A DNA stretch of 61,036 nucleotides, counting the filler. It is 13 parts of 13 records of this genome, joined end to end, with 100 filler letters (N's around TTAATTAATTAA, not from the genome) between each part and the next. Parts side by side here need not be neighbours in the genome. Positions count along the whole stretch, not along the records: positions 11,612 to 16,329 come from SRR7504441_26470; 12 more parts are not named here. The stretch is one strand, 5' to 3'. The stretch's first letter is position 1. Every line of letters starts with the position of its first letter. Below the pieces are notes generated by a model that was given only the letters and a program-made list of their open reading frames with translations, made no database searches and had not been told where the DNA came from. Below are positions 1-61,036 of this stretch, piece after piece. Position numbers and translations under genes: made by a program.

Positions 1-308
1 TCTGGCTCTGGCTCTGGCTCCGGCTCTGGCGTCGGTGGACAGATCGAACTGGTGAGTTGCAACCAGTGGTGCGGCTGCAGCAGCCGACACACGGGCTCCG
101 GGCCGGCCAGACGGGCGGGCGGTTCCCCGAGCACCAGCCAGCACGCAGCGCCAGCGCAGTCGGCCTTGGGGAGTAACAGCGCGCGGAGGGCGGCCGGGCC
201 GATCTGCGGGTCCACCGCCAGCGAGGTGGACCCGCCGTGGTCAAAGTAGACTCGGAGCAGCTGCTGGCCCCCGGCTGTCCGCTGACGCAGCGCCGGCTTC
301 CGCTCCAT
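1..308 (-). CDS. 5' part of an unknown protein (possible ubiquitin-fold/RA-like N-terminus, then a PE dipeptide repeat); runs off the window edge
   Basis: ATG at 308, open to base 1: MERKPALRQR...LLRVYFDHGGSTSLAVDP...CPPTPEPEPEPEP; head-to-head with the ATG at 360. Confidence 0.5.
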   Translation of the reverse strand, partial: MERKPALRQRTAGGQQLLRVYFDHGGSTSLAVDPQIGPAALRALLLPKADCAGAACWLVLGEPPARLAGPEPVCRLLQPHHWLQLTSSICPPTPEPEPEPEP

Positions 309-359
309 CGCTCCCAACGGCTTTTTTTTGTGTGCGTCTTGACTGACTGGGTCAGCGCG

Positions 360-1355
360 ATGGAGGCACACGACCCCTCCGAAGACTGCACGCTAGCGCT
401 GGCCAACTTTGCACGGGACGACCTGGCCTTCGGGGCGGCGGCAACTAGCCGCACCGACCTGGCCGGCGGCCGGCTGGGCTTCTCGGTCTCTTCGGAGCAG
501 CTCGACCAGCGGACGGTCAAGCTGCGCCCGATCCCACCGGACGCCTCGCTGGCCGAGCACGGGGCCGAGCTGCTCGATCTGGGGCCGGCGCTGCGGGCAG
601 CCGGGCTGGGCGAGGGCCAGCTCCAGCTGGACGACAAGGCGCACCGGCTCAGGCTGGGCCAGCTGGTTCAGAAGGCGGTGGCGGCCCGGTTCGGCCGGTC
701 GGTGGTGCACATGGCCGACACCTCGCGGGTCTCCGGGGCGGCCGGGTACGGGGAGGTCACTGTGCGGGACACTGCACCAGGCAGCGGGCTGCGGGCCGGG
801 CACCACGCGGTGCATGTGGACCAGTACTTGCCTGGGATTGCTCGGGTCTCCGGCCGCCGGGACGGCGCACAGGCCTTTGTCGAGTCCTGGTGGCCGCACT
901 GGGCCCCGGACTTTGCAAGGTTCGGAGTGGACCAGCAGTCGGTGGTCCGTTGCGTCACTGCAGCCCAGCCTGGGCTGATCAACCTGTGGGTGTCGCTCAC
1001 ACCTGGCGAGATCACGCAGTCACCGCTGGTCGTGGCAGACAGGCGGACGCTGGCTCTCCAGCAGGGCAGCCTGGACCAAGGAAGCCTGGACCAAGTCTGC
1101 ACGGTGCCAGTGCAGTTCCCGGGGCTGGACGTGACGCTCACCCTGCTCCGCTCAAAAGTGGTGGCGGATGACGTGCGGTGGCTGTGGCGGCCGCGGATGA
1201 AGTTTGGTGAAGCGCTGCTCTTCTCGACGATGGCCTCGCCGCATTCGGCTGTACAGCTCATTGAACCGGTCGATGAGAAACCCCGGCAATCTGCAGAGAT
1301 GCGCTTGTTCGTTTTGGATCAATTGCATAACAATGTTATTACACCGCGCTTATAG
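360..1355 (+). CDS. CmcJ/NvfI/AsaB-family Fe(II)/2OG-type oxidoreductase, intronless
   Basis: Family-like motifs in order: HAVHVD, INLWVSL...QSPLVVAD, WLWRPRMKFGEALLF, PHSAV, RQSAEMR; first ATG at 360. Confidence 0.7.
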   Translation: MEAHDPSEDCTLALANFARDDLAFGAAATSRTDLAGGRLGFSVSSEQLDQRTVKLRPIPPDASLAEHGAELLDLGPALRAAGLGEGQLQLDDKAHRLRLGQLVQKAVAARFGRSVVHMADTSRVSGAAGYGEVTVRDTAPGSGLRAGHHAVHVDQYLPGIARVSGRRDGAQAFVESWWPHWAPDFARFGVDQQSVVRCVTAAQPGLINLWVSLTPGEITQSPLVVADRRTLALQQGSLDQGSLDQVCTVPVQFPGLDVTLTLLRSKVVADDVRWLWRPRMKFGEALLFSTMASPHSAVQLIEPVDEKPRQSAEMRLFVLDQLHNNVITPRL

Positions 1356-1530
1356 GGTACTTGTGTACTGAGTGTGCACATGCTTGCAAGTGTCTTATAA
1401 AAGAGCTATGTCTGTCATGTGTGAGCACTCGTTGCACATTGACAAAGATACAAAGATCGTCGCCGGATGTCGTCGCGGATGTACTGTGCTGCGTTATTTT
1501 ATTTGATTCGGATCGGAGATCTCTTCATCA

Positions 1531-3002
1531 ATGGGCTGTTCAGGGAGCACAGAGAAGGAGGACGGCGGCAAGCCGCTGGCCTCCACGCAACCCAAGCCAG
1601 CCAGTAAGCACAAGCCAGCCAGCAAACCTGCAGCACCTGCTGCGGTCCCGACGGCCCCGGTCGCGCCGCTGCTGACGAGCGATGCTGTGACCATGGCCCG
1701 GGGAGAAATGCGGTATCCGCCGAGCAAAGTCACGCGGATGTACCACCTGCCGGATGAGATGTCGGCGCCCACCGAGGTGGCCCACCGCTTCTTCCCAGCA
1801 CTCGGGTGCCCGCTCCTCGGGAGGGCTGTTGAGGTGGGGCTGCAGGGAGCGGAGCTTCGCGCGGGCGATAGTGGGGCTGGAGTCCCAGCCGGGCCAGATG
1901 CTGCTGGACGATGGCCAGGTCTGCCAAAAGACCAACCAGGACCGCGGGTGCCCCGGCCGCTGGGCGGCTCGAACCGGTGGGCAGCTGTTACCATTATCCG
2001 TTCTGCGGCAACTCGGAGTGGGCGCTCTTCTGCGTGTTTGACGGGCACGGCTCGGAGGGCCACTGGGTGTCGGAGTTTACGATGTCCCAAGTGGGCGAGA
2101 TACTCGAGGACCGGCTCGGCAGGAAGGGCGCGACGCCAGAGTCGGCGCTCAAGCAGACGATGCTCACACTAGTCCGGATGCTCAAGCGCAACCAGGTCGG
2201 GTTCGGGCTGATCGACTGCAGCCAGAGCGGGTGCACCGCCGTGGTGGTGCTGGTGCAGCAGGACGTTATGGTGCGCCGCGTGCACGGACCCGGCTCAGCG
2301 CGGGGCAGTGGGTGGCGAATGTTGGCGATTCGCGCGCGGTTGTCGGCAGGAAGAGCCCCAATCCGGCGCACGCTGGCCGGCTGATCTCGATCGATCTGAC
2401 CATTGACCAGAAGCCGGTCCGGATTTGGCCATACGGACTTGCTCACTGGCCGCAGGACTCGCCAGATGAGATGTCGCGCATTGTGAAGTGCGGTGGGTTC
2501 ATCTCCCCCGAGAGCGACGAAGGCCCAAGCCGAGTATACAGAACCGCCAACCGGCAAACGGGCGGGCTGACGCTCGGGCGGGCGCTAGGGGACTTCTCCC
2601 TGGAGGAGGCAGCCTGGAGCGCCGGGCGTGGCCGAGGGGGAGGCAGGTCGGGGTGATATGCGAGCCTGTGGTGACAAGATATCAATTCGATCCGGACGAC
2701 CAGGCACGGGCCCGGGGCCGACGACCGGCTGACTTGGTGATGACTAGGTGGTGGTGCTGGGATCGGATGGGGTGTTTGAATTCATTAACAACCAGGAAGT
2801 GGTCGAGCTTGCTTCTCAGCATGTGTCGGCATCAAGGGCTTGTGCAAATCTAGTCAAAGAGGCTTGCCATAGATGGTGTCCAAATCGGCCCCTTTACAGA
2901 GATGACATTACCGCGTGCATATTCCACCCACCGTTGTGGGTTCCAATAGAATCAGAGGAGGGCAATGATAAGCAAACGCCTAGTGCGACCATTGATTTAC
3001 AA
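1531..3002 (+). CDS. Protein phosphatase 2C (PPM family) with likely N-myristoylation/palmitoylation; 6 introns; 3' end cut by the contig break
   Basis: Spliced motifs KTNQDR, VFDGHG, SGCTA, ANVGDSRA, GRALGD, GSDGVFE, RDDIT; starts MGCSGS; GC-AG introns at 2609-2646 and 2704-2747. Confidence 0.9.
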
Positions 3003-3102
3003 NNNNNNNNNNNNNNNNNNNNNNNNNNNNNNNNNNNNNNNNNNNNTTAATTAATTAANNNNNNNNNNNNNNNNNNNNNNNNNNNNNNNNNNNNNNNNNN
3101 NN
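3003..3102. other. Artificial contig linker (N44-TTAATTAATTAA-N44)
   Basis: Identical 100-nt spacer with stops in all frames; recurs at 11512, 16330, 20361, 25821, 29498, 34310, 39816, 43934, 48057, 52061 and 56216. Confidence 0.99.
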
Positions 3103-3421
3103 GCAAGTTAGACAGGATGCTGACCAGTTGGACGAGTTGACAGCGCGTGTAGCCAGGTCAGACGAGCGGGCTGAGACAGCTGAACGGAATGCGACTGAGC
3201 TCGAGCGGCGTGTGGTGCAGTTTGAGGGGCTAATCGAGCTGCTGAGAGACAGCCGCGAGCAGATTTTAGCTGGTGTGAACCGCCGAATATGTCTGGAACA
3301 AGAAAATCTGCTGTCGATTCCTAAATCAGCCAAGGCAGATCGAGAGTCAAGTAAGCGCCGTATAGCTACTCTTGATCAACGACGGCAAGAGCTCGATACG
3401 ATGCTTGCGATTGTGAATTAG
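3103..3421 (+). CDS. 3' fragment of a coiled-coil protein
   Basis: Heptad E/R/L-rich open frame from the contig start to TAG at 3421, followed by AT-rich intergenic DNA. Confidence 0.5.
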
Positions 3422-3735
3422 CTTAAATTAGCTCATATTAACTAGTATAGTAAGTAAGTGCTGTGCATGCATATGCTAACATGCATGCATGTATAAATTC
3501 AATGCATTGAAGCCGTGATCATGAAGCTATGAGTGTACAAAATGAAATTAATGTAATGCTTTAAAAAAATGATTATTCGACAATCCGATGTTTGTGCAAT
3601 CAATGTCGATTCAAATGTTACATGCATGGGATTGATTTCAAGTTTAATCATGATCAATGCATTCATGAATACGGACATGGCAACCTCCATTCTACCTCCA
3701 CATACCACACACATTTCTTTGCATAGCCCGGCGAA

Positions 3736-4453
3736 TTATAAACTCATCAAAAGTTGTGCATAATTGGTCTGGTCGTCCATTGCGTACTCATGATTTCGGC
3801 TAGAGCTGCAGCATCCCATTTGGGGATTTGCCTTGCATTCCGGAGATTCGCTTCCGCACGAATCCCAGTATTTGTGTTTCTTGTCTTCGCAAATGTTCTT
3901 CTCAGGCAGCCCATCGGGATGGGCTTCCAACAATTCTGCAGCTTTCTGAGCAAACTCTCTGGCGTTGTCACGGTATTTATCACCGATCCAATCGTTCCAA
4001 TAATGCTGCCACACGTCTTCACCCACATCTATACACTGTCCAGACTTGAACACAGAGCACTTGAACTCGTCCTTCTCGTCCTTGGTACAGGAGCTTTGGT
4101 CGGCGGTGGTACAGGAGCTTTGGTCGGCGGTGATACAGGAGCTTTGGTCGGCGATGATTTTCTGCGCCTCTTAGCGACGCCTCTTCGACGCCTTCTGGCT
4201 CCGAGCTCGAGCTCGATGTCCTGTGCCTCTCCGAGCTCAAGCACATCGGCGTGATCTAGCTGGTCCGCGTACTCATCTGCACAGCGGTGAGCGCGCTTGA
4301 GCCGCGGGTCTACACACCGTTGCCGGCCCGGTTGTTGAAGGAGGCAAAGTCCAGGCTCATCGTCCCTGAGGTTGACATGAAGCTTGCCCCGCGTCTGGCC
4401 TCGACCGTCCCCACCACCACGCACACCACTGCGATCCACCACGTGCACCCCAT
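3736..4453 (-). CDS. Secreted precursor-like protein: signal peptide, acidic pro-region, polybasic sites, PPTKAPV repeats, Cys-rich C-terminal domain; apparent 1-nt frameshift near 4084
   Basis: MGCTWWIAVVCVVVGTVEA-RR...; 41-nt GT-AG intron 4277-4317 gives NRAGNDEYADQ; C-terminal frame 3736-4083. Confidence 0.6.
4086..4153. repeat. 24-nt coding tandem repeat x3 (PPTKAPVx)
   Basis: tacaggagctttggtcggcg occurs three times at 24-nt period. Confidence 0.9.
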
Positions 4454-4541
4454 GCTGTATCTCAATGTGAACAAGATCTGCAACGGACGAAGAAGTGACA
4501 GCCTTGAAGTTGCCACCCCGGTCGGCGGATCCTGAGTGCTG

Positions 4542-5300
4542 ATGGTGAACTCGAGCACCTGTTATGTTGGCAATTGCTCGCGCAATCTGGACGGCCAGCA
4601 GTGGGAGTGGACCCTGTACGTCGGGCACGACCCGAACCGTCTCTACCGGTCCCCGCCGTTCGAGGAGTTCCCGCGCAGCGTCAAAACGGTCACCTGCCTG
4701 CTCCACCCGACCTTCCGAGACCGGAAGCGGACGCTCGACTGGAACCCGTCCACCGAGCGGTACGAGCTGACCTGCACCGGCTGGGGGACCTTCCCGGTGG
4801 ACGTGACCGTCGTTATGAACTCCGGGACCGAGAGCCACGTCCGCTGGCCGCTCCAGTTCGGCGCGGACGGCCGGCAGGACTTTACTGTGCACAGCAAGCC
4901 GCGCCCCCCGCGGAGCAACCCCCAAGAGCTAGAGGAGGCCTGTGTGCCTCGCTCTGTGGCAGCCGAGCCGCTGAGCGAGGCACAGCAGCTGGAACGGCTC
5001 GGCTCGTCGTGCAGGTATCCGCCGCCAACGCCGGCTATGCCACCGCCCATGGCGGCTGACCTCGACCGGGTCCAATCCGATTACGCTCAACCTGCACGTG
5101 GGGGCTCGCGGCCCAGTGCTGGGCTGGGCCCAGTGCTGGCCATCCTGGGGCTCGATTCCACGTTCGAAGCGCAGTTCAAGGACAAGCTCGGCGTGACCGA
5201 GCCGGCTGACTTGCCGTATCTCACTGCAGAGGATCTGGAGTTGGTCGGCATACGCGGGGTTAAGGCGCGGCGGTTTCTTGCTCAGGTCAAGAACCTCTAG
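4542..5300 (+). CDS. YEATS-domain protein with a C-terminal SAM-like domain, intronless
   Basis: WEWTLYV, LHPTF, GWGTF, WPLQF (YEATS); LAILGL...F...GV...DLPYLTAEDLELVGI...ARRFL (SAM-like). Confidence 0.75.
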   Translation: MVNSSTCYVGNCSRNLDGQQWEWTLYVGHDPNRLYRSPPFEEFPRSVKTVTCLLHPTFRDRKRTLDWNPSTERYELTCTGWGTFPVDVTVVMNSGTESHVRWPLQFGADGRQDFTVHSKPRPPRSNPQELEEACVPRSVAAEPLSEAQQLERLGSSCRYPPPTPAMPPPMAADLDRVQSDYAQPARGGSRPSAGLGPVLAILGLDSTFEAQFKDKLGVTEPADLPYLTAEDLELVGIRGVKARRFLAQVKNL

Positions 5301-5522
5301 AGAACAGGTCTCGGGTTATTTTACATATCCCTCTTACTTATACGTAGAACCAAATGCAATAAGAATTGCGTCGTGGATGCCCGGCTAAGCACTACCGGTA
5401 GGGTACGTTAAGCTATCAATTTTGGACTCGGGAACGGCTTTATTCGTGCAAGTAAAGGTCCTCCTAATTAATTATCATGTAAAAAGAGAAAAAAGTCAGG
5501 CGCCTGGCCAGGACACGTCACC

Positions 5523-7007
5523 ATGGTTCTTCGGTGGCTGTGGCCGAGTGTGCTGTGGCTGCTGGCCGTGGCCGGGCAGCCCGGCCGGCAGTGCGCACAG
5601 GGGCTCAGCCTGCTAGTGGTCCGCCTGCCCCCTTCGGCCGTCCGCTCAGCTCAGGCAGGTGGCTGACCTCGACCAGACGGCCCGGCACCCTCACCAGTTC
5701 CAGTGGCGGTCCCCGCGCCCAGCCCTCGACGGCTCAGCCCGGGGGCAGCTCGGAGCTCCGCCGGGGCCAGCTCCACCGGCTGGCCAACGGCAACTACTCG
5801 CTCGACTGGTCGGCTGGCTCGGCTGCGGTCCCGCTGGTGGCTGCTCGCCGTCCTGGCCTGAGCCGGCCCCGGCAGCTGACCCGCACCGCCCGGAACAACC
5901 GGTCTCTCGAGCTCTCGGACCTGGTGCAGTTTGATGGGCGCTGGTCTGGCACGTGCGCGGCGGTGGCAGAGGCCGGGGCAGGTGGAGCGTATGCGATGTT
6001 ACAGGGTTTGTTTATTCGGTTGATCCTAGCTCGGGCGCGCTGCAGCACTGGCACACTGTGCGCGACGGCGACGGCACAGGCCCGTGTGCAATCTAGCTCG
6101 GGCTGAACCTGGCGGCAGCGGAGGTCCCGGCTAAGCTGGAATGGTCGACTGTGAAGGATGGGCGGCTGCTTATGGGGTCCACCGGCAAGCCGTGGAAGGC
6201 AATCAGCCGGCTGGGGCGGCCAGTCAGCCCGGGGCAGGGCACGCATGACTCCGAGTGGGTGCACGCGATTCGGCCGGGGCTGGCTGAAGTCGAGCATGAG
6301 GACTGGACGGGGCCGTTTGAGCTCCTCCGGGCAGCGAGCAACACGAGCAGCCCGGGGTGGCGGATGTGCCGCCCTTGCGGAGGGCTGGCCAGGTACCTGT
6401 GGCACGAAGCAATCCACTGGTGGGCCGACCAGCATAAGTGGGTGATCGCCCCCCGCAAGGAGAGTGGTAGGAAGGTCTTTGGCTCGAGCGGCTCGATCTG
6501 ATCTTTGGCAGGCATACGAACAGAAGGCGGATGAGCTCAAGGGGACCAACTTGGTGCTCACCGCCAGCGAGCAGTTTGAGCGGATCCAAGTGCACCGGGT
6601 CGGTCAGCTCGACCGGCGCTGGGGCTGGTAGGGCCGGGCCGCATTCGGCAGTCGAGCCTAGATCTAGGTCGGCGATCCGGCCAGTGCCTCTCGACGAGCG
6701 CGAGTTGTTTGCGGCGCTTCGGGTTATACCGTCATTTGCGCCGGTTTCCGAGTGCGTGGATAGGTTACGGAGGTGGATGGCCAGACGCGCACACAATTTA
6801 CCGTCTTCGACCTCCAAGGAAGGTGCTCACAGGGCAGTGGGCTCAGCCGACTCTGCCTTGGTAGGTATCATTTGGAGCCCGCTTTTGTGGATCTCGGCAA
6901 CGTGCGAGCTGGGCCTTGCCGAATGCTGACAATTGGCGTTGCTTCAGGTCAAGTACGAGGGGCTCGAATTCGATGTGGACAGCTGCCGCCGTGAGGAGAG
7001 AGACTAG
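5523..7007 (+). CDS. CANT1: Soluble calcium-activated nucleotidase (CANT1/apyrase family); about 12 introns of 36-46 nt
   Basis: Signal peptide, then spliced motifs VADLD, LELSDLVQFDG, EWSTVKDG, GSTGKPW, GYLWHEA, PRKES, KGTN, KYEGLEF. Confidence 0.85.
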
Positions 7008-7325
7008 CCCCTCGTTATAAGCAGCTTCCTACTTTACAACCATGAAATCTTCTAATAAACAATGATTGTGCTACGTACATGTCAAGCTTGATGTACTCCA
7101 GACTTCAGGAGTACACAATCATTTATGTATGTACAAGTATATATATAATTTATAGAGCTAAACAACGCGGGTGATCTATGGGTGCTCTCGTTGAAAGATA
7201 AAACGATCCATTAACGATCCATGATGTTTTATTTCCAGCCTTGGTATATGTACATAATATGTACATGTCACATGTACTAATAATTAAAATTCAATCATGA
7301 ATTGAGATGCAGCCTATTTCTACAA

Positions 7326-8505
7326 TCAACCTGGTGGGCGTGGAGCGAATTGGCCATGTTGATCTGTGACCACTTCCATGTCCATCGACATCATTGAGTG
7401 TTGATCTTCCTCAAATTCAATCGATATCATTGAGTGTTGATATTTGTAATACCCAGCAGCAGTGTCGCTCGAAAAGTCCTTGCACTGCTCGTACGTGAAC
7501 ACGCACTTGACCCGCTCGTTTGTTATGAATGGAAAATGGAAATGGCCATCCGAATTAGGTCGGCACTCTAGTATCAAAGTCCATGTGCCGAACTGGCCCA
7601 GCATGCGCTCATCAGAGGAGGCCCCGCGGTGGTCGCAGCCAGGCAGCTCATAAACCTCCACGTGACACGACTCTTTCCACGTCGCCGCGTGCCGCAGCGA
7701 GTGATATGGGACCGTTCCATCGCCACTCAACCAAACGGTCTCCTGCGTATCTGGCTGGATCTGAGCTGTAGCGCTAGTCTCGCAGGCTAGTCCACCGATC
7801 GCTACCAAACCATCAATATCGCCCTCGGTGTCTAGCTCGAAGGCAGCTTCCAGCCGGTCTACCAACCCTCCAGTCGAATGCACTGGCCGGTGTCTAAGGA
7901 AGAGTGCCCTTGTGGTCCTCACGTTAATTCCGTAGATTGCGGTGACTCTCTCCACAGGTGGAGCGCCAGTGTCGTCCACCAACTCGCCTGCATGATTTGG
8001 AACCTGCCAGGTCTCGCGAGGTTGGCTGAACATCCCTTCATACTGATGTAGAGCCAGCGCACGAGCAGGACTCCAGCGCAAGGGGGTCCTGCTGTCCTTC
8101 CCAGTCGCCCGTGGGCTGGAGATACCGCCCTACTGGTACTGAGCGCAGAATGGTCAGCATCTACCCACACAGTCAGAAGGTGCCCAGCTGGGCTGGCTAC
8201 CTGTGATTGGGAGAAGATCTGGTCTGCAGTCCGTCACCCATGCGATCAGGACTCGCGCGCAGGGCCGAGTCCTGAACCACCATGCTGTGCTCCGACTTAT
8301 TGGAGGCCATCATCGAGCCGAGGCCCATCCAGATCTGCTCGCCCTGGAATCCGGGCACCGGCGAGGCCTCGGCAATCAGCTGCGACCCGGCCAGGGACGG
8401 GAACAGCACCACCCCCGGGCCGTTAGCCGTATAATTCAGCCCTGCCGCGATCCCGGGCTCCGCCCCGGACGCGCCATGCGCCCCTTTGCCCATTTCAGGA
8501 TCCAT
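7326..8505 (-). CDS. LCAT/PDAT-family acyltransferase-like protein apparently lacking the central catalytic segment (possible pseudogene)
   Basis: N-terminal PGVVLFPSLAGSQL and C-terminal PPV..AIYGIN.T, GDGTVPYHSL, DH motifs present; no GHSxG found between them. Confidence 0.55.
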
Positions 8506-8760
8506 CGGATGCCGCCTTTGCTGCCATGGGGCCCCTTTTTTCGCTCCTCAAAAGTCAAGTCACCGTTTATTGGAAGCTAGCGCTAGCTAGCTACAGCGTA
8601 CGTACACCTTTAGTTTCGCATAGTCTTATGAATACCTGGTAAATTCAATGAAAAAAAGAGTACACGATTACATGTATAGGGAATGGAGATGCTTCAATTC
8701 CCATGCAAATCTGGTCACCATTTGATTTTATTATGGACACTAATAGGAGGCAATTGCATG

Positions 8761-11389
8761 CTATACGTCATGCGGTATCAAGCCACCCATCTCGGCTACT
8801 AACTCGTCATATGCAGCACCCTCCATCGGGCCGTATCTATCTAGCTCCATCGTGAAGCTCCCTTGGCCTTTCGAAAGCGACCGGAGTAGGCTTGAGTACC
8901 CGACCATGTGTGACAGCGGCGCTTGAGCCCGCACGATCTGCAGACCAGTCGGTAGCACCTCGACCTGCTCGATCGTGGCGGCCCTGCGCGAGGTGAGATC
9001 GGCCATCACTGGTCCGACGTAGTCGCTGGGTGCACTCAGCTGGAGGCTCATCATCGGCTGTGGCACAATCAGGACAAATGCAGCAGCCGGCTTGCGCACC
9101 TGAAGCATCGTGGGCGATGCCTGTAGCAAACAGGCGGTGCACCACTTCCTAGCAGCCAAGCGCAGGGCCAGGCCCGCATCAGCTGCCAGCCGCAGGTGAC
9201 CACGGGCTGCATGGCCTATGCTCACTCGGGCTCGCGCTTGCTGCTTCGAGATCAGCCATCTCGAGCGACACGCTCACCCCAGTCAGAGGGTACCCGAGCA
9301 ACACTCCCCGATGGCCTGTCCCCTGAGTCAGATTTGATCCCAGCTTCGGGCACAAGCATCGTGGATCCCATCGGTGACGGCTTCCAGCCCGCCACTGTGA
9401 AGACGCTCCCGAAGCTCCTGCCCAAACGAGACCTCTAGCGCGTCGCTCTCCGCTGGCGCTACAGAGCCTGCCATCTCCACCTGACACCGTGAGACGGGCA
9501 GTCGACAGCACGCACTGCAGAGAGCCGCGACACAGTCGGTTCGATCACAGACGCCCAGTGGTGCGACGAGAGGATTGCCTCTCGATACGCGATCTGCACG
9601 CTGCTCGCGCGTACTCCTGGCACTTTAAATTCGCGCTGCAGCCTGTCCCGGCCGTCCATCCCGTCAGTGTGCACTCACCGGTCGATCGCGAGCTCCAGGT
9701 GCAGTTCGCCCATCCCTCCCAGCAGCACCTGCAGCCGGGCGCTGGCCGGTCCCGCGCCAAACAAAACCTGCCCCGTGTCTTCGCTGTTGCTGTGACACAA
9801 ACTGGGGTCTTCCCGTGATAGTGCTGCCAATGCTTTGTCGAGTGCCGGCTCTGCCAGCTGGCGTGAGCCCCGATACTCAGCAGTTGCACCGTCTGATGCG
9901 CTCTCAAGCTCCAAGGCTACTGAGAAGACCGCAGACGGCACCCGTACTCCCTCGAGCTGCCTGCACCCGCCAGCTGGCCTGCTCAGTCTCGTTTGCCCTC
10001 ACCCCGAGGCGCTCTTGGGGCTCAGCAGCGTATCGCCTGTGCGAGTGGCCTTGAGCCCGACCGCAGCCCCGATCTCGCCAGCCTCAAGCCGATCCACCGT
10101 CTCCATCTTCCCGCCACGGATCTGCCTCAACACGTTCAGGCCGGCCCTGCTGGCCTGCCAGTGCTGCCTGCATCAGCCGGAGCACTCGTTCAGGCTTCTT
10201 CAGCGTCGAGTTCTTGAGCATCTGACCCCCCTTCGGTGTGAACCGATAGCTCTCATACCATCCCCGGAGTGACAGCACCCGAGTACACCCGCATGAACAC
10301 AACCGGGGCCTGCTGCGAGTCGTGCACCACCTATATCGCGCTCACCAACTGCCCCCGCCCACGGGCTGCCTTAAACGCCAGAGCAGTTGTCTCGGCCAGC
10401 GGGCTGGACGCCCCAATCAACTCTGGCGCGCCCGAAGGCGGCTTGAGCAGCTCTGCTACGCCGTCCATCAGTTGCTCCACGCCGCCCGAGTCGTGCAAAG
10501 CCGATCCGAGGTACACAGGCACCAAAAGCCCGGCGGCAGTTGCTCGGGCTGCCGCCGCCATGACCTGCTCCGCGGTGATCTGATCCGGGCTCTCCAGGAA
10601 TGCATCCATCAGCGGCTCGTCGTGGCAGGCCAGCAGCTCCAGCTGCCCCCCCGTAACGCCCTTCCAGTCTCGGCGTACCATCGCCTCCCGCTCGGCTGCG
10701 AACCCGTCCGTTGGCTCGACTAAACTCACTGCGCCGGTCCATTCGTCGCCTTGGTAGACCGGTGCCTGCATCGGGAGCGGCTCCAGCCCGAGCTTGGAGC
10801 GCATCATGCCCAGCGTCCGCTCAAAGTCGGCCCCCATCCGGTCCATCTTGTTCACAAACGCCACCGCCGGCAGGCCGAATCGCGAAGCCTGCCGCCACAC
10901 CTGCCGCCCGTCCTGCCCCCCCGGCCGCCGGCCGCCACACCGCCTCGGTCTGCGCCTCGACGCCGGCCACCGCGTCAAATATCAGCACGGCGTTGTCCAG
11001 CACGCGCACCGCCCGCTCGACCTGCCCGAGCCGCTCAGCCGCCACCCAGCGCCGGCAGCGGCCTCCACTGTGAAGTCGGCGTGCCCCGGCGTGTCGATCA
11101 GGTTGATCTGGCGGTCGCGCCAGTCAAACCCGATGGCTGCGGCCTGAATAGTGATCCCGCGCTCGCGCTCCTGCGGCATGTAGTCGGTGACCGTGTCGCC
11201 CGAGTCTACCCCGCCCAGCCGACGGGTGACTCCGGCCAGGTGCAGCATCCGCTCGGTGGTGGTGGTCTTGCCCGCGTCCACGTGCGCAATCACCCCGATG
11301 TTCCGGATCCGCTCGGCGCCAGCCGAGAACCCCCGACCCCCTGCCCTCCGTAGCCTCCCCCCAGCTCCCCATAGCCGCCCGAACCACAT
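8761..11389 (-). CDS. GFM2: Mitochondrial EF-G2 / ribosome-releasing factor 2; at least 10 tiny introns
   Basis: Arg-rich presequence; [38 protein letters not shown]; domain [13 protein letters not shown]. Confidence 0.88.
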
Positions 11390-11481
11390 GCTCGCCGCTG
11401 ATCCGGCGCCGGGCGGCACCGTCTAACGGAACAAACTTTAGGTTGCAGGCACGCAATGCAAGGCGGCAAGGGCGCCCGGTC

Positions 11482-11507
11482 TAGTTAGTTAGTTAGTTAG
11501 TTAGTTA
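11482..11507. repeat. (TAGT)n microsatellite at a contig end
   Basis: 6.5 perfect units. Confidence 0.9.
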
Positions 11508-11611
11508 CCGANNNNNNNNNNNNNNNNNNNNNNNNNNNNNNNNNNNNNNNNNNNNTTAATTAATTAANNNNNNNNNNNNNNNNNNNNNNNNNNNNNNNNN
11601 NNNNNNNNNNN

Positions 11612-14229
11612 GGCAGCCCCAGAACGCCGCGATGAAATCCAACCCGGGCAGGTACATTAGCACCGCTCGATCGTTTTGCTTGCAGCCCCACTTGTGCAGC
11701 AGCGCGCAGCAAACTGCGTTTGCCCACATCTCCAGGTCTAGGTAGGACCAGCTGGTCTGCTCTTGGCCCTTGTCGTCTAGCCAGGTGTAAAGCGTCTTGT
11801 CGGGCTGCAGCTGGTTCCAGTGTCGGAGCGCGTGCGCCACCGTGGCATGTGCGGGCTGGGTTGGCTCTTGCTGTTCAGGTGCACCGATAGTATTTTCGTC
11901 CGATGCCCAGCTAGCCCTCTCTAGCTCGAGTGCATCCTTGGCTTGAGCTAACAGTATAGGATTGAGTAGAGTCGTTGGTGCTGCCGCGACTTCAGTACCG
12001 GTTCTTGGTTGGAGACTTGCCACAGGCTCCTGCCGCCTAGTAGCATGCCTGGGATTGATCGACTTCGACTTATTTGACTGCTGAGGCACCACACCAATCG
12101 AGGCTAATGTAATGCACTCATTGCTGTCCAGACCAGAGCTGGTGCCATCAGAAATTTCCGCCGGACCAATGATGATGGATGCTGGCTCGTGTAATCCGAT
12201 AGTCGGGCCGGGCTGATTGGGAACGGGCCGTGACCCTGCTTGGCACACTCCGGCACCAAATAGCTGCTCATGTGGTTGTGCCGGTGTGCCGATCCATTTA
12301 CCAGTCGATAGTGTGGCACAGCAGACAGATGAATTTGGCATCAACTGTGCGCCGTCCTCCATCACAGTCCCAGGCAGAACGACACTACCAGTGCTATTGC
12401 TGCAGCCCTTGCCAATGCGCACTGGCCTGATGTGCAACAGACCCGTCCAAATATCGTGGCAGTACACGCTGCTAACAATGCTTGAACTGTTCCCAATACT
12501 GAGCAGCTCGAAGCAACTCCCCTCGGTGATTGACACTCGTACTCCACAACCAAGGTCCGCGCCCAGGAGCCGCAACCAATAAACCATGAAGATGCTACCT
12601 TCAAACAGCGGGCTGGCGGCTGCATGTACTGTTCGGAACAGCAGCTGTCCATACCACCACTTGACGAACGGCAAGCTCCACAACTTGTACGAACCTGTAC
12701 CCACAGGCACCAGACATCGTAGCAGGACCACGATCACTATCTGGCACATGAGTAGGGGTAATACTAGCAGTGGAAGCATGTACAGCGAAGCCTCTTGGTC
12801 CACATGCTGTGCCACCAACCCCAGCAGCAACCAACCTGGGAAGATGGCGATAGCCCAGATTACTGGAAGGCTTGCTAGTCCTAGCAAGTGCACTCCGAGA
12901 ACAAAGAAGCTGCTGAGTGAAGAGTGCTGCGTAGTTGGTTGACACACTAGCCTGTAGTCACCCGAATCGAACTTCATGTACTCCTGCTCTTGCAGTCTTT
13001 TGTCACTAAGCTGAGTAGCGACCCATGTGCTCAGCTTTCGCAGAGTGTTGTACTCAAAAACGATCATAGGTGTGGTCACCACATGGTATTTTTCGGTGAG
13101 CCTCGCGGCAAGTCTTGTAGCGTCCTTGCTGGTAAAGCCGGCGCTGAAGAAGTTCTCATCAGGATTCAGACTCTGTTCAGTTGCAAGTAACCCCCGAAGC
13201 TCTTTGATAAAACTGTCGGCCGATGCAACATCTTGGCAAAGCTCGCAGTCGGTGGCACACGGCCCGGCGATCTCGGATTTCGTGTTCATGACACAAGCTG
13301 GACACGACTTGATGGGGTTGAGCTGAATGTCCTCGACCCGTGCGCTTTGGGTGCGCCTCATTTGATGAATGCACAAAAAGGTAGAAATCGTGTACAGAAG
13401 GCACAGTAGCAAGATGGCTGCAAAGATTCCCAAAAAAGCAAATTCATGCGCTCGGAGGCCTGGCTCCGGATTTGAATTGCAGGTGTTACATTCGGACTCA
13501 CCGCAGCCACTGAAGTGCGCGAGTTGGATCGTGCCATCGCTGCTCTGTGTCAATACCGTTAACTGGCTAACCTCGGAGTTGCCCTCAGGTGAAGATCGGA
13601 TGGGTCCTGCCTCGGCTAAAAGTTGGCCGGCTGGATCGAACGCCCCGATCTTGATCCGAATCTCACCAGTTGGCAACATATAATCTATTGTCACTGACTG
13701 GCCATAGCCCGACGGAATAGTTACCACCTGCTGCCACAACTCCGAGCCCCAAACTGCGACTGAAGCGGTGACAGGGCCTGCGGTCCCATAGTTGGCCAAG
13801 ACGAGCCGCTGCTTGTTGACCTGAACCAGATCGCCGCCACCGTACCACCGGAGTGCGTACTGCACCGAGTCCTCTATCGCCACCAGTGCGATTAGGTTAG
13901 TCGCCTGACACGATACACTAATCTGCACACTCACAGGGCCGGCCAGTAGTGATCCATCCGCACCAAATGCCTGCCACACACCAGTAGGCACTGGCCTCGA
14001 GCCGCACGCTCACCTGCACGTCGTAGGTTGTCTCGCTACAGTCGAAGTACGACGCCTCGCCGTAACGGGTGATACTCGAGGCCACACGGGCGCTTGATGC
14101 AGCTCGTGCCACTAGGTAGGCGCCAGCGGAGTTCGGGTGGGCATTTGCAAACGCGCAGATCGCCGCCACCTTTGGTACCAGCACCCAGACTGCCACGAGC
14201 ACAATCAGGGTCTTGGGAGAGGACATCAT
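11612..14229 (-). CDS. Membrane NRPS-like multidomain protein: signal peptide, two DUF4397-like repeats, TM, carrier domain, Pls-type TM/left-handed beta-helix domain, fatty acyl-AMP ligase (truncated by the contig end)
   Basis: One 43-nt intron near 13971-14013; ENFFSAGFTS...IVFEYNTLRKL (carrier); GSYKLWSLPFVKWW, WLRLLGADLG, IGKGCSNSTGSVVLPGTVM, GKWIGTPA (terminal domain); QPDKTLYTWLD...DRAVLMYLPGLDFIAAFWGC (FAAL N-terminus). Confidence 0.78.
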
Positions 14230-14834
14230 GATCGGTGCTGCGCCCTCAAGTGAGCCGGCCGCCCGGCCTGGGCCGCTTACCGCTCCGGTCGCGTCTTTCC
14301 GGCTGTCGCCCGGCAGCTTATTCGGCGACCGTCCTGGCCGTCTTTCCGCCTCCGCCTTGCCGTCCTCGGTCGACCGTGGAGCGAGCTGGCTGGCCCAGCG
14401 GGCCAATGCCAACTGCGAAGACCAGGGTCAATCGCTCAATGAAGACCGCCCCAACCGCTCAAGGCCACTTCTTAATTCTTATTAGTATACGTATACTGTA
14501 CTGGTGGAAAGACTGGAAACCTACCAGGTACCGTGGAATCCTCACGATTCTACCAGTGTTTCTTTTTCCATTTAGTTTAATCCGACCCCGCCCAGCCGGA
14601 TCCAGCACCATCGCAGCCGCATTTTCACCGGCGCCGCCGGGCGAGGGGAGCGCGCTGATCGGGGCCATTGTGTTTTTTTTTTTCCGTAGACCGGGTTGAA
14701 TGCGCGTCGGATGCAAGATGTAAACTTCCTTCTAGATAGTGCACAACGGAGAATAACCCTCATATGTTCTATCACACGTGTGAGATTTTATCATTGATAG
14801 ATCTACATGACAATTCTACTGGTAGCGGAGCCCG

Positions 14835-16329
14835 CTAATTGAGTGCTTGAGGCGATACTTGCTCAGCCAGCGATGGGCTACTGAGCTTACAATCGCCGTT
14901 GCCGTCACTAGGGTATGGGTGGTCGTGGCTGCCCTTCTCGTCGACATGCACCACCTTGGAATACATGTCCGTGTCCACCATGCGCCTTGCAGGGCACCCA
15001 GGCCTGCTGCACCGGAAGTACTGCCGCGTCCTGGCTTGCGCCTCCTGCCCGTCGGTGGGCTTGATGGCCTTCTGCCCGTACTTGTGCCATTTGAGAGGCT
15101 CGTGGTCGGCGGGTCGGCGGACTTGTCGCTGCTTCTTCTTCGTTGGCACCTCGCTGCCCAGAGGTGAGGCCAAAGAATTCATAGGAAGTGGCGGCGCGAG
15201 CTGCTGCGGCATTAGCGACTGCATTGCCGCGTCTAGCGGATCTATCTGCTGGCTGGCTGGAAATATGGGCATCTGCTGCTGACTGCCACCATCGAGCCCC
15301 ATGTCTGGAAACGGTGGCACCCCGCCCTGCGAGATGGAACCGCCGCCGCCCCAGATCTGCTGCATGGGGTCCATCATCATACCCGGGGCCCCGAGTGCAT
15401 CCTGCGGGTCTCCCCCGGGCTGCGGTGCGCCGGCTGCAGGCTCGGATCCCGTGGTGAGATCTTCGACAGCCCAATCAAGCGCTCTGTCAAGCTCTTCCTC
15501 CTCTACAAACCACTCTGCCCAGGTGCCCTCCTTGTCGTCCCAGAGCATCATCCGCTCGCCCTTCTTCTCGTCGACCGCCTCGGTCTTCCAGAGGTCGGTC
15601 AGGAACTCGTCATCCAGCTTGCCATCCAGCACGTCGTCCAGTGACAGCTCACCGCCGCTAGGCCGGCCTCGCTTCATCCCAGGACTTGCCTCGGCCGCGT
15701 GCGCACTGCCCCCTGCACTCAGCGCCCGCACGACCCAAGCCCGTCACCTCGGATCCTCGGGCTCGACAGCTGGCTCCTGCACAGAGGGCCGAGCGGCCAC
15801 GGCGGGCTCAGCTTGCTTTCCGGTGGAGTACGCCGCAAGCGCCGCCTGCAGCGTGTTCACTTGGGGGGGGTATATTGGCGCCGGTGGCCCCATAGGCTGT
15901 GCCGGCGCGCCCCCCGTCTGTACTGCCCCTGAGGCGGGCTGCGACTCCCCCCCGGGCGACACCATGCTGCCCGGCCCGTTCCGCCAGCCGGTGGGCCAGC
16001 CGTTGTTGGCGAGCACGGGGACTCCATCTGTCTGGTCCAGCTCGCTCTTCATCCGCTCCTGGCACACCTGCTCCGCGTCGATCACCTCGCGGAACGCTTC
16101 TAGCTGGGCCGCCAGATTCCTGAATAGTGCCTCCGCCTGGTGCTGTCGACGCGCCACCAGTATCAAGTCCATCAGCGCGTAACGGGCCCGGTTCTCCTTG
16201 TCCATCCAGCACTGCCGCAGGTCGCGCTGCACGTTGAGCAGCCCCCCAGTCTGCATCGCGTACTGTTGTTGGATAGTCCTGTCGAACTGCCGCAGCGCGC
16301 TCTGGCATTCCTGCAGCTCCAGCGCGTCG
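14835..16329 (-). CDS. WRKY-domain transcription factor (5' partial)
   Basis: WHKYGQK followed by RQYFRC-x4-C-x22-H-x-H; P/Q/M-rich low-complexity region; one 42-nt intron near 15706-15747. Confidence 0.82.
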
Positions 16330-16429
16330 NNNNNNNNNNNNNNNNNNNNNNNNNNNNNNNNNNNNNNNNNNNNTTAATTAATTAANNNNNNNNNNNNNNN
16401 NNNNNNNNNNNNNNNNNNNNNNNNNNNNN

Positions 16430-16456
16430 CCTAACCCTAACCCTAACCCTAACCCT
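16430..16456. repeat. Telomere-type (CCCTAA)n/(TTAGGG)n tract at a contig start
   Basis: cctaaccctaaccctaaccctaaccct directly after the linker. Confidence 0.9.
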
Positions 16457-16488
16457 GCCCGCTTAGTGCTGCCAGGCCAAAAGCCCAC

Positions 16489-17947
<1,459 letters not shown>

Positions 17948-17953
17948 TCACGC

Positions 17954-19224
17954 TCAGATTCCGAAAGCCTCAAACACCACCCTGACCCGGGCCTCTAGCC
18001 ACGGGTGCCACACGTGAAACGGGATTGCCTCTTCGATCAGCTCATCTGCCAGCCTCCACAATTACTGATTTAGCCAACCGCCTCGCGCGCACCCCACAGC
18101 TGCTCTTGCAGCGCATAGCTGCACATCTGCCCGCCATCCTCTAACGAAGTCATGTTTAGCGCCGTTATAGTCATGTGATAGTACTCGCGCGCGGCCGAGT
18201 CACGCACTTGCGCGCCCGGCTTGCGTGCCTCCTTGCATGCGCTCCGGTTTTCCCTGCCGGCCCAGTCAGTCTTAGCTTCCTTCAGCACTGGGCACCCGTC
18301 TGGCCTGCCCAGCTCAGAGCGGCGCTGCTCTATGGCCTGCACGTGCTCATCCGGGAGAGACTTCCGGCGGCCCCTGGCCGGCTGCTCACACCGCTCCCCG
18401 ATCACCTACCGCTTATCATTCGGTTGCGGCGCCTGAGTCTCACCTCGTCAAACAGGCTGCAGCCCTCGGTGCCCCCCGTCCGGAGCTGCAGCTCATATTG
18501 GGTCACCAGGTCTCTCAACGCCTGGCTCTCGGCCCGCTCGTCCGCCAGCTGCTCCTTGACCATCTCCAGTTCCGCCTCCTGCTGCGCCTTGGCCCTCGCC
18601 AGTTCGCCTACAGCGCTGGCCAGGCCCTGCTCCTCTTCTGGCATCGACCGCCGCTCCGCCTCGGTCGCCCGCTCCCGGGCTGCGGCCAGCTCCTGCCGCA
18701 GCCGGTCGGTGCTCCGCTCCAGCCGTTGAGACTTGTCTAGCTCAGCCTCCAGCCGCCGCGCCAGGTGCTGCCCCCCGCTGCCGCCGCCGGCCGGCCAGTC
18801 TGCACCTGCAGCTCGTGCTCGACCATCTTGGTTCGCTCCGCCGCCTCGTTCCACTCGCCCTTCCACCCGGCCGCCTGCTCGGCCTGTCGCTCGAGCTCCT
18901 CCCCAAGTCGCTCGGCCGCCGCCTCCGCCGCCGCATGCGCCTCCTCGGCCTCGACCACCCGCCGCTCCAGCTGATGTGTCCGCCGGTCCGCGGCCGCCTG
19001 CAGCTCGGCCAGCTGTCGGGCGTGCTCCTCGGCCGCCTCCTCGAGCTGCAGCTGGTGCAGCTCCTCCGCCTGGCTGTTTGCGGTCTCCAGCGCGTGGTTC
19101 CGGTGCTCGAGCTGGTTCACCTGCCGCTCGGTCAGCAACCGGTCCGATCGCACCAGCCGGCCTGCGCCAGCAGCATCTTGCCCGCCTCGCCGGCCGCCAC
19201 CAGCTGGGCTTCGAGCCCCTCCAT
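17954..19224 (-). CDS. Coiled-coil protein with CC1-box-like and Spindly-motif-like sequences (putative dynein-dynactin adaptor)
   Basis: LVAAGEAGKMLL at the N-terminus, about 220 aa of coiled coil, GCSLFDE|V across an intron, C-terminal EYYHMT...LW...IPFHVWHPW; 4 introns. Confidence 0.65.
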
Positions 19225-19295
19225 CTGCAGGCACTCCCAGACCACCGCCCGTCCGCCGGCAGCTGACCGGACCGCACGGTTGGCTAACGGTTGAG
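19225..19295. promoter_or_regulatory. 71-bp bidirectional promoter containing CACGGTT and TAACGGTT boxes
   Basis: Lies between divergent ATGs 19224 and 19296; TAACGG at 19285-19290. Confidence 0.55.
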
Positions 19296-20108
19296 ATGAT
19301 CGGTAGACAGGGGCTGAGGGCGCTGGCGACCGGGCTGTGCGCCGGATCGGCCGGGTCGCTGGTGGGGATGGGCGGAGGATTTGTGGCCATACCGGCAATG
19401 ACGTCCCTTGGGCTCTCGCAGCACCAGGCGCACGCCACCTCCCTGCTGGCCGTCCTGAGCACCGGGGCCGCCGGCGGGGCCTCGTTCGCGATGGCGGGCG
19501 CGGTGGACTGGCCTGCGGCGGGAGCGGTGGCGGCCGGTGGGATCGTTACGGCTCGGGCTGGGGCGCGTGTAGCGGCCCGGATGCCAGGCTGGCTGCTCAA
19601 AGGGCTGCTGGGAGGGTTCATGCTGGCTGTGGGCCCGGCAGTATACTACAAGCCGCGGCTGCTGAGCGGCGATCGCGGGCCGCGCAGCCAAGGGCCGTGG
19701 CTAGCGGCCAAACTGCTGCTAGTGGGTGGGGCGGTTGGGATTTTCTGTGGCGTGTTCGGGGTGGGCGGAGGGGCGGTGACGGTGCCGGCCGTGGCGTTCT
19801 TCCTGCCTGAGCTGTCGCACCAGCACGCGCTCGGAACCTCACTGGTGGCCATGGTGCCACCAGCCGTTGCAGGTTTGGTGCAGCACAGCAAGAGCGGCAA
19901 TGTTGTAAGCAGGGTCGGGCTGCCACTAGCTATCGGCACATCATTAGGATCATTCGTAACCGGCAAGCTGTTGGCGCTCCGGTTGGACGACCAGACGATG
20001 CGGTATATATTTTGTGGGACCATGATCGGCCTGGGTGCCATCCAGCTCCGTGGAGCAGTTCATGCCCGACGAGCTGCTTTGTATGTAAAGCCCAGTCGAA
20101 AAATTTGA
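19296..20108 (+). CDS. Sulfite exporter TauE/SafE (TSUP) family membrane protein, intronless
   Basis: Two halves with GMGGGFVAIP...AHATSL and GVGGGAVTVP...ALGTSL; hydrophobic helices. Confidence 0.9.
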   Translation: MIGRQGLRALATGLCAGSAGSLVGMGGGFVAIPAMTSLGLSQHQAHATSLLAVLSTGAAGGASFAMAGAVDWPAAGAVAAGGIVTARAGARVAARMPGWLLKGLLGGFMLAVGPAVYYKPRLLSGDRGPRSQGPWLAAKLLLVGGAVGIFCGVFGVGGGAVTVPAVAFFLPELSHQHALGTSLVAMVPPAVAGLVQHSKSGNVVSRVGLPLAIGTSLGSFVTGKLLALRLDDQTMRYIFCGTMIGLGAIQLRGAVHARRAALYVKPSRKI

Positions 20109-20114
20109 TCATGA

Positions 20115-20360
20115 TCACTTTCTGTGGTAATAAAGACTATGTATTCCGCTAGCAGCACTCACCGCTAGGCCGGGCGCATTTGGAGCCATCTGGTTCTGCG
20201 TTTGTGCTTCATCCGTTGACCGCGGCACCTACGATTAGCGAGACGACCATGAAGATCGGGACCACAACCACAGCAGCGAGGAAGGAATAGAACCATTTGA
20301 GGTTGGCCCCGCCCACGCAATGGCCCATGAACGGACAGTGATGGTCCACTGCCAACAGGG
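20115..20360 (-). CDS. DHHC palmitoyltransferase, 3' fragment (absent from the ORF track; exact end uncertain)
   Basis: Minus strand reads DHHCPFMGHCVGGANLKWFYSFL after a CAG acceptor. Confidence 0.8.
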
Positions 20361-20460
20361 NNNNNNNNNNNNNNNNNNNNNNNNNNNNNNNNNNNNNNNN
20401 NNNNTTAATTAATTAANNNNNNNNNNNNNNNNNNNNNNNNNNNNNNNNNNNNNNNNNNNN

Positions 20461-21018
20461 CATTGGGCCCTGGTGGAAGGACGCCGTAGGCTCGAGCAGG
20501 CTTCGGCCCAGCTGGAATGCCAGCTGCTTGGTGCGTCTGATCAACGCAAGAAGCTGTCAGGGCAGCTTGGTTGTAAGTACGAAGCTGAAGTGAAAGCGAT
20601 CTTACAGATAGTCCTCGATATTGCAAAGCGGTACACATATGTGACGACCTGTCAGGGCAAGCGGTCCTTGGCACTAGCATTTGCTGAACTTCCGATGGGA
20701 CTGAGCCACAGCGTTGCTGAGGCTGCAGGTCCTTCAGCTCAACCATGCGTGTATTCAGCAATCGTGGAGCTTCCTGATGAGATTGACGGTCTTGCCAATG
20801 GTTCTGCCGATTTTAAGTTTCGTGAAGCCTTGAGGTCAGTACATGGGTCAGTGCATGGTCTTCTTCAAGGCAGTGATTCGCACGGTGAAGACGGCGGCCC
20901 GCGCGCTCAACATAACACAGTAGGCCGTGACATGGCTATTGAAGCGCTCTGCAAAACTCTCTCGAGCCTCAAAGCCTATAGCCAGGCACGGCCATCCTTC
21001 ATGATCAATGACATCTGA
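20461..21018 (+). CDS. 3' fragment of an unknown helical protein
   Basis: Open frame from the contig start to TGA at 21018; no motif recognised. Confidence 0.45.
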   Translation, partial: HWALVEGRRRLEQASAQLECQLLGASDQRKKLSGQLGCKYEAEVKAILQIVLDIAKRYTYVTTCQGKRSLALAFAELPMGLSHSVAEAAGPSAQPCVYSAIVELPDEIDGLANGSADFKFREALRSVHGSVHGLLQGSDSHGEDGGPRAQHNTVGRDMAIEALCKTLSSLKAYSQARPSFMINDI

Positions 21019-21271
21019 CTAACAACATCATGTAACCTTAGTGTAACCTCATTATAACCTCATGAATGAATGAGACCGACTTCAACTTTAATGTATCACT
21101 TCACTCGTGATTGAGTGTCCAGCAAGATGGGAATCAAACTCGAGACGTACTACTTCATACTAGTTACATACATACCGGTAGCTTGATCTAGATAGCCTAG
21201 CTAGCGCTTAGACACAGCACATTCGTTCCACCTTGGAGTAACCTTGGAGCTCGAGTACATTCCACACGCAT

Positions 21272-24200
21272 TTAGAGCCCGCTGGGCCGGCGTCCTTTCT
21301 TGAGCAAGCTGGGCTGGGTTGCATTCCCTCCATTTCTACTATATTGGCTATCAGCCAAATGGATCTCCACCCGCTCACCGACGAGTCCGTTGGGGTCAAA
21401 CATTGAATCTGGCTCCTGAGCCTCGCCGCAGCTCCCGGGCGGGGCATCAGGCTCGTCGAATTTGGAAAACCCGATTTGACTTGACCAGTTTGAATCACTA
21501 AAGCGAATCTCGCGGACCCGCTGGGTCCTGCTGGTTGCCTGTGACGGGAGCTTACCCTGCAAGTATCGCCAGCAGCCCTCGGGCGTGCCTTCCTTGAAGT
21601 CATCTAGATACCACTCACATACCTTGGGCAACACCACCCCATGAGGTCCCGAACTATCCAGCGCATGGTGCTCAAGATAAATCGAGGTAGCACAGTCCAG
21701 CTGGGTGTGCAGCCGATTGACATCATACACGATGATCTGCGGAGGGCACATACAAGTGCCGTTGTTCAGAGCAAAATTGATCCTCGGGTCCGGGTGTTGT
21801 ACACGGAACATGGATCTCGGATCTTCAGAGCCCCACTTAGGAATCTCACGCTTCCGCTTTGAAAGCCACCCCCGACTTTGCTTTGACATTGAAGCGCGCA
21901 GCACGCAGTGCTCAATCTCAGCCAACGAGAACACATAACCCCCGACTTCGTAGCAGAACCTGTTATAAACTGCTGACCAGCCCCTCTCAGCTGATGGCAG
22001 CTCCGCGAGAAGAAAGGTGTGGATCAGCAGCACGTGGTACAGATTGAGGAAGAAAGTCACTAGCTGGCGGCTCCAGTTGCCCAGTGTGAGCGGCTCTAGC
22101 TCCACTGCTTTAAGCCAGGCTGTGTTGTCTATGAATGCAGCGAGCTGTGGCCAGCCAGGCAGCCTGAATGTACTCAGCTCCAGGGCTTGGTTCAGCAGCC
22201 CTTCCGCAGTCTTCAGCGCACAGCCTGCAGCTGGTCGCCGCAGCAGCCGCCTGCTGTTGAGAATCACTCTCTGGTCTCCGAATCGGTGCATCCCGAGTAG
22301 CACCCCACGAGCGTCAGCCACCAGTTGAGAACTTTCCCGCGACACATGATATACCTGGGTAGAGATAGCCCCGAGCCAAGCCTGGAGCTCGGGCAGACTG
22401 CGGACACAGAAGCAGTGTACCACAGAGGCGGTTTCGATCACGAAGCAGTGGAGCCCCGTCACTGGCTGTTGCCGGACTGCACGGACTGAGATGAGCTCTT
22501 GCAGCAGCAGTGTGAGCCGAGGTTTGCGCGAGTATGAGCGATACAGCGAGATTCTCCCGCTGTAAAGTCGGCACCACTCCTCACACCAGTGAGTGTCCCA
22601 AAGTCCCCGCAGCATCGCGCCCTCGCGGATGACCCGGCCCCGTGAGGTCGGATTCACGCCCAGCTCCTTCTTATCACTTGCCAGCAGGATCGCGCTGTCA
22701 GGCTGCGAACCCGACGCCAGCACCATTGCCAACAGCCCGCGCACCGCAGCGCTTTCACTCCGGCCGGCCTCCTCCAGGCAGGCCTTGTACTGCACTCGTT
22801 GCGCCTCCACCTTGTCCGCGTTCTTCCAATGTGACGTGTCCATCGCAGGCGGCGACACCCCTGGCCGGATCGCCTTCCACAGCGCCTCCAGCTCGCTCCC
22901 GCTCCGGAGCAGCAGCGGCTGCTCCGACTGAGTCTGTATGCCGTACACCACCTGCCCCAGTCACAGCGGTCGGTCGGGCTGCTCACCTGGCGGCGCTGCG
23001 AACTCCGGTTGGCCCACTCTACCCACACCGGCACTGAGACCGGCGGCTGGCCCTCCTCTGTCGGCTCGCCGAGCAGTTTGGAGAGGGAGAGGTCCAGGCC
23101 CGCTTCCGGCTGGGGGGTTGGCTGTTCGGCTGGCCGCAGATGTGAGGCGCGGCAACAGGCTCGCGGGCGCCTGGGTCGTAGAGCGCATCCGGGTCGTGCT
23201 GCAGGTTGAAACAGAACAGGAATTGCTTGTCCACGTCCTGCCAGCCCGTCAGCATCCTTGCACGGCCCAGTCGCCACCTTGTGGTAATCCTCAGTCCCCA
23301 CGTGGTCATAGCACACAAACCTGAGCGGCTGAGCCTGCCAAGAGCTCGTTTGCAGCCCGCACTCAGCCCCAGACCTGCCAGAACGAGTGCAGATCGATGT
23401 CGCGCAGCCCCGCCGGAAGCTTGACTGCCTTCCAGGCCACCAAGTCGATGAATTTGGAGTTGAACGAGAACGAGTAGGTCGGGCCCACCTGCCACTGCAC
23501 GCTCGCCCGCAGCCAGCACTGCTCCGGCTGCCTTCCATGGAGGCACTGTCGTCGGACTGCTCCCCCGTCTCTGCTTGCGGGCCTCTGGGCTCTCCGGGAT
23601 GTCCCGTCCTAGCTGCGGGGGCGTCTCGCCCTGCTGGCATACATGCATCTTGTCTGCCGACTGCCACAGCGGATATCTGCACCGACAGGCTTGTGCCCGG
23701 CCACAGCGCGGCGCACGCGATGAACGGCCGGCCGGCGCTCTTGCCGTACCCCCAGCGCATCCCCTTGAGCATCGAGGAGGCCATACCCAGAATCACCTGC
23801 CGCCACCGACTGAGCACCGATCGCTGGCCTTGCCAGCACCTTGGAGAGAGCCCCGGTGAAGATCCCCAGCTTGAGCGGGCCCGGGATCTCGCCGCCCAGA
23901 TATAGCGTCCCAGTGGGCGGCCGGACGAACCGGCCCTGCACCTGTGCCTGCTAGAGCCTCACCGGCGAAAGGCTCACCTGGAAGTCGAACATGCGCTCCC
24001 TCCCGTCAAAGTGCGACGCGTAGAAAGGGTCCTGTGGGACCGACGGGGAGCGGAGTATCACCAGGGCCTTGCCCTCGAACAGCCCATTGCCCAGCGACAT
24101 CGGCACCCGACCGTTGGGCGCGAACGGCACAGGGATGCCGTCGGTGTTCGAGATCAGGTCGATCTGGAGCGAAGGGTAGCACGGCGGCGGCGGCAGGCTG

Positions 24201-24585
24201 AGCAGCCGCAGCTCGGACGGCGACCTGCAGCTGGTCAGAGGCCCGGCCGGGCTGCTGGGCACCGCATGATCGAGATGCGGTGCAGGTTGATCGCCGGCAG
24301 CGAGTCGCCCAGACTAATCAGCTCCTCCTCGCCCGCAGACTCCTCCTCCTCCTCGCCGTCGGCCACTGACCCTCGTCGGCGTCGTTCGGTGAGGCTCGGG
24401 GCCGTTCCAGCCGGGTCACCGGATGCTGGATCGCCCACAGCCGGGCTGTCGAGCCGGAGGAGCCACACCAGCAGCAGGACCAGCACTACCGCCTCCGGAT
24501 CCCCACCGGACCGGCCGGCCAGGAATCCGGCAATCAGCAGCGCTGCAGTGTGGAGCACCGGGCGGAGCCGGCTGGCCTCCCACAT
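21272..24585 (-). CDS. Multi-exon protein: N-terminal TM, DUF1769-like, PH and DUF547 domains
   Basis: LFEGKALVILR...HFDGRERMFDFQVQGRF...LYLGGE (DUF1769-like); WCEEWCRLY...ELQAWLGAI (PH); FFLNLYHVLLIH, SLAEIEHCVLR, DPRINFALNNG...CP, LPKVCEWYLDDF (DUF547). Confidence 0.7.
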
Positions 24586-24777
24586 CCGCTCCAAATGCAG
24601 CCGACAGCAGCGCCCCGCACACGGGCAGTGCCAGGAACTTTCGTTCGTTGAGTCGCAAGTGAGTTAACTGAAATGAGGAGGTTTAATCGAAGGCGAAAAC
24701 AATATTACACTAAATATTATGAGCGCGCTCGCTCACACCAACAGCGTCCAAGCGTAGGAAGAACTGGAATAGGACGG

Positions 24778-25820
24778 TTAGGTCTTCTTACGCTTGCCGA
24801 TCTGGGCCTGGTAGCCTGACTTGATAGGCTGGACAGATCTTGAGGCGCCGCAAGTGTTGCAGCTCATGAAGTACAGCCGAGTGTTGCTATCCTGCGGCAG
24901 GGCCGGTCAGTCGGGGCTGGCGGCAGTGCGAGCGGCACCCGGGTCAGCTTCGTGTCGGGCGACTTGCACAGTTTGCACAGCACATACTCTTTGAGATATT
25001 GTCGCACTATGGACTCTATATGCTTGGGCTGGAACCGGCCCTTGAACGTCACGCGCTGCGAGCCGTCCAGCGACCCGCTGGTCCCCAGCTCGGCCAGCAT
25101 AAAGGCCAGCACGTGCTCCGGCTGACCAGAGCTCAGGCTCAGTCGGCGCAGGAGGCTCACCGGTCGGTTCATCGAAGTGCAGATCTCGGGGAAGTTGACC
25201 AGCACGACCTTCTTGGTGCCCTCACGGTACACCTGGCCCAGCTCCGCCGGGACTCAACCAACCGGCACCTGCGGGGGCTTCATTCTGAACGCCTTCCGCC
25301 CGGCGATGTCGGGGTTGGCTCTGTGCAGGAAGCTGAACACCCGACGAAGCATCTCCTCGTACGTGTAGTCCCGGTCCGAGTCGGCCCACTCCGGTACGTC
25401 CGCCTTCTTGGCCGGGCCAGCCCCGCTGGTCAAGTTCATCCCTGAGCCCATGGTGGCCATCCCTGCAGTGGCAGCTTCAGCTGCTGCAGCCCAGACGACG
25501 CACCGCCGTCGTCGTCGGCGTCTTCGGACACGAGGGCTGGCACGTCGCTCTCTCCCGGAGCAGCCTCCTCGCCGCCCTCGCGCACCTTCTTCTTTTTCTT
25601 CTTCTTCTTTTCGAAAAGGCCTGCTGCCGGCGCAGCCTCGGCGTCCTCTGCAAACGCGTAAGCAGTGAGCACTGCTAACTCGCGTACAATACGCTGCTAC
25701 GGCCACAGCCCAGGCCGCCGCCGCACTAGGACCCTAGCTCACCCGATGGCGCGCCCTCGCCCTCTGCATTCTCCTCATCAGCGGGCGCATCGGCCTTCTT
25801 CTTCTTCTTCTTCTTCTTCT
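24778..25820 (-). CDS. EIF2S2: Translation initiation factor eIF2 beta subunit (5' partial; contig breaks in the poly-Lys AAG repeat)
   Basis: Poly-K boxes, [52 protein letters not shown]. Confidence 0.95.
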
Positions 25821-25920
25821 NNNNNNNNNNNNNNNNNNNNNNNNNNNNNNNNNNNNNNNNNNNNTTAATTAATTAANNNNNNNNNNNNNNNNNNNNNNNN
25901 NNNNNNNNNNNNNNNNNNNN

Positions 25921-25987
25921 AGGTCTTTGCATAGTCTTTGTATAGTCTTTACATGCATGCAAAGACCTCTGTAGACTATCTGTAGAC
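25921..25987. repeat. 11-nt minisatellite with a 12-bp inverted repeat at a contig start
   Basis: aggtctttgcat (25921-25932) and atgcaaagacct (25957-25968) flank tagtcttt units. Confidence 0.6.
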
Positions 25988-26170
25988 GGGCAACTCATCA
26001 GTGATCACTCAGCAGCAGAGGACTTCCGTTGGCCCATCAGCAGCCAACGATTTGGAAAGGTGCCATCAGCAGCACTCACTGCAGCAGCGCGGTACATGGC
26101 CAGTGCGGCCGGCGCGGCGGCAACGGGGCGGGCAGGTGGTTTGAGGAAGTGCCATTCATCCACACTGAGC

Positions 26171-26785
26171 ATGGGGAAGAGTTTCAAGGACGAGCACCCC
26201 TTTGGTTCCCCCCCGCCCGGCCGGCCGATGACTGGGTCCTGTCAGACAAGCGGGTGGACGAAGCGGACAAGATCCGGAAGAAGCACGCGGACAGGATCCC
26301 GGTGGGGCGCCGCCGCGGGGCCCGCCCACTCACCCTCCTCTAGGTGATCTGCGAGCGGGCTGAGGGTAGCGACATCCCCGAGATCGACCGCAAAAAGTAC
26401 CCCCCTCTCCTCCGCCGCCTGTGGTTCGGGTCTGTCCGGAGGGCGGTCGACCCAGGCCGGGCGCCTCCCAGCATCCTACACCCCGGCCCCCGCGCGGTCG
26501 TGAGTGCCCGGGTCTGACCAGGGATCTTCGCAGGTACCTGGTACCACAGGAGCTGACTGTAGGCCAGTTTGTGTACGTCGTGCGCAAGCGGCTGCGGCTG
26601 CCCCCTGAGAAGGCGATCTTCATCTTTGTGAATGGGGTGCTGCCCTCCACGGGAGGTAGCTTCTGCCAGTTGTCAGGCCACTGAGTGACGGGGCAGCTGC
26701 GCTGATGTCCCAAATGTATACAGACTATAAGGATCCGGATGGATTCCTGTATGTGACCTACAGCGGTGAGAACGTGTTTGGATGA
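26171..26785 (+). CDS. ATG8: Autophagy protein ATG8 (GABARAP/LC3 family); 4 introns
   Basis: Introns 26205-26245, 26302-26343, 26397-26533 and 26656-26696 give ...DRIPVICE...KKYLVP.ELTVGQF...[15 protein letters not shown]. Confidence 0.95.
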
Positions 26786-26954
26786 GCTGATGGCGCCGTG
26801 GCGGTCTGCTTTACACACCATGTACAACACGAAAACACTCTAGGTGCGCACCTCAGGGGACGGCTTGCTCGAGCCCCTAGTAGGGCAAGTTGGAACTAAA
26901 TATCGAGTTACAACATAAAACATGAACTAACATACACACAGCCTTCACGTGCAT

Positions 26955-28139
26955 TTAATGATATTTTGTGCTTGTCCAAATCTCTCTATCATCCCTCTCG
27001 TAGAATAGCATATAAGCCTGCGCACTCAGTACCTTCTCGACCGGCGCTTCCTGCGACTCCGCGTCCGAAATATGATACCAAACCTCCCCTGATTCAGCAT
27101 CATCGAACCGCCGGTACGCGGTGTAGTGCCCCTGCAGTGCCCCTGAGCCGTGATGTTCTACTACTCCGCACAAACGGAAGCGCAATCCACTCGGGCAACC
27201 AGAATCGTCTCCCTCTACCCCTCCAGCGTACAGACCCAGGTCGAGTTGGACCGGGAACTGCACGTGCTCGGTCCGCCTGCCCGGTGCGGCCCCGTTGTTC
27301 CTGTCTAGGTGCATGCTGAGCAGCGCAGGCGCCCGCCTGATCTTGTAGTCCTTTCTGAACACTCCTCCAGACCCTTTGCCGGCTGCCGGGTCGCAAAACT
27401 CGCAACGCATCCGCACCGACTCGGCCCGGAAGCAGCCGTCCAGGCAGGCCGCCAGCGTGAGCCTCGGCTGGCTTCGTGGGAGTTGAAGCGTCAGATCGCC
27501 AAAATATTCATTCTGCACCGCAGCCAGCCCCCCGCACCGCTCGCAACGCAGCCGGCTCTGCAGCAGGCAACCGAACGGGTTCTCGAGCGGCCCGGCCGCC
27601 TCCCCTCCCAGCGCTGGCCAGCACCGCTCTTCGGCCGGCCGCCAGCCTCGTAGGTGCTCGCCGGTGGCTCGATGCAGCTTGCTCATCACTGCGAGCAGCA
27701 ACTCGTGAGCGTCGTGCTGCCCCCCGATCCGGGCCAGCTCGCCCACCATCAGCCGGCGCTGCAGCTCCGCCGGCCGGTAGGTCAGCCGGCTCTCCGCTCG
27801 GGCGGCCAGCAGCCCGGTGATCCCCACCAAAAGCCCCGCAAAACCGTCCCCCAAGGCCAGCCGCGCCTCCTCCTGGGCCACTCGGCGGGCGTATGCTCGG
27901 AAGACCGGGAGCCCGCCGAGCACCTGCAGCACCGCGTTCATGTAGCAGCTGTTGCCCATGTTGACCAGACCACGCGGGACTCCGCCCGGCACATCGGCGG
28001 GGCCCGGGGGCGGGAGGACCGGCCGAGTGGCGGCAGGTCGGGCCGGCCGGCGGCGGAGCAGCGTGCTGGTCAGCCAGACTAGCGTGCCGGCAACCACAGT
28101 GCCCCCAAGCACGTACTGGGCCGCCTTCGTGTGGTTCAT
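26955..28139 (-). CDS. Ubiquitin-specific protease with an N-terminal membrane anchor (USP30/Ubp16-like), intronless
   Basis: GLVNMGNSCYMNAVLQ, QHDAHE, HHG...GHYTAY, WYHISD, AYMLFYE; hydrophobic residues 9-29. Confidence 0.88.
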   Translation of the reverse strand: MNHTKAAQYVLGGTVVAGTLVWLTSTLLRRRPARPAATRPVLPPPGPADVPGGVPRGLVNMGNSCYMNAVLQVLGGLPVFRAYARRVAQEEARLALGDGFAGLLVGITGLLAARAESRLTYRPAELQRRLMVGELARIGGQHDAHELLLAVMSKLHRATGEHLRGWRPAEERCWPALGGEAAGPLENPFGCLLQSRLRCERCGGLAAVQNEYFGDLTLQLPRSQPRLTLAACLDGCFRAESVRMRCEFCDPAAGKGSGGVFRKDYKIRRAPALLSMHLDRNNGAAPGRRTEHVQFPVQLDLGLYAGGVEGDDSGCPSGLRFRLCGVVEHHGSGALQGHYTAYRRFDDAESGEVWYHISDAESQEAPVEKVLSAQAYMLFYERDDREIWTSTKYH

Positions 28140-28420
28140 TCTCGCATGTCGATCGAGGTGAATAAAAAAAAAGAAATCAGGAAATCAATCGAATAATGCG
28201 GATCTATTACGTACGTTTTTTGGGAACAAGATGCTTGAGCTGGAGTAGTTCTGGAGTGCAACTGCCTCATCTTACTCGAGAGCTTACTGAGCAGGTGCCT
28301 TCTTATGAATTACATGCAGCGATGCACTCGATGCTCTGTGAACCGGCCATGAAGTTCTCTGGAAGTTCTCGAGAGATTGTATGTATAGACGTTGCCCCAA
28401 CTGCGCGCAGCTCGTGCTGC

Positions 28421-29468
28421 TCATACACTCTGGCCGTTCGACGGGACCACAATCTGAGCGAATAAATCTAGTCCTGAAGGCTCTGAAGGCTCTGAAGGCT
28501 CTGAAGGCTCTACCAGGTTGCCCGTAACTTCCCCATTAGATTGCTCTGCCTCCTGGGCAGCCGCCAGCGCCCCAGCCGGCCCTGCTGACGCGGCCAGGGC
28601 CACGAGCGGCGCGGCCAGCGGTGCCATCTCGTCCGTTTGTACCCAATGAGCGTGCATGCGTGATTTGCCATCTGCCTGGACTCCTCCGCATTTGCACCGG
28701 ATCCTAACCCTGCCGTCGCTCCCACGGGAACAGGTGAATTTCTGATACCCGCAATACCCGCATCGGTAAAGCTTGTGCTCCCCCCTGCCGTTGCTGGCCT
28801 TTTCTTTATGGTACACATGAGGTTCGACAGCCCGAGACTGGAGCAGAGGCAGCTTGCTTAAGTCGTGCTCGGTTTGGTGCACAGGGTGCAGAATCTGGAC
28901 AGGCGCCTTCCGCTTGACCGCCTGCCGCTTCTTGACCGGCGCCGCGTTGGACGCCGCCGGTAGGTACGCCTTGAAGGGCCCGACCGCCTTCGGTCGGCAC
29001 GCCCCCGTCGGTGGGACAGCAACCGCCACTAGCGGTGTGGCCCCCGTCGCGGGGACTGCGACGGGCACCAGAGCTTTTGGTGCCGCCGGGACTGGAATCC
29101 CCTGTGAGTGCACCGCGGGCGTCGCTTTCACCTGCGTGCCGTGTCAGCATCGCGTAGCTGTGGGCGGCTATAAACGGCGTGTCAAGGGGAGCTTGGGGGG
29201 CGGGGCGGCATACCGGGATTGCTACTGGCGCCGCGGGCGGGATCACGACTACCACTGGCGGGATCACAGCCGCCGGTTGTGCGCCTGCAGTTGACTCAAA
29301 ACTGCACTCCAGCGAGCGGCCGGGGAGGGACGGGCGCCGGCGGGGTGCACGGCGCTGATCTAGCGGCAAGGGCGCGCTCGGAGGAGCCGCATCCGGGGAG
29401 AGGCTGCCACCTTCGACCGCAGACGCCTGCTCGGCGAGCGTGCTCGTGACCATCGGCAGCACGTCCAT
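28421..29468 (-). CDS. Pro/Ala-rich protein with NLS-like basic patches and an unrecognised Cys/His zinc-finger-like domain
   Basis: 82-nt intron 29132-29213 joins two ORFs; KKRQAVKRK; CGYC-x18-CKC-x11-HAHW. Confidence 0.6.
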
Positions 29469-29597
29469 CGCGCGTTAACACATAAACTTTTTTTTTTNNN
29501 NNNNNNNNNNNNNNNNNNNNNNNNNNNNNNNNNNNNNNNNNTTAATTAATTAANNNNNNNNNNNNNNNNNNNNNNNNNNNNNNNNNNNNNNNNNNNN

Positions 29598-31630
29598 GCA
29601 TTCGAGCAGTGGCAGAGCATAGCTGCGGTGTACGCTCAAGCCCATAAACGACTAAGTGCAGCCCTCTACAGAATGATACACAGGCGGCTAAGCGCTGCCT
29701 TCAATGCCTGGCGCGACGCATCGTTGAATAATCAACTAGTGCTGCACGCGGCTTTGACCTTTAGGCGCTCAGCTTTGTTGCGCACTTGGACTTATTGGAG
29801 TCTTTGGGCACCAGCTTGCGCAGATGCCCAGAGGCGTCGGCTGATGGCAATCGAGCGTAGGCGTTTCCTCAAGTCAAGCTTGGCCCTTGAAGGCTGGCGT
29901 GGCATGTTTGCTTCGGCACAAGGTCAGCGGCAGCTGCTCGCGATACACTGGGCTGCTCGGCCCCACCTGCACCCAAATGTGAGGCGCAGTTTCCAGTGCT
30001 TTGTAGGGTGGCGCAAGTGGGCCCTTGCCGAGAGCACACTCGACTGTTTGGCCACTGCACTATCAAGTAAGCGCCAATCTTGCTCCCAGGCCTCTGCATT
30101 TGTGGATTGGCTGGTCTGTGCCGCAACGATGCAGGAGTGTCGACGCAAGTTCAAGCACGGGGTGTATGCGTACCAAGTCATGACAAAGCATATTGCCCTT
30201 GCCAAGTGGCAGCAGTGGCATCAGTGGTATTGCGAGCAGTGTGGTATCACGATGGTCATGGCGATTCAACGCTGGCGACCTTGGGCAGCCAGCTGTGCTC
30301 TGGTCAAGGCCTCGGCGCCTGTGGGGATGGGGCACTATCGATTAGTGGGGTTGGACTTTGGCATGCATCGGTGGCGCTCGTGGTGCGCAGCGCGGCGGCA
30401 GATCGCAGGCGCAATTGCGCTAGTCGCCCATGGGGCTGCGGAGCAGTTTGACCGGGAAGTATTTGAATCCAATGCGCGACGGCTAGCCAGTCAATGGAAG
30501 GAAGCGTTGCTACTTAGGGGCCTCCAGCTGCTGGAAGAGGCTGTCAATACGATATACCGTCGGCTGGTGTGGCGATCATTTCTGGATTGGAAAGCAATAG
30601 CATCCTCGTCGTTGGACTTTACTCAGGTCTAAACACCCGTGCAGCGGCTCACTGACACATTTATTCCAGGAAATGCATGCTTTCGAGGCGGCAGTGAATG
30701 CTGCCTCCAGGAGCTTCAGATTGGCAAGCTGGGAGCCCACTGTCCCTTCGCGAGCTGCCTCGTACGGGCTGCCAGCTCCTGTCGTATCCGCATCAACTTC
30801 GAGCTCAGCACAAGGCTTCATTTATCACACTATGCATCAGACCAGCAAGCCGCATGACAGGTGCCGACCTGCCCCTCGGTCCAGCTAAAATAAAATCGCA
30901 GATTCGAGCAAACTTTCTCACCAACAGGACAACGTGAGTTTGCCAACGCATTCGGAAACCAAGCTCACCGTAGATTCACACAGAGCGTTCGCGCTGCGCA
31001 GCGCTCGGCAATGCCGACGCGCACGCGCGATTGGCATTCATCACATGATGCGTTGTTCGATCAGCTGGACAGAAACAAGGTGCCTCCGCCAATCTCTGTC
31101 TGACCTGGTCGCAGGACGGTGTGCTTGATCGTGCAGAGTTTCAAGCTTTGGGGAACCACATAACAAGCAATGAGCAACCACAGAGAGTCGTGAAGCAGAC
31201 TGCTTTTCGAGACGTCGCGCCCACCAACACCAAACACACGCTACCAGGTGCTTCTTCCATCTCAATCTAGCCCTCTCAACCCGGGGATACAGCAGAGCAG
31301 CATTCCACGGAGCTGCAACCGAGGCACGACTGGAGATCCCCATTCGCCCAAGTCTATTTGATTCACTCGCCTTCCAAGGTGACAACTCGGCTGGCTCTCC
31401 TTCGACTGTGCCTGCAGCGCAAAGGGGCCATGCCCGAATTGCCTGCGCCCAATGCGCTGAATTCGCCTCTCCACAGCAAGCTTGCCAGAGAACGGAGTTC
31501 TCTCATGTCCCGAAAGCTGTACACTTCCTCGCCACCGGTAGAACTAGAACCTGAGCACGTCAAGATACTACAGAGCCGCAGGCGTGCTCGATCGTCATCA
31601 CAGACGCAGGTCAGCAAACGCACTAGCTGA
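29598..31630 (+). CDS. Sfi1-like Trp-repeat helical protein with an EF-hand in its C-terminal part (5' partial; 3' end approximate)
   Basis: Recurrent AF..W/L..W motifs in 29598-30627; downstream exons splice to LFDQLDRNK|DGVLDRAEF. Confidence 0.55.
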
Positions 31631-32088
31631 GTGCACTTGGATTGACTCGTTGTGTCTTTGGAGTGAACTGAGCTTTTTGCTTGCAGCCAACCACAGCTCA
31701 AGTGAGTGGGTCATCTGCTAAGCATGCATCCGCGCTGCTCTCAAAGTTTCAGAGCGTGAGAGCAAATTTTTCTTCCCGGAATCGAAAGCTAGAATTGGAA
31801 CATCTAGACCCGGCTCTATAACAATCGACGACTATTGCCGAGACGCATTAAATAGTATTAAATCAAGCACACCGATTAAAAACTCGATTGTGATTAGATT
31901 GTGATGATTGCATTTATTTAGTTGACTTAATAATGACATGTGAACCTTGGCCTCGTGAGTATGAGTCGATACATTAGACTGGTCAGCAAAGAATGTTAAA
32001 AGAAATAATATCACGTAATTATACTTGCAATTGCATCACTTAAAACTGTATTTGCATCTAAACCAATCGCTACTCGCTAGATATCGAA

Positions 32089-34141
32089 TTAATCGAAAGG
32101 ATCAGGGTCGAACAAACTAGCGTCGAGCTTGCCAGACTCCATCGCTTCGCGCCGCATGATCTCGTCATTCTTCTCTTGAATCGAGTCCATCAGCCTCTTC
32201 TGTCGCGCATCATCCTCAACCTTCTTCTCGGCGGGCGTCAGCTTGGCAAACCGGCTCCTCTCCCTGCACAGGCTCAGGCACTGGCCCGTTAGGGAGGAGT
32301 CACTCGCGCTGCGTCTCCTGGTCGTGTTTCTGCCTGGCCTTCTCTTTGTCGACCATCGACTTTGGCAGATCTGAAAAGTCGTGATCCATCTCATGCCCTG
32401 CCCAACAGTTCTGCCCGAATGTACCCCGACGGCACCTCGCAGCTCGTATTGTCCGTTGAACAAGGCCTTCCAGTACAGCCGCTCGTGGAAGTGGCCTCCG
32501 CTCTTGCCATGATGGATCACACGTGCGATGTTCTTCGTCAGCTGGATCATGATGCAGCCTGTCCATCCCGCTCTCGTTTTCAAGCTGCCCTGTCGGCCGC
32601 ACCGTCTTCGATGGTCCAGGTGCATTCCTCAGGCACAATGATGTCCTTTAACTCCCTAGTCACATCCTCAGCACCGGCAGCAGCAGCACGGATACCGCTC
32701 AAACCATACCTTGCCGGTCCGGGTCTGCCTGACAGTCAGGTAGGTGGTCTTGAACTTAATATCAATTTCCCGCACGACCAACTGCCAAGTAGGTCGGCAG
32801 GCCCAGCTCACACCGGCTACCTCCTCAGGCTTGCAGTCAAATATGTTGACAGTGACTGAAGTGCTAGTCTGTGTCCATCGGTAGTACTCCCACTGGATCC
32901 AGAGCCGCGGCCGGGCCCCGTTCTTGTGGTAGTGCACTTGATACCCAATGAACGCGTCCCCTTGCGTTTCAAACTGGCAGCACCGCTCAGCCCACACACA
33001 TCGCCAGACACTCACCACTTCATTCCCATCCTCGTCGGTCATGATGTAAGGGCACGCCTCATAGGCGATCTGCTCATAGCACAGCTTTGTGCCCTCGGTG
33101 CACCGGGAAGAGATCTTCATTTCCCAGTCGTTCATTGTCCCGAATTGGCTCCGCTCGTCTGCTTGGTCGTGTACCATCTTGCTCGCCTGCTCGACCACCT
33201 TGGCCAGAAATAGCGCACAGCCGCACCTCGCGGAACTTCTCCGAGGCCAGGGTCCACTCCTTCAGGCCTTCGTACGCCACGGCCGCCCGCAGGTGACCTG
33301 CCGCCAGCTGAGTGCGAGGGGTGCATCAAGTTGCCTTTCGCCCACTGAGAATCGAGTGTCATGCACCGCTCGGCATCACGCAAGGCTGCATTCCACATGC
33401 CGCGGCGGGCAAACGCCAGCGACCGGTTTCCGTACAGCGGGACTACGTCCTCGAATCCCTTCTCGAGCGCCATGCGATAGTACCTGCGCCCTGCTCGATC
33501 ACCGGCACACGCGCAGCTGCAGCCGCAGCGCAGCGCACATTTCGGCCAGCTTGTACTCTTTCATGGTAACGGCTACGTCGCCCTGGTACTTGAGATCCTC
33601 CGGGCTTTTCTCGCCGTACGGCACTGTCTTGCCATCGCTCTCAAAATACTCTTCTATCTCTGCCTCCGACCACTCCACCGCATCCGCCGGCGGGGCCGGC
33701 ACCCCCCTGCCGCCCAGCTCGGCCCGGCCCGGCGGCCAGAGCGGCACATCATGGTGTGCGCGTCGGTGAGCATCTTAATGGAGAGCGCGGTGGGGCAGCT
33801 GGCCCGGTCCAGCGGCGGCTCTTCGAACAGCGCCGCCAGCTCGGCCGTCACCCTGTCCAGCTCGGCCTGCTCATCCTCGTCCTGTTCAGACACCGGCGGT
33901 TCCTCCTTGGCCGGGCCCTCTGCCCGCAGCGTGAGCCCCTCCCAGGAGGCCTGGCCTGACGGGTACCTGGGATTGGTTCGGCCGGCGGCTGCGGCGTCTG
34001 CTCGGCCGGCGGTCCGGACCCGCTGGCGGTGAAGACTGGGTCGTGCTCGTCGGCGATGTCGTCGTCGTCGTCCGGCACCGGGGCGGCCATCATGCTCTGC
34101 GTCCATTGCACCGCCGGCTTCTCCTCCTCGATCACAACCAT
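32089..34141 (-). CDS. TPR + CS (p23/NudC-like) domain co-chaperone-type protein, multi-exon
   Basis: LKYQGD...LYGNRSLAF...ALRDAERC...WAKG (TPR); YRWTQT...VTVNI...IIVPEECTWTIED...IQLTK...YWKALF (CS). Confidence 0.75.
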
Positions 34142-34536
34142 GCCGTTCCCCGCGGATTAACACATGCCGGCAGTGGTATCGGTGGATCAAGGCGATGAGG
34201 CGATCAGGCGATCCCTCACTGCACTTGTCATCCTCCTCAGCCGTGATGGTTGTATGATGGCTGGCTGCTCCAGTTAGGGTGTTTGAGGTATAGAGGAAGA
34301 ACGACGCTCNNNNNNNNNNNNNNNNNNNNNNNNNNNNNNNNNNNNNNNNNNNNTTAATTAATTAANNNNNNNNNNNNNNNNNNNNNNNNNNNNNNNNNNN
34401 NNNNNNNNNAGCGGCTGCGCGGCTGACTACTAATGATGACCTTTACATTGTAATAAAAAGGTCTACGTTTACTTGATAAATTTTATCTACATGTAACTAG
34501 CTACACTTATTATTATAGCTTATTATTAGCTTGGGT

Positions 34537-36021
34537 TCAGGTTAAATTTGTTTGCGGAGGCCAACGTGCCTCTACACAGCGCAAGAACGAATCCAGCTTA
34601 GCTAATCCGACTAACCCGGCCACCACGCCTTCAGCCCAATCAGCCAGTATGAATTCCGTCACGCCTAGCGCCTCGTCACCTAATTGCCTCACTCCAGCCA
34701 CCAACTCAGCGACAGGCTCCACTGCAGCGTCCACGACTGGCTTGGCCTCCGGTGGCAGCTCCAGCAGAGGACATCGCTCTGGCTTAAACACGCTTGACTT
34801 TTGATGCCTTGATTCGATCATCTGCCTAAAGAACAGCTGACCATCCGGGGAGCGCTGGGACGAGCGAGAGGCTGCAGCTGCACACACTCTGAGCAGGCTG
34901 CAGACCGACAGCCGGCCACCGAGTGCTGCCTGTACCGACGCCTGGAGGTAGCCGGCGACTGCTGCTGGATAGCTCGATGGGCTCGAGCGGAGCAGCTGCA
35001 GCCGAGTCAGTAGTAAGCGACCAGTGCAGTGCCTGCAGGATTAGCCTCGGCCTGAGCAGCTCCGGAGCAGCAAGCTTCCTCTCGAGCTGCCGGAGGCGGG
35101 TCAGCGGCACACAAGTTGAGCCGCACCTCGCGGGCCGGAGACGGCAAAAAGGTGTTTACGTTTAAATTGAGCGCTGAGAGCGCCTCGATCTGCACAGCCG
35201 GCTGGACCGGCGAGTGGCGGCCTGCCACCTGGTGTAACCAATAGGCGGGAATAAACAGCAGCTCTCCCGGAGATAGCACCACTGAGACCCCACTCGGCAG
35301 CTCGTCCAGCGCCACAGCCCGCGACAGCTGCCGCCGTGACCAATGGAACGCCGGATGGACCTGAGCCTGCTCACGCGCCGCCGTGGCCGGCCGGCACCGC
35401 AATCCTCGGGTCGCGCCAGGCACTCGGCGGCGCCAGCAGCACACGCTTCCTCCCGCACACCGCGGCATTGAAGTTGTCCGCCGTGTCGTAGTGAGCTCCT
35501 GCTCGAGTCCCGTTGGCCGAGAGCCACACAAAGCTCTCGGAGCTCCGGCCGAGATGCTGCAGCTGGCCGAGCCCAGGCAGCTGCAGCCAGCTGAAGTCCC
35601 GGTCGAGTCGACTCGCGTAGTACAGCTCTCGATCGGCTGGCGGGTCCAGCAGCTGCGTCAGCGGCACTTGTGTGGCCAGCTGCTCCGCTGGCGCTTGGAT
35701 CAGCCCGAGCCTATGCGCCTGCTCAGCTGCTGCGGTGATCTCCTCATTCACAAAGGGCTGGTTGGCTGGTCGCCAGCGCACCTCTGACAGCACTGGCACC
35801 GCCTGCGCCAGCCGCTGCGTGTGGCACCACTGGTCGCCCCAGCGGGCCATCGGACCGCCGGTGATCAGCCAGGGCTGGCCACTGTCCAGGATCTGCTCCA
35901 ACTGCTCGGCCGCTGGCAGCTCAGACCGCCAGGCCCACCGAGCCAGCCCGGCCGCTCCGCTGCGCTGCACCACCGCGGCCCAGCATACCAGCCCGAGCCA
36001 CCGTCCCGGCAGCACCCTCAT
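34537..36021 (-). CDS. JmjC (cupin_8-type) 2OG/Fe oxygenase with a signal peptide
   Basis: WLSANGTRAGAHYDTADNF...GRKRVLL; LSPGELLFIPAYWLHQ. Confidence 0.85.
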
Positions 36022-36187
36022 CCGCCCGGCGCGCCCGGACTCATGCCCTGCTCAGGGTCTCGGCCGGGGACTCAGGGTGTGCCCGCCGGCCGCGTCAACC
36101 GAACAGTTGCAGTGTGGGCGTGTGGGAGCAGCGCAGGAGGCGTGAGCCGCGGGCGGGCTGGCTGAAGCGGAGCTCATCGACGGGGCG

Positions 36188-37984
36188 ATGGGGGTACCAC
36201 CCGAGGGGGCGCTGGCCGAGAGGCCTGAGTCCCCGGCCGAGTCGCCCCCACCAAAGCACCCTGCGAAGGTGCCCTGGGAGCGGTGCCGCACCGAACGCCC
36301 GGGGGCAGCGGGATATGGGGCCGACTACGCAAGGCCATTCGTCGCCCGGGGGGAGCCCGACCTCGCGGCGGCCGTTGGATATGCCTGTGTCCGTGAGCTG
36401 CGGGTTCATGAAGAACGTGCTGGTGATCTTCCTGGTCTTCAGCTGCATCACTCTGAGCATCGTGGGGATCGCCAACCTCCTAGACGACTGGGCCACCTGG
36501 GACGGAGGCAAGCCACCCGCCCAGCAGTGCAGCTCACCCGGCCGGCAGCCCAAGCCCTGTTGTTCCTGATTGTGTTTGAGTTGGCTTTCATCTTCTCGTT
36601 CATCCGTGGCAACAACCAGCGGTGGCCCGAGCCCATAGCAGCCTGAGCTGGCCGGGCAGTCGGATCCTGGTTGAAGTGCTCGGGTTCTTCACCTCGCTGG
36701 CGCTGAGCATCCCCGGCTGGTGCCTACTCGTTTCTCCGACTCGCCGCTCAGCCGATGCGCAGGGTGAACGGGGCCAGTGTGGTTAACTACGACGAGAACT
36801 GGATCAGCACGCTGATGAACATCGGGATCTCGGCCGGGTCCGGCTTTATTCTCTCCTGGATTGTCCGCTGGTGCGGCCTCCTGTGGAGCGCGCGGCTCAG
36901 CCGTGTGCAGGGTGATCACCTTATTTCCGTACACATTCGGCTCTTGGGACCACGATAAGAGGTACGAGGACATTGCCAGGGATCTGCGGACCGGGGACGT
37001 GGTGCTGGCTTCCTCCAAGAACCTGGGCTCACAGATGATCAAGCTGATATGCGCCTCCAACTACTCTCATTCGGCGCTGATCATAAAGGATCCGGGTCCA
37101 GAAGTGCTCTACAGGTATTACATCAGTCCCGACATGGAGGACAAGCACGGCGTGTACGTCTGGGAGACCACCAGCGCCTTCCTGGATTCGTTTGACGAGA
37201 ACGTTTTCCCGGACTTTGCCAGTGCGCGTGAGAAGCAGAACGATAGCAGGACGGGCGGAGTTCAGCTCAACCCGCTCAGCAACTGGCTGTCGGCCTACAG
37301 CATGTGGGACGACCCGGAGAGCGCCACTAAACTTGGTGGGGGGGTGCAGCACCTTGGGCGGAACACCAGCGGTGCGCGGCCGGCCCAGGCGAGCTGAGTG
37401 GGTGGCAGTGGTGGTGGTCCGGCGGCTCTACGAGCTCGAGCACACCAACGACCAGCGGAACGAGATGCTCAAGCCGTTGATGCTTGACCTATCCCGATGC
37501 CCGTACGAGCAGCACCTGTGCGAGCTGACCGGCGCGGTGCTCGGATGGAATGGGAACGAGTGCCTCGCCGGTGGCTGCAGAGCTGAGTGCTGGGCAGGAA
37601 TCTGAACAGCGTGTTCTGCTCGGAGCTTGTGGCGGCGGGGCTCAAGGAGCTCGGGGTGATGGCCGAGGGGCTCAAGGAGAATTCGAATAACTACATCCCA
37701 GAGGTGGCTGGAGCCTCGGCCGACTGGCTGAGTGCAGGCAGGACTTTAACGAGGGCGCCATCCTGCGCGGGATGAACAAGGCGCTGCACTTTGGGCCTAA
37801 GGTGAGGGTCACCGTCTCACGCGAGCAGATCGCGACTGTGCAAAGGCAAGTGAGCTGTGCGTCAATGCAGCAATACGTGGTGCCGACCGCAAGTGAGAGA
37901 CAAAGTGAGATGCCACGGGATGACGGGGCTGGGGTGATGGAGAGGACGGAAGTCAGGACGGGAGACGGGACTCTGCAGGTGTAA
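36188..37984 (+). CDS. Membrane protein with a permuted papain-like NlpC/P60 (YiiX/C92-type) domain
   Basis: Several N-terminal hydrophobic segments; LRTGDVVL...YSHSALI, YVWET, GVQL, PYE, VFCSELVA (His precedes Cys). Confidence 0.8.
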
Positions 37985-38343
37985 TAGGGACATCTGCCTC
38001 ACGTCACAACGCTCATGCACAAGTACTCGTACGTATCGATATTACTCGTACGAATCAGTTTAACATTACGTACGTAGAACTAAATGTCATAATTGCGTGA
38101 GTGTTCTCAAAAACATAAGTTTTATTCGCATCATGACTTTGGCCGCGTGCTGTGGCATTCGGAATAGATTCCGAACGCAACGCGCTATTGCGGGCAATAG
38201 CATACTACTACAAGTTTGCAACTATCGTCTTGCGCCCGGCCCTCGCTGCCGCCCGGTCGTCGCCTGCGCCTAGTTCCCCTTTCCAGCCCTCCACCGCCAG
38301 CCGCTGTCGGCTAACGGGTTGCTGCTGGTCGCTTAGCCACCAT

Positions 38344-38652
38344 TCATTTGTCATCAGGGTCTGCCCGCCCTCGGCTTCGGCCCCGGCCAGCCTTTTCACC
38401 TATCTCGCGCGCAATGATGCAGGCGCCAGTGCCGAAATAGTCCTTGAGTGGCGCGACTGGGGAGGCGTCCAGCTCGATGAACGGCGGCCGGCCTGGGTAG
38501 CCGTAACGGACGTGGAGCCGCTCCTGGGGCAGCCCGGTCTTGCGGGATAGGATCTCCATGAACTGGCCCACCGAACTGCCCGACGGCAGCTCGACTTGCT
38601 CGGTCCCGCCCGGGATCAGACTGCTGAGTGGGTGCCGCAACGATACCGACAT
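38344..38652 (-). CDS. Small ubiquitin-like protein (UBX/OTU1 N-terminal type)
   Basis: MSVSLRHP...SVGQFMEILSRKTGLPQERLHVRYGYPGRP; probable in-frame 39-nt intron near the 3' end. Confidence 0.55.
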   Translation of the reverse strand: MSVSLRHPLSSLIPGGTEQVELPSGSSVGQFMEILSRKTGLPQERLHVRYGYPGRPPFIELDASPVAPLKDYFGTGACIIAREIGEKAGRGRSRGRADPDDK

Positions 38653-38740
38653 GCTGTGCTCAACCGTGTCGTGCGGCCAACCCTGCCCCCGACGGTCAGC
38701 CTGCCCCCCAGCTTGGCGCCACACCGACATGCTTCGACAC

Positions 38741-38756
38741 AAACGGTAAACAACGG
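38741..38756 (+). promoter_or_regulatory. Tandem AACGG boxes in a divergent intergenic region
   Basis: aAACGGtaaacAACGG, 10-bp period, between ATGs 38652(-) and 38844(+). Confidence 0.5.
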
Positions 38757-38843
38757 TACCCTTTGTGCACACTGACAGAATCATCCCTGGCAGCCCCAGG
38801 GGGACGACTGCCGCGAGAAGGGAGTCCCGAGACGGCGTAGAGG

Positions 38844-39512
38844 ATGAGCACCGGACCGCCAGGTGAGCGGGGATCCACCTGCCTGGGGTGATGATGGGGC
38901 ACAGACCTCCCGGCCACAGACCCAGCGGGGAATGCGCTCACCGGCGAAAGGACCGATGGGGCAGCTATGTTGATCGACCCCCCAGTTTCCGAGCCCCGCG
39001 AGGAGAACAGCAAGCGGCAGAGAGTCGAGGGGAGCGGTGCGGCATGCTTGCCGCTGCCCCTCTGACTACGGTGGCCAGATGGATCGCCCCGCAGGCCTGT
39101 GCCGCTGGGACCGCTCTATGGCGACCACTGCCACGCCGTAGCTGCTGTGCTCGCCCAGCCGCAACCCGACCCGGGATTTGCGGATGGCGAGACCAGCCTG
39201 CTCGTGCGGCTGGCGCGGGTGGCCTACGAGGTCCTCGGCGACCCTGTGTTCGCGCTCCAAATCGAGCCGCTGGTGCAACATCTCGAGCTGCTGCAACGTG
39301 GCCGTATCAGCCCTTATGCTGATGCTGAGCTCGAGGCCGCGGCTAATGCGGTGATTCAGGCCAAGGAGATGCTGCTGAAGCGTGTCGCCGTGAAGCTGGA
39401 CTTCGCTTACCAATTTCAAATGGTTGCGATCCCGACGACACCAATCCTCAACCCCGAACTAATAGAGCTTCTAGAGGGGTTTAGCAACCTCATCCGCACA
39501 GAGAAGGGGTGA
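38844..39512 (+). CDS. Hypothetical protein, 2 introns
   Basis: ATG 38844; GT-AG introns join to the helical ORF 39099-39512. Confidence 0.5.
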
Positions 39513-39915
39513 TCCCCGTAGATAATATGCCCTAGCTTTAATTACAGCCACGTTCCGTACCCGCTATGCTGGCTAATCATCTTCTACTTGTACGTACTCG
39601 TACGTATCAAATAAACAATTGTGGACAAGGGACACGATTATGACTAGTATGCTTGCTTATATTAGGCCCTAGAGAATGTACTGCAATGAAGTAGGCAGGA
39701 CCTGAACCCTCTAGCGCGCGGCGGGCACTCGCACCCGCCACAAGCAACCGGGCGCTCGAGCTGCTCGGTACCCGGCGTAGCAGCGGTGGCGTACTGGTCG
39801 GCCTGCGCCTGCCCCNNNNNNNNNNNNNNNNNNNNNNNNNNNNNNNNNNNNNNNNNNNNTTAATTAATTAANNNNNNNNNNNNNNNNNNNNNNNNNNNNN
39901 NNNNNNNNNNNNNNN

Positions 39916-42303
39916 GTAGCTGTTGCCGGGTTGGATCTGGAGATACAGGCGAGAGTGCTCGAGGACATGACCGTAGATGAGAGGGTGCTCACTCTGAATT
40001 CGATGCGAAGAAAGCAGAGGGCGGAGGCTCTTGCAGTAACGGCTCCCGAGTTAAGAGCCGAATCTCTGCTCGCGATGAATCCAAACGCCCGGGCCGAGGC
40101 GCTGGCGCTGCTGACCGAGAACGAGCAATCTGAAACCCGGAAGGCGCTGGCTCCGGGCCGTTGGCTGGACATGACGGTTGGGGCATCTGTCGCAGAGCGG
40201 TCGAGGTTGCTGATGGAGCTCTCGCTGCCAGCTCAGGCCAGTACACTTTTAGCAATGGAAGAAGCGGAGAGAGCCGCTGTGATGAGTAGCCTTTCCGCGG
40301 AGCACAGGGCGGCTGTTATTTTAAGCATGCCTGATGGCCCACAAGGGGCACTCGCAGCGATGCCAATCGAGCAGCGGGTGGCTACCTTGCTTGCTATGTC
40401 TGTTGAGGGAGTCGCCAAAGCGCTGGCTAACATGGAGGTTGAGGAACGGGTCGAGGTGCTGGCGGGAATGTGGGCCGAAGAGCGTGTCGTGTGTCTCGCG
40501 GCAATCGGGCCAGAGCTGGCTGCGCCAACCCTTGCTGCCATGTGGCCTGAGGAGTGCCGGGCGACCTGGCAGGCAATGGATCCAGACCACAGGGACGAGG
40601 TTCTCAGAGAGTTGACAGCTGAGAGCGCAGCCAAAGTTCTGATGCCCACAGTTAGTGATCCGGAAGCTTTGGCTGAGAGTCTGCGGCGCATGCCGACCAA
40701 AAGGGCTGCGGATGTGCTCTCGAGAGCAGCGCCAGAAGAGAGAGTGGCTGGATTAACTGCCATGCCGCCCAGAGATCAGGCGGCGATTTGTCTTCAGATG
40801 GAACCGGAGGCTATGGCACTCACCATTCACGCAATGCGGCCCGATGAATGGGCACCTGTGAAAGCAACTATGAGCCAAGAAGAGCGACAGACCGCGCTTG
40901 ATGCGCTGCAGCAGGCGCGACAAACTGTTCTCCAGGACTGTGCATGCAAGCAATGTGCTGAGGCTCGTCCAGAAGGCAAGGCCAAGGTCCTGGTGGCAGT
41001 TTTATCGCCGGCGTTGGATGCCCTGGTTGCTTTGGCCCTTCAGAAGCTGGGGGTCGCGCGTCTCAACGCTTACTATTCAAATCGACGAAAGATCCTTGGT
41101 GCAAGCTTACAGGACATATTGTATCGGCACGACAGGATGAGAGTTGCCCTGCTCGACTGGGCAAGCCTAGACCAACGCAGCCAGCTCTCATCAGTACTGC
41201 AAAGTTTGATAGCTGGAAATGAGTTGGCAAAGGCGGAAGCTATTAAGTCCAAGGCCGACTCTGATGCAAAGATTCGAACATGCATGTCTGCCTGGTCTTG
41301 GTTTATAGACAAGGGCCCCGTTCAATGGTCGGTCCTGCAGATCTGGATTGCCAATACTCGATCGCAACCCATTGTCGCTGCTGCAACGTCCAATCTGGTC
41401 AGCGCAAGCGGACCGGCCCTCACAACAACGTCGGGCAAAGATCAGGCTGAAGCTCTAGTTGAGCTACCTGCCGACAAACAGGCCAAGACGCTGAGCCAAA
41501 TGGGTGCTGATGAGAAATCAGCGACTCTAAATGCCATGGACGCCGAGCAGAGGGCTGGGATTCTTGGCAGTATGATTCCGAAAGAGGGCGGTTTGGCCCT
41601 CTTAACCATCTCGCCGGCAAAGCAGGCAGGCACGCTTGCAGCTATGCCCGCAGAGGAGCAGGCTGCAGTACTAGCAGCTTTGACACACAAGGACCGCATG
41701 GCCGCCCTGAGTGCCATGGCTCCAGCATCTGCAGCATCTGCTCTAGCCAATTCTTCAGTCTCAGAGCGCGCACACATGCTTGCTGGGATGCCGTCAGCCA
41801 GGAGAGTTGCAGTGTTGAGAGAGTACACTGCAGAAGAGAGCACCGCGATGCTCTCAGAGATGCCGCAAAAGACACGCCTGGCGACCATTGCGGAGATGCC
41901 CGAAACACTGTTCCAAGGCGTGGAAGCTGAGCGTCCAGCGAACATGCCGTCGAAAATCGTCGAAGATTTTGAGGGCAAGGAGCCGGAGGAAATAGCGGCA
42001 TATCTGGCTGGCATGCCTCCGGAGGGGCGATGGCCACTGCTCGCAGCGATGCCCGAGTGTGGGCGCCATGTCCTGGCCGCCCTGACGCCTGAGGAGAGAG
42101 CCTCTACCCTCGCTGCAATGCCCCCACATAGAAGAGACACTGCTCTGAGCGCAATGAATCTCGAGGATAAAGCAGTCACTGCACCTCTACTGGCGACTCT
42201 GCAATCCAAACGCAGGCTAGCAGAAGAACCGTCACTCACAAACTTGTCGCCAATCGACGCAATGCTTGTGCACAATGGGCTTGATGTGACTCAGTCTAAA
42301 TAA
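39916..42303 (+). CDS. Alpha-solenoid protein of roughly 12-aa LxxMxxExRAxx repeats (MgtE_N/FliG-like), 5' partial, intronless
   Basis: 790-aa ORF with two blocks of repeats such as LAAMPAEEQAAV, LAGMPPEGR, LAAMPPHRR. Confidence 0.65.
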   Translation, partial: VAVAGLDLEIQARVLEDMTVDERVLTLNSMRRKQRAEALAVTAPELRAESLLAMNPNARAEALALLTENEQSETRKALAPGRWLDMTVGASVAERSRLLMELSLPAQASTLLAMEEAERAAVMSSLSAEHRAAVILSMPDGPQGALAAMPIEQRVATLLAMSVEGVAKALANMEVEERVEVLAGMWAEERVVCLAAIGPELAAPTLAAMWPEECRATWQAMDPDHRDEVLRELTAESAAKVLMPTVSDPEALAESLRRMPTKRAADVLSRAAPEERVAGLTAMPPRDQAAICLQMEPEAMALTIHAMRPDEWAPVKATMSQEERQTALDALQQARQTVLQDCACKQCAEARPEGKAKVLVAVLSPALDALVALALQKLGVARLNAYYSNRRKILGASLQDILYRHDRMRVALLDWASLDQRSQLSSVLQSLIAGNELAKAEAIKSKADSDAKIRTCMSAWSWFIDKGPVQWSVLQIWIANTRSQPIVAAATSNLVSASGPALTTTSGKDQAEALVELPADKQAKTLSQMGADEKSATLNAMDAEQRAGILGSMIPKEGGLALLTISPAKQAGTLAAMPAEEQAAVLAALTHKDRMAALSAMAPASAASALANSSVSERAHMLAGMPSARRVAVLREYTAEESTAMLSEMPQKTRLATIAEMPETLFQGVEAERPANMPSKIVEDFEGKEPEEIAAYLAGMPPEGRWPLLAAMPECGRHVLAALTPEERASTLAAMPPHRRDTALSAMNLEDKAVTAPLLATLQSKRRLAEEPSLTNLSPIDAMLVHNGLDVTQSK

Positions 42304-42552
42304 ATAAGAGCTCGAGGAGTGTGTGCCTGGTGCAAATTCCGGTTTAAATGCAATTGATTAAAATAATTGTTCAGTGTAGAACAGTTACTGTTGCGGCACT
42401 AGTACTAACGATTTCAGCTACAGGACTCCACAAGTCTTGCCAGTGGCGTTATCAAAATGCATAATTATAATTTAATGATCACAAATGTTGGATAGATCCC
42501 TAGGCATGTTCAACCAGCGCGCATGCAGGTACGGTCATTGGGCATCGGGAGG

Positions 42553-43536
42553 CTACCCTTCAACCTGAGCGACAATCGCACAAAGCCCGGTCTCATTGTG
42601 CAGCTCTCGCATGCCAACTGGCATGTTGGCGATAGAGTCGACACCGGTGAATACGGCGTTTTTCGCCACGGCTGTATTGCCATAGTTGTTCTTGCACGTT
42701 GCCCTCACGAATCCTATGCGAGCGGCCGAGCTGCACTTCCGGGCACCCGAAGGCTGGTAAGTGCATGCCACCACTTTCCACACGCTGCAAACCACGTCCC
42801 ATCTGCCTTTGAAGGTGCCAGAGCCAGTCTCTGCTACCATACCCTTTGAGTCATAGATACGGGCGTGCATTTCAGACTGCTGCTTGATGCACTCCATCGG
42901 GTTAGAGCCATGGCAACTCCCCTTGGTGATGCCAATGGTTCCGCCACCCCATAGGGAGTTGTGGCTCACCCCAGGACTGCACTCAATGTTGTTCCGCTGG
43001 AGTGGCCGGCAAAAGATGAATCGGCCGCCACATTTTGCTGTGTCACAGTCAGTTTGCAGGTCCTCATACTTGTTTGTGAACCGGCACTCATTTGTGCCGC
43101 TGCCTGAATGGCACGATATGCTGTCGTACCGTGATTGGGACAAGGCACGGATCTGCCAAGGTACTGTGCCGGCAGGGCAAGCTGCGCACCCAGTGTCGTC
43201 GTCCACTTTGTACAGCACTCTGTAATAGTCCTGATGTTGCTTTTGTTTAGTATACACCCCCGCGCTGTTGGCTTGGCGCCTTGTAAGTGCCGCCTATTGC
43301 CTTCGCGGCGGCCTGACACTCGCTGACGGAGGAAATGCCTACCGATCCGGTCGGGCACACATTGTTACTGCCGTGCGTCCCCAATGTATAGCTGGACGCG
43401 AACGCCTGCACGCGGACACGGCTCAACCAAAGCGGGCACCCACCCACGGCACGCGCACCGCTGGGACGGCGACCACGAGGACGAGGCACCACGCCGCCAA
43501 CCCCCAGGCCAACCCCCAGGAGCGGCCACCAGGCAT
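42553..43536 (-). CDS. Secreted Cys-rich protein
   Basis: Signal peptide MPGGRSWGLAWGLAAWCLVLVVAVPA, intron, then CPTG..ISSVSECQAAA and the Cys-rich ORF 42553-43257; junction near 43230-43280 uncertain. Confidence 0.55.
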
Positions 43537-44083
43537 GCCACACTGCACCTTCTAGGGGTGAATCTGGAATCTGCGAGACAAGATGCGTATGGCGCCCCCG
43601 CGCTCGCGAGCAAGTTGAAGTGTACAGGTCTACTACTGTACAATCATGATGACTGACTAGTACATGACTACATGTACTAAAGTACTGGTACATGTACAAT
43701 TGTACTGAAGGTGGGACTGGTCGTTTAATCTCTTAAGTTAAGGCGCATTGTTAGGAGACCTCAGCAGCACTTGTGTGTCCGAAGCTCCTACGAAGCTCCT
43801 GGTTACCCTTGCTGTCGCTGCGTCGCTGTAACCATCCAGCGCCATTCCGGCGGACTCCGGCCTCTCGGAGTTTTCCAGGTTGTCGTTGCGCCGTTGGCAG
43901 TCTGTTGGCTCCACACTTTACCTACGGACTACTNNNNNNNNNNNNNNNNNNNNNNNNNNNNNNNNNNNNNNNNNNNNTTAATTAATTAANNNNNNNNNNN
44001 NNNNNNNNNNNNNNNNNNNNNNNNNNNNNNNNNGGGTGCAATACAGACCTTTGATTGATTGAAGTCCTACCTAAGTCCGACTA

Positions 44084-44910
44084 TCAAATCGTGGCCATCG
44101 AGCCAAAGCACGGCCCGGCGACCAGATTGATCTCAAACCCCCAGCACGAGCGCGGCTGGTTGGCCAGGTGCCAATAGGTCTCCGCAATAGCCGCAGGGCT
44201 GCACCCGGTCAGCCAACGCGCCCCGGGGCGGCACCTCATGAACTCATCGTCAGGCTTATTCGGGCACCATAAATGGGTTCTCGGCTGATCAATCAGCGCG
44301 TCGATGATCACGTGGAACACGTGAATTCCCTTTGGTGCCATGTCACGGGCCAGCGACTGGGCCACAGCCCGCATCCCGCAGTTGCCAGCCGCTTTGGCCG
44401 TGGTGCTAGGCATCCCCCGCCATGACGCCGTGGCGCCCGTCACCCCAATCGCCCCTCGTCCGCGTGCAATCATCCCCGGGGTGACTGCCTTGGCAAACGC
44501 GAAGAGCGCACCTGTAACCGGGTCATCGCACCCGTCGGGTTGCGCTGTGCCTGGGCCGGTGCTCAGCGCGAGGTCCATCTCCTCCTGTGTCGTCTCCTCG
44601 AACGATTTAAACGGCCCAGCGCTCGTGTTGACGATGAGCACTTCGATCGTGCCTAGATCGGCCTCTATTTGGGTCAGGACTTGGTGCAGCTGCGCGTGCT
44701 GGCTCACGTCGCACTGGTAGCCTGGCCCCGCTGGATGGGTGCGGCCGGTGGGTCACCGCGCGTGTTGGGGATCTGGGCAGCGAGTTTGTCGAGGTTTTCT
44801 TGTCGTCGGGCGATCATGGCCACCTGAAAGCCCTCCGACGAGAACTTTGCGGCCACGTGCTCCCCAATCCCGCCCTCGCCCACGCCAGCGACGCAGCACA
44901 CTCTGGCCAT
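44084..44910 (-). CDS. Short-chain dehydrogenase/reductase (atypical subfamily)
   Basis: VAGVGEGGIG, YQCDVS, TGATASWRG, AQSLARDMAPKGIHVFHVIID, AIAETYWHL. Confidence 0.88.
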
Positions 44911-44915
44911 TGCTC

Positions 44916-44933
44916 TAACGGATTTTATAACGG
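44916..44933 (+). promoter_or_regulatory. Tandem TAACGG boxes in a 59-bp bidirectional promoter
   Basis: TAACGG at 44916 and 44928 between ATGs 44910(-) and 44970(+). Confidence 0.55.
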
Positions 44934-44969
44934 AACTGAACTCCCGGCTTCCATTGGGTGCATCCCGGG

Positions 44970-46625
44970 ATGGATCTGCAGGCCTTGGAGGACCTATGCC
45001 TGTGGCTGGAAGAGTCGGCGTGCCTGCCGCTCGCCGGTATTCCCTGCCGCCGGTATCCCCAGCCCAGCTCAGCCGGCCGCAGGGCACAAGGGCCGAGTGT
45101 TCGACGCGGCCTTCGGTGAGGTCATCCTCCCCTGCGTCGGGGCCGTCCCCAAGCCCACCGCGGCAGTCGCCACGGCCTGCGAGGACGGCAAGGCGCGACC
45201 AATACCCCCGGCAGGCCCGGAGCCGGCGGGTAGGTGCGGGTGTGGGATCGGGCTTCGCGGGGGCTGGTCCGAACCCTGAAAGCACACACGAGCGAGGCCA
45301 TGCGAGTGGCCTGGCACCACCTGGCCGACGCCTCGAGCACCTCCACGCTGGTCTCCGGCGGGACCGACGGGGAAGCGCTGGTCTGGGACGTCAGCCGGTG
45401 CCGGGCGCCGCACGGCGGCCGGGAGCCTCTGGGGGTCAGCGGGGGAGCGCCGATGATCCAACTCCGCCACAAGAAGGAGAGCCAGATTTACGTTTGCGAG
45501 TGGTGCGGTCCGGCCGGGTCGGGTGGGTCAGCAGAGGGCAGGTTCCCGCCGGGGTCCGCGCTTGCTGATAAACTGATCACCGGAGCCGACGAGATTTTGC
45601 ATATTTGGGATATCAATTCCGCCCAGCAGGTGCCCGTTCAGCTGCCTGGCTCACGGTCGGGCAGATCGTCGAGTGGCCGTTCGCTGTGAACGCCAACACC
45701 ACCCAAGTGCTGGGTGGCGCTAACAGAAACGCAGATCAGCTGCCTTATGTGTTTGATGCAGCTGTGTCACCAAAGTGCGATCCTGGCCGGCTGATCCGCT
45801 CACCGGGGCGGGCAGGCTCGGCGGGGGCAACGTGGTGATTCTGGGCCTGGGCGACGGCACTGTCCGGATGATTGACGCGAGGCAGCCTCCTGGCAGCGAA
45901 TGCTTCTCCACGGTGAAAACCGCTCACCTGCGCGATGCTCTGATCAGCGTTGATCAGCCGGGGCACGAGAAATGGACCACGTCGGTCGCACTGTCAGACT
46001 GCACCACCAGCCTGGCGGCCTCGTACGGCAGGCGCCTGCCGTGGCAACTGCTGGTGTGACACGGTGTTGCAGCGGGGCTTGTTGTGTGTGGGACCTCAGG
46101 AAGGCGGGCGCTGAGTGGGTGCCGCGCTGTACGATCATGGCGCACAGCCGGCCGGCGTTCGGGTGCCGCTTTTGGCCAGGGTCCAGCCGGCTGCTCCTGT
46201 CATGGTCGGGATGCCAAAGCTGTGCATGTGAGGGGGTCGCAGGTCGTCAGATGGGTATCTTAAGCTCGTAACGGTAGCCGGATCGGCCCCGCGGGCTTTA
46301 GTCGAGAGGAGCTTCGAGCCGTGCTCCATCTATCACTGTAGCTTCAGCCCTGACGGCAAGACGGTAGCGCTCACAGGAGGAGCAGAGTAAGAGCATAGCT
46401 CGCCTGATAGGCTCACCCAACCGGGGCAGCGATGACAAGCAGATGCAGGCAGGATTGCTCCATCTGGCCGCGGACGAGCCCGCAGGTGCCTGTCTCGGGC
46501 GGCTGTTGGCGACGATTGGGTGTAGTTGAGCCGGCGGCTGAGCCGAGTGCTGCGCCCGCGCCTGCGTCAAGGCCGAGTGCGATGTCAGCGATTATGGGGG
46601 ATTACTAGTCCCGCGTGCATTGTAA
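44970..46625 (+). CDS. WD40-repeat protein, many introns (3' end approximate)
   Basis: GHKGRVFD, ACEDGKARVWD, AHTSEAMRVAW...SGGTDGEALVWD, LHIWD, GDGTVRMID, GHEKW, CCVWD. Confidence 0.8.
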
Positions 46626-46791
46626 TGCCAGTCACTCGGACTGCTTGATTACTATATACATAAGCGTAATTTACACGATACAACTAGATTTTGTACAAGT
46701 ACTCGGCTCTTTTGTTTGTGTTGTCTACGATATCGATAGCCCTACTGTACTATACGTCGTCCGAGATACAATCACAATCGTGATGCACAGC

Positions 46792-47222
46792 TCAAAAGTC
46801 CTTGTAGCCGCCGTGCGCGGCAATCGGAGACAGCCCCACCAGGTTCTCCTCTATGGCCTCGAGCATCTCGTAGATGTTGTACCGCCGTTTCCGCCGCTTT
46901 CCGTCCAGGAACTTGGTCCTGCCAAAACCGGTCAGAGAACCCCCTCGGGCCAGACCCACCACTCCTCGAGGGACACCTGGCCTGTCCAGCCGTCAGCATG
47001 GCCGCTGTCCGGCCGGCCCACCGTCGCTGTCGGCGTCGCAGTCCCGAACGCACTCGGCAGCCATCTGGGCATCGTCGAAAGCCACTGCGCCGCCGTCAGG
47101 GTCGGCCACGGCTCGCCCTCACCCGCCAGCTCGGCTTGCGAGAGCTGCCCGTCGCCGTTGGCGTCTATCCGTTTGAACACGCTCGCCATCCGCTCGAGCA
47201 GCTCCGGCTCTAGAGGCTGCAT
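46792..47222 (-). CDS. Small two-EF-hand calcium-binding protein, 3 introns
   Basis: DANGDGQLSQAE and spliced DADSDGQVSLEE loops; stop TGA at 46792. Confidence 0.8.
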
Positions 47223-47251
47223 TTCCCTGCCGATTCCCCGAGGACCAGCAC

Positions 47252-47267
47252 TAACGGTAAATAACGG
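47252..47267 (+). promoter_or_regulatory. Tandem TAACGG boxes in a 50-bp bidirectional promoter
   Basis: cTAACGGtaaaTAACGGt between ATGs 47222(-) and 47273(+). Confidence 0.6.
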
Positions 47268-47272
47268 TCAGC

Positions 47273-48056
47273 ATGGTGGAAGTGAACGTGGAGCTCTGGA
47301 ACGGCTACCTGGACGACATCGGCCGGCAGCCGGGCCGGGTGGGTGGTCTGATTGGCCGGGCAGGCACCTGAACGACGAGGCGTACCCTAAGTACACGCTG
47401 ACCGAGATCCGCGCCTTTGGCGGTGCCTGCTGCGGCCCAGCTGGCGCTACAGCGCTTCGGCAGGCAAGTGCAAGGCGTTGATGCAGGAGCTGCGGCGGGT
47501 GTCCGCGCGGTTTGATCAGCTGAAGGCCGAGCACCGGGTTGAGCAGTCGAGGCTCGAAGATGAGCTCAAACTGTCTCAACTGGAGCTGGAGCACTCGGAG
47601 CAACGGACCGCCGCCGCAGCCGCCCAGACCGAAGCGCTGCGGCGGGCCAAGGCACGGGCTGCCCGGGGGGGGTCCGAGCGTGGGGGCGGGCAGGATGCGG
47701 AGATTGAGCAGTGGCGGCGCAAGCTGGCGGCGGAGGAAGCAGCAAGAGCCGGCGATGTGCGTCGGCTTGGGGAAATCATGGAAGGCTTGCGTGGGGAGCT
47801 GGCCGATAGCGAGATACGGCACCAGCAGCAGCTGAGCGAGGCGAATAAGCGGGCGGCCGAGCTGGAGGCTGGTCTGATGCGGGCGGAGCAGACAATTGCA
47901 GCGAGGGACCGCGACTATGCTGAGATGGTGCTCGTGAAGGACTCAGAGATCGCGGAGCTGGAGAGGCGGCTGGAGGAGGCGGCTGAGCTGCTACGAAGCA
48001 AGGAGCGGGAGGTGGTCCGGCTGCGGGCCGAGCTGCAGAGAGTCCAGGACGAGCTC
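47273..48056 (+). CDS. Coiled-coil protein, 3' partial
   Basis: Two short exons, then an E/R/L heptad ORF to the contig end. Confidence 0.6.
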
Positions 48057-48156
48057 NNNNNNNNNNNNNNNNNNNNNNNNNNNNNNNNNNNNNNNNNNNN
48101 TTAATTAATTAANNNNNNNNNNNNNNNNNNNNNNNNNNNNNNNNNNNNNNNNNNNN

Positions 48157-50941
48157 CACAACTTGACGCTCGACTGGGTCGGGTTGTGGAATGAGCACTG
48201 GGAGGCGGACCAAGTCATGTTTGGTGCGTTAATCCTCTACCATGGCGATGCTAATTGAGTGGGCAGCGTTCGCCAAAGAGCTCCGGCGGCAGCTCGACGG
48301 TGCTGGGCTGCAGGCGACCAGAATCATTGGGCCCGATGCTTTTACCAACGCAGCCGAGACGCTGTGCCAGGGAATGCAACGGGACCCGGAGCTGAATCGA
48401 GCGATAGACGCGATTGGGGTCCACGGATCCATCCCTGGGGCGGGCTCAGCGTGCCAGCAGCTCGCAGATCAGCAGCATCTGCCACTGTTCGCATCCGAGG
48501 ATGGCAGCACCTACGGCGACACCACTGGGGCATTGCAGCGGGTGAGTGACTGTAATGATGAATATCTTAAATCCAAGTCTCAAGGGTCCAATTTCTGGAA
48601 CCCGTTTGGAGCATATTACCCAGGGATCACTTTTTATGGACATTCTCTTCTCGATTGTCATCATCCGTGGTCAGGACATTACCTCGTGCGTTCGCCAATC
48701 TGGGCAGCCGCACATCAGAACCAGCATACACAGGTTGGCATGTGGTACCTCCCCAACGCGTCTGGGCCGCTCGCATCGGGATGTGGCTCGATGATGAGCA
48801 CTGTTTCGCCTGACGGGACAAACTTTACGATTGTGATCGAGAGGAACGACTTGGCTCCAGTGGGATCGACAGGGGCCGGCCACGCTCCAGCATCGTGCCC
48901 GATAGAGGCAGCCACATTCGAGTTGAAAGGCAGGCTGCTGCCTGCTGTCTCGAAAGTGGCTGTCTGGCTTAGCCAGTTGGACAACGACACTAAGCCCATC
49001 AAATTATTTGAACGGCAACATGATGTGGCTGTGGTGGACGGCAAATTTAGTGTAATTCTCCCACCTCGATCGCTGGCGACAATCACATCGCTAACCGACA
49101 TTGGAAGGAAGGGCACTCATAAAATACCGCCCCCAGCAGCCCCATTTCCGATGCCTTATGCCGATGACTTTGAAGGATATCCGAAGGACGGTTCCAATTT
49201 GGCTCGGTACTTTGCGGATATGAGTGGCGGTTTTGAGGTTATTGCAGACCCGACTACTGGAAGCGGGGTGCTGGCTCAGCGGACACCGATAACTCCGATT
49301 GGGTGGTATGGGCTTCGGGCAGATACCGTACCCTACACCACTATTGGCAGTTTTGATTGGTCCGACTACGCTGTTTCCGCAGATATCCACTTACCGGAGC
49401 CAGCAGAGGCATTGTCTGGTAATTTAGGCTGGGTGGGAGCTCGCCTTGGTGGGGATCCCGAATGTGACGGCCCTTCTCCCATCTGCTCCAATCCGTGGGG
49501 CGTATTTGCTGTAATTTCCAATCAGCCTGCCAGCGGTGGCAGGGAGTTACGATTGCATCTGCGCTTGGGCACAATCGCCGATCCGAGCACGCAACTGTTC
49601 AATGCAAGCCTTGCGACATCTGATACCGGCTGGTCACGCGTCGAGCTCTTAATGCAAGGAACAAAAGCGACAGTTCACGTCGATGGGAAGTTGCTGTGCG
49701 ACCGTTTTGATGTGAGCGGCCCTCCCAAAGCTCCAGGACCTTCCAAGAGCTTCCTCCCTCAATCCGGATGGGCTGGTCTCGGTGGGGGGCCGGACTACTC
49801 AACAGCTTTGTACTTTGACAACTTCAGTGTGGCACCCGGGGCTGGGGCGGCGGCATCAACAGTCTCCCTGTGCTCTGCAACGCTCAGAAGCGGTATGTCG
49901 GTGGTCGGAGTCCCTTGTGGGCTAGATGTTCCAGGTCTGGCGTTTGATCTCAACCACTTAGCCATGCCGAATGGCACCTCCAATGTGATTGTTACACCAC
50001 GCGCTGCGCCACATCTGTGTGTGGCCAAGGCAGAGACAACATTGCAGCTGCTACCGTGTAACAAGAGCGACATCGCACAGCACTTTGTCTACGACCGAGA
50101 CCGAGCGACCATCTCAGCCGGGGCTGCAGGCGGAGGAGGGAAACCAGCCTCACCGTGGCAAACATTCACACCTGGGCAGGGCATTAAGTATGGGAAACCA
50201 TATCAGTCCGGCCAAATCATCACTGCAATCAGACATCTGCCGCAGCACCAGGAGCAAGAGGAGCTCGAGTTCCTGGTCGACGGAAAGAGCCAAGGGCGGG
50301 TGAAAATGCCGCTGACGTTACCAGACGATGCAGTTGGCTGCATCGGAGTGTGCAATCAGCATGAATCCATCGCCTCTGCAAGTGCGGTGGCACCTGCACT
50401 CTTTATTAATGCACCACAGCAGCATGGGCCGCAGGTGAGTGTAGCTCAGGATGGCCGGAATGCCTCCTGGGGAGACAGCTCATGCAACCAGCTAGCCATT
50501 GTTGACCCAAAGAGCTCGGATGTTGGGAGCCCATCATTCTCTTTGAAGCTTGACCGCTTCGATGGGGTCGGATTTATCGACATTGGCTGGTGCTCGAAAA
50601 GCCTCGACCCAACTGGGAAGAGCTGGACGGCATATGGAGGCGGCAAGTGGATGGGCTACCAAGGTGTGGATCTCGATTGGGTCTATCGAGCAAATGGGCT
50701 GTTCAAGGCCTCCACAGACGGTGAGGGCGGTGGTGCTGGATCAAGTCATCAGTGGTGCTTTCCTGATGACGATGACTTCAACCGCGGGACGGTGCGACCG
50801 TGGGGAATAGCAGAGGTTGGCCCAAAGGCTTGTACAGCAGCCAAAAGTGGTGGCGAACTTGTGATGTTCGACGTCGAGTTGGGTGCATTGCGCACGATGG
50901 CAGATACTCAAGGCGGACTATGTTATGGCGTTTGTCGCTAG
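48157..50941 (+). CDS. GALC: GH59 galactocerebrosidase-like glycosidase with C-terminal lectin/ricin-like region and SPRY-like insert (5' partial)
   Basis: GLWNE (acid/base), IDAIGVH, PLFASED (nucleophile), PWSGHY..RSPIWAAAH, PFPMPYADDF, YFADMSGGFE. Confidence 0.82.
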
Positions 50942-51002
50942 CCTTTATAGAAGCTGAGCGGTGTGCCTGAGTATACACTGATGCTGTAATGTTTACATGT
51001 AG

Positions 51003-52060
51003 TTATGGTAATCCAGTTCCTCTAGTTTTAGCTCGAGCTCCTATCGAGCTCCAGTACACTAGCCTCTTTTCCTCATCGGCGTCGGCTCTCTCCTTGTGCC
51101 CAGCGGTAGTTGTATTGAAACGCTCCACCTGCTGAGCACTCAGCCAGGCTAAGCATAGCAGCTGCCTGGGTGGCCAGCCTGGCCTGTTTGGTCTCAAACT
51201 CCGCAAGCTCTTGCTTTGTCTCGTCATCATCGCCATTATTCAGCACCAACTGACCACCCCCAGCCGCTCTCGCCTGCCCAGAGCCCGCATCGACCTCTCG
51301 CAGTTGCTCAACCTTGACAGCCAGCGCTTCGGTGGCCTTGCTCAGCTCGTCGGCGAGTTCCTGTCCCAGCTCGGTCTACTCGCCAACCATGGTGCACCTT
51401 GGTCGAAAAGTTAAACGTCTCGTAGAACCACGTCTTGAACTGATCCACCGACCATTCGAGCGCCTCCATGTCACCTGCTTCGCGCACCTACCTTGGCACT
51501 CAGCCAGGTCCGAGGCCAGTCGGCACAGCGTCCTTAATATTCGTAGACAGTACGGGCATTCCAAGATTCATCTGCCAGGCGTTCGGGTGCCGGGCTCGGA
51601 CCGACTTACAATCAGATTTAAAGTGAGACCCTGGAGCTCGCTGGTGCTGTTCAGCGTGCCGCTCAGGTCCAAGTCATCTGTCCACCACCACTGAGCCCGC
51701 CCCAACCCAGCCAGGGCACAGCGGTTGAAGAAATCTCGGATCATGTCAGGCGACGGGATCAGCTGCCAGCCCGTCGCGATCAGCCTCGGCGCAAGGGGTA
51801 GCAAGATTACCACTTTGCCTTGTTCGTCAACAGGTGGAGACGACATGAGACCCTCTAGGCGCTCGAGTAGCTGACCAGAGGGCATCTCTTCTGGGTCCGT
51901 GAGCTCAGGCTGTTCCGGCTCAGCATCAGCTCCGACTCCAAACATTGGATTGTCGTGATCCTCAATCTCCACAGCGGTCTTGTCCTCAGGTGGAAATTGC
52001 TGGTCGAGCCAGGTGCACACTGGCACCACAAGCATGGCGAGCAGAGATAATGCTGTGAAT
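51003..52060 (-). CDS. 3' part of an unknown multi-exon protein
   Basis: Coding-like minus-strand segments 51568-52035 and coiled segments downstream; structure not resolved. Confidence 0.3.
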
Positions 52061-52847
52061 NNNNNNNNNNNNNNNNNNNNNNNNNNNNNNNNNNNNNNNN
52101 NNNNTTAATTAATTAANNNNNNNNNNNNNNNNNNNNNNNNNNNNNNNNNNNNNNNNNNNNCCTGTCCTCCGATGACGACTTCTAAGCGTTATCGCTTGTA
52201 ACATCAACACCAACGATAAGCTCACGGGCGCGTCGTAGAGCGCCATAGGCGCGACACCTGCTGGAGTGGCCATTGCGAAAACGCGATTAGAGGCTACTCC
52301 TTGCGGGGAGGACAACCCCAACGCAATAAAAAATCTAAAAATTTCCAACCTTTCTTCCTTGATAGTTTACTTCTTCCTGTGCATCCGGTCGCATGCCTGT
52401 GGAGGCTATCCCATCCAATATCGATGGCACTCGAGCCCACCAACGCGTGATGGTCGTTGCCTTGCGCTCAGTGTCGCTTGCGGCGCCAACCGCCTCTTTT
52501 CAATGCCTGAGGCTGGTGGCTTGGTTTGGATCCGTTGGCTCGCACTTAGCTCCGTAGAGCTCAACGCTACGCGTAGGCGGGGGGTGAGAGTCTTGTCATC
52601 CTATTTTAAGTATTAGTTTAATCATTCCAATCGATGCGTCGCTACAGTCCGTCTGTTGTTCACTCCCACAACTGTCATTGTGAGTGAGCTCAACAGACAG
52701 CAGACTGCCGGCCTCCACATAGCTGCCCGCGATCAGAGTGCGCCAGCCTATACAGCCCGATGAGCGCCCCCAGCCCACTGCCAGCTTTTGCTGTATGCCA
52801 GAGCCCAGTAGCCCTAGGGTATTTAAAAAATTGACAAGCCAATCGCA

Positions 52848-54758
52848 TCACGATTTGAGTGCCTGAGCCAGCTCCTGCCGCCGGCGTTAGCTCGGGCAGG
52901 CCGGTGGTTCATACCCCTATGATGGCCTTCGAGATACACACCCCGCCCAGTATTCGCTCTGGCAGCTCGTCGGCCTTCTTGGATTCTAAAATCCACCTGC
53001 CAGCCGGATTCGGACACTGTGCTGGGTCGCATCCTTACGAGTATTCCACAACAATGTCGGCAAACTCCTTGAGGATGATGTCCTTGACTTTAGTCGCCAC
53101 CCACGACGAGCTAATGTCTACCGAAACCTGCGCCCGCTCTGAGCCAGCCCCGAGCCAGCTCGCACTTCTACGTAATTCTTGCCTGTGAAATGAGACTGCT
53201 TGAGCCTCTTGCCTGCAGCCACCGGAGTCACCACACGCCCACGCCCCCAGCCACCCAGAATCACAGGCCTCATGCCTCCGAGCGTTTTAATTGCGCCCAT
53301 CACAACTGCGGGTGCCACCAGCAGCTTTGGCAGGAACTTGAGCCTTGTGTCACGGTATCTGCCGCCGGTCAGCCCGACCGGGCCATGCGCGGCGGACTTC
53401 TCGTTCCCCGCTAGGTATCTTTCCCACACCCGATCAAACGCCGGGTCCTGACCTGAATGTCTCGATCAGCCACCCGCGCTATTGGTTATGAATTGATTAT
53501 TCGCTCACCTGGTTGGATGATCTTCTCCAGCAGGTGCACCACTGCATAATACGGCGGCCCTGCACACGCTCACCCAAGGCCGTGCACGAGAGACCACCCG
53601 GCAGCGCCCAAATCGCAATAAAAAAGAATCTGCCATTTGCCTCGTTCGATGCCAAGAAATTTCTGGCCCAGATGGTGTTACGAGCGCTGAAAGTGCGGCA
53701 GGGGCTGGGCAGCTACCGGAGCGACGGTATGGACTGGGCGTAGGGGAGTGCTAGCTTTTGCTTGGATTTGAAGACCTGACCGGGTTGGGTGGATGCCTGC
53801 TCATGCTCACCTTGCTGGTCATGAGTCTCATCGCAGGATCGCCAGATGGCGCCTTCACCTGGACCAGACCGATCAGTCGGCCCCCGCTCTATCCGGCAGC
53901 GGCTCACCTTATCTTTGAGATAGTTAACAGATCGCACGCTTGGCAACTCCTGCAAAGGACCCCAGCAGTGCCGGTGTTCGGGCGGCTTGGCCTCATATCG
54001 CCAACGCTCGCCCTCGTGCCGCCAGTCAGCCCCGCTGTCCTCACCTGCCGTCGCTGCTCAGCCCCGCCAACGGACTCTGTTGCCGGCGGCCCCCCCGCCG
54101 TCTTCCGAGAACTCCACGTGTACCGGATTGCCAAAACCCGAGGGCGGCGGAGGCTGGAACTGCCCGATGGTAACCGACGGAACCGGCCGCCCGGCCACCT
54201 TGGGGTGCTTGGATGCCTCAATCAGCATCCGGTCCTTGTCTCTGTATTCGATCTATGGCTCACGGTCAGGCCACTCCAGCCCTCGAGCCGGCACCTTGAA
54301 CAGTTCAGACTCCTGGAGTAACACCTCGAGCAGCTCCGCGAACGTGAAGTGCCCCAGCTTGCTCGGCTCGAACGAGTGCAGCGCCTTTCCCGCCGGCTCG
54401 GCCAGGCCGAGGGCGGCAGTGTGCACCTGCTCGAGCGCGTACTCGACCTCAATGTCGGACCGCTCTAGTGCGCCGCAGGCCGCGAACCGCTTGATCACCT
54501 TGCGGGCGCAGTCAAAGTCGATCCGCCCCACGCCTGGCCGCACTCAGCCGCGCCCGCCCCCGGCGGCGGGGCACCGCGGGCGTCGGCGGTGTTGAAGAGC
54601 TCCAGCAAGAGCTCGAGGGCAACCCTCTCCGGCTGCCGCCTGGTGAGCCGAGCCCGGCGTGGGGCAAGCGCCTCCTGCCCGGCGTGTTGGAGTAAAAGCT
54701 GCTCGTCCGTTGGCTCCCAGTACTGGACGGACTGGGTTGTGCTCTGGCAGGCCCCCAT
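52848..54758 (-). CDS. EDR2_C (DUF1336) domain protein with an acylation-type N-terminus and EF-hand-like segments
   Basis: MGACQS start; SVRSVNYLKDK|VKAPS; RDTRLKFLPKL...PVIL|GKRLKQSHFTGKNYVE|VSVDISSS; DELPERILGGV. Confidence 0.75.
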
Positions 54759-54973
54759 GCCCGCCCCCGCGCCGGGCAGGTCGTAAGTGATCCGGAAGCG
54801 AAGGGAGCGGCGGGCGGGCGGTTCGGGCGAGTGCTCCGAGCGGCTGGTGCTCCCGCCGATCTTGAACGGCCTGGGTAATGTGGCAAGACGCCTTGGCAGG
54901 TCAGCGTGGGCCACAAAAACTGCAAGACCTGGTGGCGGGAAATCCCTGAAAGCGGAGCTGTGCCTAACTGAAA

Positions 54974-55850
54974 ATGCGCGGTGTGGTCTGGTTGCTGAGC
55001 GCGCTGGCCTGCCGCGTGGCGCAGGCGGGCGAGTGCGTGTCCTGCCCGAGCAGCCACGCCTCGGCCTACGCGTCCACCGCCCTCGGGATGAACACCTCCG
55101 CCGGCAACTTGCTGCTGGCGGTGCTGCACCGGCTGACTCACGGGGCCAGGCGGCTCGGCCTCGTTCGCGATCGGACTCAACACCCGGACGTTCTCCAACC
55201 CCAAGGCCCAGGGCGGGAACAGCTCGTGCGGCGGGTGCGTGGCGATGAACTGGTGGACTGTGGCCCAGGGAGACTGGTCGGTGGCCACTGGCTCTCACAC
55301 CAAGGCAGTAGGCTACGCTTCAACCAGCATGGGCGAGGGCACCCAGGCCAACAGCTTTGGGGAAGTCGCCATGGGTGTGCGCCTCTCCGGTGTGGACTGA
55401 CGGGGCCGGACAGGAACTTACAGCGAGGTCGATCCTTGGAGGTTCGGACAGGACGTCATCCCAACAGTGCCTGCCTGGGGCACCAACCGCTCTACCGACC
55501 TCGCACTGCGCATCGGCATCGGCTACTGCGCAAAGTATGCGGGGAGTCCAAACCCGTTCGAGGTGTGCGCTTCCCCAGTCCGGATGGACGGGCTGCGGCT
55601 GTACAAGAACGGCACCCTCTATCTGAGAAAGAGCGGCGGCTCCGCTCCCTTGACCGACGTGCAAGGTGCGATTGAGACGCTTCAGGATGAAAACAAGGCG
55701 CTGCGAGCCGAGCACGAGGCGCTACGAGGCAAGTACGACGCGCTGCTCACCAGCCACCAAACGGCGGCTCAGACTGCGAACGAGGCTATCGCAGCATTGG
55801 CTGCTCGACTGGATGCACTTGAAACCAAACCGTCCGGAGGACGCTCGTAG
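54974..55850 (+). CDS. Secreted YadA-head (Hep/Hag)-repeat protein with a C-terminal coiled coil; 2 introns
   Basis: Introns 55104-55149 (GC-AG) and 55375-55413 restore 14-aa repeats ASAYASTALGMNTS/AGGSASFAIGLNTR/AQGDWSVATGSHTK/AVGYASTSMGEGTQ/ANSFGEVAMGTYSE. Confidence 0.75.
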
Positions 55851-56594
55851 GATGATCGAGCCCGCAGCCGCTGACAATAGTTGAAGTAATATGCCGTGGA
55901 TTAATTGATTAAACTGAGGTAAATGGGCTCAATCAACATTGTTGCTTGCTCCGGTGCTCACCTCGGGCTCAACAGCCAATCATTCGTCATTTCCGGCATG
56001 AGGAAAAGTCAAGATTAGCAAGACAGGCCGAAAGATGTCAAACAATGGAGCGGAGTGCCGGACACTCTGGCTCACCGGTTCTCGGAGGGCGGTCGTCGGC
56101 GCGTGCTTGCTGGCGGTGCTGCTGCCCCACTGCCCCTATGCCCCAGCTGGTTGTTGGTGCCGACCGTGTGCTTACACTTATGAAAGTCGAGGAGTCTGTC
56201 TCAGCCCACAACAACNNNNNNNNNNNNNNNNNNNNNNNNNNNNNNNNNNNNNNNNNNNNTTAATTAATTAANNNNNNNNNNNNNNNNNNNNNNNNNNNNN
56301 NNNNNNNNNNNNNNNTGGGTACACCCACGGGTAGCGCCAGCCCGCTGCCCGCCGCACCTCCCCGACCGGCGCAACGCGACATTGTCGCGCTCCACATGGC
56401 GCTAAATAGCGGGTAGATCTACCTCAGGGGAGCCTGAAAGTATTTCTCATCCCAGCTGCAGCCTGACTGACACCACCCACAGCCACAGCCACTCCGGAGC
56501 CACTGAGATCGCGGGTGCGGGCCCGCAGCCGGCACTCGTCCGACCGCAGTGTATTAGTTGTCGCTCGTCGCGCGTAAGTACCCTGCTAGCAGGA

Positions 56595-59500
56595 ATGGGC
56601 GGCGGCGGCAAGGGGCGCAAGGGCGGCGGCAAGGGCGGGTGCGGCCGACGCGTGCCCGCAAGGGCTCACCCGCGGGTTGCAGGTACGACTGGAAGCAGCA
56701 CACCCAAGCCTCAGATGACCCGGCGGTGCAGAACCGCTGCCGAGAGATCTGCGAGCGGGTGCTGCGCGGGGCGCCGGGCTACTCCGAGCAGGCCTGGCCG
56801 CCGCTGGCCGACCGGCTGACGCGCATGTAGGTGTCCGCGTTCGGCAGGGAGAAAAACACATACAAGCGGTGCAGGGTGCGGGTGTGTGGGCTGAGTCTGG
56901 GGGCAGCTACTGCCAGCAGTATGGGCTTGCTATGTCAAAAGATGCCAAGGGGCTGTTCACGATCGAGCGGCTCGACCCGGAGGCTGGGAGTCCGTTCGAA
57001 GGCTTGCTTGAAGCGCTCAAGGAGATTGCCGGTTTGAGCGGCCAAAGGGTTGTATGCGGCAAGCTTGCGGGTAGGCGGAGCGCCGATGCTGTCGCGCGAC
57101 TTGTTGTACCAAGTCAAGCAAGGCCGGCCGGAGCTCTGGCGCCGGCTGAGCGTGTGCGGGGTGAACAATTGCTCTGAGAAAAAGCTGATGATTAATGAGG
57201 ACGAGGCGGCCGGCTAGTGAGACACCGGTCTGAGCTAGCGCGGCAGGTGAGGCGACACTTTGACGTGTCCGCGGACTGGCGGACAATAGCTCCTCTAGGC
57301 AGCGGGGCCAGCTCGTCTGAGGCCGCTAAGCCACTTAGGCTGACAGCTAATGAACATTCAGAGCAAATCCAACAAACCACTCAGGCAGTGGCCCAGGCGC
57401 TGGCAGCGGTCTGTGCAGAGCCCAGGCCAGGCGGAGCTGGCTGGCAGGTGCCATGGCAGCTGCGCCAGGCGGAGCTGGCTGGCAATGAGCTGTTCTGTGC
57501 CTTCAACGAAGCTCGGAGCAGCACAGACCGCTTGCAACGCGTGCTCGACGCGAGGGTCCAGGCCGGTCTCAGTGCGAGTGCTAAGCTCGGCGGGTAGGCG
57601 ACTGAGGGATACAAGCGAATGCTGCCAGCCCGCAGTCGGCTGCCCACGTTCAAAATGTCCGGGAGCATTCTCGAAGCGTTTGATGCCTCAGATGTACTGG
57701 TGGTGTGCGGGGCGACTGGGTGTGGCAAGACTACGCAATTGCCGCAGCTTCTGATGGACACGCTAGCCGAGCGTAACTGCGACGCCCGGATCATCTGCAC
57801 CCAGCCGAGACGGATCTCAGCAACAGCGGTGGCCGTGGGCGCTGGTGGCCGCTGAATGTGCCTGAAGGTGGCAGATCGGGTGGCAGTCGAGCGAGGCGAG
57901 AGAGTGGGCGAAAGCGTCGGATACCAGATCAGGTTTGAGCACCGAGCCACCCCGAATACAGTGCTGCTTTACTGCACTGTCGGGATTCTACTTCGGCATC
58001 TGGTCTCCAACCCAACTCTGGTGAGACCTTCCCGCTCGTGAGCAGGCCGCCCTTGAGCTTGCTCGCAGGAAGGTGTGGCCATTGTGATTGTTGACGAGGT
58101 GTGGCTCAGCCGATACCTACAAACAGGCTTATCCAACCAGTAGGTGCATGAGCGAGACGTGCACACCGACTTTGTGCTGCTCATCCTACGGGATTTGATG
58201 CTTGGCCCACGCAAGGGCTCGCTCAAGCTCGTGCTCATGTCGGCCACGATCAACGCTCAAGGGTTCATCCGATACCACCAGGTGCACGGAGTGGGACTTT
58301 CGGGCTGGAGTCTGGTTGGCAGGAGGGCGGTGCGCTGACTGTGGGATACTTTGAGATCCCTGGCAAGACCAACTATCCGATCGATGAGTACGTGCAGCTT
58401 GCTGACTGGTCGAGCTGGCTCGTTCAGGTATTGGATGGAAGACATACTTCAGGAATGGCTGCCCAACTACATCCCTGCTGGTCCGCCCCCACCCAAAAAG
58501 CACTCGGCTCCAGTTCAGGATAGAAACCTGTGGGTGTTGGAGCCGGGGGCGGGTGAGGCGCCCGCTTGGCTGTTTTTTTTAATTGATTGTATGCAGTTGA
58601 AAAGGCCCTGGGAGGCAACTACAGCGAAAGCACGTATAGCCGGCTGGTATGGCAACTCAGCCCATGGTGCTGAGGTGTGTGTCAGGAGAATGTACTCCGG
58701 CGGCCTGTGGCAAAGTGTGACCTTGCGCTAGTGGCGGAGGTCGTACTGGCCATCTCCAAGCACGCTGGCCCAGGGGCTGTGCTAATTTTCGTCCCTGGCT
58801 GGCAAGACATATCCGACTGCATCAAAGAGCTCGAGATTCGAGAACCCAACTACGAACGATGGAGGATGTTCCCACTGCACTCAATGGTCTGCACCACGGT
58901 CTGCCATGTGCTTGAATACTAGGCAGGTGCCACCAAGGGATCAAAATCTGATCTTCGAAGTCATGCCAGCCGGACTGCGCAAGATCATTGTGAGTACCAA
59001 CATTGCCGAAACCTCGATCACAGTCGAAGATGTCGTATTTGTAGTCGACTCTGGGTTGATCAAGGGGACTTCTTACACGCCTGCTACCAACGTTGCCACT
59101 CTCGATGCGCTACGGATCTCCCGGTCCAACGCACAGCAGCGCCGCGGCCGTGCAGGCCGCTGTCAGCCTGGTAAGTTCTTCAAGCTCTACTCGTCGCTGG
59201 ATTGGGTGGACATGCCAGACTCGATGCCGCCAGAGATGCAGCGCACCCCAGTCGAGGAGCTCTGCCTTCAGGTGAAGGCACTCTCGCTTCCTGGCCTAAT
59301 CACCGATGTACTTGCCAAGGCCATCGATCCACCGGCATCGCTTTCCATTTCAAATGCTTTGTTCCTACTGCGCTCGCTTGGCGCTCTCGACGCCGCCGAG
59401 AATTTGACGCCTCTTGGGTGGAAATTGGCTCTGCTTCCCATCCACCCATCGCTGGGCAAGATGCTTTTGCTTGGTTCACTGTTTGGCTGTCTACCAGAGC

Positions 59501-60759
59501 TGCTCTCAGTATGTGGCACGCTGTCCTCCAAATCACCGTTTGTCATGCCATTTGGCAAAGAGAAGCAAGCTGATGCAGCCAAACAGCAGCTCGGGCACGG
59601 GCTTCCAAGCGACCACCTGCTGTACGCCAAAGTACTAGCGCAGTGGCAGCAGAGCGGCAGCCGTGGCCGATTCTGCTACGACTTTTTCCTCTCAGAAAAG
59701 ACGCTGCAGCAAATTGACAAGACACGACATGACCTGCACCAACACGTGATTGACCTCAGGCTTTTGCCCCAAAAGGAGCCGCTGCGCTCAGCCGGCCGCA
59801 GACTCGACCCCGAGAAGTGCGCTGAGCTGCTGTGTGTGCTGTCTGCCTCGCTCCCGTTGGCCACCCGGCCGCCGTCACAGCGCAAGTTTAAATGCCTAGA
59901 GGCGGCGCATGCTGCATGCGCTGTGCATCCTAGTTCGCTGATGGAATTTCTGTCGTCCCCAAAGCGGAAGGCAGCAGGCTCACGCGAGAGCTATAGCGTG
60001 CTCTGTTGGTTTTCGAGGCTCAAGACAGCCGAGCTATACCTACACGACGTGTCTTTAGTAGGCGATATGTTGCCGCTGCTCTTGCTGGCCCCGCACCTCG
60101 TCAGGCGCGAGCAAGATCAGACTATCTTTGAAGTTATCGCGCCGCAGCAGGGCACTGACCAGGGCAGTGGTGAAGGTGCCTATGCGGAGGACAGCGACAG
60201 GTTAGGGCCGCCGCCGCCGTTGCTTGTCAAGGTGGCCGAGCAGCATGTGGCAGACCAGCTGTGGGAACTGCGTAGGCTACTCAATGAGCTAGTGGGTCGA
60301 ATCATCGGACAGCCACCGTTCAAGCTGCCGGAGGAAGTGAGCGAGGCTTTCAAAAGCCTGAGAGAACTGGTGCATACCTCTTATGGGTTGCACGCTCGTG
60401 ACCCAGAGGCCTGTGAGCGGGTGGGTGCGCCAGATGAGGCAGTGGAGAGCGGCCAGCCCGGCCCACTCCCTGTGCAACCACGCGAGAGGCGCAGTAAAGG
60501 CGGTTACCACGGTAAAAGCAAAGGTGGTTTGGGTGGGTCAAGCTATGGCTATGGCAAGAGTCAATCCAGCTGGGGCACCTGTAGGCAATCCAGCTGGGGT
60601 TCAACCCGCGGCAAAAGTGATGGTGGCAAGGGCATTAGACAAGGCAAGGGGGTGTTCCACAGTGATACCCGAGACGAAAGGCATGCAAGGGGTCCCAGAG
60701 AGGGCAATGCTTGGAAATCTAGACAAAGCGCTCAGGCTAGCAAGCCATATTGGGATTGA
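56595..60759 (+). CDS. DEAH/RHA RNA helicase (DHX36/DHX57/YTHDC2-like)
   Basis: [54 protein letters not shown]2 LTPLG..LA.LPIHP; Gly/Lys-rich termini. Confidence 0.93.
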
Positions 60760-60918
60760 GCTCGCTCAATAACGTGTCAATTTTCATGTATTTTGATTGG
60801 TACCGCCTTGACAGCTAAATCAAGCGGATTTCACAATTCATGTACTTGTGTAATCCGGTGCTACCTTGAGCAAAACTAACATTCATGCAGCTAGAGCAAC
60901 TAGTTCAATTATTGATAA

Positions 60919-61036
60919 CTAGACTAAGTGGGCCCGTTGCTCGCCGTCGTAGCCGTTCTCCAGCCCGCGCTTCTTGTTGTTGCTGCTGGAGACGGCGGCC
61001 GGGAAGTGGAGCTCGAAGGCGGCTTCGTTCTCACGG
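60919..61036 (-). CDS. 3' end of an unknown gene
   Basis: Open frame RENEAAFELHFPAAVSSSNNKKRGLENGYDGEQRAHLV* entering from the window edge. Confidence 0.4.
   Translation of the reverse strand, partial: RENEAAFELHFPAAVSSSNNKKRGLENGYDGEQRAHLV

What the first reader, a model, noticed from the sequence alone, without database searches (positions are those of the whole stretch)
11612..14229. Receptor-like, membrane-spanning NRPS/FAAL assembly line
Seen in one spliced frame: signal peptide (MMSSPKTLIVLVAVWVLVPKVAA); two beta-rich repeats resembling DUF4397 (FANAHPNSAG...YGEASYFD..TYDVQ; about 13510-14160); a Cys cluster; a TM helix (about 13369-13443); a CPAC..C...C..C cluster; a carrier domain with Ser in FFSAGFTS (codon 13128-13130); two hydrophobic helices plus hexapeptide beta-helix motifs matching the C-terminal repeat of poly-amino-acid synthetases (about 12290-12920); a linker; then the start of a fatty acyl-AMP ligase. 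Known: epsilon-poly-L-lysine synthetase Pls is A-T-(TM/C-like) and begins with the A domain; FAALs load fatty acids onto carrier domains. Inference: here the order is permuted and preceded by an ectodomain, suggesting a cell-surface, possibly ligand-gated synthetase making a lipopeptide or acylated polymer. I know no described protein with this architecture; it is the best candidate for a new system in this window. The gene is cut off at 11612.
Basis: partly seen in the sequence, partly recalled or inferred. Interest (0 to 1): 0.82.

Follow-up and report, generated by a model that had tools for sequence, protein, structure and literature searches.

The report
Membrane carrier-acyltransferase fused to fatty-acid ligase
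A marine protist gene fragment encodes one membrane protein that joins an outward-facing beta-rich domain to an acyl-carrier domain, a single polylysine-synthetase-type transferase unit and the start of a fatty-acid-activating enzyme, an order of parts not seen in any relative found here.

Summary
On the minus strand of a 4.7-kb contig (11612-16329; the window is a chain of short contigs) lies a gene with a signal-peptide exon, a 43-nt GT..AG intron and a 786-codon open exon that runs off the contig end. Profile searches recover a PP-binding carrier domain with its serine, one TM-pair plus left-handed beta-helix (LbH) unit of the Pls/PosA terminal domain, and the first ~78 residues of a FAAL-type adenylating domain. 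DUF4397 is not recovered; the ectodomain is a beta-sandwich with only one homologue found. The fusion looks real: the 142-codon linker has no stop, and the FAAL part has no start codon of its own. An uncharacterised eukaryotic family (land plants, a diatom, Symbiodinium) has the order FAAL-T-LbH, and Telonema has KS-T-LbH. The unit here carries the His that bacterial Pls-type enzymes keep only in unit C3, and a homotrimer model passes its controls. Best reading: a trimeric, self-loading acyl-carrier acyltransferase. "Cell-surface" and "ligand-gated" are untested. This is a new variant of a known kind, and the gene is incomplete.

The parts
14014..14229 (-). Exon 1 (72 codons). ATG at 14229. 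Signal-peptide-like N-terminus, residues 1-23 (14161-14229), then the first 49 residues of the luminal/extracellular domain.
   Evidence: Sequence read. Hydropathy peak 2.57 over residues 3-30, with small residues at -3/-1 before residue 24. No dedicated signal-peptide predictor was available.
13971..14013 (-). 43-nt GT..AG intron, followed by G
   Evidence: Splicing restores the frame between an ATG-initiated ORF and exon 2, whose coding conservation with P0064 starts upstream of any in-frame ATG. Introns of similar size occur in other genes of the window: 41 nt GC..AG in EF-G, 37 nt GC..AG in enolase, and a probable 42 nt GT..AG intron in the WRKY gene of the same contig. No RNA contig covers it.
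13452..13970 (-). Exon-2 part of the beta-rich luminal/extracellular domain (spliced residues 73-245), ending in a C-x4-C-x2-C motif
   Evidence: One homologue was found, P0064 (142 aa, 47% identity, E 4.2e-20). AF2 gives an all-beta model with mean pLDDT 52 and a core at 64-82. VIA-align best Z is 8.0, tied among generic Ig-like sandwiches. No Pfam or NCBIfam family at E <= 1.
13371..13445 (-). TM helix 1 (spliced residues 248-272), followed by a basic stretch (two Arg, then a third)
   Evidence: Hydropathy 2.64. Long helix in the AF2 model.
13236..13304 (-). Cys cluster CxxC-x11-C-x3-C-x2-C (Cys 295, 298, 310, 314, 317); possible metal site, function unknown
   Evidence: pLDDT < 50. Not present in P0008 or P0009.
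13020..13187 (-). Carrier (T/PP-binding) domain; phosphopantetheine Ser353 at codon 13128-13130
   Evidence: PF00550 E 4.9e-11, 43.2 bits. pLDDT 80-93. Foldseek match to the free-standing PCP 4hkg, TMt 0.81. The Ser column is kept in P0008 and P0009. RNA contigs cover 13047-13308 and 13001-13151 at >= 99%.
12696..12923 (-). Pair of TM stretches (spliced 422-462 and 465-497) that precede the LbH domain, as in each Pls/PosA unit
   Evidence: Hydropathy 2.18 and 2.84. Helices with pLDDT 81-90. Aligns to the TM pair before C1 of P0001.
12252..12695 (-). Soluble left-handed beta-helix (LbH) unit of Pls/PosA type; conserved His577 at codon 12456-12458
   Evidence: TIGR02353 E 1.6e-20, profile 23-213 of 695. 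pLDDT 84-97. Foldseek matches trimeric hexapeptide acyltransferases, E 9e-5 to 1e-3. His column analysis. Homotrimer model. An RNA contig covers 12253-12492.
11847..12251 (-). Linker of about 140 residues, predicted disordered, open in frame, with no Met
   Evidence: pLDDT < 50. 0 stops in frame against 3, 8, 8, 3 and 11 in the other five frames; 12 of 5000 shuffles are open. GC3 is 0.50.
11612..11846 (-). First ~78 residues of a FAAL-type adenylating domain, cut by the end of the contig
   Evidence: Relatives P0012 (71%), P0020 (66%), P0018 (65%) and P0022 (60%). P0020 matches solved FAALs at 1e-63 to 4e-28, against 1e-23 for NRPS A domains.
11512..11611 (.). Artificial joint between contigs (N44, TTAATTAATTAA, N44); the EF-G gene beyond it is on another contig

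Best explanation
The gene encodes a type-I-like membrane protein of a marine protist.

Shown by sequence and profiles: it contains, in order,
- a signal peptide;
- a beta-sandwich domain of about 220 residues on the luminal/extracellular side;
- one TM helix;
- a short Cys cluster;
- a phosphopantetheine carrier domain (Ser353);
- a TM hairpin;
- one Pls/PosA-type LbH transferase unit (His577);
- a disordered linker of about 140 residues;
- a FAAL-type adenylating domain, of which only the start is on the contig.

Inferred mechanism:
1. The FAAL adenylates a fatty or other carboxylic acid and loads it as a thioester on the carrier domain of the same protein or of a neighbouring subunit.
2. The single TM-hairpin/LbH unit assembles as a homotrimer. 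This reproduces the pseudo-threefold C1-C2-C3 body of Pls/PosA, with His577 at the subunit interface.
3. The LbH unit transfers the carrier-bound acyl group to a free nucleophile (amine or hydroxyl) at the cytosolic face of the membrane. LpxA and LpxD do this from acyl-ACP, and Pls does it from aminoacyl-T.
4. The product would be an N- or O-acylated small molecule, lipid or polymer. The TM bundle may pass it outward.

The role of the outward-facing domain is unknown. It could anchor the protein, handle the product or sense a signal.
For: Architecture
- PP-binding E 4.9e-11.
- TIGR02353 E 1.6e-20, with the best match to C1 of a canonical Pls-type protein.
- FAAL start. Its 66%-identical relative P0020 matches solved FAALs far better than A domains.

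One protein
- The exon is 786 codons and open.
- The linker has 0 stops against 3-11 in the other frames, and 12 of 5000 shuffles are open.
- There is no in-frame ATG between Met616 and Met819, and Met819 lies inside the conserved FAAL N-terminus.
- GC3 of 0.60 is within the range of other genes of the window, 0.56-0.85.

Topology
- SP + TM1 + basic flank + TM pair puts T, LbH and FAAL on one side and the beta domain on the other.

FAAL serving such units
- 8 of 165 held proteins combine FAAL with T and/or Pls-type LbH units, among them land plants, a diatom and Symbiodinium.

Catalytic competence of the single unit
- In 64 three-unit proteins the His column is His in 90% of C3 units. The commonest residue is Tyr (35%) in C1 and Ala (21%) in C2.
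- Our unit, P0008 and Telonema unit 1 have His there.
- So does unit 1 of the Marchantia, Selaginella, Eucalyptus and Symbiodinium proteins.

Trimer
- The PosA paper models the three LbH domains as a pseudo-threefold body like sugar-nucleotide acyltransferases (PMC10522769, section 13 read).
- Foldseek places our LbH nearest to trimeric hexapeptide acyltransferases.
- Complex prediction of three copies of residues 415-645 scored 0.69 against a best control of 0.01. The mark was reached by 21 of 30 proteins solved as pairs of one chain and by 0 of 23 solved as single chains. The runs agree in at least 88% of contacts and partner pLDDT is at least 74.
- Interface residues 159, 161 and 164-168 flank His577, which is residue 163 of that piece.

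Expression hint
- Four contigs from three poly(A)/oligo-dT or metatranscriptome studies match at >= 99%.
Against: - The gene is incomplete. Whatever follows the FAAL start is unknown. A second carrier domain and further LbH units may follow, in which case the FAAL may serve those and the pseudo-trimer could form within one chain.
- The AMP-binding hit is below Pfam's cut-off and covers only 78 residues. FAAL-defining features (the insertion, lack of CoA use) cannot be seen.
- The substrate, the acceptor and the catalytic role of His577 are inference only.
- The trimer pass may come from the model's memory of solved LbH trimers. The tool's calibration was for two copies and mostly for microbes.
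- In 13 of 19 FAAL relatives the ORF starts with Met within about 50 residues upstream of the conserved helix, so FAAL-first is the norm. In the closest T-LbH relative, P0008, the ORF stops 11 residues after the LbH. The fusion seen here has no second example.
- Linker GC3 (0.50) is lower than in the flanking coding parts, and the FAAL start is higher at 0.81.
- No read or contig bridges 11812-12031 or the intron.
Confidence: 0.45

Rival explanations
1. Two-module enzyme. The visible T-LbH is an adenylation-less first module that another adenylating enzyme loads in trans, perhaps with an amino acid. The FAAL belongs to a second, canonical FAAL-T-LbH module that lies beyond the contig end. Together they would make a lipo-amino acid or an acylated poly-amino acid, which is the first reader's lipopeptide/acylated polymer idea.
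For: Every relative with both parts has FAAL upstream of T-LbH, 8 of 8. What follows a FAAL in this family is normally T and LbH units. Pls-type units are known to polymerise amino acids (PMC10522769, passages).
Against: No A domain or second T is visible. Nothing is known beyond 11612. The closest clade (ours, P0008, Telonema unit 1; support 99/100) is linked to KS or FAAL, not to amino-acid A domains. His577 and the trimer model suggest that the single unit can work alone.
Confidence: 0.25
2. Two neighbouring same-strand genes (SP-ecto-TM-T-LbH, then FAAL-...), or a chimeric metagenomic join, that happen to be in one open frame. There would be no fusion protein.
For: In relatives, FAAL ORFs start with their own Met in 13 of 19 cases. 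P0008 stops just after the LbH. Composition changes along the gene: GC3 0.60, then 0.50, then 0.81. No independent contig bridges 11812-12031. 9.4% of all 142-codon windows in the six frames of this GC-rich window are open, real genes included. All ORFs that read as genes on this contig lie on one strand, so tandem genes are plausible.
Against: There is no stop for the first gene and no ATG for the second. The first in-frame Met after the LbH lies about 40 residues inside the conserved FAAL N-terminus. The frame is the same on both sides. 12 of 5000 composition-matched shuffles of the linker are open, and the other five frames carry 3-11 stops. A DNA contig from another run matches 12032-12467 without gaps.
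Confidence: 0.1
3. A non-catalytic or regulatory membrane protein in which T and LbH are degenerate relics.
For: The T motif is atypical: Gly-Phe-Thr-Ser followed by Lys rather than Gly-Gly-His/Asp-Ser-Leu. There is only one LbH unit. TIGR02353 scores far below its cut-off.
Against: The Ser and the following Lys-Asp-Ala are conserved in P0008. The T-LbH region is 35-41% identical to P0008 and Telonema P0009, with invariant blocks. His577 is conserved. pLDDT is high. The low TIGR02353 score is expected when one of three units is present.
Confidence: 0.05

Closest known systems
Pls / PosA family homopoly(amino acid) synthetases (epsilon-poly-L-lysine synthetase of Streptomyces albulus; delta-poly-L-ornithine synthetase PosA of Acinetobacter baumannii; NCBIfam TIGR02353)
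   Same: A carrier domain is followed directly by a TM pair and an LbH domain. The best alignment is to T-C1 of a canonical member, 26% identity over 388 columns. TIGR02353 E is 1.6e-20.
   Different: No amino-acid A domain lies upstream of T. One unit is seen instead of three. The unit carries the His that the 64 three-unit proteins compared keep mainly in C3. An adenylating domain of FAAL type lies downstream. A signal peptide, a beta domain and an extra TM helix lie upstream. The host is eukaryotic and the gene has an intron.
Uncharacterised eukaryotic FAAL-T-(TM-LbH) proteins: Marchantia polymorpha MpACOS18, Selaginella and Eucalyptus 'carrier domain-containing proteins' (amine oxidase-FAAL-T-LbH-catalase-like, about 2300 aa), Seminavis robusta, Symbiodinium 'fadD29'
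   Same: The same three catalytic parts (FAAL, T, Pls-type LbH) sit in one polypeptide. Unit 1 carries the same Cys/Ser-His-Asp/Glu-type motif as ours.
   Different: Their order is FAAL first. They have two or three LbH units. No signal peptide plus beta ectodomain was seen in them. Identity is only 21-47% over the matched parts. None is functionally described in the papers searched.
Telonema subtile KS-T-(TM-LbH) proteins (EukProt EP00656 P038690/P038691) and the marine metagenome fragment P0008
   Same: These are the closest relatives of the T-LbH part: 35% identity, E 7.3e-54, and 41%, E 1.2e-58. They form one clade with ours, support 99/100.
   Different: Telonema has a ketosynthase upstream and more LbH units downstream (two found by phmmer). 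P0008 is a 329-aa ORF that stops after the LbH. Neither shows the ectodomain or a downstream FAAL.
FAAL loading domains (FadD32/FadD28 of mycobacteria, Legionella FAAL 3kxw, PKS loading FAAL 7r7e, N-terminus of PvdL-type PRK05691)
   Same: The N-terminal 78 residues align to them. The near relative P0020 matches them at 1e-63 to 4e-28.
   Different: Only the start is present, and it lies downstream of the carrier rather than upstream.
Acyl-ACP-dependent LbH acyltransferases LpxA/LpxD and trimeric hexapeptide acetyltransferases (recalled knowledge for LpxA/LpxD; PDB matches for the acetyltransferases)
   Same: LbH fold, trimer with the active site at subunit interfaces, and a His general base (recalled). 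Foldseek E is 9e-5 to 1e-3 to serine, maltose and galactoside acetyltransferases. A homotrimer is predicted.
   Different: Those are soluble, with a separate ACP or CoA donor. No sequence-level family membership was found: WcaF-type NF007797 gave only E 0.032.

Membership tests
Pls/PosA family NRPS (TIGR02353 terminal domain) | Amino-acid adenylation domain N-terminal to the carrier domain | tested here: not met
   Upstream of T lie a signal peptide, a beta domain, a TM helix and a Cys cluster. No AMP-binding hit is there. The only adenylating domain is downstream and of FAAL type.
Pls/PosA family NRPS (TIGR02353 terminal domain) | Three tandem units of TM pair + LbH domain (C1-C2-C3), scoring above 423 bits | tested here: not met
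   One unit only in the 858 residues present: 73 bits, profile 23-213 of 695. Further units beyond the contig end cannot be excluded.
Pls/PosA family NRPS (TIGR02353 terminal domain) | Carrier domain directly followed by a TM pair and LbH fold | tested here: met
Phosphopantetheine carrier domain (PF00550) | Profile score above the gathering cut-off, and Ser at the attachment position | tested here: met
   43.2 bits against 20.8. Ser353 aligns with the Ser of P0001, P0008 and P0009. Modification itself is not testable here.
Fatty acyl-AMP ligase (FAAL) | ANL-superfamily N-terminal domain closest to FAALs rather than to A domains or acyl-CoA ligases | tested here: inconclusive
   Only 78 residues are present. 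PF00501 scores 18.5 bits, below the cut-off of 29.9. The best PDB matches are FAALs. The 66%-identical relative P0020 clearly prefers FAALs.
Fatty acyl-AMP ligase (FAAL) | FAAL-specific insertion that blocks CoA use; transfer to a carrier protein only | not testable with these tools
   That region lies beyond the contig end at 11612. P0020 also ends before it.
   No Pfam family at E <= 1 for exon 1 or for the exon-2 ORF outside PP-binding and AMP-binding. The domain split by the intron could not be scanned as one piece. The fold search gives only generic beta-sandwiches, Z <= 8.0.
Trimeric LbH acyltransferases | LbH fold, homotrimer, interface His | tested here: inconclusive
   Fold is met. 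The trimer is supported by prediction only: 0.69 against a control of 0.01, and possibly from memory. The His is conserved, but its catalytic role is untested.

The most novel reading that the evidence does not exclude
A homotrimeric 'receptor-synthetase'. A single-pass membrane protein would have an extracellular beta-sandwich domain wired through one TM helix to a carrier domain, a one-unit Pls-type transferase and a FAAL. Events outside the cell (ligand, surface contact or the nascent product itself) would then control or template the synthesis and export of an acylated lipid or polymer. This would be the first carrier-protein assembly line with an ectodomain, and the first one-unit, permuted form of the Pls polymerisation machine.
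Probability: 0.12. Interest if true: 0.85.

Novelty: new variant of a known kind. Interest (0 to 1): 0.6.

Why it matters
Pls-type membrane transferases are the least understood catalytic part of NRPS-like enzymes. The copy of the PDB searched here yielded no solved structure of this domain.

A natural one-unit version that must trimerise would be a simpler object for structural and mechanistic work. It would also show how the three-unit enzymes arose by triplication.

The finding also draws attention to a wide, uncharacterised eukaryotic family that joins FAAL, carrier and Pls-type units. That family includes land plants and major marine protist groups, and its products (probably acylated lipids or polymers) are unknown.

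An ectodomain on such an enzyme, if real and functional, would link the cell exterior directly to thiotemplate chemistry.

Tried and rejected
- Whole genome: none is held, so the rest of the gene and a PPTase could not be sought. 0 of 44 long ORFs of the window scanned had a PPTase family. That says nothing about a fragmentary bin.
- Related loci in JGI metagenome contigs: two scans, with the protein and with alignment A1. 52 and 47 pattern matches were found and none was confirmed.
- Word-based homologue search with the ectodomain: none at E <= 0.01, although HMMER had found P0064. So this blank is weak.
- ESM Atlas: the ectodomain's best score was 0.76 (DUF5719-type clusters), below any useful level. 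The whole protein gave no usable hit.
- Earlier findings of this scan: nothing by place, sequence or words.
- Sequencing runs: 7 runs hold only 5-10% of the sampled words. Contigs of four runs were laid and cover 11751-11811, 12032-12492, 12706-12856 and 13001-13308 only. There was no joint, no cover of the intron and none of 11812-12031. The uncovered parts carry no weight either way.
- Ectodomain fold: the model has low confidence (pLDDT 52), and matches are tied among unrelated Ig-like sandwiches. No family can be named.
- Plus-strand ORFs under and upstream of the gene: 6 scanned, none with a Pfam family.
- Telonema FAAL-T-KS (P0110) and KS-T-LbH (P0158) as pieces of one transcript: their KS domains are only 32% identical, so they are paralogues and not overlapping pieces.
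- Placing the unit within C1, C2 or C3 by tree: the deep forks are unresolved.
- Papers: no paper held all the terms for TIGR02353 or for a Pls cryo-EM structure. Listings for FAAL with poly-L-lysine, dinoflagellates, algae, or NRPS-like plus hexapeptide gave nothing on this architecture. Supplementary tables of PMC10522769, which list eukaryotic homologues, could not be seen.
Full report
**What the window is.** The 61-kb window is not one molecule. It has 24 runs of 44 N, paired around the 12-base string TTAATTAATTAA, so it is a chain of short contigs. The finding lies on the contig 11612-16329. No whole genome is held. The EF-G gene just 'downstream' (10334-11422) is on a different contig and is not a neighbour.

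Long ORFs across the window carry eukaryotic families: YEATS, UCH, enolase, GH59, a DEAH helicase, and WRKY on the finding's own contig. A helicase on another contig is 67% identical to a Prorocentrum cordatum protein and 44% to an Amoebophrya one. The bin therefore looks like a marine alveolate of dinoflagellate type, if the binning is sound. Runs that hold parts of the stretch are marine or seawater metagenomes and metatranscriptomes.

**Gene model.** All on the minus strand:
- An ATG at 14229 opens a 72-codon exon with a typical signal-peptide shape.
- A 43-nt GT..AG intron (14013-13971) joins it in frame to a 786-codon exon (13970-11612), which is still open where the contig ends.

Three points support the intron:
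- Coding conservation with the only ectodomain homologue, P0064, begins before any in-frame ATG of exon 2. An upstream start exon is therefore needed.
- Tiny introns are the rule here: 41 nt (GC..AG) in EF-G, 37 nt (GC..AG) in enolase, and a probable 42-nt intron holding the single TGA between the two ORFs of the WRKY gene on the same contig.
- The acceptor is followed by G, as in those other introns.

No RNA contig covers the intron.

**Domains (spliced numbering).**

| Residues | Feature | Evidence |
|---|---|---|
| 1-23 | signal peptide | |
| 24-245 | beta-rich domain | below |
| 248-272 | TM1, followed by a basic stretch | |
| 295-317 | five-Cys cluster | |
| about 334-389 | PP-binding, Ser353 at 13128-13130 | E 4.9e-11, 43.2 bits |
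| 422-497 | two hydrophobic stretches | |
| about 498-640 | LbH domain | TIGR02353 E 1.6e-20, profile 23-213 of 695 |
| about 640-780 | linker | |
| about 781-858 | start of an adenylating domain | below |

- The start of the adenylating domain matches PRK05691 (E 3.2e-12). It matches solved FAALs 7r7e/f/g (E 1.2e-5) and 3kxw (E 3.2e-3). Pfam AMP-binding is sub-threshold at 18.5 bits.
- An AF2 model of exon 2 with a 26-row alignment is confident for T (pLDDT 80-93), the TM pair plus LbH (81-97) and the FAAL start (71-90). It is low for the linker (< 50) and the Cys cluster.
- Foldseek puts the LbH next to trimeric hexapeptide acetyltransferases (E 9e-5 to 1e-3) and the T domain on a free-standing PCP (TMt 0.81).
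- The ectodomain has no Pfam or NCBIfam family at E <= 1, so DUF4397 is not recovered.
- The ectodomain's two-repeat signal is weak, z about 3. Its model is low-confidence and all-beta, resembling generic Ig-like sandwiches only (Z <= 8.0, tied).

Only the name given to the ectodomain fails.

**Is it one protein?** From the ectodomain to the FAAL start everything lies in one exon-sized open frame, so the fusion does not depend on the intron. The weak point is the 142-codon linker.
- For a fusion:
  - The linker has no stop in frame, while the other five frames have 3, 8, 8, 3 and 11. Only 12 of 5000 shuffles of the linker are open.
  - The T-LbH part has no stop.
  - The FAAL part has no ATG. 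The first Met after the LbH lies about 40 residues inside the conserved FAAL N-terminus.
- Against a fusion:
  - GC3 falls to 0.50 in the linker and rises to 0.81 in the FAAL start.
  - 13 of 19 FAAL relatives begin with Met shortly before the conserved helix.
  - P0008, the closest T-LbH relative, stops 11 residues after its LbH.
  - No independent contig bridges 11812-12031.

I put the fusion at about 85-90%.

**Relatives.** A full HMMER search of 1.84 billion representatives gave 1324 hits at E <= 0.001, of which 150 were listed.
- The T-LbH part is closest to P0008, a 329-aa marine fragment (41% identity, E 1.2e-58). Next is a Telonema subtile protein with KS-T-LbH units (35%, E 7.3e-54).
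- These three form a clade with 99/100 support. Its place among bacterial C1, C2 and C3 is unresolved.
- The FAAL start is 60-71% identical to several short marine fragments. One of them, P0020, matches solved FAALs at 1e-63 to 4e-28, against 1e-23 for NRPS A domains.
- Among 165 held proteins, 8 combine a FAAL with T and/or Pls-type LbH, always FAAL first, and none has LbH before FAAL.
- Named members are Marchantia MpACOS18, Selaginella and Eucalyptus proteins of about 2300 aa (amine oxidase-FAAL-T-LbH-catalase-like), the diatom Seminavis and Symbiodinium.
- The parts are therefore a known but uncharacterised eukaryotic combination. The order, the single unit and the N-terminal signal peptide, beta domain and TM helix are what is new.

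**The single unit.** I cut 64 three-unit proteins into C1, C2 and C3. These were proteins over 1200 aa with exactly three phmmer domains, taken from 161 proteins with any hit; the rest were left out. I aligned the pieces with our unit.
- At our His577 the C3 units have His in 90% of cases, inside a conserved His-Leu-Phe-Glu-Asp-Arg block.
- At that column the commonest residue is Tyr (35%) in C1 and Ala (21%) in C2.
- Our unit, P0008 and Telonema unit 1 have His there. So does unit 1 of the plant and Symbiodinium FAAL-linked proteins.
- The PosA paper models C1-C3 as one pseudo-threefold body like sugar-nucleotide acyltransferases (PMC10522769, passages and section 13 read).
- A one-unit protein should then form that body as a homotrimer. 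Prediction of three copies of residues 415-645 gave:
  - a score of 0.69 against a best control of 0.01;
  - a mark reached by 21 of 30 proteins solved as pairs of one chain and by 0 of 23 solved as single chains;
  - runs that agree in at least 88% of contacts, with partner pLDDT at least 74;
  - interface residues that flank His577.
- The tool warns that such a pass may reflect memory of solved LbH trimers, and that its calibration was for two copies.

**Mechanism (inferred).**
1. The FAAL adenylates a fatty or other carboxylic acid and loads Ser353-phosphopantetheine, in cis or across subunits.
2. The trimeric TM-LbH body uses His577 as a base to transfer the acyl group to a free amine or hydroxyl at the membrane. 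This parallels LpxA/LpxD, which use acyl-ACP (recalled knowledge), and Pls, which uses aminoacyl-T.
3. The product may leave through or along the TM bundle.

Hydropathy and the basic flanks put T, LbH and FAAL on the cytosolic side and the beta domain on the other. Which membrane this is remains unknown. A sensing or gating role for the ectodomain is possible but has no evidence.

**Expression.** Contigs from three RNA studies (poly(A), oligo-dT or metatranscriptome) match 13047-13308, 13001-13151, 12706-12856 and 12253-12492 at >= 99%. This is a weak hint of transcription. It does not prove one transcript.

**Verdict.** This is a real and well-observed feature. It is a new variant, through its order of parts, single unit and ectodomain, of the Pls/PosA-like and FAAL-loaded carrier enzymes. 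It is incomplete at its 3' end, and its function is inferred only.

Noticed in passing
whole window; linkers at 3003-3102, 11512-11611, 16330-16429 and nine more: The window is a concatenation of 13 short contigs joined by N44-TTAATTAATTAA-N44. Apparent neighbours across these joints are not linked.
   Followed up: yes
window 11009-11049 (EF-G), 17085-17121 (enolase), about 15703-15744 (WRKY gene), 13971-14013 (target): Introns are tiny (37-43 nt). Donors are GC or GT, and G follows the AG acceptor. This resembles dinoflagellate-type splice sites, as I recall them.
   Followed up: partly
window 14835-16329, minus strand: The WRKY-domain ORF (14838-15743) and the ORF upstream of it (15747-16328) are in one frame, separated by a single TGA. 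The TGA sits inside a GT..AG stretch of about 42 nt, so this is probably one gene that runs off the contig end.
   Followed up: partly
proteins P0082, P0043, P0166 (Eucalyptus, Selaginella, Marchantia): Land plants carry proteins of about 2300 aa with FAD amine oxidase, FAAL, carrier, Pls-type LbH units and a catalase-like domain. They are named only 'carrier domain-containing protein' or MpACOS18. The papers searched hold no functional description.
   Followed up: partly
protein P0074 (JGI metagenome contig, 3174 aa): A very large fusion: condensation domain, FAAL, alpha/beta hydrolase, amine oxidase, P450, carrier and three Pls-type LbH units.
   Followed up: no
proteins P0009/P0158, P0110, P0136 (Telonema subtile transcriptome): Telonema has KS-T-LbH, FAAL-T-KS and FAAL+EF-hand proteins. 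The two KS domains are only 32% identical, so they are paralogues.
   Followed up: partly
window 39916-42300 (+) and 48233-50938 (+): Long single-exon ORFs. One has four MgtE_N repeats. The other has GH59 (galactocerebrosidase-like) catalytic, central and lectin domains.
   Followed up: no
window 11751-11811: A DNA contig from a marine run matches the conserved FAAL start at about 90% and then diverges upstream. This indicates a paralogue or relative with a different region upstream of its FAAL.
   Followed up: no
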